Positions 1-30,723 of a stretch of 30,723 nucleotides of DNA are shown piece after piece. Position 1 is the first letter of the stretch; every line of letters begins with the position of its first letter. Both the position numbers and the translations under genes were made by a program. This DNA comes from a virus. Taxonomy: Duplodnaviria > Caudoviricetes. Below the pieces are notes generated by a model. That model ran no database searches and had not been told where the DNA came from. It saw only the letters and a list, made by a program, of their open reading frames with translations. The stretch covers positions 1 through 30,723 of IMG/VR virus record IMGVR_UViG_3300037692_000017, one strand, 5' to 3'.

Positions 1-191
1 CCTTTATTCGCGTGACACCAATTTTTCACAACTCAATTGTCATCTAATGTTACCATTTTGACAACAATACCACATCGTGGTATGCATCATTATTGTTGCA
101 CTGTTACCAGATTGTAACACTTGATATTGACAAGTAAGTTGCACAATTCATATGGATTACTATAAACTACACAATTCATCTGTCAAATAGC

Positions 192-410
192 TAAGTCGTT
201 GTTTTATCGTGTTTTGACCTAAGTATTTAATATCACTTAATTAGTACGTTAATACGCTCGATTCGTCATGTTTGTAAGTGTTGAATATCATTGAATAATA
301 CCCACAATATACTCGGTGAATATCCTGATTAATACTGCTAAGTATTTGAAATCACTACATAAGAATTTCATTAATACGGAAATTAATATGGATAAGTATT
401 TGATATTATT
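192..410 (-). repeat. Array of five co-oriented ~13-18 bp repeats (TAAGTRTTTGAWATCAYT-like) matching the IHF consensus on the minus strand
   Basis: Copies start at 192 (taagtcgttgttt), 220 (taagtatttaatatcact), 275 (taagtgttgaatatcatt), 339 (taagtatttgaaatcact) and 393 (taagtatttgatattatt). The reverse complement of the 393 copy, TATCAAATACTTA, is a perfect WATCAANNNNTTR match; the others have 1-2 mismatches. Confidence 0.65.
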
Positions 411-536
411 ACAGTTAATAGAATTAATCGTTAATATACAGAAAAAGGGTAAAAAGAAAGAAAAGGTACCATAGGTTAAAGGTCAAAAATGCTGATAGCA
501 AAAAGACTATCTAAACCTATGGTAGTAAGTACTATG

Positions 537-598
537 TATATATATATTTATATATTAATTATATATATATTATATATAATATCCTTATATTATAAGGA
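537..598. other. 46-bp pure A/T (TA-dinucleotide) tract ending in a palindrome; candidate DNA-unwinding element
   Basis: 537-582 contains only A/T. Palindrome tccttata-t-tataagga at 582-598. Confidence 0.55.
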
Positions 599-752
599 CT
601 TAAGAGTTAATACAAATTACTCCTTTTAACAAATTTGAATATTAATGTCAGGCTGGTTGTGGATTACAGCCGATTAACGTATGTTAGGCATGTGTCAGGA
701 AGAGGATTCGAGCTATATTGTGGGCAAATTCTGGAGAATGATCGATTTCCTC

Positions 753-781
753 TTGACATTGTTAGATACTACTATTACGAT
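753..781 (+). promoter_or_regulatory. sigma70-type promoter
   Basis: TTGACA (753-758)-N17-TACGAT (776-781), upstream of the RBS (gggaga) and ATG at 829. Confidence 0.7.
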
Positions 782-828
782 GGTGATAATGGTTAGTTTA
801 AATGTTAATTTAATGGGAGAGCTATAAC

Positions 829-1368
829 ATGAGTCTAGAAAGTGGACAAACAAAGTATCTAGGAGAAACCTTAAAATGCGTCAGATGTCATCACGAATGG
901 ATATGTCGTCTTGATCGAAGACCTATTCAATGTCCCAAGTGTACTTCTCGTAAATGGGATGAAGAAAAGACGGTACGTGTAAACGTTAGAACATATCATA
1001 AAAACGATAAACCTAGAACCGAACTCATGTATGATATGTTGATGGAAATGTTTGATTATAATCCCCATACAGGTGTCCTTACCAGAAAGATTGACAGACA
1101 TGGCGCTAAAGCTGGTAGTGAAGCTGGTTATTTTACTGGTAATGGAAACGGTTCTTTGGCGATGTTCATTAACGGTAGAGAATATTTAGTTCACCATATT
1201 ATAGTTTTTATGATGACTGGTTTCATGCCGCATGGTATAGTGAAGCATGTTGATAAAGATAACTCGAATAATGAATGGTTGAATCTGCAATATCCTGCGT
1301 CTGGAACATTGGAAGATCAGATTGAGCATCTTAATAATTGGAATGAAGTTCATGGCAAAGGAGAGTAA
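829..1368 (+). CDS. Zn-ribbon + HNH homing-endonuclease-like protein, probably degenerate
   Basis: N-terminal CVRCHHEW...CPKCTSRKW. Then FDYNPHTGVL...AG...INGREYLVHHIIVFMMTG...VKHVDKDNSNNEWLNL, typical of phage HNH_3-type nucleases, but the DH motif reads KH and the final N-x-x-N helix is missing. Confidence 0.7.
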   Translation: MSLESGQTKYLGETLKCVRCHHEWICRLDRRPIQCPKCTSRKWDEEKTVRVNVRTYHKNDKPRTELMYDMLMEMFDYNPHTGVLTRKIDRHGAKAGSEAGYFTGNGNGSLAMFINGREYLVHHIIVFMMTGFMPHGIVKHVDKDNSNNEWLNLQYPASGTLEDQIEHLNNWNEVHGKGE

Positions 1369-1369
1369 A

Positions 1370-1516
1370 ATGAGTTTAAGACGAATTGCAGAAGTAAGAG
1401 AAGTACAATCTATAGAAGAGGTTGTCATATCCTGTCATGCTTGTAATGCTCAAAAAAATTGTAGAACTCCCGAAGAATGGTTAGCTGGTGATGATTGTAG
1501 ATGGAGTAGGTTATGA
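1370..1516 (+). CDS. Small protein resembling the C-terminal half of an HNH domain
   Basis: ATG 1370 follows an aaggag RBS. VISCHACNAQKNCRTPEEW matches the CxxCNxxK..TPEEW tail of HNH nucleases. Its stop overlaps the next ATG. Confidence 0.5.
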   Translation: MSLRRIAEVREVQSIEEVVISCHACNAQKNCRTPEEWLAGDDCRWSRL

Positions 1517-1923
1517 CTCCAGAACAATATGTTAAATCATCAGGATCGGAACATTCGCATCAGGTAGCACTCTTTATGTGGTGCGCTCTCAATGTGGGCA
1601 AGTATAAAGAACTCGAATGGTTTCACGCCATAAAAAACGAAGAGAAGTCGGGAAGCGTTGTAGTTGGCGCTAGGTCAAGAGCTGCTGGAATTAAATCAGG
1701 TGTTAGTGATATGTTACTTCCTGTAAGGCGCGGTGAATATTCAGGATTATACATTGAACTTAAAAAACCTTCTCGTAAACCAAAGCGTAACGGTAAAGGT
1801 GGGGTTTCCGATGAACAACTTGAGTTTGGTAAATTTGTTCAGTCTCAGGGATTTGGTTTTGTTGTTTGCTACGGTTGGGAAGAAGCCGTAAAAGTATTAA
1901 TTCAATACTTAGAGCAAAAATAA
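1513..1923 (+). CDS. VRR-NUC domain (PD-(D/E)xK) nuclease
   Basis: SEHSHQVALFMW...FHAIKN...GIKSGVSDMLL...LYIELKK...SDEQ...QGFGFVVCYGWEEA. Confidence 0.85.
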   Translation: MTPEQYVKSSGSEHSHQVALFMWCALNVGKYKELEWFHAIKNEEKSGSVVVGARSRAAGIKSGVSDMLLPVRRGEYSGLYIELKKPSRKPKRNGKGGVSDEQLEFGKFVQSQGFGFVVCYGWEEAVKVLIQYLEQK

Positions 1924-1925
1924 TC

Positions 1926-1956
1926 TTGACAGTCTATTTGTGATGTGTAATAGTGT
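1926..1956 (+). promoter_or_regulatory. Probable sigma70 promoter of ORF 2006
   Basis: Perfect TTGACA at 1926-1931. The -10 is imperfect (AATAGT at N17 or TAGTGT at N19). Strong RBS taaggag before ATG 2006. Confidence 0.45.
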
Positions 1957-2005
1957 AGTCATCAAGATTCAAATTAAACCGTAAACAAATATAAGGAGAC
2001 TTAAG

Positions 2006-2590
2006 ATGGAAAACATTTACACAAGATCGGCAAAGGTTCTTAACCGAGTGGTTGAGGAAACGCTTAAAGGAAGTTTCGCTTATTGCAGACATGATGCCGA
2101 AATCGTCTACTTGATCGAAAAAGGTTTTGTTGAAGTAAACCAGGAAATGGTTGATAACGATGGTGGGGTTGCGACTCGCGCGACTGAAGCAGGAATTGAA
2201 AAATCAAAAGGAGCTAAAGCTGCTCCAAAGGAAAAGAACGAAATGAATGGATTTGTAATTGAAAATATCGCTGTTGAAAAGAAACGCCGGTCAAGTGGTA
2301 AAGCGTCAATTTACCCCTTTGAACTACTTGAGGTCGGTCAATCATTCTTTGTACCCGCCACTGAAAAAAGACCTGAGCCTTGGTCAACTATGGCATCCAC
2401 TGTTGGAACAGCTATAAAACGCTTCTCAGAGCCTGTTGTCGATGAAAATGGTCAGCCTGTCATGCGCGAGATCGTTCGTGGACCAAATAAGGGTGAATTG
2501 ACCCAGGAAACGAAATCTACCAAAGTTTTTGTTTTGACGAAAGACAGCAAAGACGGTGTTGACGGTGCCAGGATTGGCCGAACTGAATAA
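2006..2590 (+). CDS. Conserved phage hypothetical protein, putative DNA-binding
   Basis: Strong RBS. Basic KKRR followed by a YPFELLEVGQSFFVP motif and C-terminal GARIGR, a pattern I recall from small phage DNA-binding proteins. Flanked by a promoter and a terminator. Confidence 0.6.
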   Translation: MENIYTRSAKVLNRVVEETLKGSFAYCRHDAEIVYLIEKGFVEVNQEMVDNDGGVATRATEAGIEKSKGAKAAPKEKNEMNGFVIENIAVEKKRRSSGKASIYPFELLEVGQSFFVPATEKRPEPWSTMASTVGTAIKRFSEPVVDENGQPVMREIVRGPNKGELTQETKSTKVFVLTKDSKDGVDGARIGRTE

Positions 2591-2614
2591 ATCGTAATCA
2601 TATCCGGTATATTT

Positions 2615-2647
2615 AAAGCTCCTTGCGTTGATTCGTAAGGAGCTTTT
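2615..2647 (+). terminator. Rho-independent terminator
   Basis: aaagctccttgcg-ttgatt-cgtaaggagctttt: 13-bp stem with one G-U pair, ending in a T run. Confidence 0.75.
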
Positions 2648-2662
2648 GGTGGTAACATCTAC

Positions 2663-2691
2663 TTGATTTTCCTATAAACTTGCGGTAGTAT
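2663..2691 (+). promoter_or_regulatory. sigma70-type promoter for the HNH-terS-terL unit
   Basis: TTGATT (2663-2668)-N17-TAGTAT (2686-2691), just after the terminator. Confidence 0.55.
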
Positions 2692-2715
2692 TAAAGAAAA
2701 CTTCTGAGGTACTTA

Positions 2716-2931
2716 ATGAAAACTGTTAAGGAAATGGGAATTTATTTGCACAACTTGGCACTTACTGGTGGAGCGTCTGCTATATCTCACGAACTGCAAA
2801 ACATCATTACTGCTGTTAAAGAACAATGCGCCATTAACGCTGAAAATGAAATTGTTAGTTTTGGTGTTCCAAGGAAAAGCACAATCATTGAACGAATAAA
2901 ACGAGTAATTAGATGCCATCCGCTCCATTAA
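2716..2931 (+). CDS. Hypothetical protein
   Basis: gagg RBS and ATG; overlaps the next gene; no recognised motif. Confidence 0.55.
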   Translation: MKTVKEMGIYLHNLALTGGASAISHELQNIITAVKEQCAINAENEIVSFGVPRKSTIIERIKRVIRCHPLH

Positions 2932-3332
2932 GACCTTGTAGAAAAGTAGGTTGTAATAAACTGATAAGTACAACTTACTGCGATGAGCATCAAAAAAAGA
3001 AAACGGCTGACGAAGTTACAAAACGTAGAAATTATGACAAAGTGCGCGGTACTCGTACTGAACGTGGTTATAATAATCGTTGGTTAAGGTACTCTAAAAA
3101 TTACAGAAAGAATAATCCTCTTTGTGTTGAATGTGAAAATGAAGGAATCGTTAAATTAGCAGAATGCGTTGACCATATAGTTCCCCACAATGATGATGAT
3201 GATATGGAATTGTTTTGGGATGAGAATAATCACCAGTCGTTATGCTATTCTCATCATAATGCTAAAACCGCTAGAGAAGATGGCGGTTTAGGTAACGTGA
3301 AAAGGTATAACCATGATAGAACATCCAGATAA
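2913..3332 (+). CDS. Terminase-associated HNH endonuclease (HK97 gp74-like)
   Basis: MPSAPLRPCRKVGC...YCDEH...RGYNNRW...NPLCVEC...VDHIVPH...LFWDENNHQSLCYSHHNAKTAREDGG, immediately upstream of terS. Confidence 0.9.
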   Translation: MPSAPLRPCRKVGCNKLISTTYCDEHQKKKTADEVTKRRNYDKVRGTRTERGYNNRWLRYSKNYRKNNPLCVECENEGIVKLAECVDHIVPHNDDDDMELFWDENNHQSLCYSHHNAKTAREDGGLGNVKRYNHDRTSR

Positions 3333-3795
3333 AAAATCATTACGTTTGTTAAAAAACGACAAAGCTCACGCTCATCGTTATAAAAACAACAGCGATGTCG
3401 AACCCTCAAGCGAAAGACCAGTTGCTCCTGGATACCTTTCAGAACGTGCTAAGGAAATCTTTAATGACTTTGTTGAACGTATCGAAGACATTGCTCCTGC
3501 GAGTAAAACCGATCTGGATATTATTGTTCTATATGCGAATAACAAGGAGCAACTGGAAAGCTACGAATTGTACCTTCGTGAAAACGGTTCTACTTACGAA
3601 TATCATACTGTTCATTCAACCAGTGTAAAACCTCGTCCCGAAATAACGATGCTAAAAGACTGTAAAACCCTTCAATACCAAATTCTTAAAGAGTTTGGTT
3701 TGTCACCTTCTTCTCGTAGCAAGGTTAAAGTGAAGCCTAAAGAGGTGAAGAAGGAAAATCCATTTGCTGCTGTTGGTAAACAAAAACAAGGATGA
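3313..3795 (+). CDS. terS: Terminase small subunit (P27 family)
   Basis: APGYLSERAKEIF...KPRPEI...EFGLSPSSRSKV...NPF; lies between the HNH gene and terL. Confidence 0.88.
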   Translation: MIEHPDKKSLRLLKNDKAHAHRYKNNSDVEPSSERPVAPGYLSERAKEIFNDFVERIEDIAPASKTDLDIIVLYANNKEQLESYELYLRENGSTYEYHTVHSTSVKPRPEITMLKDCKTLQYQILKEFGLSPSSRSKVKVKPKEVKKENPFAAVGKQKQG

Positions 3796-3802
3796 CCCGA
3801 CT

Positions 3803-4000
3803 ATGAGTGATTATGCTGATGAGACTAATGATAAGTTGAAAGAGTTCCTTAAAGGAAAGGTTATCTCCTCTATAATTATCGATGACGAAACCGATATGTA
3901 CAATAAACTGGTTATAAAATTCAGTGACAATACTGAATTGGTAATCGAATATGATTATATCTTCGATATTGTGGGAATTGATGTAAATCGTAGAATATGA
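3803..4000 (+). CDS. Hypothetical small acidic protein
   Basis: Likely ATG 3803 (MSDYADE...), after aagga. Stop overlaps the next ATG (ATGA). Confidence 0.55.
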   Translation: MSDYADETNDKLKEFLKGKVISSIIIDDETDMYNKLVIKFSDNTELVIEYDYIFDIVGIDVNRRI

Positions 4001-4278
4001 GAGCTAAAAATCCAAACTGCCCGAAGTGTGGTGTAATTAGAAGTACTGACAATACTTCAACAGTTTGGACAGAAGACGGTAGTTTAAAATTACTATACAT
4101 TTGTAAAGAGTGCGCTACTAAATACGTAAGAGATAAACGTTATAGAGTTATGTCTGATAAACAAATTCTTGCCGTTTATGAAAAGCATTTAAATTGTATT
4201 GAGATGCTAGTTGTTGTTTTAAAAGAACGTGATATCTCAAAAGAAGTAACCTTTCCCACATACCTTGAGCAGTCATGA
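3997..4278 (+). CDS. Hypothetical Zn-finger protein
   Basis: CPKC...CKEC; ATGA-coupled on both sides. Confidence 0.6.
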   Translation: MRAKNPNCPKCGVIRSTDNTSTVWTEDGSLKLLYICKECATKYVRDKRYRVMSDKQILAVYEKHLNCIEMLVVVLKERDISKEVTFPTYLEQS

Positions 4279-6137
4279 CAAACCAATTCACCTACGTCGA
4301 AAGACTGCTCAAGTATTGCCATGACGCAATAGCCGATGTCATCCCCAATCGCAAAACCTGCCTACTCGAAAAACTCGCCTGTCAACGTCATCTTGACGAT
4401 TTAACAAAACAAGACGATCCTGATTATCCATATTACTTTGACGAAGACGCTGCAAATAGCAGATGTTTCTTTACCGAATGTTTGCAGCATGTAAAAGGTA
4501 AATGGGCTGGTCAATTCATAAAGCTTGAACCTCACCAAATTATGATGCAGTCTTGTGTATTCGGCTGGTTAAAGAAGAAGAATGATTTGCGAAGATTTAA
4601 TAAGGTATATTTTCAATGCCCGAGGAAGAATGGAAAATCGATAGAGGTAGCGACATCTGGCTTATGGATGGCATTTGCTGATGGAGAAAAGGGTGCTGAG
4701 GTATACTCTGTTGCAGGAAGTGAGAAGCAAGCCGGAATGACATTTATTCCTGCTTGGTTAATGGTTAGCAAAATCGATGCATTGCGAGAATACTACAATT
4801 TAAAATTGAGCGGTACTGCCAAAAACCCTACAAGCATTTATTGTGAAACTGATATGTCAAGTTTCATGCCTGTAATAGGTAGTCCTGCTGATGGGACAAG
4901 CCCTAGTTCTGCTGTCATAGACGAGTATCATGAAAATCCTTCTAGCGTTGGATATGATACAATGCTTACTGGCATGGGGGCTAGAGAACAACCCATCCTA
5001 TTCGTTACAACAACGGCTGGTGTTAATACTTCATATCCTTGTTTTGAATTGTACACTGATAGTAAAAAGATATTGTTAGGAACTATTACCGATGATACTA
5101 CTTTTGTTCTTATATACGAACCTGATGAAAACGATGATTGGCAGGATTTTGAGGTATGGAAAAAGGTTAACCCAAACTACATGATCTCAATAGATGAAGA
5201 TTTCTTGTGGGGAAGATATCAGGACGCTTTAAATAAACCACAAGAACGTAATATAATCTTAACGAAGCATTTAGATTTATGGTTAAATTCAGGAGTCGGT
5301 GCGTTCGATATGCTACGCTGGAATAAGTGTGCTGATACTACTTTAAAAATAGAAGACTTCTACGGTCAAGAATGCTGGTTAGCGTTAGACTTAGCTTCTA
5401 AGATTGACTTAGCTGCTTTAGTGTATTTATTTAAATATAAACGTAATGTTATAAACGCGAATTGTCCAAAGTGCTTCGGTGAAGTAGTTGTTAAAAATGG
5501 AATGAACATATGTGTTAGTGGTAATAAGCTAGAAGATGGTGAAGTTTGTAATTGGGAGAAACCTGTTTCAAGAAATTGTGTTGTTGGTTTTGCCGATCAT
5601 TATATTCCTTCAGAAACAGTAGAAAAGAAGGAAAATCAACATTATCGTACTTACAAAGAAGGTGGTTGGTTAAATGTAACAGAAGGAGCTAGAACAGATT
5701 TTCATTTAATCGAAGCTCATATCAAAGAAGCTGATAAGAATTTTATTGTAAAAGAGCTAGTATTTGATCCTGCTGAAGCAAGTTATTTGATTCAAAATAT
5801 AGAACAATGGTGTGCTTTTACTTGCGTAGAATTTGCTCAAGGACCTGCTAACATTTCACAACCTATGAAAGAAATGGAGGCTATGATCCAGGCTGAAGAG
5901 TTTTGGCATAATGGTAATCCTCTTTATACGTGGTGTGTTGGTAATATTGTTAAAAAACAAGCTCGTTCTGGTGGTTCAACTAAACACTATTTTCCAACTA
6001 AGACCAACGATAAACTAAAGATAGATTCAGGCGTAGCTACTATTTGCGGCTTAGGTAGATTAATCCCTCACAAAGATGAAGGTGCTTATGAGAATAGGGC
6101 GGCTTCTAACCAAGAAAGGATTTTGCGCGTTTTGTAA
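4275..6137 (+). CDS. terL: Terminase large subunit (Terminase_1, HK97-like)
   Basis: Walker A PRKNGKS, Walker B AVIDEYH, motif III TTTAG, nuclease motifs LDLASKIDL and KIDSGVA. Confidence 0.96.
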   Translation: MTNQFTYVERLLKYCHDAIADVIPNRKTCLLEKLACQRHLDDLTKQDDPDYPYYFDEDAANSRCFFTECLQHVKGKWAGQFIKLEPHQIMMQSCVFGWLKKKNDLRRFNKVYFQCPRKNGKSIEVATSGLWMAFADGEKGAEVYSVAGSEKQAGMTFIPAWLMVSKIDALREYYNLKLSGTAKNPTSIYCETDMSSFMPVIGSPADGTSPSSAVIDEYHENPSSVGYDTMLTGMGAREQPILFVTTTAGVNTSYPCFELYTDSKKILLGTITDDTTFVLIYEPDENDDWQDFEVWKKVNPNYMISIDEDFLWGRYQDALNKPQERNIILTKHLDLWLNSGVGAFDMLRWNKCADTTLKIEDFYGQECWLALDLASKIDLAALVYLFKYKRNVINANCPKCFGEVVVKNGMNICVSGNKLEDGEVCNWEKPVSRNCVVGFADHYIPSETVEKKENQHYRTYKEGGWLNVTEGARTDFHLIEAHIKEADKNFIVKELVFDPAEASYLIQNIEQWCAFTCVEFAQGPANISQPMKEMEAMIQAEEFWHNGNPLYTWCVGNIVKKQARSGGSTKHYFPTKTNDKLKIDSGVATICGLGRLIPHKDEGAYENRAASNQERILRVL

Positions 6138-6144
6138 ATTAGGC

Positions 6145-6173
6145 TTGCATAAAAAAGTTAGGGGAGATATTAT
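6145..6173 (+). promoter_or_regulatory. sigma70-type promoter heading the cargo block
   Basis: TTGCAT (6145-6150)-N17-TATTAT (6168-6173); aggag RBS before ATG 6206. Confidence 0.6.
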
Positions 6174-6205
6174 TTGAAATAAACTTCACCTCTTTAGGAG
6201 AAAAT

Positions 6206-6580
6206 ATGGCCGGTTCTTGGTTACAGCTCGAAAGCGACAAAGGTTCACTTAATTCTTCGTATTCTCGCCCTTTAGGTTTAAGGTATCAATTTATTGCTGA
6301 TGCTGAAGATGGGTCTATCCCCGATTTACCTGTTCTTGGAGCTGGTTTTGTTTTTGGTATTGACGTTGAATTTGATGGCGTTACTGCACCAAACGAATTG
6401 ACGTTAATAATGAAGACGAAATACGGTAATACTCAATGGAGTCCTGCGAAACTTACCGCTTCTGGTTTTCTTAAACCGGATTCTCCCGAATCCGCTCCTA
6501 ATGGATTCGTCTTGACTGCCACACAAACTGCCGTTGCTACGAATAGTGCCAAAGGTGTATTGACCGTTCATATAGGTTAA
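6206..6580 (+). CDS. Hypothetical beta-rich protein, possibly virion-associated
   Basis: Strong RBS; no signal peptide; ADAEDGSIP...TAP...NSAKGVLTVHI pattern suggests a small all-beta domain. Confidence 0.6.
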   Translation: MAGSWLQLESDKGSLNSSYSRPLGLRYQFIADAEDGSIPDLPVLGAGFVFGIDVEFDGVTAPNELTLIMKTKYGNTQWSPAKLTASGFLKPDSPESAPNGFVLTATQTAVATNSAKGVLTVHIG

Positions 6581-6583
6581 TTG

Positions 6584-7006
6584 ATGAAACCTATTGATTT
6601 GGTTGTTCGGCATTTTTCTGGTAATCGTATTCCTGGTGATCTGATAGCTTATTTCAAAAACGGAACGGTTGATAGTATTGGCCTATTGATCACTGACTAC
6701 GATGCAGTCGGGGTAACATGGCAACCTGTTTTTTTCAGCGATCCATCTACTCCGATTAGCCGGACGCTTGCTGAATGGTTTCCAATTTTACTGGCGCACG
6801 GAAGTATCAACTTGGAAAACGTCATCTGCTCGGAATTGAAGGGTTTTGCTGTTTATCCGGTTGATACTTCGAGGGAGATGTTGAACAAGGCTTTGCGGTG
6901 GTTTGGATTGCCTGAGGTAGTACCAGAGCCATCAAGTTTTAACTCATTAACAATGGAAGAATTCTTTGCATTAACAGAAGAACAATTTAAAGCATTAAAC
7001 CAATAA
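6584..7006 (+). CDS. Hypothetical protein
   Basis: Open frame between neighbours (ATG 6584 or TTG 6581); C-terminal mini-repeat LTMEEFFAL/LTEEQFKAL. Confidence 0.6.
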   Translation: MKPIDLVVRHFSGNRIPGDLIAYFKNGTVDSIGLLITDYDAVGVTWQPVFFSDPSTPISRTLAEWFPILLAHGSINLENVICSELKGFAVYPVDTSREMLNKALRWFGLPEVVPEPSSFNSLTMEEFFALTEEQFKALNQ

Positions 7007-7015
7007 GGAATAAAT

Positions 7016-9823
7016 ATGAAAAAAATATTGTATACGCTTGCCGTTCTGCTGTTAATGGCAGTTCCAGCTCAATCAGCACAAATAACTTTGTACGAAGCTA
7101 CTGCTGATTTAAGTGCCGGAGTTTTTGGCAATGATTTTCACGACACTATGTTCGACAACTGGATTAATCAGGGGTTGATGAACACAGAGCTGTTCGACTT
7201 CAAAGATGCTGTAGGCACTCCAACTTTTGTGGCGTTTGACCCCGATCAATTTAACGAAACTGGTGACGGTTTAACTGAAGAAACACCGAAAGTTATAACC
7301 ATCGAACCTTCTATATTGGGTTCTGGTTCGGGCTCAATCGACGAAGCAACCAGCACAGTTTATTCGGACAGTCTTGGATCTCCAGGAGACATACTGTGGG
7401 ATGATACAAAGGTTTATCTCAGAAACAATACCGGATGGAGGACATTAGCTATATTGGCTGATGATCTTGATCCTACACCCATACCGCTATCAGTTACCTC
7501 GATAACAGTAGGAACTTTAGGGTTGACTGCTGACATTCTTTTTAACGAGGATGCGTTTGTTGGTACTGGTGGGAGTGGTGGCTGGTCGATGGATTGTGAA
7601 GGACGTTCTGTTGCTATGACTTTAGGTGGAGGAACAGGTAATACACGAAGTTACAACCTGTCAGAAACTCCCTATTTAAATGAAGATTGTGTGGTAGATT
7701 ACATTCAACCTGGTGATGGCCTTGAAAATGGAGTAGGTACTGACCTAGCCAGTTTTTCTGGTTTTATCGTTGATAACCAAAGCCTTGAAGAAACTGTTTT
7801 TGCTATGACGTTAAATATTACCGACATATCAGCAACTGGAGACACCTTTGCTGTTAATGGTTCTAGTTTTAACTATTTGGATTCGCCTGCGACTATAAGC
7901 GGATTATCGTCTTCTACAGAGGCAGTTGCCTACACTGGAACCAATATAGCCTCTTGTACAGGAGCCTCAGTAACAGGGGCAGGACCATGGGAAGTAGATA
8001 TGAGCGCATCGGATGAAACAGTAGATTGCACTATTACTGAGGTGTCCGGAGCCAATCTTGTTACTGTTAGACCTACAGGTGACGGTGATGTGTCTAATCC
8101 ATTTACAAAATCTTCAGGCACAACATCATGGGAGTTAGTGGACGAAGAAACTCTTGCTATTGCTGATTACGTACAGAGTCCGTCAAATACCGCTGGGGAA
8201 TATATCTATTTCACCTTTCCTGCTCAGACTATTCCTGCCGGAGCAACAAATATAGTTGTAAAATTAATGTTCAACGCTGATGATGCAGGCGGAGCAAACA
8301 ATGCCAGAGCTGCATTGAAGGTTGGTGATACTAGATATGGTTTGGTCGATCCTGGTGTTGATCTTTTTAATTTTTTCTATGATTACGAATACATTTTTGC
8401 TGTTAATCCGGCAACTGGCACAGCGTGGACGGTTGATGATGTTAATAGCACAGGGGTAAACCCATTGCAGCAATTCGGTATAAACTCAACCGATGCTAGC
8501 CCATCAATATATCTGGCGCAGATTTACCTGGAGATTAGCTATGATGTAGAGGTTGCCTCGTCGCTACCAACTACAAACATATATGCGCACTGGTTGGCGG
8601 ATAGTGGCATTACGTCAACAGATTCGAAAATTTCGGCATGGGAAGATCAAATTAATGGGTTTGATGCTATTCAATCGGATGAAGCGAGTAAGCCAGTAGT
8701 CGCTGTGGATACCAGCTTAGTTCCAGTGGTGGCATTTTCTTACTCAACTATACCAAATGGAGTAACCACCAGATTTTTAGACCTTCCAGTAGATTTCACG
8801 GTACCCGTGTCAGACTCAACTGTGTGGGTGGTAACAGCAGGGGGGATATCATCCGATAGAACACCATTTTCTCTTGGTGACTCACCTTATGGATGGACTC
8901 TTGCTGATACAATAACCGGCACTGGATATCATGTGCCATCGTTTGAAAACGATATATCAAACTTAGCTATGCTGCCTGTCAATAAGTCAATAGTTTCCAG
9001 ACACGCAGCGAACGCAGGAGAGGGTTTTTGCATAGATGCTGCTACTATATCTAACAATCTCGGTTCACCATACAGCAATGGTCTTACCAAGACAGGTGGA
9101 TCAATAGGTCGTAACCAAAGAGATAACGACGAGTGGACTAATTCAAACATATATGAGATTATTGTCTATACTCCGGCGCAAAGCACTGAAGCTATAGCCA
9201 CCACAAGGGAATACCTGAAAACTAAATATAATATAAAAGCTGATGGTCCAACTACTGAATACGTAGATGGACAGATAATAACTGAGGGGGACAGCATTAC
9301 GGCTGGGATTGGTGCTGTAGCTAATATGGCTTATCCACTGCAATTAGCTGAAAACAATCCTACATGGAAAGTAACTAGCGTTGGTACATCTGGCGCTATG
9401 GTTTCTACTTTAGTTGGCAGGATTTCAAATGTAAATACTCTTTTTGATGATACAAAGTATAGTAGAAACGTTTTAATGGTCCATATTGGGACTAACAACA
9501 TGGCAGGCGGTAGTGACAATGGTGCTGATGTTTACGCGGAGCTTGTAGCTTACGTACAGTCGATGGTATCTGCTGGTTGGGAGGTATGGGTAGCAACTAT
9601 AGTTCAGGACAGTTCTAATATCACAAGCACTAATACCTATAATAGCCTGATAAGATCAAACATAGTGGCAGATGGTGCCACAAAACTAATTGATATAAAT
9701 GCAGATCCAATATTTGATGCTGGTTCTGCAACAGACACAACATACTACACCGATGGCACACATTTAACTGCTATTGGGTACGGGGAAATGGCCAGGATAA
9801 TTAGCACCGAGGGGGAGATGTGA
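7016..9823 (+). CDS. Secreted multidomain protein: signal peptide, SwmB/Ig-like domain, LamG/ConA-like domain, C-terminal SGNH/GDSL hydrolase
   Basis: Signal peptide MKKILYTLAVLLLMAVPAQSA. SwmB-like DYIQPGDGLENGVGTDLASFSGFIVDN. LamG-like HWLADSG...AWEDQING...IYEIIVY...YLKTKY. SGNH blocks GDSIT, GTSG, IGTNN and DGTH. Confidence 0.8.
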   Translation: MKKILYTLAVLLLMAVPAQSAQITLYEATADLSAGVFGNDFHDTMFDNWINQGLMNTELFDFKDAVGTPTFVAFDPDQFNETGDGLTEETPKVITIEPSILGSGSGSIDEATSTVYSDSLGSPGDILWDDTKVYLRNNTGWRTLAILADDLDPTPIPLSVTSITVGTLGLTADILFNEDAFVGTGGSGGWSMDCEGRSVAMTLGGGTGNTRSYNLSETPYLNEDCVVDYIQPGDGLENGVGTDLASFSGFIVDNQSLEETVFAMTLNITDISATGDTFAVNGSSFNYLDSPATISGLSSSTEAVAYTGTNIASCTGASVTGAGPWEVDMSASDETVDCTITEVSGANLVTVRPTGDGDVSNPFTKSSGTTSWELVDEETLAIADYVQSPSNTAGEYIYFTFPAQTIPAGATNIVVKLMFNADDAGGANNARAALKVGDTRYGLVDPGVDLFNFFYDYEYIFAVNPATGTAWTVDDVNSTGVNPLQQFGINSTDASPSIYLAQIYLEISYDVEVASSLPTTNIYAHWLADSGITSTDSKISAWEDQINGFDAIQSDEASKPVVAVDTSLVPVVAFSYSTIPNGVTTRFLDLPVDFTVPVSDSTVWVVTAGGISSDRTPFSLGDSPYGWTLADTITGTGYHVPSFENDISNLAMLPVNKSIVSRHAANAGEGFCIDAATISNNLGSPYSNGLTKTGGSIGRNQRDNDEWTNSNIYEIIVYTPAQSTEAIATTREYLKTKYNIKADGPTTEYVDGQIITEGDSITAGIGAVANMAYPLQLAENNPTWKVTSVGTSGAMVSTLVGRISNVNTLFDDTKYSRNVLMVHIGTNNMAGGSDNGADVYAELVAYVQSMVSAGWEVWVATIVQDSSNITSTNTYNSLIRSNIVADGATKLIDINADPIFDAGSATDTTYYTDGTHLTAIGYGEMARIISTEGEM

Positions 9824-12165
9824 TGATTAAGCCATTAGCTATATTCCTCTTAATATTGCTGTCTGCTTCAATTAGTACTGCTGAAGACTATGTAATGCCA
9901 ATAGGCGTTCCTAATCCCGGAGTGTGGGGAGCGTTTCACCCTATTAATTCAGTAGCACCATCAACTGCAACTAAATGTCCTGAATGGCCGACAGGAGAAT
10001 CAGCAGGATGCTATTATATTAATGCTTCGTCAACAAACCCCACATGCTCAGATAGCACAAATGGCTATCCGAATGAGCCTAGATGCACAATTGCAACATC
10101 CTACGGAGCCGGATCGTATGTAGAGGTAACTGGCGGGCCTTATAATTTAGGCACTGTGTCGTTGTTATTAAATGGCACAGTTGATAATCCTGTGTGGTTC
10201 CGTGGAACGCCTGACGCTATGCCAGATATTAAAGCATCATTTGTTATTAAAGATAGTAAGTATGCGGTTGTCGAGTATTTGGATATTAATAATACAGTGG
10301 CGGGTGGAGTTGCCCTGACTGGAAGCACATTGTCTCATAACGTTGTAGTTCGAAATAACACTTTTAGAAATTTTTCTGCTATTTCTGGTGCTGTGTGTGG
10401 GGCAACTCCACTGCAAGATGGTTCTATCCATGATATCGTCTACTACAACAATTATTTTGGTGACATCGGTAATTGGCAAGCAATAGAAGATGAGGATTAT
10501 CATTGTATAAACCCTGGTCTTTGGGGGCGGCATCCTCCAACAACTGTATATAATATATGGGTGCTCAGTAACACAGCATATCATGTTGCTGGCAGCTTAA
10601 ACCAGTTTCAGGGTGATGTTAGGGATGCCTCTGCTGGAGATAGAGAAACACCGATAAGACTGATTACAAATACCAATCTCCAAAATCTTCATCATGTGTA
10701 TTCAGGGAAAAACTTGATGTATCAATCAAGACAAGCAATGGGTGCGCCTAAATTCACCACAGATGCAATCTATTCACAAAATGTCGCATACAATAGTTTT
10801 TCTATCTCCTCTGGTGCTGGAACAGGACAGGTTTTCCAAGAAGGTTCAAGATATGTCTGGATGCTTTTCAACAAGTATTATGATTTAACATATGGCATAC
10901 GTCAGTCAAATACTAATTTTGTAACGCCTAATCAAGATGCTAGATATATGGCTGGTGATGCAACGTATACCTTTACGGCAGACCCATCCACTAATACAAT
11001 CACTAGTGTAGCGCATGGTCAATCAAACAAAGACTTAATAGGAATCAAACTGGATAGCGGAACTTTGCCGGAACCTCTTTTGATTGAAACACCATATTAC
11101 ATAAGGAACGCTACTGCAGATACGTTTCAGCTTTGTTTAACCACAAATATTGACGACCCGATAGTTGACGTAACCACAATTGGTTTGGGGGTATATTCTT
11201 TTTTTGAATCGTCATCTTATTCCGAGAGGACCGCTGATTTACGTGCCTATATGATTGGGAATGTAATTTATAACACACAAAACGATCATGATAAAGCTTA
11301 CGGCAACACAAGCTCATATAAGCCGAATCAAGGCGTGGGATTTGAAAAAGCATTATATAAAAGATATATTGTTGACAATACAATCTTCGATGTAGGAGGC
11401 GGTATTAATATTGGAAATCAATTCCCGTATGACGAAACCGTGATGAGTGGTGATGTTATTGCTGGAGTCTATGGGGTAGATGATTCAGGGGATAAAGACT
11501 TCCACATTACCATGACCGCAACAGGCGGGACAGACAATACATTTTTGAATTATTCATTTTTCCAACCTCGTGCTGACGATGGTACTGTAAATTTTAAATG
11601 GGCTGGAGCAGAGCCTAGTTCTAGCATTGGTTCTTTAGAGGCACTACAATCATCATCTGTAGGGCAATGCCAGAATTGTTGGACAGGAGACCCAATGTTT
11701 GTTGATCCTGCTGCATACGACTTGCACCCAAAGGCTGGAAGCCCTTTAATTGGTAAAAATGTACGCCATGCTGTTTACGACGAATTTGAGGCCCGTTACG
11801 GACTAAGCATAGACGTAGATTTTGATGGAAACCCAAGACCCCCAACAGCAGCTGAGGGAAGGACTATCGGGGCTTATGAGTTTGATACAGGCTATATTCC
11901 CCCAGATCCAGAATGTGACCAATATCACCCTTCACTGTGCCTTGACCAAACCTCCTGTACCGGTGCTGGTTTAAACTGGTGTGATGAAGCTTGTCAAGTA
12001 AGTGAATGTGGTGCCGAACCAACTTGTGCAGACCTCACCCAAAACGGCGACGAAACAGGAATAGACTGCGGGGGAAGTTGCCCTCCGTGTGAAACACCTA
12101 TGCAGACGGCACGGTGGTTGAGGTTGGCAGCAGGTCCGGTAAAGATTGTTGATCAACCAGAATGA
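9823..12165 (+). CDS. Secreted right-handed beta-helix (pectin-lyase-like) protein with choice-of-anchor-Q-like and Cys-rich C-terminal modules
   Basis: Signal peptide MIKPLAIFLLILLSASISTA. Beta-helix-type repeats (NVVVRNNTF, DIVYYNNYF, IGNVIYN, IVDNTIF). DPMFVD...DLHPKAGSPLIG...DFDGNPRP...IGAYEF, then CADLTQNGDETGIDCGGSCPPC. Confidence 0.75.
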   Translation: MIKPLAIFLLILLSASISTAEDYVMPIGVPNPGVWGAFHPINSVAPSTATKCPEWPTGESAGCYYINASSTNPTCSDSTNGYPNEPRCTIATSYGAGSYVEVTGGPYNLGTVSLLLNGTVDNPVWFRGTPDAMPDIKASFVIKDSKYAVVEYLDINNTVAGGVALTGSTLSHNVVVRNNTFRNFSAISGAVCGATPLQDGSIHDIVYYNNYFGDIGNWQAIEDEDYHCINPGLWGRHPPTTVYNIWVLSNTAYHVAGSLNQFQGDVRDASAGDRETPIRLITNTNLQNLHHVYSGKNLMYQSRQAMGAPKFTTDAIYSQNVAYNSFSISSGAGTGQVFQEGSRYVWMLFNKYYDLTYGIRQSNTNFVTPNQDARYMAGDATYTFTADPSTNTITSVAHGQSNKDLIGIKLDSGTLPEPLLIETPYYIRNATADTFQLCLTTNIDDPIVDVTTIGLGVYSFFESSSYSERTADLRAYMIGNVIYNTQNDHDKAYGNTSSYKPNQGVGFEKALYKRYIVDNTIFDVGGGINIGNQFPYDETVMSGDVIAGVYGVDDSGDKDFHITMTATGGTDNTFLNYSFFQPRADDGTVNFKWAGAEPSSSIGSLEALQSSSVGQCQNCWTGDPMFVDPAAYDLHPKAGSPLIGKNVRHAVYDEFEARYGLSIDVDFDGNPRPPTAAEGRTIGAYEFDTGYIPPDPECDQYHPSLCLDQTSCTGAGLNWCDEACQVSECGAEPTCADLTQNGDETGIDCGGSCPPCETPMQTARWLRLAAGPVKIVDQPE

Positions 12166-12212
12166 AAGATATGAAACTACTATCAATCATTTGCCTAACA
12201 AAAAGGAACAAT

Positions 12213-12563
12213 ATGAAAAGAACACTAATCTTCACCGTCATTGCCCTACTCGCCTGCGGGTTGATGGTACAGGTATCACAAGCAGCAGATCTAAAGTTCG
12301 CATGGGAATACACAGCAGAAGAACAAGCCAACATCGAAGGATTCAAACTCTACCGTGACGGAGTGACCGAAGAGGCTGTCATTCCTGCCAATGCTAGAAC
12401 GGTCACAATTCCAAGGCAAACGGATAAACAATCCCACTCGTACCACCTGACTGCTTTCAATGCTGAAGAAGAGAGTGGTCCATCAGGCACGGCTATTGAT
12501 GTTTACAGCACGAAGAAGTTGATGCGAGTTGAAGGGGTATTGAGTTTGGAAGTTGTTGAATGA
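12213..12563 (+). CDS. Small secreted fibronectin-type-III-like protein
   Basis: aaagga RBS before ATG 12213. Signal peptide MKRTLIFTVIALLACGLMVQVSQA. FN3 pattern FAW...IEGFKLYRDG...YHLTAFN...ESGPS. Confidence 0.75.
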   Translation: MKRTLIFTVIALLACGLMVQVSQAADLKFAWEYTAEEQANIEGFKLYRDGVTEEAVIPANARTVTIPRQTDKQSHSYHLTAFNAEEESGPSGTAIDVYSTKKLMRVEGVLSLEVVE

Positions 12564-12602
12564 CTGATTGATTAGAAACTACTATCTTGCATTTCGCATA
12601 AC

Positions 12603-12650
12603 AAAAAGGCGCAATGATCGACATGTCAACTCCTGTCATTTTGCCTATTT
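12603..12650. terminator. Imperfect, possibly bidirectional terminator hairpin
   Basis: aaaaaggcgcaatga (12603-12617) pairs with tcattttgcct (12636-12646). A T5 run follows on the minus strand, downstream of the tRNA fragment's CCA. Confidence 0.5.
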
Positions 12651-12679
12651 AATCATTAGGTGGCTTACTGTAATATCAG

Positions 12680-12727
12680 TGGCTGGGGGACAAGGGCTCG
12701 AACCTTGATAAGCGGAGTCAGAGCCCG
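12680..12727 (-). pseudogene. 3' fragment of tRNA-Gln(CUG), anticodon arm to CCA; att-site-like
   Basis: Minus strand reads CGGG-CT CTG AC-TCCG-C-TTAT-CAAGG-TTCGAGC-CCTTG-TCCCCCA-G-CCA: anticodon loop, perfect T-arm, Gln-type acceptor strand, G73 and CCA. No D-arm or 5' acceptor strand upstream. Confidence 0.85.
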
Positions 12728-12762
12728 TCATAATACATTTAAAATTTAACTAAAGGCTCTTA

Positions 12763-13017
12763 ATGGCTCCCTTACCTAATGACGAAACTGGAATACTGTT
12801 TAATCTAGCTCTTAAAATCATAGGATTCTTTTTATCATTCGTCGGTGGTATAATAACTACTACATGGGTGCTAGCGACTAAATGGAAAGGATTGGACGAT
12901 AAGGTTAAAGAAATGGAAAAGGACCGTAAGGAACTTAGTGAAAAATTAGATGCTATGAATAATAAACTAGACAAGGTTCATGAACGAATTGATAACGCTA
13001 TAATTGGAAAACGCTAA
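12763..13017 (+). CDS. Small membrane protein (one TM helix + coiled coil), possibly holin-associated
   Basis: Hydrophobic LALKIIGFFLSFVGGIITTTWVLA followed by heptad-like LDDKVKEMEKDRKELSEKLDAMNNKLDKVHERID. Confidence 0.6.
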   Translation: MAPLPNDETGILFNLALKIIGFFLSFVGGIITTTWVLATKWKGLDDKVKEMEKDRKELSEKLDAMNNKLDKVHERIDNAIIGKR

Positions 13018-13042
13018 ATTTTTTACATAACCCTAAATTAAT

Positions 13043-13071
13043 TTGACAAACCTTAATTAAAACGGTATTTT
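13043..13071 (+). promoter_or_regulatory. sigma70-type promoter upstream of the portal/head operon
   Basis: TTGACA (13043-13048)-N17-TATTTT (13066-13071), with AT-rich flanks. Confidence 0.6.
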
Positions 13072-13103
13072 TAAAATAAAATCTTATTCTCTCTGATTAA
13101 ACG

Positions 13104-13292
13104 ATGAAAAAAATATTTAAAGCTATTTCAAACATATTACCCGAAAAGGGAGATTTTTTTCTGTTGTTAGGAGTGGGTTCTATTTTTTGGGGTATTTATC
13201 AGATCCACATTCCCGCTGCTTTCATCGTTAATGGAATTCTACTTGCTGCTGTTGGATATATTAACTCTTTGCCAAAACAGGTTGTTAATTAA
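13104..13292 (+). CDS. Small two-TM protein of the kind commonly found just before HK97-type portals
   Basis: DFFLLLGVGSIFWGIYQIHIPAAFIVNGILL; TAATG overlap with the portal start. Confidence 0.7.
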   Translation: MKKIFKAISNILPEKGDFFLLLGVGSIFWGIYQIHIPAAFIVNGILLAAVGYINSLPKQVVN

Positions 13293-14632
13293 TGGGTCTA
13301 TTATCACCCCTAATTGAGCGCAGGTCTGCTACTTATAAACTCTCCGGTGGAGATCCCGAACTTGTTAATATGTTCGGCGGTTCTCGTTCTTCCAAATCCG
13401 CTCAGAATGTTAATGCCGCTACAGCAATGGCTATTTCTACCGTTTACGCTTGCGTTAATCGTAAAGCTAAAACTATAGCGATGTTGCCGTTGAATGTAAT
13501 GGAAAATATGGCTGAGGGAAAAGGAGTTAAAATAGCGAATTTACATCGCTGTCAGAAACAACTAAATGCGCGGCCTAACAGATGGCAAACCTCGTTCGAT
13601 TGGCGATTTATGATGGATTGTCATCGTCAGTTAAAGGGCAATGCTTACAGCTATATTTTGTATCATCCTGGCAGGGGATATAATGAGTTAATTCCATTAG
13701 AACCTTCTTTCATGTACCCGTTCATGATAGATTCTAACGGAACTATTAACTTCATGCATGAAAGCTCCCCACCACCGTCAGATGGGGATACCCTTTGGTA
13801 TCAGTACATTGCTTCTAACGGGAAGATGCTGGTTCTCAGGGATAGTGAGGTTCTGCATTTAAGGGGATACTCGTCGAATGGTATTGTGGGCAAGAATGTA
13901 ATATCCCTTATGCGCGAGTCTGTTGGTTTAGCGATGGCTACCGAAGAACAAGGAGCAAGACTTTTTTCTAATGGCGCACAAATTGGTAAAGTGTTTGAAC
14001 ATCCTGGCGCTATAAGCGATGCTACCTATTCTCGTTTGAAAGCAGAACTAGATAACGCTACAACTGGAGTTTCTAACGCCCATAAGACTTTGATACTTGA
14101 AGATGGTATGAAAGTCAAGCAAACCACTCTAACAATGGTAGATAGTCAGTTTTTAGAAAGTCGTCAATTTCAAGTAGAAGATATTTGTTCGTTTATGGAT
14201 GTTCCTTTGATTCTCATTAATCGTTCTGGCGATAAGAATCAAACATATGCTTCTGCTGAACAGATCATAAGTATTTTTATTACCCACATGATGGCTCCTG
14301 ATTTTGTTTGTTGGGAACAAGTATTAAATAAAGATTTACTGTATGATTCTGAGAAGTCTAAATACTATTTTGATTTTGATTTCAGTTTCCTTCTTCGTGG
14401 CGATACTAAAGCAAGAGCCGAATACTTGTTGAAACGTTTTCAAATGGGTAGTATGTCACCTGATGAAATTAAGATTTATGAAGGTGAAAATCCAACTGGT
14501 ACTAAAGAAGGTAAGGAATATTACTTACAATCAGGTATGATGCCAATTAAACTTGCTGGTAAACAACCTGCTAAACCAGTTGTTGCCGAACCTAAAGAAG
14601 TCAAAGATCCTGTTGATGGTGAAGAAGAATGA
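13292..14632 (+). CDS. Portal protein, HK97 family
   Basis: VYACV...IAMLPL...RPN...GNAY...EVLHLRG...GIVG...FSNGA...ILEDGM...QFLESRQFQVEDI...LLRGD. Confidence 0.96.
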   Translation: MGLLSPLIERRSATYKLSGGDPELVNMFGGSRSSKSAQNVNAATAMAISTVYACVNRKAKTIAMLPLNVMENMAEGKGVKIANLHRCQKQLNARPNRWQTSFDWRFMMDCHRQLKGNAYSYILYHPGRGYNELIPLEPSFMYPFMIDSNGTINFMHESSPPPSDGDTLWYQYIASNGKMLVLRDSEVLHLRGYSSNGIVGKNVISLMRESVGLAMATEEQGARLFSNGAQIGKVFEHPGAISDATYSRLKAELDNATTGVSNAHKTLILEDGMKVKQTTLTMVDSQFLESRQFQVEDICSFMDVPLILINRSGDKNQTYASAEQIISIFITHMMAPDFVCWEQVLNKDLLYDSEKSKYYFDFDFSFLLRGDTKARAEYLLKRFQMGSMSPDEIKIYEGENPTGTKEGKEYYLQSGMMPIKLAGKQPAKPVVAEPKEVKDPVDGEEE

Positions 14633-15063
14633 GAGGAAATCCCGAAGTTATTAACGCACTATCAAATTGTTTACTCGAAAAACATTCATCTTTGCTGCGT
14701 ATAAACAGATACGAAACTCAGTGTTTATTGTGGGGATATGTAAACATTGGGAATTTTTTTGCCAAAATAGTTAGGGATGACATAAATGGTTTGTTCAAAC
14801 TAACAAAAAGGATATTGTTTCTTGGTGGTAATTTCGATGAAGTTGCGGGAGAGCGACCTGAGTTTGGTGACACAGTTGAAGAAATGCTTCCTGAAGTCAA
14901 AGAATATATTTTAAGAAACATCGCTACTTTGACTGACAGTATTGAAATTTGTGAAAAGAATAAGGATTATACATCCAGATATTTGTTAGAGAAATTGCTT
15001 GTTGAAGAAGATGAGCGATTGTCGGAAATTGAAAGTTTAATGATTCAACATCTTAGATTGTGA
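14629..15063 (+). CDS. bfr: Bacterioferritin-like protein with degenerate ferroxidase and heme sites
   Basis: Gap-free manual alignment to the recalled E. coli Bfr sequence: M-x-G...VIN-x-L, W35-G36, RILFL-x-G (61-67), G80-x-x-VEEML, D113-Y-x-S-R, E127. ATGA-coupled to portal. Confidence 0.8.
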   Translation: MRGNPEVINALSNCLLEKHSSLLRINRYETQCLLWGYVNIGNFFAKIVRDDINGLFKLTKRILFLGGNFDEVAGERPEFGDTVEEMLPEVKEYILRNIATLTDSIEICEKNKDYTSRYLLEKLLVEEDERLSEIESLMIQHLRL

Positions 15064-15068
15064 TATTT

Positions 15069-15807
15069 ATGACAAACAAATCTGGAATCTATAAAATAGA
15101 AAATTTAATTAACGGTAAATGCTATATAGGCTCTGCTTCTAACTTTAGTAAAAGATGGCGTAATCATAAGTGTTTATTATCAAATAACAAACATCACAGT
15201 ATTCATTTACAACGGGCGTGGAATAAATACGGTCAACAAAACTTTAAGTTTGAAATACTTCTATGTTGCGAAAAAGAAGAATTGATTGAGAAAGAACAAA
15301 TTCATATCAATATGATTGAACCCGAATATAATATTTGTTTGATTGCTGGTAATAGTTTAGGAAGTAAACGATCAAAAGAAACGTGCAAAAAACTTAGTTT
15401 TGGCTAGAAAAAACATATCTGAGGAAACACGTGAAAAAATGAGATTATCTCATAAAGGTAAACGTCTTTCAGAAGGAGCGAAATTAAAATTAAGTATTAC
15501 CAACAAAGGAAAAAGTCTTTCTGAAGATCACCGAGCAAAACTTAAAGGTAGACCTTCACCTAATAAAGGAAAGGTGGCATCTAAAGAAACTCGTGCTAAA
15601 ATGAGTGCTGTGCATAAAGGTAATACTATTCGTAAAGGTACTGTACATACCGAAGAAACGCGCTTAAAAATGAGCGCTGCTCATAAAGGTAATACTTATT
15701 CGGTAGGTCGTATAGTATCTAAAGAAACGCGATTGAAAAAATCATTGGCTATGAAGAAAACATTAGCGATAAAACATATCATAAATAATTGGGGTTGCGC
15801 TTTATAA
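15069..15807 (+). pseudogene. GIY-YIG homing endonuclease with NUMOD3 repeats, split by a frameshift at 15398-15401
   Basis: SGIYKIENLINGKCYIGS...RW..H...LQRAWNKYG...E...YN. The second frame carries NUMOD3-like SEETREKM, SKETRAKMS and TEETRLKMS. Removing one T from agttttggc fuses the two into about 245 aa. Confidence 0.85.
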
Positions 15808-15817
15808 GGAGTAGGAT

Positions 15818-16486
15818 ATGGAAATGGAAAGAAGAACTTATGATGCAGAATTGCGTATAGATAGTGCTGGATACGCAAAGAAAAGCCCAACTATTCGAGG
15901 GTATGCTGCAACTTTTAACAATTTTTCGCAATCGATGCCTATTCACGATGAGCGTGGTCAAAAAATAGGGACGTTTAGAGAATGTTTACTTCCTGGTTGC
16001 TTTACAGAAGCTATTAAAATATCTGATGTCAGGTGTTTGATAAATCATGAGCCTGATAAGTTGCTTGGGCGTACGTTATCAGGAACGTTGCGATTGCAGG
16101 AAGATAGTACAGGTCTTCGTTTTGAAAATGACGTACCTGATGTAAGTTATGCGCGTGACGCGCAAATGTCTATGCAGCGAGGCGACCTTACACAATGTTC
16201 TTTTGGTTTCACAGTATCTCCAAAAGGCGATACTTATCGAAAAGATCCTGAAATTGAAAATGGTTATATCAGGGAAATTAGGTCGGTTGCTAAATTGTTT
16301 GACGTTAGCATTGTTACGTATCCTGCTTATTTGGACACAAGTTGTGCAGTCCGGTCAATTATTTCAAATATGAAAGCTGAAGAAGAAGCGGTCATAAAAG
16401 CCGTTAAAGAACAAGAAGAAGCTGAACGTCAGCGAACGCTATCCTTAAAACGCAAGCGCCTTGAACTTGCACAACTGTTAGCGTAA
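15818..16486 (+). CDS. Prohead protease, HK97 family
   Basis: IRGYAATFN...FRE...INHE...LGRT...DSTGL...RGDLTQCSFGF...LFDVSIVTYPAYLDT. Confidence 0.95.
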   Translation: MEMERRTYDAELRIDSAGYAKKSPTIRGYAATFNNFSQSMPIHDERGQKIGTFRECLLPGCFTEAIKISDVRCLINHEPDKLLGRTLSGTLRLQEDSTGLRFENDVPDVSYARDAQMSMQRGDLTQCSFGFTVSPKGDTYRKDPEIENGYIREIRSVAKLFDVSIVTYPAYLDTSCAVRSIISNMKAEEEAVIKAVKEQEEAERQRTLSLKRKRLELAQLLA

Positions 16487-16515
16487 TTTTAAGTAAAGTA
16501 CACAGGAGAATTAAA

Positions 16516-17730
16516 ATGGCAAAAGATTTAAGGGAACTACTTGAGAAACGATGTAAAGTCGTTGCTGACGCTCGGACACTGGTTGACAAGGCCGATGAAG
16601 AAAAGCGTTCGCTGACTTCTGAGGAAGAACGACAGTGGGATGAGTACATGAAGGAAGAACAGCGTGTCGGTAAGGAAGTTGAGCGAGAAACAAAGCTTGT
16701 TGAAGCCGAACGTAGAGCTGCTGAAGTAGCTGTACGAAGTGCTGGTGATAGCAAAACTCCCATCACTCCCGAAGTTGAACTTCGTAAAAAAGCGTACCGG
16801 AACTTCCTGGTCAAAGGTGAGCAGAGCCTTTCCGCTGATGAAATTCGTACCCTGACCACTGGAAGCGATACCCAAGCCGGATACCTTAACTCCCCGCAGG
16901 AATTCGTTCAGAGCCTTATTGAGCGTGTTCGTGACGAGGTGTTTATTGAGTCTGAGTCAACCAAACATACGACCACCAATGCAAACGGTCTTGGTTTTCC
17001 GACTCTCGAAACGTATCCCGGTAAGATCAAGATGATCACCGAGATTGCCGAAGTTACTGAAGACAAAGCACTTGCTTTCGGTAAACGTGAGTTCAAACCA
17101 CATCTCGCCCGTAACCTGATAAAAATCTCTACCAAGATGCTTCGTGCTGATGGTATGGACCCTGAAGGAATCGCGATGAATGCGATGGCCTATATTATTG
17201 GTATCACCAAAGAGTATATGTACTTGCTTGGTACTGGTAATCAGGAACCTCTTGGTCTGTTCGTTGCCGATCCTAAAGGTATTCCTACGGCAAGAGACTA
17301 TTCAACCGATATGGCTCAAACCGATTTCACTCCTGACGCTCTGAAAGGTGTTAAATACTCCCTCAAAGGTCAGTATATGAAAACGGCAAAATGGCTGTTC
17401 CATCGTGACGGTGTTGCCAAAGTTGCCAAACTGAAAGACGGTGAAGGTCGTTATATCTTTGATACTGCAAACACGGTCGGCGCAATGGATATGCTGCTCA
17501 ATCGCCCGATGATTATGTCCGAGTACGTGCCAAATACTTTCACCACAGGTAAATATGTGGGCATGTTCGGAGATTACACCAAATATTGGACCGTTAACTC
17601 CTTGAATCTTCGCATTCAACGTTTGAACGAATTGTTTGCCGCAACAGGTGAAGTAGGGTTCTTGTTCGAGTTGGAGTTTGACGGAATGCCAGTATTAGCG
17701 GAAGCGTTCACGAGAATTCGCACGGCTTAA
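16516..17730 (+). CDS. Major capsid protein, HK97 fold, with N-terminal delta domain
   Basis: Coiled-coil N-terminus, then AGYLNSPQEF, LLGTGNQEPLG, KLKDGEGRYIF, LLNRP, FGDY and GEVGF; strong aggag RBS. Confidence 0.95.
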   Translation: MAKDLRELLEKRCKVVADARTLVDKADEEKRSLTSEEERQWDEYMKEEQRVGKEVERETKLVEAERRAAEVAVRSAGDSKTPITPEVELRKKAYRNFLVKGEQSLSADEIRTLTTGSDTQAGYLNSPQEFVQSLIERVRDEVFIESESTKHTTTNANGLGFPTLETYPGKIKMITEIAEVTEDKALAFGKREFKPHLARNLIKISTKMLRADGMDPEGIAMNAMAYIIGITKEYMYLLGTGNQEPLGLFVADPKGIPTARDYSTDMAQTDFTPDALKGVKYSLKGQYMKTAKWLFHRDGVAKVAKLKDGEGRYIFDTANTVGAMDMLLNRPMIMSEYVPNTFTTGKYVGMFGDYTKYWTVNSLNLRIQRLNELFAATGEVGFLFELEFDGMPVLAEAFTRIRTA

Positions 17731-17755
17731 AACTGCATAATTGTAATGGTTAAAT

Positions 17756-17777
17756 ACCCTGTATAAAAGCAGGGTTT
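17756..17777 (+). terminator. Hairpin after the capsid gene (weak terminator or mRNA stabiliser)
   Basis: accctgt-ataaaa-gcagggt followed by only tt. Confidence 0.35.
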
Positions 17778-17803
17778 AAATAAATTTTATTAGGAGAGAA
17801 ACA

Positions 17804-18253
17804 ATGTCTCTAGCTACTGCTGTAAAAGTAGATCAAGTGCTTGGATATTTTGCCGCTGCACAGACTGCTCGGAAAGGTGCCATTATAGATATGGCAGGTT
17901 ATGAAGGTTGCATGTTTATTTTTCAATTCGGCACAATTCTGAATACCGGAACAATTGCCTGTGATATTAACGCCGATGATGTAAATAATACCGCAGGTAT
18001 GACCAAACTGGCTGGTGGAGCGAGTCATACTGTTACTGCAACCACTGCTGCTCTGACACAATCGGCTATAGTGGTTGATATTTTTCAACCTACCGGAACC
18101 ACTTATCGATATCTTGAACCAATGATTACTTTGGGAGTTGCTAATACTCTCATTCTCGGCATTACCGCTATTCGGTATAATGGTAAAGTGAAGCCTGAAC
18201 TCACCGATGGATTGCTTGCTCAGTCAATTGCAGTAAGTCCCGCTGCTGCGTAA
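17804..18253 (+). CDS. Putative head decoration / capsid-associated protein
   Basis: Directly after the capsid gene with a strong RBS; Ala/Thr-rich beta pattern IDMAGYEGCMFI...YRYL. Confidence 0.6.
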   Translation: MSLATAVKVDQVLGYFAAAQTARKGAIIDMAGYEGCMFIFQFGTILNTGTIACDINADDVNNTAGMTKLAGGASHTVTATTAALTQSAIVVDIFQPTGTTYRYLEPMITLGVANTLILGITAIRYNGKVKPELTDGLLAQSIAVSPAAA

Positions 18254-18263
18254 TAGTTTAATT

Positions 18264-18293
18264 AAGAAAGGAGTTTAATTACTCCTTTCTTTT
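18264..18293 (+). terminator. Rho-independent terminator
   Basis: aagaaaggagt-ttaatt-actcctttctt-tt. Confidence 0.65.
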
Positions 18294-18306
18294 GGAGGTT
18301 TATAAT

Positions 18307-18789
18307 ATGTCTCGAAGCACAAAAGTTTATATGGCACAAGGGGCCGCTGAGTTGATAGCGGAATCTGGCGGTGCCATTACTGCTAAAGCTGGTTCTACTC
18401 TACGGGTTCAAGGTTTTATGCCAAAGGCACAAGCTGTTCCTGCCGCTAAAACTACCGCAGTAACTTTGACGATAGCCGAATTGCTTACCGGAATAATTAC
18501 AGCAACTCATACAGTCGGCGGTACTGCTGCATACACTCTTCCTACGGGAACTCTTGTTGATGCAGGTTGTTCTTTGGATATTGGAGATTCTTTCGATTGG
18601 TCATTGATCAATCTTTCTGCCGCTGCTCTTGATACTGTTACCGTAACAGCTGGAGAGGGTCATACTATCGTCGGTAACGCAATCGTGCAATCGGTTCATG
18701 CAAGTACTGGGCTTATATACGGAAGTTCTGGAATGTTCCGTACTAAGAAAACTGCTGCTAATACGATGGTTACTTATCGTATCGCTTAA
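18307..18789 (+). CDS. Putative virion structural protein (head fibre/decoration-like)
   Basis: ggagg RBS before ATG 18307; Thr/Ala/Gly-rich TLTIAELLTGII...YTLPTG...VTVTAG; lies in the head module. Confidence 0.55.
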   Translation: MSRSTKVYMAQGAAELIAESGGAITAKAGSTLRVQGFMPKAQAVPAAKTTAVTLTIAELLTGIITATHTVGGTAAYTLPTGTLVDAGCSLDIGDSFDWSLINLSAAALDTVTVTAGEGHTIVGNAIVQSVHASTGLIYGSSGMFRTKKTAANTMVTYRIA

Positions 18790-19046
18790 TGAGGTTTCCC
18801 ATGCAACGTGTGAAAATGAACTCAATTTCTGCCGGTCCTGACGGTTGTTTACATCGGGGAGAAACCTATCCTCTCGAAGACGGAGAGGCTAAAGCTTTGG
18901 TTGATGCTGGTTATGCTACCTACGAAACCGCTACGGTTCAACCTTTTGCGAAACCGGCTCCTGATCTTGAGCAGATTAAAAAGGCCGCTGAAGTTGTAAC
19001 CGAATCGAAACCAAAACAAAAACCTCAAGGTTGGGGTGTTAAGTAA
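18789..19046 (+). CDS. Small hypothetical protein (head-tail region)
   Basis: RVKM...GETY...EAKALVDAGYA pattern; TAATG-coupled on both sides. Confidence 0.6.
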   Translation: MRFPMQRVKMNSISAGPDGCLHRGETYPLEDGEAKALVDAGYATYETATVQPFAKPAPDLEQIKKAAEVVTESKPKQKPQGWGVK

Positions 19047-19957
19047 TGTCCTCATCGCGCATAGTACAAGGTTTATTACAGCCTTACTTTTATTTTATAA
19101 TCCCAGGAACTGATGATTTAACAGATGCTGTGGTGACTTGTACTATGCTTGATGTTAATGATGTTGCTATCGTTGATGCTAGTTCTATAGGTTGTTATAT
19201 AACTGATGTTGCCGAAAGACAAGCTGAATATCGTTGGCAAGATGGGGATACTGATTTAAGCGGAACTTTTAATTTATATTTTACCATTACTCCAGATGGA
19301 GTAGACCCGTTTAATACCGAAGTATTTGGTGTTGAAATTATAGCAAGCGGTGGTGATGAATTAATTACTGTAGCAGATGTTGAAAAACAAATACGATTTG
19401 ATTTGTCGAATCAATCTGAACATATAGTCAGTTTAATACAAACTGTCCGTGAAAATTGTGAAAGTATTATCAGAAGGGCTTTAAAACCAGTTCAAAGAAC
19501 TCTTACTTTAAATAAATTTCCAGGTGGTAGAGGATTAATTGAAATTCCTAACCCGCCTTTACGATCAATTGATAGTATTACTTATTTGGATACCAATGAA
19601 GTAGAACAAACTTTAGATCCTGCTACTTATAAAATATTTTTTAAAAACAATTTTAATCCAGCACAACCTTCTTATATAGCGCCTATTTATGGAACTTCGT
19701 GGCCAGTTGCTTTATACGATTTGGATAGCATTACAATTACATATACTTGTGGTTATGGAACTGTTTTAAATTCAGAAGATGTTTACGAAACTATTGAATT
19801 ACCGAAACCAATACGTCAATGGATGCTGATCAACATAGCTAATTTATATAGTAACCCTGAAACTGTAATTGTAGGAAATGTTAATCGTTTGACTAAGGTC
19901 GAAATTCCTTCAATAGCTAATGGATTGATAGCCGATTATAAGGTAGCCAAATTATGA
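19046..19957 (+). CDS. Head-tail connector (HK97 gp6 / phiE125 gp8-like) with an extra N-terminal beta domain
   Basis: C-terminal ITVADVEKQIR...CESIIRRAL...PPLRSIDSITY...WP...ITYTCGYG...PIRQWMLINIANLYSNPE; about 100 extra N-terminal residues. Confidence 0.8.
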   Translation: MSSSRIVQGLLQPYFYFIIPGTDDLTDAVVTCTMLDVNDVAIVDASSIGCYITDVAERQAEYRWQDGDTDLSGTFNLYFTITPDGVDPFNTEVFGVEIIASGGDELITVADVEKQIRFDLSNQSEHIVSLIQTVRENCESIIRRALKPVQRTLTLNKFPGGRGLIEIPNPPLRSIDSITYLDTNEVEQTLDPATYKIFFKNNFNPAQPSYIAPIYGTSWPVALYDLDSITITYTCGYGTVLNSEDVYETIELPKPIRQWMLINIANLYSNPETVIVGNVNRLTKVEIPSIANGLIADYKVAKL

Positions 19958-20283
19958 CATTTCGCGGTAGAAGACAGCATTTTGTCAGGATAGAGAAACC
20001 TGTTACCGTGAAAAGTCCGTCAGGCGCTCCAACGGTAACATGGCAATTGTTCAAACCTATGTGGGCAAGCATACGAACTATTCAAGGATACGAAAAACAG
20101 TCAGCTCAAGCGTCCTGGCCCGGATCAGATACTTCAATAGGAATGGATTTTATAGAAGGAATTTTGCCCACAATGAGAATTGTTTATGGTGATAAAATAT
20201 ATTCTATAATGTCAATTGATAATATTGATGAGCGAAATAGGGATATTAATTTTGTTTGTCAGAGCGGATTGAAAGCATCATGA
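19954..20283 (+). CDS. Head closure / head-tail adaptor (SPP1 gp16-like)
   Basis: VRIEKP...SGAP..TW...WASI...MRIVYGDKIYSI. Confidence 0.85.
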   Translation: MTFRGRRQHFVRIEKPVTVKSPSGAPTVTWQLFKPMWASIRTIQGYEKQSAQASWPGSDTSIGMDFIEGILPTMRIVYGDKIYSIMSIDNIDERNRDINFVCQSGLKAS

Positions 20284-20705
20284 CAATTTCATCAAAACTA
20301 TATTTTATACTGTCACCTGCTTTTAATGGAGAATTATATCCGGTTGTTCATCCAGATCCCGATGGATTAAGTAGTTCGGTTGCTGCTTTATACGCAGTTT
20401 ACAATATAGTTGGTGGTGCAAATTTTTCTACTTTAAAAACCGATAGCGATTTAGAAAGACCGAGGGTTCAAATAAGTATTTATGGAATAAATTTTGATAA
20501 CGTAGAAACTAAACAATTGGCAGTTCAAGCTGCTATGAAATATGCTAACGGTTTAGCTAATCAAGCAATAAAAGATAGATTAGATCCATTAACCGCCGTA
20601 GGTGCTTTACCTAATAGTTTAGTCGGAAGTCCTATGGATGATTACGAAAAAGATACTAAGCGCTATGTCAAACATTTGGAATATTATTGTTGGATACGCT
20701 CTTAG
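20280..20705 (+). CDS. Tail terminator/completion protein (DUF3168-like)
   Basis: ATGA overlap at 20280; YPVV...YAVY..VGG...RVQISIYG...DYEKDTK; lies just before the tail tube gene. Confidence 0.75.
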   Translation: MTISSKLYFILSPAFNGELYPVVHPDPDGLSSSVAALYAVYNIVGGANFSTLKTDSDLERPRVQISIYGINFDNVETKQLAVQAAMKYANGLANQAIKDRLDPLTAVGALPNSLVGSPMDDYEKDTKRYVKHLEYYCWIRS

Positions 20706-20766
20706 GCCAATGGGTTGGAATAACATCTGACCTTAATTGTTTTAACCCAAATATGGAGAATTAAAA

Positions 20767-21432
20767 ATGAGCGTTTCTGCACAATTGGCGCAAGGTTCTG
20801 AACTTTATATTAGCGGTAGCGCCTCCGCTGCTGAAGTTCTTACTGCTGTGACCGTAGGGTTTCCTACAATACTCGCGATTACTGGTCACGAAGGGCTAGC
20901 TAATGGCGATTCTATAACATTGGCTGGTTTTACTGGAGCGGATGCAGCTACTCTGAATGGTAAAACCGCAGTTGTTAAGAACTACGCTACTGGCACTACG
21001 AATGATACTTTTGCCATTGACATCAATACTGTTGGTAAGACAATAACAATCGATGCCGGTAATTCTACCGCTACACCGTTGTCATGGATCGAAGTTCTTG
21101 AAGTAAAGAGCATTAAACCATCAAGTGCCACGGCCTCTCAGATCGATGTAACCGATCTTAAATCAACTGCGAAAGAATATCGTACCGGCTTGCTTGATAA
21201 CGGTACTTTCAGCGTTGACACTCATATCCTTGAAAGTGATCCTGGTCAAGCTGCTATTCTTGCTTCTTTCAACGATTCTACAGCGGTTCCTTATAAGATC
21301 GTTACACCTTTGAAAACAAGAACTTTTACTGCTTCCTGCACAAAGTTCCCATCTATTCCCGATCTTGGTGTTGATCAGGTTCAGATTGGCACAATGGAGT
21401 TTAAGATTTCTGGTTCGGTGGTTGTTTCTTAA
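20767..21432 (+). CDS. Major tail tube protein
   Basis: AQGSELYIS...IDVTDLKSTAKEYRTGLLDNG...DPGQ...ISG, with an inserted GH.GL.NGD...LNG...DTFAID beta domain. Confidence 0.9.
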   Translation: MSVSAQLAQGSELYISGSASAAEVLTAVTVGFPTILAITGHEGLANGDSITLAGFTGADAATLNGKTAVVKNYATGTTNDTFAIDINTVGKTITIDAGNSTATPLSWIEVLEVKSIKPSSATASQIDVTDLKSTAKEYRTGLLDNGTFSVDTHILESDPGQAAILASFNDSTAVPYKIVTPLKTRTFTASCTKFPSIPDLGVDQVQIGTMEFKISGSVVVS

Positions 21433-21473
21433 AATTTAGTTCAGCCTAAAATTTAACTGGAATATGTTAATTG

Positions 21474-21505
21474 AATCCGGTATTATACTCTAATACCGGA
21501 TTTTT
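21474..21505 (+). terminator. Rho-independent terminator after the tail tube gene
   Basis: aatccggtatta-tactc-taataccggatt-ttt: perfect 12-bp stem plus T run. Confidence 0.8.
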
Positions 21506-21532
21506 AATTTAATCGACTTATGAGGATACTAT

Positions 21533-21919
21533 ATGTTTTTAAACAAACAATCCCTGCTTGAAGAAATAGCTCTAAAAACTGATATTGTTGAACTTGAAAG
21601 TGGTAACGTTATGGTAACGGAATTATCAGCCGCTGATTACCTGAATATGGGTAAATTGTGTGCTACTAATGACTATGAAAAAGAAGGTAATATTAAAGTC
21701 GATGTTGAAAAATGGGATGCTGCTATAATCGCTTATTGTGTAATTGATCCAGATACCAAAGAACGGGTATTTTGCAATGACGATATCGATATGCTCAAGA
21801 AAACTTCCCATAAAAAAATCACCAAGATTCTCGTAAAGGCAAAAGAACTTAACGGATTGTTAGGTGACGAGGGAAAGGACTTAGCGCCGACAGAGAGCGA
21901 CTTGAACTCTGGAGAGTAA
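21533..21919 (+). CDS. Tail assembly chaperone (gpG-like)
   Basis: Between tail tube and tape measure; VMVTELSA...CVIDP...VF...LNG; contains the slippery site. Confidence 0.85.
   Translation: MFLNKQSLLEEIALKTDIVELESGNVMVTELSAADYLNMGKLCATNDYEKEGNIKVDVEKWDAAIIAYCVIDPDTKERVFCNDDIDMLKKTSHKKITKILVKAKELNGLLGDEGKDLAPTESDLNSGE
21871..21877 (+). promoter_or_regulatory. -1 programmed ribosomal frameshift site G GGA AAG
   Basis: In-frame gaG GGA AAG, the same heptamer as the lambda G/T site. The -1 frame is open from here to TAA 22206. Confidence 0.85.
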
Positions 21920-22206
21920 CTGTAGCCCTCGGTTACAAACATCCCGACTTTCTTTTATCGGGCATGACTTGTCGGCAATTAAGGGAGCTTTTACATTTTT
22001 ATCGTATCGAACCTTTTGGGGAATATCGTGATGAATTAAGGCATGGTCAACAAATGGCTTTTCATCATAATCTTCATCGAGATGAGACAAAAAGATCTGA
22101 ACCTTTTAAAGCGATTGACTTCATGAATTTTATTGAAGATATTCCTGAAAAAATATATACTAAGGAAGAGTTAGAAGCATACGCTGATAAAGTTTTTGGA
22201 ACGTAA
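21877..22206 (+). CDS. Tail assembly chaperone T portion (gpGT fusion 21533-22206, about 224 aa)
   Basis: -1 frame reads GLSADRERLELWRVTVALGYKHPDFLLSGMTCRQLRELLHFYRIEPFGEYRDELR, in frame with the track ORF at 21964. Confidence 0.8.
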   Translation, partial: GLSADRERLELWRVTVALGYKHPDFLLSGMTCRQLRELLHFYRIEPFGEYRDELRHGQQMAFHHNLHRDETKRSEPFKAIDFMNFIEDIPEKIYTKEELEAYADKVFGT

Positions 22207-22220
22207 ACAGGGTAATCCAG

Positions 22221-22679
22221 ATGTCAGATGGTTTTTCAATAGAGTTTGATGATAATTGGACCATGTTGAGCCAGCGCTTACTAACTTTTGGTGAAAAGGT
22301 TAGTAAGCAGATTACCCTTGCTGCATTAAAAGAATCTGCTTTGTACATGAAGCATGAAGCGATTATGTATGCTTCAAAGTCCGATGATGTTCACAAGCTC
22401 TTAGTCAAAGGGCAATATATCGAAATATCCCCTGGAAATCTCAAAAAGTATATCCGCGCGGCCCGAATGCGTAAGAATATGCTCGAATCTGGAGAGGTAG
22501 GGTATAGGGTGTATGTCGCTATAAGAATGGCATGGTATGCGAAATTCGTTGAATTTGGACGTAGCGGGATGGCACCTATCCCTTTCATGCGTCCGGCCTT
22601 TGAACACAATTATTTAAACATTGCAAGAATTTTCAAAGAAATGGTTGATCAGGCAATACTCGAAGGAGGGTTCGTATAA
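22221..22679 (+). CDS. HK97-gp10 family tail component
   Basis: PGNLKKYI...AWYAKFVEFGRSGMAPIPFMRPAF. Confidence 0.88.
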   Translation: MSDGFSIEFDDNWTMLSQRLLTFGEKVSKQITLAALKESALYMKHEAIMYASKSDDVHKLLVKGQYIEISPGNLKKYIRAARMRKNMLESGEVGYRVYVAIRMAWYAKFVEFGRSGMAPIPFMRPAFEHNYLNIARIFKEMVDQAILEGGFV

Positions 22680-25600
22680 TGCCATCTAATAGTGACGCGA
22701 GTATTACCCTAAAAGCCAGAACTGACGAATTTAACGCAAGGTTAAATAAAGCAGTTGGTACGTTTGAAACTTTAGCTAGTAAAGGAAAAGATGTCAGTAA
22801 ATCTTTAGATAGTTCCTTTAAAAACATTGCTGTTGTTGCTAAAGATTCTGCATTTCAAATTGAAAAATCATTTAATGCTTTAAGTATTAAGTCCGATTTA
22901 TCCCTTGATGTTCAAGCAAGAGCGTTAGAACAAAACGTTAAATTCTTTGAACGTCAATATCAAAAAATAGCGAAAGACGCTAATACATCTGCTGCTGAAT
23001 CGGTACGAGCTTTTCAAGCGATGAATAATAAAATTCGTCAGCTTAATGAGCAGCCTCTTAAAAGTTCTTTTTCCACTCTTGGCATTATACCCACAAGTAC
23101 CATTGAAGCTGACAAAGCAAAAGCTATTGCTGCGTTCAATGCAATAAAAGCGTCAGGTACAGCATCTGCTTCTGATGTCCGTAGAGCGTATCAAGCCATG
23201 AATGTAGAGCTTGCACGTCTAAAGAAACTCGGTTCGGTTAATCCGGTGGAGAAAACTACCAACGGAATTAATCTGATGAGTATTGCGTCAGCAGCAGCAA
23301 TTGTAAAGATTCAGATACTCTATTCGTTGGTTAATACTACCATGAGTTTAATTGGTAGTATTCCTGGAGTAGCGGTAGATGCCATTGAATCTTTCAATTC
23401 CGCTTCTATATCAAGCGCTGCTATCATTACATCAATGCAAAAAGGTGTTACTGATATCGGCAAAGCTTATCAAGACAATAAGAAATATGCCGTAGCTGTA
23501 CAAGAAGTATTAGTTAAAATGGATGCACAGACTGCTGCTTCCGGTAAGAACTTAACTGATATGAATCAGAAGTTTGTACAGCAGGGTGTTTTAATTGATA
23601 CAAATAATCAAAAACAAATTGATGGATATTTAAATATAGCTAACGCTCTTGCTGCATTAACCGCTAATGATGCTAACTCAAATCTGCAATATTCACAAGA
23701 GATTGCTTCTTTATTACGTGGTGAAGATCGAGCAAGTAACAAACTGTTTCAAACATTAAACGCACTGGATAATGGTCAACTTAAAGAGCATTTAAAACTA
23801 TGGAAAGAGACCGCTCAGGAAACAGGAAACTACGGATTAATCCTTGAAAAATTAGGACCACTGCTAGCCGGTTTTGGTGAGGCGCAGAAGGACATCAATC
23901 TATTGTGGGTAACTCAGAAATCTACCCTTGCAACAATTCGAGATGAAATATTGCGTGATGGTTTTGGACCTCAGTTTGAATTGATTGTTGAAAAGTTAAA
24001 AGAAATAAACGAATACGCCACAGAAAACAAAGACGCTATTGCTAACATGATTAAAGGCGGTTTTGAAAACGCTAATGAAGTAATAGATTTTGTTGGAAAG
24101 TATAAGAAAGAAATAGTCTTATTAACCGGAGTGTTAGTAGCGGCTAAGGCTGCTCAATTGCTGTTAAATATAGCCATAACTAAAAACCCATATGCTATAG
24201 CAATAGCGGCGTTGGTTGGTTTAAACGAATTAGCTGAGAAGTTTGAAATTGGTTTAAATTCGGCTAAACCTAACGAAACGGTATCGGCAATCGCAGCGTT
24301 GTTAGACGCAGCTAATGCTAAAGAAGTTGTAAAACAATTAAGCGAAAGGGAAAGAATAACCGCTAAAATAGCTGAACTTCAAGGTCAGTTAGCTGGTGAT
24401 AAAAAGTGGTATGAATTCTCGGTTTTTAAAGATCCTAATGAAGAAAAACGTAGAATCGATGAGATAAGTGCAAAGATAACAGAATTAAAGAACAAGCTGA
24501 TTGAGTTAAATTCGGCTAGTGTAAATAATTTAAACTTATTGGAGTTTCGTGATACTAAAAGATCCTCTGTTGGTTCTGAGGTTATAAAGGTTCCCAATAA
24601 CGTTAAGTTCGGTGGAGAAACGGACGATGAGGCTGCACAAAAGTTACGAGATAAGCAGTTAAAATTAGAAACTAAACTTAAAGAAAAACTTTTAGAATTA
24701 GAAAAATCTTTTAACGAACTTGCTTTAGCTGCCAACGCTAACGCTCGTAAGTTTGATTTAGAGCAAGCTAAAATCGCTAATGACGAAAAGATAATATCTT
24801 TATCAGCTTATATAGCAAAGAAACAAGCAATTGAAGTAGCCGCTGCCCAAGAAGAAATTAAAATAAATCAAGATGCTGTCAATGCTTTTAAGAAAGTTCT
24901 TGATGGTAAGTTCTCTGAAGGAACGCGAGGTGAAATAGAACGTACCGAAGCGCGAATAAAATTTAATAAAGCTACAAAAGATTTACAAGATAGCGAAGCA
25001 CAATTAGCTTTAATAACTACTAAAAATGCAGCAGAGCGTTCTAAATATAATCGAGAAGAAGAAGATTTTGTAAGAGACTATCAGCTTAAATATGCTGAGT
25101 TTGTTAATAACTTTGAAGAAGCAGAACGAATTAGACAATCTTCTCTGTCTTATACAACCGAACTTTGGAGATTAGAACAAGACGCAATTGAAGGTGTCGC
25201 TGGAGCACAAGAAGCTTTAGCTAAGTTTCAACAAACTGGTCAAGTGAATATCAAACTTGCTTCAAATAAAGATCAGTTTAAAAAGCAAGACTCTGCGTTT
25301 GATGCTCTTGGTTCAAGTGGTGATAATCAGTTCGATTCAATATCTTCTAAGTATGTTGATATGTATCGAAAGATTAAAGACAGTGAAGATAAGTTTGGTA
25401 AGGAATCCTTAGAAGCTCAAAACTTACGATGGGGTTCTCAAATTGATATGGTACGCGATAGTACCAGTATGATTACCGGATTGTTAATGAAAGGTAATCG
25501 TGAGCAATTTGAAGCAGGTAAAGCGTTAGCTGTCGCAATGGCTGTGATGAACGCTTCTTTATCCGTAAGTAAAGCATTAACACTTACTTACCCGATGAAC

Positions 25601-26038
25601 TTTGTAGTTGCCGGTTTGGTAGGCGCTGCTGCTGCAATAGAAGTTAGCACTATCATGAGTCAGCAATACGAAGGTCGTGCAAACGGTGGTCCTGTAATTG
25701 CTGGACAGACTTATATAGTTAACGAAAACAGACGTACTGAGGGACCGGAATACTTTACTCCTGGTGTTAATGGCTACATAACTCCCGCTAGAAATGTACG
25801 TGATGGTCAGGCTGATGATTATATACCAAATAGAGCAGTTGCTAATGGAAATGTTAATGTAATTGTTAACAATTATGGCGACTCTGATGCTTCGGTTAAT
25901 AAAAAAGATGACGGTAATGGTACAATAGATATAGAAGTTATAATTGACGCAATGAATGGTAGAAATTTAGTTAAAAAGGGAAGCGCTAGTAATAAGGCTA
26001 TTGAATCGTTGCGCGGTCCTCAACTTATAAGAAGATAA
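22679..26038 (+). CDS. Tail tape measure protein
   Basis: 1119 aa, Ala/Lys/Glu-rich and helical; C-terminal RANGGPV..G..YIVNE...GPEYF.P...G.I and VNVIVNNY motifs; expected position. Confidence 0.92.
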   Translation: MPSNSDASITLKARTDEFNARLNKAVGTFETLASKGKDVSKSLDSSFKNIAVVAKDSAFQIEKSFNALSIKSDLSLDVQARALEQNVKFFERQYQKIAKDANTSAAESVRAFQAMNNKIRQLNEQPLKSSFSTLGIIPTSTIEADKAKAIAAFNAIKASGTASASDVRRAYQAMNVELARLKKLGSVNPVEKTTNGINLMSIASAAAIVKIQILYSLVNTTMSLIGSIPGVAVDAIESFNSASISSAAIITSMQKGVTDIGKAYQDNKKYAVAVQEVLVKMDAQTAASGKNLTDMNQKFVQQGVLIDTNNQKQIDGYLNIANALAALTANDANSNLQYSQEIASLLRGEDRASNKLFQTLNALDNGQLKEHLKLWKETAQETGNYGLILEKLGPLLAGFGEAQKDINLLWVTQKSTLATIRDEILRDGFGPQFELIVEKLKEINEYATENKDAIANMIKGGFENANEVIDFVGKYKKEIVLLTGVLVAAKAAQLLLNIAITKNPYAIAIAALVGLNELAEKFEIGLNSAKPNETVSAIAALLDAANAKEVVKQLSERERITAKIAELQGQLAGDKKWYEFSVFKDPNEEKRRIDEISAKITELKNKLIELNSASVNNLNLLEFRDTKRSSVGSEVIKVPNNVKFGGETDDEAAQKLRDKQLKLETKLKEKLLELEKSFNELALAANANARKFDLEQAKIANDEKIISLSAYIAKKQAIEVAAAQEEIKINQDAVNAFKKVLDGKFSEGTRGEIERTEARIKFNKATKDLQDSEAQLALITTKNAAERSKYNREEEDFVRDYQLKYAEFVNNFEEAERIRQSSLSYTTELWRLEQDAIEGVAGAQEALAKFQQTGQVNIKLASNKDQFKKQDSAFDALGSSGDNQFDSISSKYVDMYRKIKDSEDKFGKESLEAQNLRWGSQIDMVRDSTSMITGLLMKGNREQFEAGKALAVAMAVMNASLSVSKALTLTYPMNFVVAGLVGAAAAIEVSTIMSQQYEGRANGGPVIAGQTYIVNENRRTEGPEYFTPGVNGYITPARNVRDGQADDYIPNRAVANGNVNVIVNNYGDSDASVNKKDDGNGTIDIEVIIDAMNGRNLVKKGSASNKAIESLRGPQLIRR

Positions 26039-26040
26039 TT

Positions 26041-26406
26041 ATGGCTGTACCTATTTGGCCTACATCGTTGCCTCAAGGAAGTTTGAGAGAAGGATTTGAA
26101 GAAGATTTCCCAAACAACCTACTTGTTTCAGAATCCGATGATGGTTTTAGCAAAACCCGAAATAAAGGGGCATTGGGTCCGATTCAGTTTACCAGCGCAT
26201 TGTATTTGACGAACGCGCAACGTATTACTTTTTTAAATTTTGTTAAATTTACTTTAAAAAACGGAGCACTTCGATATCAGCATAAACATCCTTTTGACGA
26301 TGATACTATAGAAGTAATGATCGTTCCTCAAGGCGAAAAATTGTTTACTTTATCGCCATATGGGTTAGGATGGAAAGTAATTTTAAAATTAAAAATAATG
26401 CCGTAA
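26041..26406 (+). CDS. Distal tail protein (gpM/Dit-like)
   Basis: WPTSLP...D.G..K.R...F...TLKNGALRY...HP; first gene after the tape measure. Confidence 0.75.
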   Translation: MAVPIWPTSLPQGSLREGFEEDFPNNLLVSESDDGFSKTRNKGALGPIQFTSALYLTNAQRITFLNFVKFTLKNGALRYQHKHPFDDDTIEVMIVPQGEKLFTLSPYGLGWKVILKLKIMP

Positions 26407-26418
26407 TTTGGGTTTAAA

Positions 26419-26931
26419 ATGATATTATCCTTAGACACTTTAAAAACAATTTATGCTCAAGAAACTGAAGATTATCCTATTATTTTATTGGAGATTTATC
26501 ATGCTGAATTAGGTCAAAGTTTATTATTTTCAACCGATCCTACTACAAGATTACCAACATATACTACTGATGAAAATATAGTTTACGGTACTGTTTCTAA
26601 TGGTAGAGAATATATTTATTGCCCAATGGAAATAAACTTACCTAGTGAAGATGAAACCGCTCCACCAGCTACTTCAATATCAGTTTCTAACGTTGGTAGA
26701 GAAATGGTTGCTGGAATACGTTCTTTACGAACATCTCCTAAAGTAGACATTACTTTAGTTTTAGCATCTGACGCTGACGATATAGAAGGTATAATAAGCG
26801 GATTTGTATTTAAGCAAATTGATATAAATAGATCAGTTATTACAGGAACTCTCGAACTCGATACGCTTGATAATGAAATGTTTTGTTATTTAACATTCAC
26901 CCCTAACACGACTCCTGGTTTATTTAAATAA
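26419..26931 (+). CDS. Minor tail protein (DUF1833 / gpL-like)
   Basis: AQET...ILLEIYH...SNGREY...P...LP...NVGRE...FTP..TPGLF. Confidence 0.8.
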   Translation: MILSLDTLKTIYAQETEDYPIILLEIYHAELGQSLLFSTDPTTRLPTYTTDENIVYGTVSNGREYIYCPMEINLPSEDETAPPATSISVSNVGREMVAGIRSLRTSPKVDITLVLASDADDIEGIISGFVFKQIDINRSVITGTLELDTLDNEMFCYLTFTPNTTPGLFK

Positions 26932-27338
26932 TGTCTTTAGATTTAACAAAATATAGAAGTATTCCTTATAAATCTAAAGGACGTGATTTTTCAGGCGTTG
27001 ATTGTTTAGGACTAGTTGCACTTGTTTATAAACATGAAAAAGAAATTTTAATACCCACATATTCAGCCAAATATGAAAACGCTAACGATGTCAATTTAAA
27101 AAGCGTTTTAAATCAAACTAACTTAATGGGATGGAAAAAGGTTAATAGCGCTAAGTTATTAACCGTTTGCTTATGGGAGTTGAGAAAACGGTTTCATGTG
27201 GGTATATGCGTAAGCGAGTATGGTAATAAAATGCTTCACATAACGGAACTTATGGAATTTGCAGTTATAGAAGATATTCCGTCTAAAATTTTTAATGAGC
27301 ATCGATTTAGGGGATTTTGGGAATATGAATCAATTTGA
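26931..27338 (+). CDS. NlpC/P60 tail-tip protein (gpK-like)
   Basis: IPY...GRD..GVDCLGLV..VY...HVGI...MLH (Cys-His-His). Confidence 0.88.
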   Translation: MSLDLTKYRSIPYKSKGRDFSGVDCLGLVALVYKHEKEILIPTYSAKYENANDVNLKSVLNQTNLMGWKKVNSAKLLTVCLWELRKRFHVGICVSEYGNKMLHITELMEFAVIEDIPSKIFNEHRFRGFWEYESI

Positions 27339-30300
27339 AAATTACGATCCAAATTCTCCTTTGATTATTGAGGAACCTAAAAATTGCATTGTTAGGGCAA
27401 AGTTGCATCCAATGCTTGCAGAAGTTTCACAAGATTCTGCAAGTTCCGGTGAAACTGTTGCTCAAATTATTGAACGATTATGCGCTAAAAATAATATAAA
27501 GCAATGGTATTGTCATAAAGTTTATGTTGAATTAAACGGAGTTCCTTTATTACCTGCATTGTATGAAAGAACTAAAGTTAAAAGTTCTGATATGGTGGTA
27601 ATTCAGTTTAACATACCTGAAGGAGGACAAGGTAAAAATCCGTTAAGAACTATTTTAATGGTAGTGATTACGGTAGTTGCTATCGTAGCTCAGCAATACT
27701 GGGCTTTAGGTGCGTGGGGTACACTCGGAGTTGCTGTGGTTGCTGGCGGGGCGATGATGGCTGTAAACGCACTATTGCCTATCAAGCCTTTGAGTGATAC
27801 TGGTTTAGGTCACGAAAGTTCCGAAAAAAGCAACATCTACAGCATAAGCGGTATGCGTAATCAAGCTACCCCTTATCAGCCTTTGCCCATACTCTTAGGT
27901 AAATTTCGTTATGCTCCACCCTGGGGCGCTCTCCCTTATACAAAAAACGAAGGTAATGATCAATATTTAGTTGTCGATTTGGTTTGGGGTGCGGGTCCGG
28001 TCGAATTTGATGATAAGTTAAAAATAGGTGAAACTTATTATGATCAATACTCTCATATAACATCTGCGACTAATTCAGGATACGCTACTGATACAGAATT
28101 GGGTTTATATCCTAATAAGGTTTTTCCAGAAGAGTTTAACGTTACTTTAGAATACAATACTCCTGTAGTTAGAACCACTCAATTAGAATGCAAACAAGCT
28201 ATTATTGAAATAGGATTTCAGTCTTTATTTAAGATAAATGCTAATGGAGATAGAGTAGCCGCTTCGGTTACTCATACGTTTTCATATCGTGAAACTGGAG
28301 AAAGTACCTGGATACCTCATACCGTTTTAAACACTAATGAAAAAGCGGCTTATATTTTACGTAAAACGGTTGTAATTAATTTCTTTTCTGTAGGACAGTA
28401 TGATATACAGATTGTAAGAGATACTCCCGAAACAGATGATCAAACGTACGATGAAGCTATTTTAACTGAAATAAAATCAGTTAATTTTAAAGATCCTGTT
28501 GCTTTTTCAATACCTGTAGCTGAAACTCAAATGGTTATTAAAGCTTCTGAGGAACTTTCGGGAGTTGTTGATAATGTAAACGGGGTGTTGTGGAGAATTT
28601 GTTTAGATTATGATTATACAACAGATACTTGGATATTGCGTAAAACTAACAGTCCTGCTTCTTTATATAGATACGTATATCAAGGTGCTGGATTAGCAAA
28701 ACCTTTAGTAGATAGTAAAATAGATCTTACTGCTTTAAAAGAATGGCATAATTTTTGTAGAATAAATGGTTTTACTTATAATAAACTATTTGATGCACAA
28801 ACGGGTGTAAGAAATGCAATAGATGAAATATGTTATGCAGGTCGGGCTTTTTTTGTTATGAAAGACGATTTGCATTCAGTAAAAATTGAGAAAAAAGATA
28901 CCTTAGGCCCGGTTCAAATATTTACACCTACGAATTCAAGAAATTTTGGTTTAAAGAAAACCTTTAATGATGAAATTCACGGTTATCGTATATCATTTAA
29001 TAACGAAGCTACTGATTATTTAGAAGACGAAGTAATAGTTTATACTCAAGGTTATAATCCAACAAACGCTTATTTGTTTGAAGCTGTTGAAATGCCTGGA
29101 GTAACTAATATAGATCAAGTAATTCATTTAGCTAAATATCATTTAGCAGTAAGGCGTTATAGATCTGAATTATATACCTGGGAAGCTATTGATTGGGAAC
29201 ATTTAGTATGCAGCAGAGGCGATGTGGTAGATATTGCCAATGAATGTATTCTGGTATCTTTAGCTTCCGGTAGGGTTAAAAGTGTTGATATAGTAAACAA
29301 AACTATTGTTCTTGATAGAGAAATCAGTGTACAGGAACAAACAGATTATGGTATTGAAGTAAGAACTGCTCCGGTAGGTACTCAATACCCACAAATATTT
29401 GCATTTGAAGTGTATGCTGGATTTCCAGAATGGACAACAGACACGTTTACTTGGACTGGTAATTTACCATATGCTATATCTAAAGGTGATATTTATAGTA
29501 TTGGTGAATTGGGAAAAGAAACTATTAGAGTTGTTGTAACTAGTAAAAAACCTACCAAAAATATAGGAGCTACTTTAACAGGAGTACAATATTCTTGGAA
29601 TGAAATAGAACTTTACATGGCTGGTGAATTTCCTGTTTTAAACACAGGTACGTCAACTCCGGTATTTGTTCCTAACGATTCGCCTCCAATTCCTGTAATA
29701 TATGCATTTGCTACTGGTACACAGTCTGCTATTTTAAATCCTGATGGTACAGTTACTAATAGAATAGTTTTAACAATAACTATTCCTAGTGGTTATAGAA
29801 TTAAAGTTGAAAGTGTTCAAACTCAAATATTAACCAATGATGGTTGGAAAGACTCTTTAACCACCGATCCTACTAAACCTATCGTATTTGAAAATGTAGG
29901 TGCGGGTGATCATCAAATTAGAATTAGGTCCGTTTCGCCAATAGGTCAAACTAGCGCTTGGCTTTACAAAACAATTACGCAAGTTGACGGTACTCCAAAG
30001 CCTAGTGGTTTAATTTCTTTATCCGTTGAGGGTAATTTATTTCAAAACGATTTAAGGTGGACCCTTCCTGCTGATTATAGAGATAATTATAGGATCGCTA
30101 TATACTGTAGTGCTGGTCTTAATGATAGAAGTAATACAGGACCACCTATAGCAATATTAAGCGGTGGAACTAAATGGAGTCATACTGGCTTAAGTCCTGA
30201 TGTAGAATATTATTATTGGGCTAGAATTTATATTGCAACGGTTGGTAGTAGGGAAACTACCTTAGACACTTCTCTTGGATGGGAAGACCCCGATGGTTCT

Positions 30301-30723
30301 TGGCAAGATGAAAGTGGACAATGGGACGGAGTACCTAATGTATCGATTGGTGGGTGGTCAGACGAGTTGGGATATTGGACCGATGAACATGGCAATTCGT
30401 ATGGTGGTATAGATCCTTACTCAGATCCTAAGTTTTCAGATTGGTATCCTTTAAATCGTTTTGGTGGCGTTAAAGCAAGCCCTATAAGCGACAATGCAAA
30501 AATCCTTGACATGCTTACCGAGTCGATTGGACGTGGACAACTTGTTAGTGAATTAAATACTGTTATAGATGGTGCTATAGAAGGTATTAATTATCAACAA
30601 CAGTTTCTCGAAAATGCTTGGACTGTAAAGATTCAGGAGATTGGTGGTAGACCCTATATGGTTGGTATAGGACTTGTCCTTTATCCTGATTGGAAAGAAG
30701 GTGAAGAATATGTTGTAGATCAA
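27325..30723 (+). CDS. Central tail tip / host-specificity protein (gpI-like N-terminus fused to gpJ-like), truncated by the window end
   Basis: Not in the ORF track because it has no stop. Manual translation from ATG 27325 (MNQFENYDP...) gives VELNG...EGGQGKNPLRTIL, YSISG.RNQATPY.PLP..LG, IKASEELSG, IDL..L.EW..FC and FN3-like YYYWARI...SDWYP. No stop was seen in this frame to 30723. Confidence 0.9.
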   Translation, partial: MNQFENYDPNSPLIIEEPKNCIVRAKLHPMLAEVSQDSASSGETVAQIIERLCAKNNIKQWYCHKVYVELNGVPLLPALYERTKVKSSDMVVIQFNIPEGGQGKNPLRTILMVVITVVAIVAQQYWALGAWGTLGVAVVAGGAMMAVNALLPIKPLSDTGLGHESSEKSNIYSISGMRNQATPYQPLPILLGKFRYAPPWGALPYTKNEGNDQYLVVDLVWGAGPVEFDDKLKIGETYYDQYSHITSATNSGYATDTELGLYPNKVFPEEFNVTLEYNTPVVRTTQLECKQAIIEIGFQSLFKINANGDRVAASVTHTFSYRETGESTWIPHTVLNTNEKAAYILRKTVVINFFSVGQYDIQIVRDTPETDDQTYDEAILTEIKSVNFKDPVAFSIPVAETQMVIKASEELSGVVDNVNGVLWRICLDYDYTTDTWILRKTNSPASLYRYVYQGAGLAKPLVDSKIDLTALKEWHNFCRINGFTYNKLFDAQTGVRNAIDEICYAGRAFFVMKDDLHSVKIEKKDTLGPVQIFTPTNSRNFGLKKTFNDEIHGYRISFNNEATDYLEDEVIVYTQGYNPTNAYLFEAVEMPGVTNIDQVIHLAKYHLAVRRYRSELYTWEAIDWEHLVCSRGDVVDIANECILVSLASGRVKSVDIVNKTIVLDREISVQEQTDYGIEVRTAPVGTQYPQIFAFEVYAGFPEWTTDTFTWTGNLPYAISKGDIYSIGELGKETIRVVVTSKKPTKNIGATLTGVQYSWNEIELYMAGEFPVLNTGTSTPVFVPNDSPPIPVIYAFATGTQSAILNPDGTVTNRIVLTITIPSGYRIKVESVQTQILTNDGWKDSLTTDPTKPIVFENVGAGDHQIRIRSVSPIGQTSAWLYKTITQVDGTPKPSGLISLSVEGNLFQNDLRWTLPADYRDNYRIAIYCSAGLNDRSNTGPPIAILSGGTKWSHTGLSPDVEYYYWARIYIATVGSRETTLDTSLGWEDPDGSWQDESGQWDGVPNVSIGGWSDELGYWTDEHGNSYGGIDPYSDPKFSDWYPLNRFGGVKASPISDNAKILDMLTESIGRGQLVSELNTVIDGAIEGINYQQQFLENAWTVKIQEIGGRPYMVGIGLVLYPDWKEGEEYVVDQ

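Follow-up and report, generated by a model that had tools for sequence, protein, structure and literature searches.

Bacterioferritins (Bfrs) built from more than one kind of chain have been described in bacteria. According to the available excerpts of PMC12867745, in several bacteria the Bfr1 chains, which carry no heme, form 24-mers only together with a partner chain; the dimers are homodimers only, heterotypic contacts are of the dimer-monomer type, and changes in the B channel disfavour the monomer side of that contact. Met52, the heme ligand, is retained by Bfr2 and the diiron site by Bfr1, and a figure legend in the same excerpts gives the label 'Bfr0' to chains in which both functions are missing. 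A mini-bacterioferritin (PDB 9qq4), a bare four-helix bundle without a terminal extension, is described in the accessible part of PMC13168243, where the bridge between R61 and the acid at position 128 also holds self-assembling 12-mers. Among viruses, an active Bfr from a lake-sediment vOTU has been presented as an auxiliary metabolic gene, with purifying selection reported (PMC10904782), a Bfr is present in a Nitrosospira prophage (bioRxiv 10.64898/2026.05.02.722434), and phage Dps homologues run to 147 records. The accessible text of the two viral Bfr reports, which share with the present case a ferritin-family gene on a virus, describes iron-oxidising or storage proteins and mentions neither a head-operon position nor ligand loss. 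Published work already includes viral Bfr that is active and bacterial 'Bfr0' paralogues without ligands. A search of largely open-access literature turned up no phage head-operon Bfr devoid of ligands. We describe here a conserved, optional phage pseudo-ferritin whose origin can be traced to an active captured enzyme.

The window, by which we mean the whole contig analysed (30.7 kb), belongs to an HK97-type tailed phage, with tail genes beyond the capsid gene. The features that concern the Bfr-like gene are:

3313-3795, + strand: terminase small subunit (PF05119, PF03354 and PF20441 cover both terminase subunits)
4275-6137, + strand: terminase large subunit (covered by the same three profiles)
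13292-14632, + strand: portal protein, HK97 type (PF04860, E 6.3e-81)
14629-15063, + strand: Bfr-like gene (profile, PDB matches, model, Foldseek and alignment)
15060-15407, + strand: GIY-YIG homing endonuclease, catalytic half (PF01541, E 2.9e-9; TIGR01453, 112 bits)
15400-15807, + strand: DNA-binding half (NUMOD3) of that endonuclease, in a different frame (PF07460, E 2.3e-16)
15818-16486, + strand: prohead protease, family S78 (PF04586, E 5.4e-44)
16516-17730, + strand: major capsid protein, HK97 type (PF05065, E 1.5e-36)

The presence of both terminase subunits indicates a DNA-packaging tailed phage and not an encapsulin operon. Between terminase and portal lie 7 kb of extra genes (6206-13292), one of which codes for 935 aa that include a GDSL hydrolase domain and another for 781 aa that have no Pfam match; locus L002 carries different genes in this interval. 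A portal protein with an intein bearing a LAGLIDADG domain was seen at L134:3789-6257. Promoter and terminator matches were as frequent as in shuffled sequence (13 vs 13.7 and 3 vs 2.5, respectively), and no Rfam match was found in 12500-18500. Among the 20 runs listed, all 11 that hold at least half of the region's words are labelled sediment metagenome, four of these being possible sources, and no RNA run is included.

The gene that follows the Bfr-like gene is not the protease gene but the frameshift-split endonuclease gene (15060-15807), which shares 4 nt with the end of the Bfr-like gene. The final four residues of the Bfr-like protein are common to the window and L082, the other locus with this endonuclease junction. 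L002 and L082 have the endonuclease gene unsplit at this position (226 and 296 aa, respectively), and the tblastn alignment of the L082 protein with the window's copy shifts from one frame to another. No indel was found at the break in four runs, and the X1, X5 and X9 contigs span it without difference. An X5 loose end at 15048 resembles an endonuclease-free allele, and related endonucleases are present in L252 and L253. Homing endonucleases (5 loci) and unrelated small ORFs (5 loci) have also entered the portal-protease junction, and the small ORFs inserted after the portal gene mark it as an insertion hot spot. These post-portal ORFs, of 59-92 aa (L104:261-536, L108:5825-6004, L118:5292-5510, L125:1691-1969 and L251:2285-2491), gave no Pfam match above the cut-off. 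A sharp mosaic boundary separates the portal gene from what follows (window 14630 vs L002:4826): DNA identity to L002 is about 94% through the portal, and 57-72% from the first Bfr-like codons through the protease.

The Bfr-like gene is a stop-free ORF of 144 aa; its start codon and the stop codon of the portal gene overlap in the sequence ATGA. An earlier note on this DNA, made from the sequence alone, had described just such an intact, portal-coupled frame and had aligned its product without gaps to E. coli Bfr; the translation and an alignment with the Bfr of the E. coli K-12 genome (in register, ungapped, 22% identical) bear out both. The HMM search and residue mapping that the note had proposed as a check gave a ferritin-fold match (Pfam profile PF00210, E 6.3e-12, above the cut-off), and the TIGR00754 score, 50.9 bits, is below the curated cut-off of 125.55. 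Bfr or ferroxidase entries account for 47 of the 49 PDB sequence matches. The AlphaFold2 model (pLDDT 91.5) has helices at 5-34, 38-64, 83-110 and 114-143, and its top Foldseek matches are all Bfr (TM by query 0.86-0.93). It ends with helix D; the fifth helix, helix E of the four-fold axis, is absent, as the note had said. PHROGs holds no family for the protein, and tblastn in an annotated phage collection returned 6 and 10 records that are 25-36% identical and either ordinary Bfr or unannotated. With this one protein as query, a scan of viral sequences matched just L001, falsely and in the wrong frame. Third-position GC is 0.29, at the level of the portal (0.31) and protease (0.28) genes and not of the capsid gene (0.44), and thus gives no sign of high expression.

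In Salmonella Bfr numbering, the residues at the former functional sites are K18, I25, D51, I52, G54, I94, E127 and R130. Only one of the six diiron ligands, E127, is therefore left (E18, E51, H54, E94 and H130 are lost), and the heme ligand Met52 and Tyr25 are both replaced by Ile. Every one of these substitutions had been read correctly in the earlier note, as had the retention of W35-G36 and G80, and its view of a fold retained after loss of the chemistry agrees with the ligand mapping and the model. M1, R61, Y114, D128 and E135 are also retained, together with the His19 of the phage clade.

Two groups of relatives were found, a tight one of 143-148 aa and a larger one of 154-161 aa. The protein counts mix members with and without DNA, most having no genomic context, and the phage origin of the context-less proteins is inferred from their tree position and the common His19. 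All six diiron ligands are present in 59/59 proteins of the intact phage group and in the 27/27 nearest cellular Bfrs, which come from many anaerobe phyla; Met52 is kept in 12 and absent in 47 of the 59. The 26 ligand-poor proteins, which all lack helix E and measure 143-148 aa, keep none (7), one (4) or two (15) of the ligands. E18, H54 and E94 are found in none of them, E51 and M52 in one each, E127 in 18 and H130 in 15, and the window's H130R is atypical of the family. His19 (window codon 19, 14683-14685) is present in 59/59 intact and 24/26 ligand-poor proteins, whereas the cellular Bfrs have Leu (27/27). Position 19, Leu19 of cellular Bfr, presumably belongs to the heme pocket.

After merging of duplicates, 19 distinct loci with DNA carry a Bfr gene between portal and protease, in some cases next to an endonuclease gene or a small ORF. 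Nine are ligand-poor (the window, L002, L082, L083, L085, L103, L104, L105 and L117), nine are intact (L108, L119, L123, L125, L251-L254 and L258, the last with its start cut off) and one, L107, is part-eroded; the junction is seen in part at L104, where only the first downstream codons are available, and at L258, which has no upstream DNA. The L107 gene (L107:6001-6465) keeps four of six ligands, Met52 and helix E. The Bfr tree puts L107 close to the ligand-poor clade (79.1/83) and the portal tree puts it elsewhere, a conflict that may indicate a second erosion. A 143-aa ferritin-like gene with six ligands was also seen in an unrelated phage, immediately upstream of apparent terminase genes (L259:224-655). 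GTDB yielded 16 cellular Bfrs, 54 portals at 38% or less and nothing for the intact phage profile; no prophage or isolate relative was found in GTDB or the annotated phage collection, the best capsid match being 40%.

The maximum-likelihood (ML) Bfr tree used 58 of the aligned proteins, and branch supports were read from unrooted splits. Inside cellular Bfr, the phage copies together make up a single clade (98.8/100), within which those that are ligand-poor are a nested clade of their own (97.1/100). On the portal tree, the Bfr-bearing phages and the ligand-poor phages likewise form clades, each with support of 100. The gene is missing from six outgroup loci, and none of 193 more distant head-module loci carries it, in a scan run without a positive control that a distant Dps could escape. 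L118 and L121, nested in the clade with support of 100 and 97, are also without the gene, which shows it to be optional. The trees, the outgroup absence, these two loci and the distant loci together show a single acquisition at the portal-protease junction, after which the gene was lost at least twice and the chemistry disappeared completely once. The ligand-poor lineage descends from a full-length Bfr with helix E. The counts suggest that Met52 was lost first; the tree supports this order weakly, with 39.9/73 and 83.1/76 at the splits that bear on whether Met52-bearing copies are basal.

The ligand-poor gene is under purifying selection about 2.5 times weaker than that on the intact copies. 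One-ratio (M0) estimates of omega were 0.088 for nine ligand-poor genes (LRT 307 vs omega 1) and 0.035 for eight intact genes, with most ligand-poor pairs near synonymous saturation and recombination crossing the ends of the Bfr-like gene. The corresponding protease values are 0.063 and 0.029; L083 and L085 have an identical protease. Codons 14-111 of the ligand-poor genes alone gave 0.064, and the four least saturated ligand-poor genes gave 0.196 vs 0.074 for three close intact genes. ML comparison rejected omega 1 in 9/9 ligand-poor pairs, with 0.12-0.37 in the five least saturated, so that the dN/dS check proposed in the earlier note rejects neutrality on the tree and pair by pair. A counting method gave 0.13-1.22 over the 33 defined of 36 ligand-poor pairs. 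No stop or frameshift occurs in any of the nine ligand-poor genes, and a search with the portal, made without regard to this gene, arrived at four of them too; in neutral simulations at three scales, down to a quarter of the tree length, 0/300 kept all nine frames open. In run X5, seven of the eight Bfr-like variants listed are synonymous. M2a and M8 brought no gain over M1a and M7, that is, no sign of positive selection. Conservation of helix D is partly at the DNA level (branch scale 0.45), and the former ligand positions 18, 51, 52, 54 and 94 are among the freer sites.

Twelve columns, including M1, R61 and E135, are invariant in 26/26 ligand-poor proteins; position 128 is acidic in 26/26 and position 114 aromatic in 25/26. 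M1, R61, acid 128 and E135, with Y114, correspond to known dimer-dimer assembly residues, and to judge from the sequences would make the same contacts as in cellular Bfr. The positions of the two-fold network, as given in the excerpts of PMC12867745, drift: their mean top-residue frequency is 0.37, compared with 0.80 in the R61/E128/Y114/R117/D113 set and 0.56 over all sites. Four of six B-channel positions (34, 132, 136 and 139) are changed. Gly34, part of the 12-mer signature in the accessible text of PMC13168243, is absent, being K in most ligand-poor proteins and L34 in the window, which makes a self-built 12-mer less likely.

Set against the described systems, the protein stands outside functional Bfr, mini-bacterioferritin, Dps and encapsulin cargo, since each comparison fails on a tested feature. 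With functional Bfr (TIGR00754, PF00210; PDB 1bcf, 3ise and 9iig) it shares fold, register, TM of up to 0.93 and the residues M1, R61, Y114, acid 128 and E135; it differs in its single remaining ligand, the absence of Met52, Tyr25 and helix E, the altered B channel, a score below the family cut-off and its phage head operon, in place of a bfd-bfr locus. It resembles mini-bacterioferritin in its bare bundle, lack of a terminal extension and R61-acid bridge; however, the signature His29/Gly34/Met52 known from the excerpts reads E29/L34/I52, the diiron site is absent and the phage form descends from a full-length Bfr. Unlike Dps and DpsL, it has no extra helix in the B-C loop (residues 65-82 are non-helical, with pLDDT 64 at 71-80). 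The likeness to encapsulin systems with ferritin-like cargo lies in a ferritin-like gene beside an HK97-fold shell gene (accessible part of PMC8346489), but the operon here is viral, with terminase, portal, protease and tail genes. The targeting peptide of Family 1 cargo is also missing, 0/26 proteins having a tail past helix D in alignments that were compared by eye with the consensus quoted in that part. By analogy, the protein would work most like a specialised hetero-Bfr chain (Bfr1, Bfr2 and 'Bfr0' in the excerpts of PMC12867745; PDB 9h1u, 9iig and 9bts), in which function is lost while assembly surfaces are kept. The intact phage copies without Met52 resemble Bfr1, and the 'Bfr0' label matches the ligand-less phage form. 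Bfr2 and Bfr1 each keep one function, whereas the virus-encoded chain has neither, nor helix E; co-assembly has been shown for the bacterial chains.

The explanation we put first, tentatively and at rather less than an even chance, is that the protein is an inert subunit that co-assembles with the host Bfr cage and dilutes or caps it. It has no chemistry, four-fold axis or 12-mer signature, yet dimer-dimer contacts are kept, so that most simply a partner would supply the rest; the bacterial hetero-cages, with self-pairing and cross-chain contact at the dimer-dimer face, are the precedent for this order of preference. The chain would be translated late, coupled to the portal gene through the ATGA overlap, and would form homodimers on the two-fold face, which drifts fast. 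Such a homodimer might then dock on host Bfr, which is presumed to be present, by way of its conserved dimer-dimer surface, in the manner of Bfr1 chains that lack heme. Without helix E, heme and ferroxidase, iron uptake or release could be lowered, or cage closure stalled; every step from expression onward is inferred. Among the repurposed roles suggested in the earlier note, which included a poison subunit and a decoy, co-assembly is modestly favoured by the conservation of the dimer-dimer residues. Several observations weigh against it: the invariant residues may serve folding, the R61-acid 128 bridge serves self-assembling 12-mers too (PMC13168243, accessible part), the changed B channel disfavours the monomer side of the contact (PMC12867745, excerpts), a late-operon position suits host takeover poorly, and constraint is relaxed, pairs are near-saturated and there is no sign of high expression. 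A less likely but serious alternative is an optional head component: active in ancestors and inert here, the protein would enter the prohead together with the protease or assist portal or prohead assembly, as a viral counterpart of encapsulin cargo. All 19 loci with DNA have the gene in the portal-protease junction, it is present in 8/8 of the ligand-poor phages on the portal tree, and Bfr is a proposed cargo of encapsulins in the accessible part of PMC8346489. Host Bfr has also turned up in purified virions (2 peptides in PMC9206674), from which a phage-encoded chain would have to be told apart. The proteases of L123 and L254 (L123:3151-4080 and L254:5452-6411) carry at their C-terminal end a Cys-rich module, with 15 and 14 Cys respectively, which has no Pfam match and is absent from the close relative L253. 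Three BFVD entries named 'Prohead protease' (A0A6J7WIS1, A0A6J7XDU5 and A0A6J7WPK9) match the four-helix model with TM 0.77-0.81 and weak E values of 0.008-0.03, a hint from predicted models at possible ferritin-protease fusions in other phages. No such fusion was found in any sequence scanned: not by Pfam among 26 long or intervening proteins, not among the best 60 of the 147 E. coli Dps matches and not in the 193 background loci, where the same lack of a positive control applies to the scan. The absence of the gene from L118 and L121 makes an essential role in head assembly unlikely, and the lack of a C-terminal extension or targeting peptide, a tail that varies freely among members, a junction open to endonucleases and unrelated ORFs, and the gene-free distant loci also weigh against a head component. 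A broader scheme, in which the heads of HK97-type phages take up a captured ferritin in the manner of encapsulins, first as an active heme-less iron trap shielding packaged DNA and then, here, as an inert virion part or a subunit sabotaging the host iron store, seems rather doubtful.

About as improbable as that scheme is a vestigial spacer, whose frame, once iron chemistry had become useless, would be kept to hand ribosomes from portal to protease and whose sequence would be constrained only for folding and solubility. In L083, L085, L103 and L105 the gene overlaps both the portal stop and the protease start, each as ATGA, and its last codons carry a purine-rich stretch before the protease start; relaxed constraint and the hydrophobic residues that fill former ligand sites (20/26 at position 18) also agree with this. 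Deletion was nevertheless available, since gene-free relatives couple portal and protease directly (gaps of -3 to 10 nt), and purifying selection acts on codons 14-111, away from both overlaps. Charged inter-subunit residues, not just the core, are invariant in 26/26 proteins, and in the window the endonuclease gene, not the protease gene, comes next. A new ligand site, binding another metal or a small molecule through His19, the remaining E127 and H130 and extra cysteines, is quite unlikely. The spread of His19 through the phage proteins, the persistence of E127 and H130 in more than half of the ligand-poor ones and a median Cys count of 4 vs 1 fit such a site, but the window protein has R130, L002 has N19 and N130, seven of the 26 keep no ligand at all, and the extra Cys share no column except C32, which is present in cellular Bfrs too. 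Neutral decay of a moron, a pseudogene in progress, is already largely refuted and very improbable indeed. The product is 57% identical to that of L002 while the portals are 98% identical, the adjoining endonuclease is frameshifted and one counting-method pair reaches omega 1.22; however, the drop in identity coincides with the recombination boundary at the portal end and the protease has diverged too, omega 1 is rejected in every ML test, and all nine genes are open, including the four reached without regard to the gene. The earlier note had said that its reading would fall if phage homologues had intact ligands and this copy evolved neutrally; the first half of that picture is real (59/59), yet neutral evolution is rejected. 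Homologues with intact ligands at the same locus imply that the ligand-less form was derived from an ordinary captured Bfr.

A 'bacterioferritin' label on a viral contig, such as the source name of P0003, need not mean an iron-oxidising auxiliary gene. In the literature searched, no description was found of a phage that controls its host's iron through poisoned subunits; should the inert form enter host cages, it would provide an example, and it would also be a natural probe of the assembly rules of hetero-ferritins. If it is a head component instead, it would link virion assembly to cargo loading of the encapsulin type. One fixed locus in the clade holds a staged record of the passage from enzyme to pseudo-enzyme, from cellular Bfr through a phage copy with Met52 and a copy without the heme ligand to one without chemistry.
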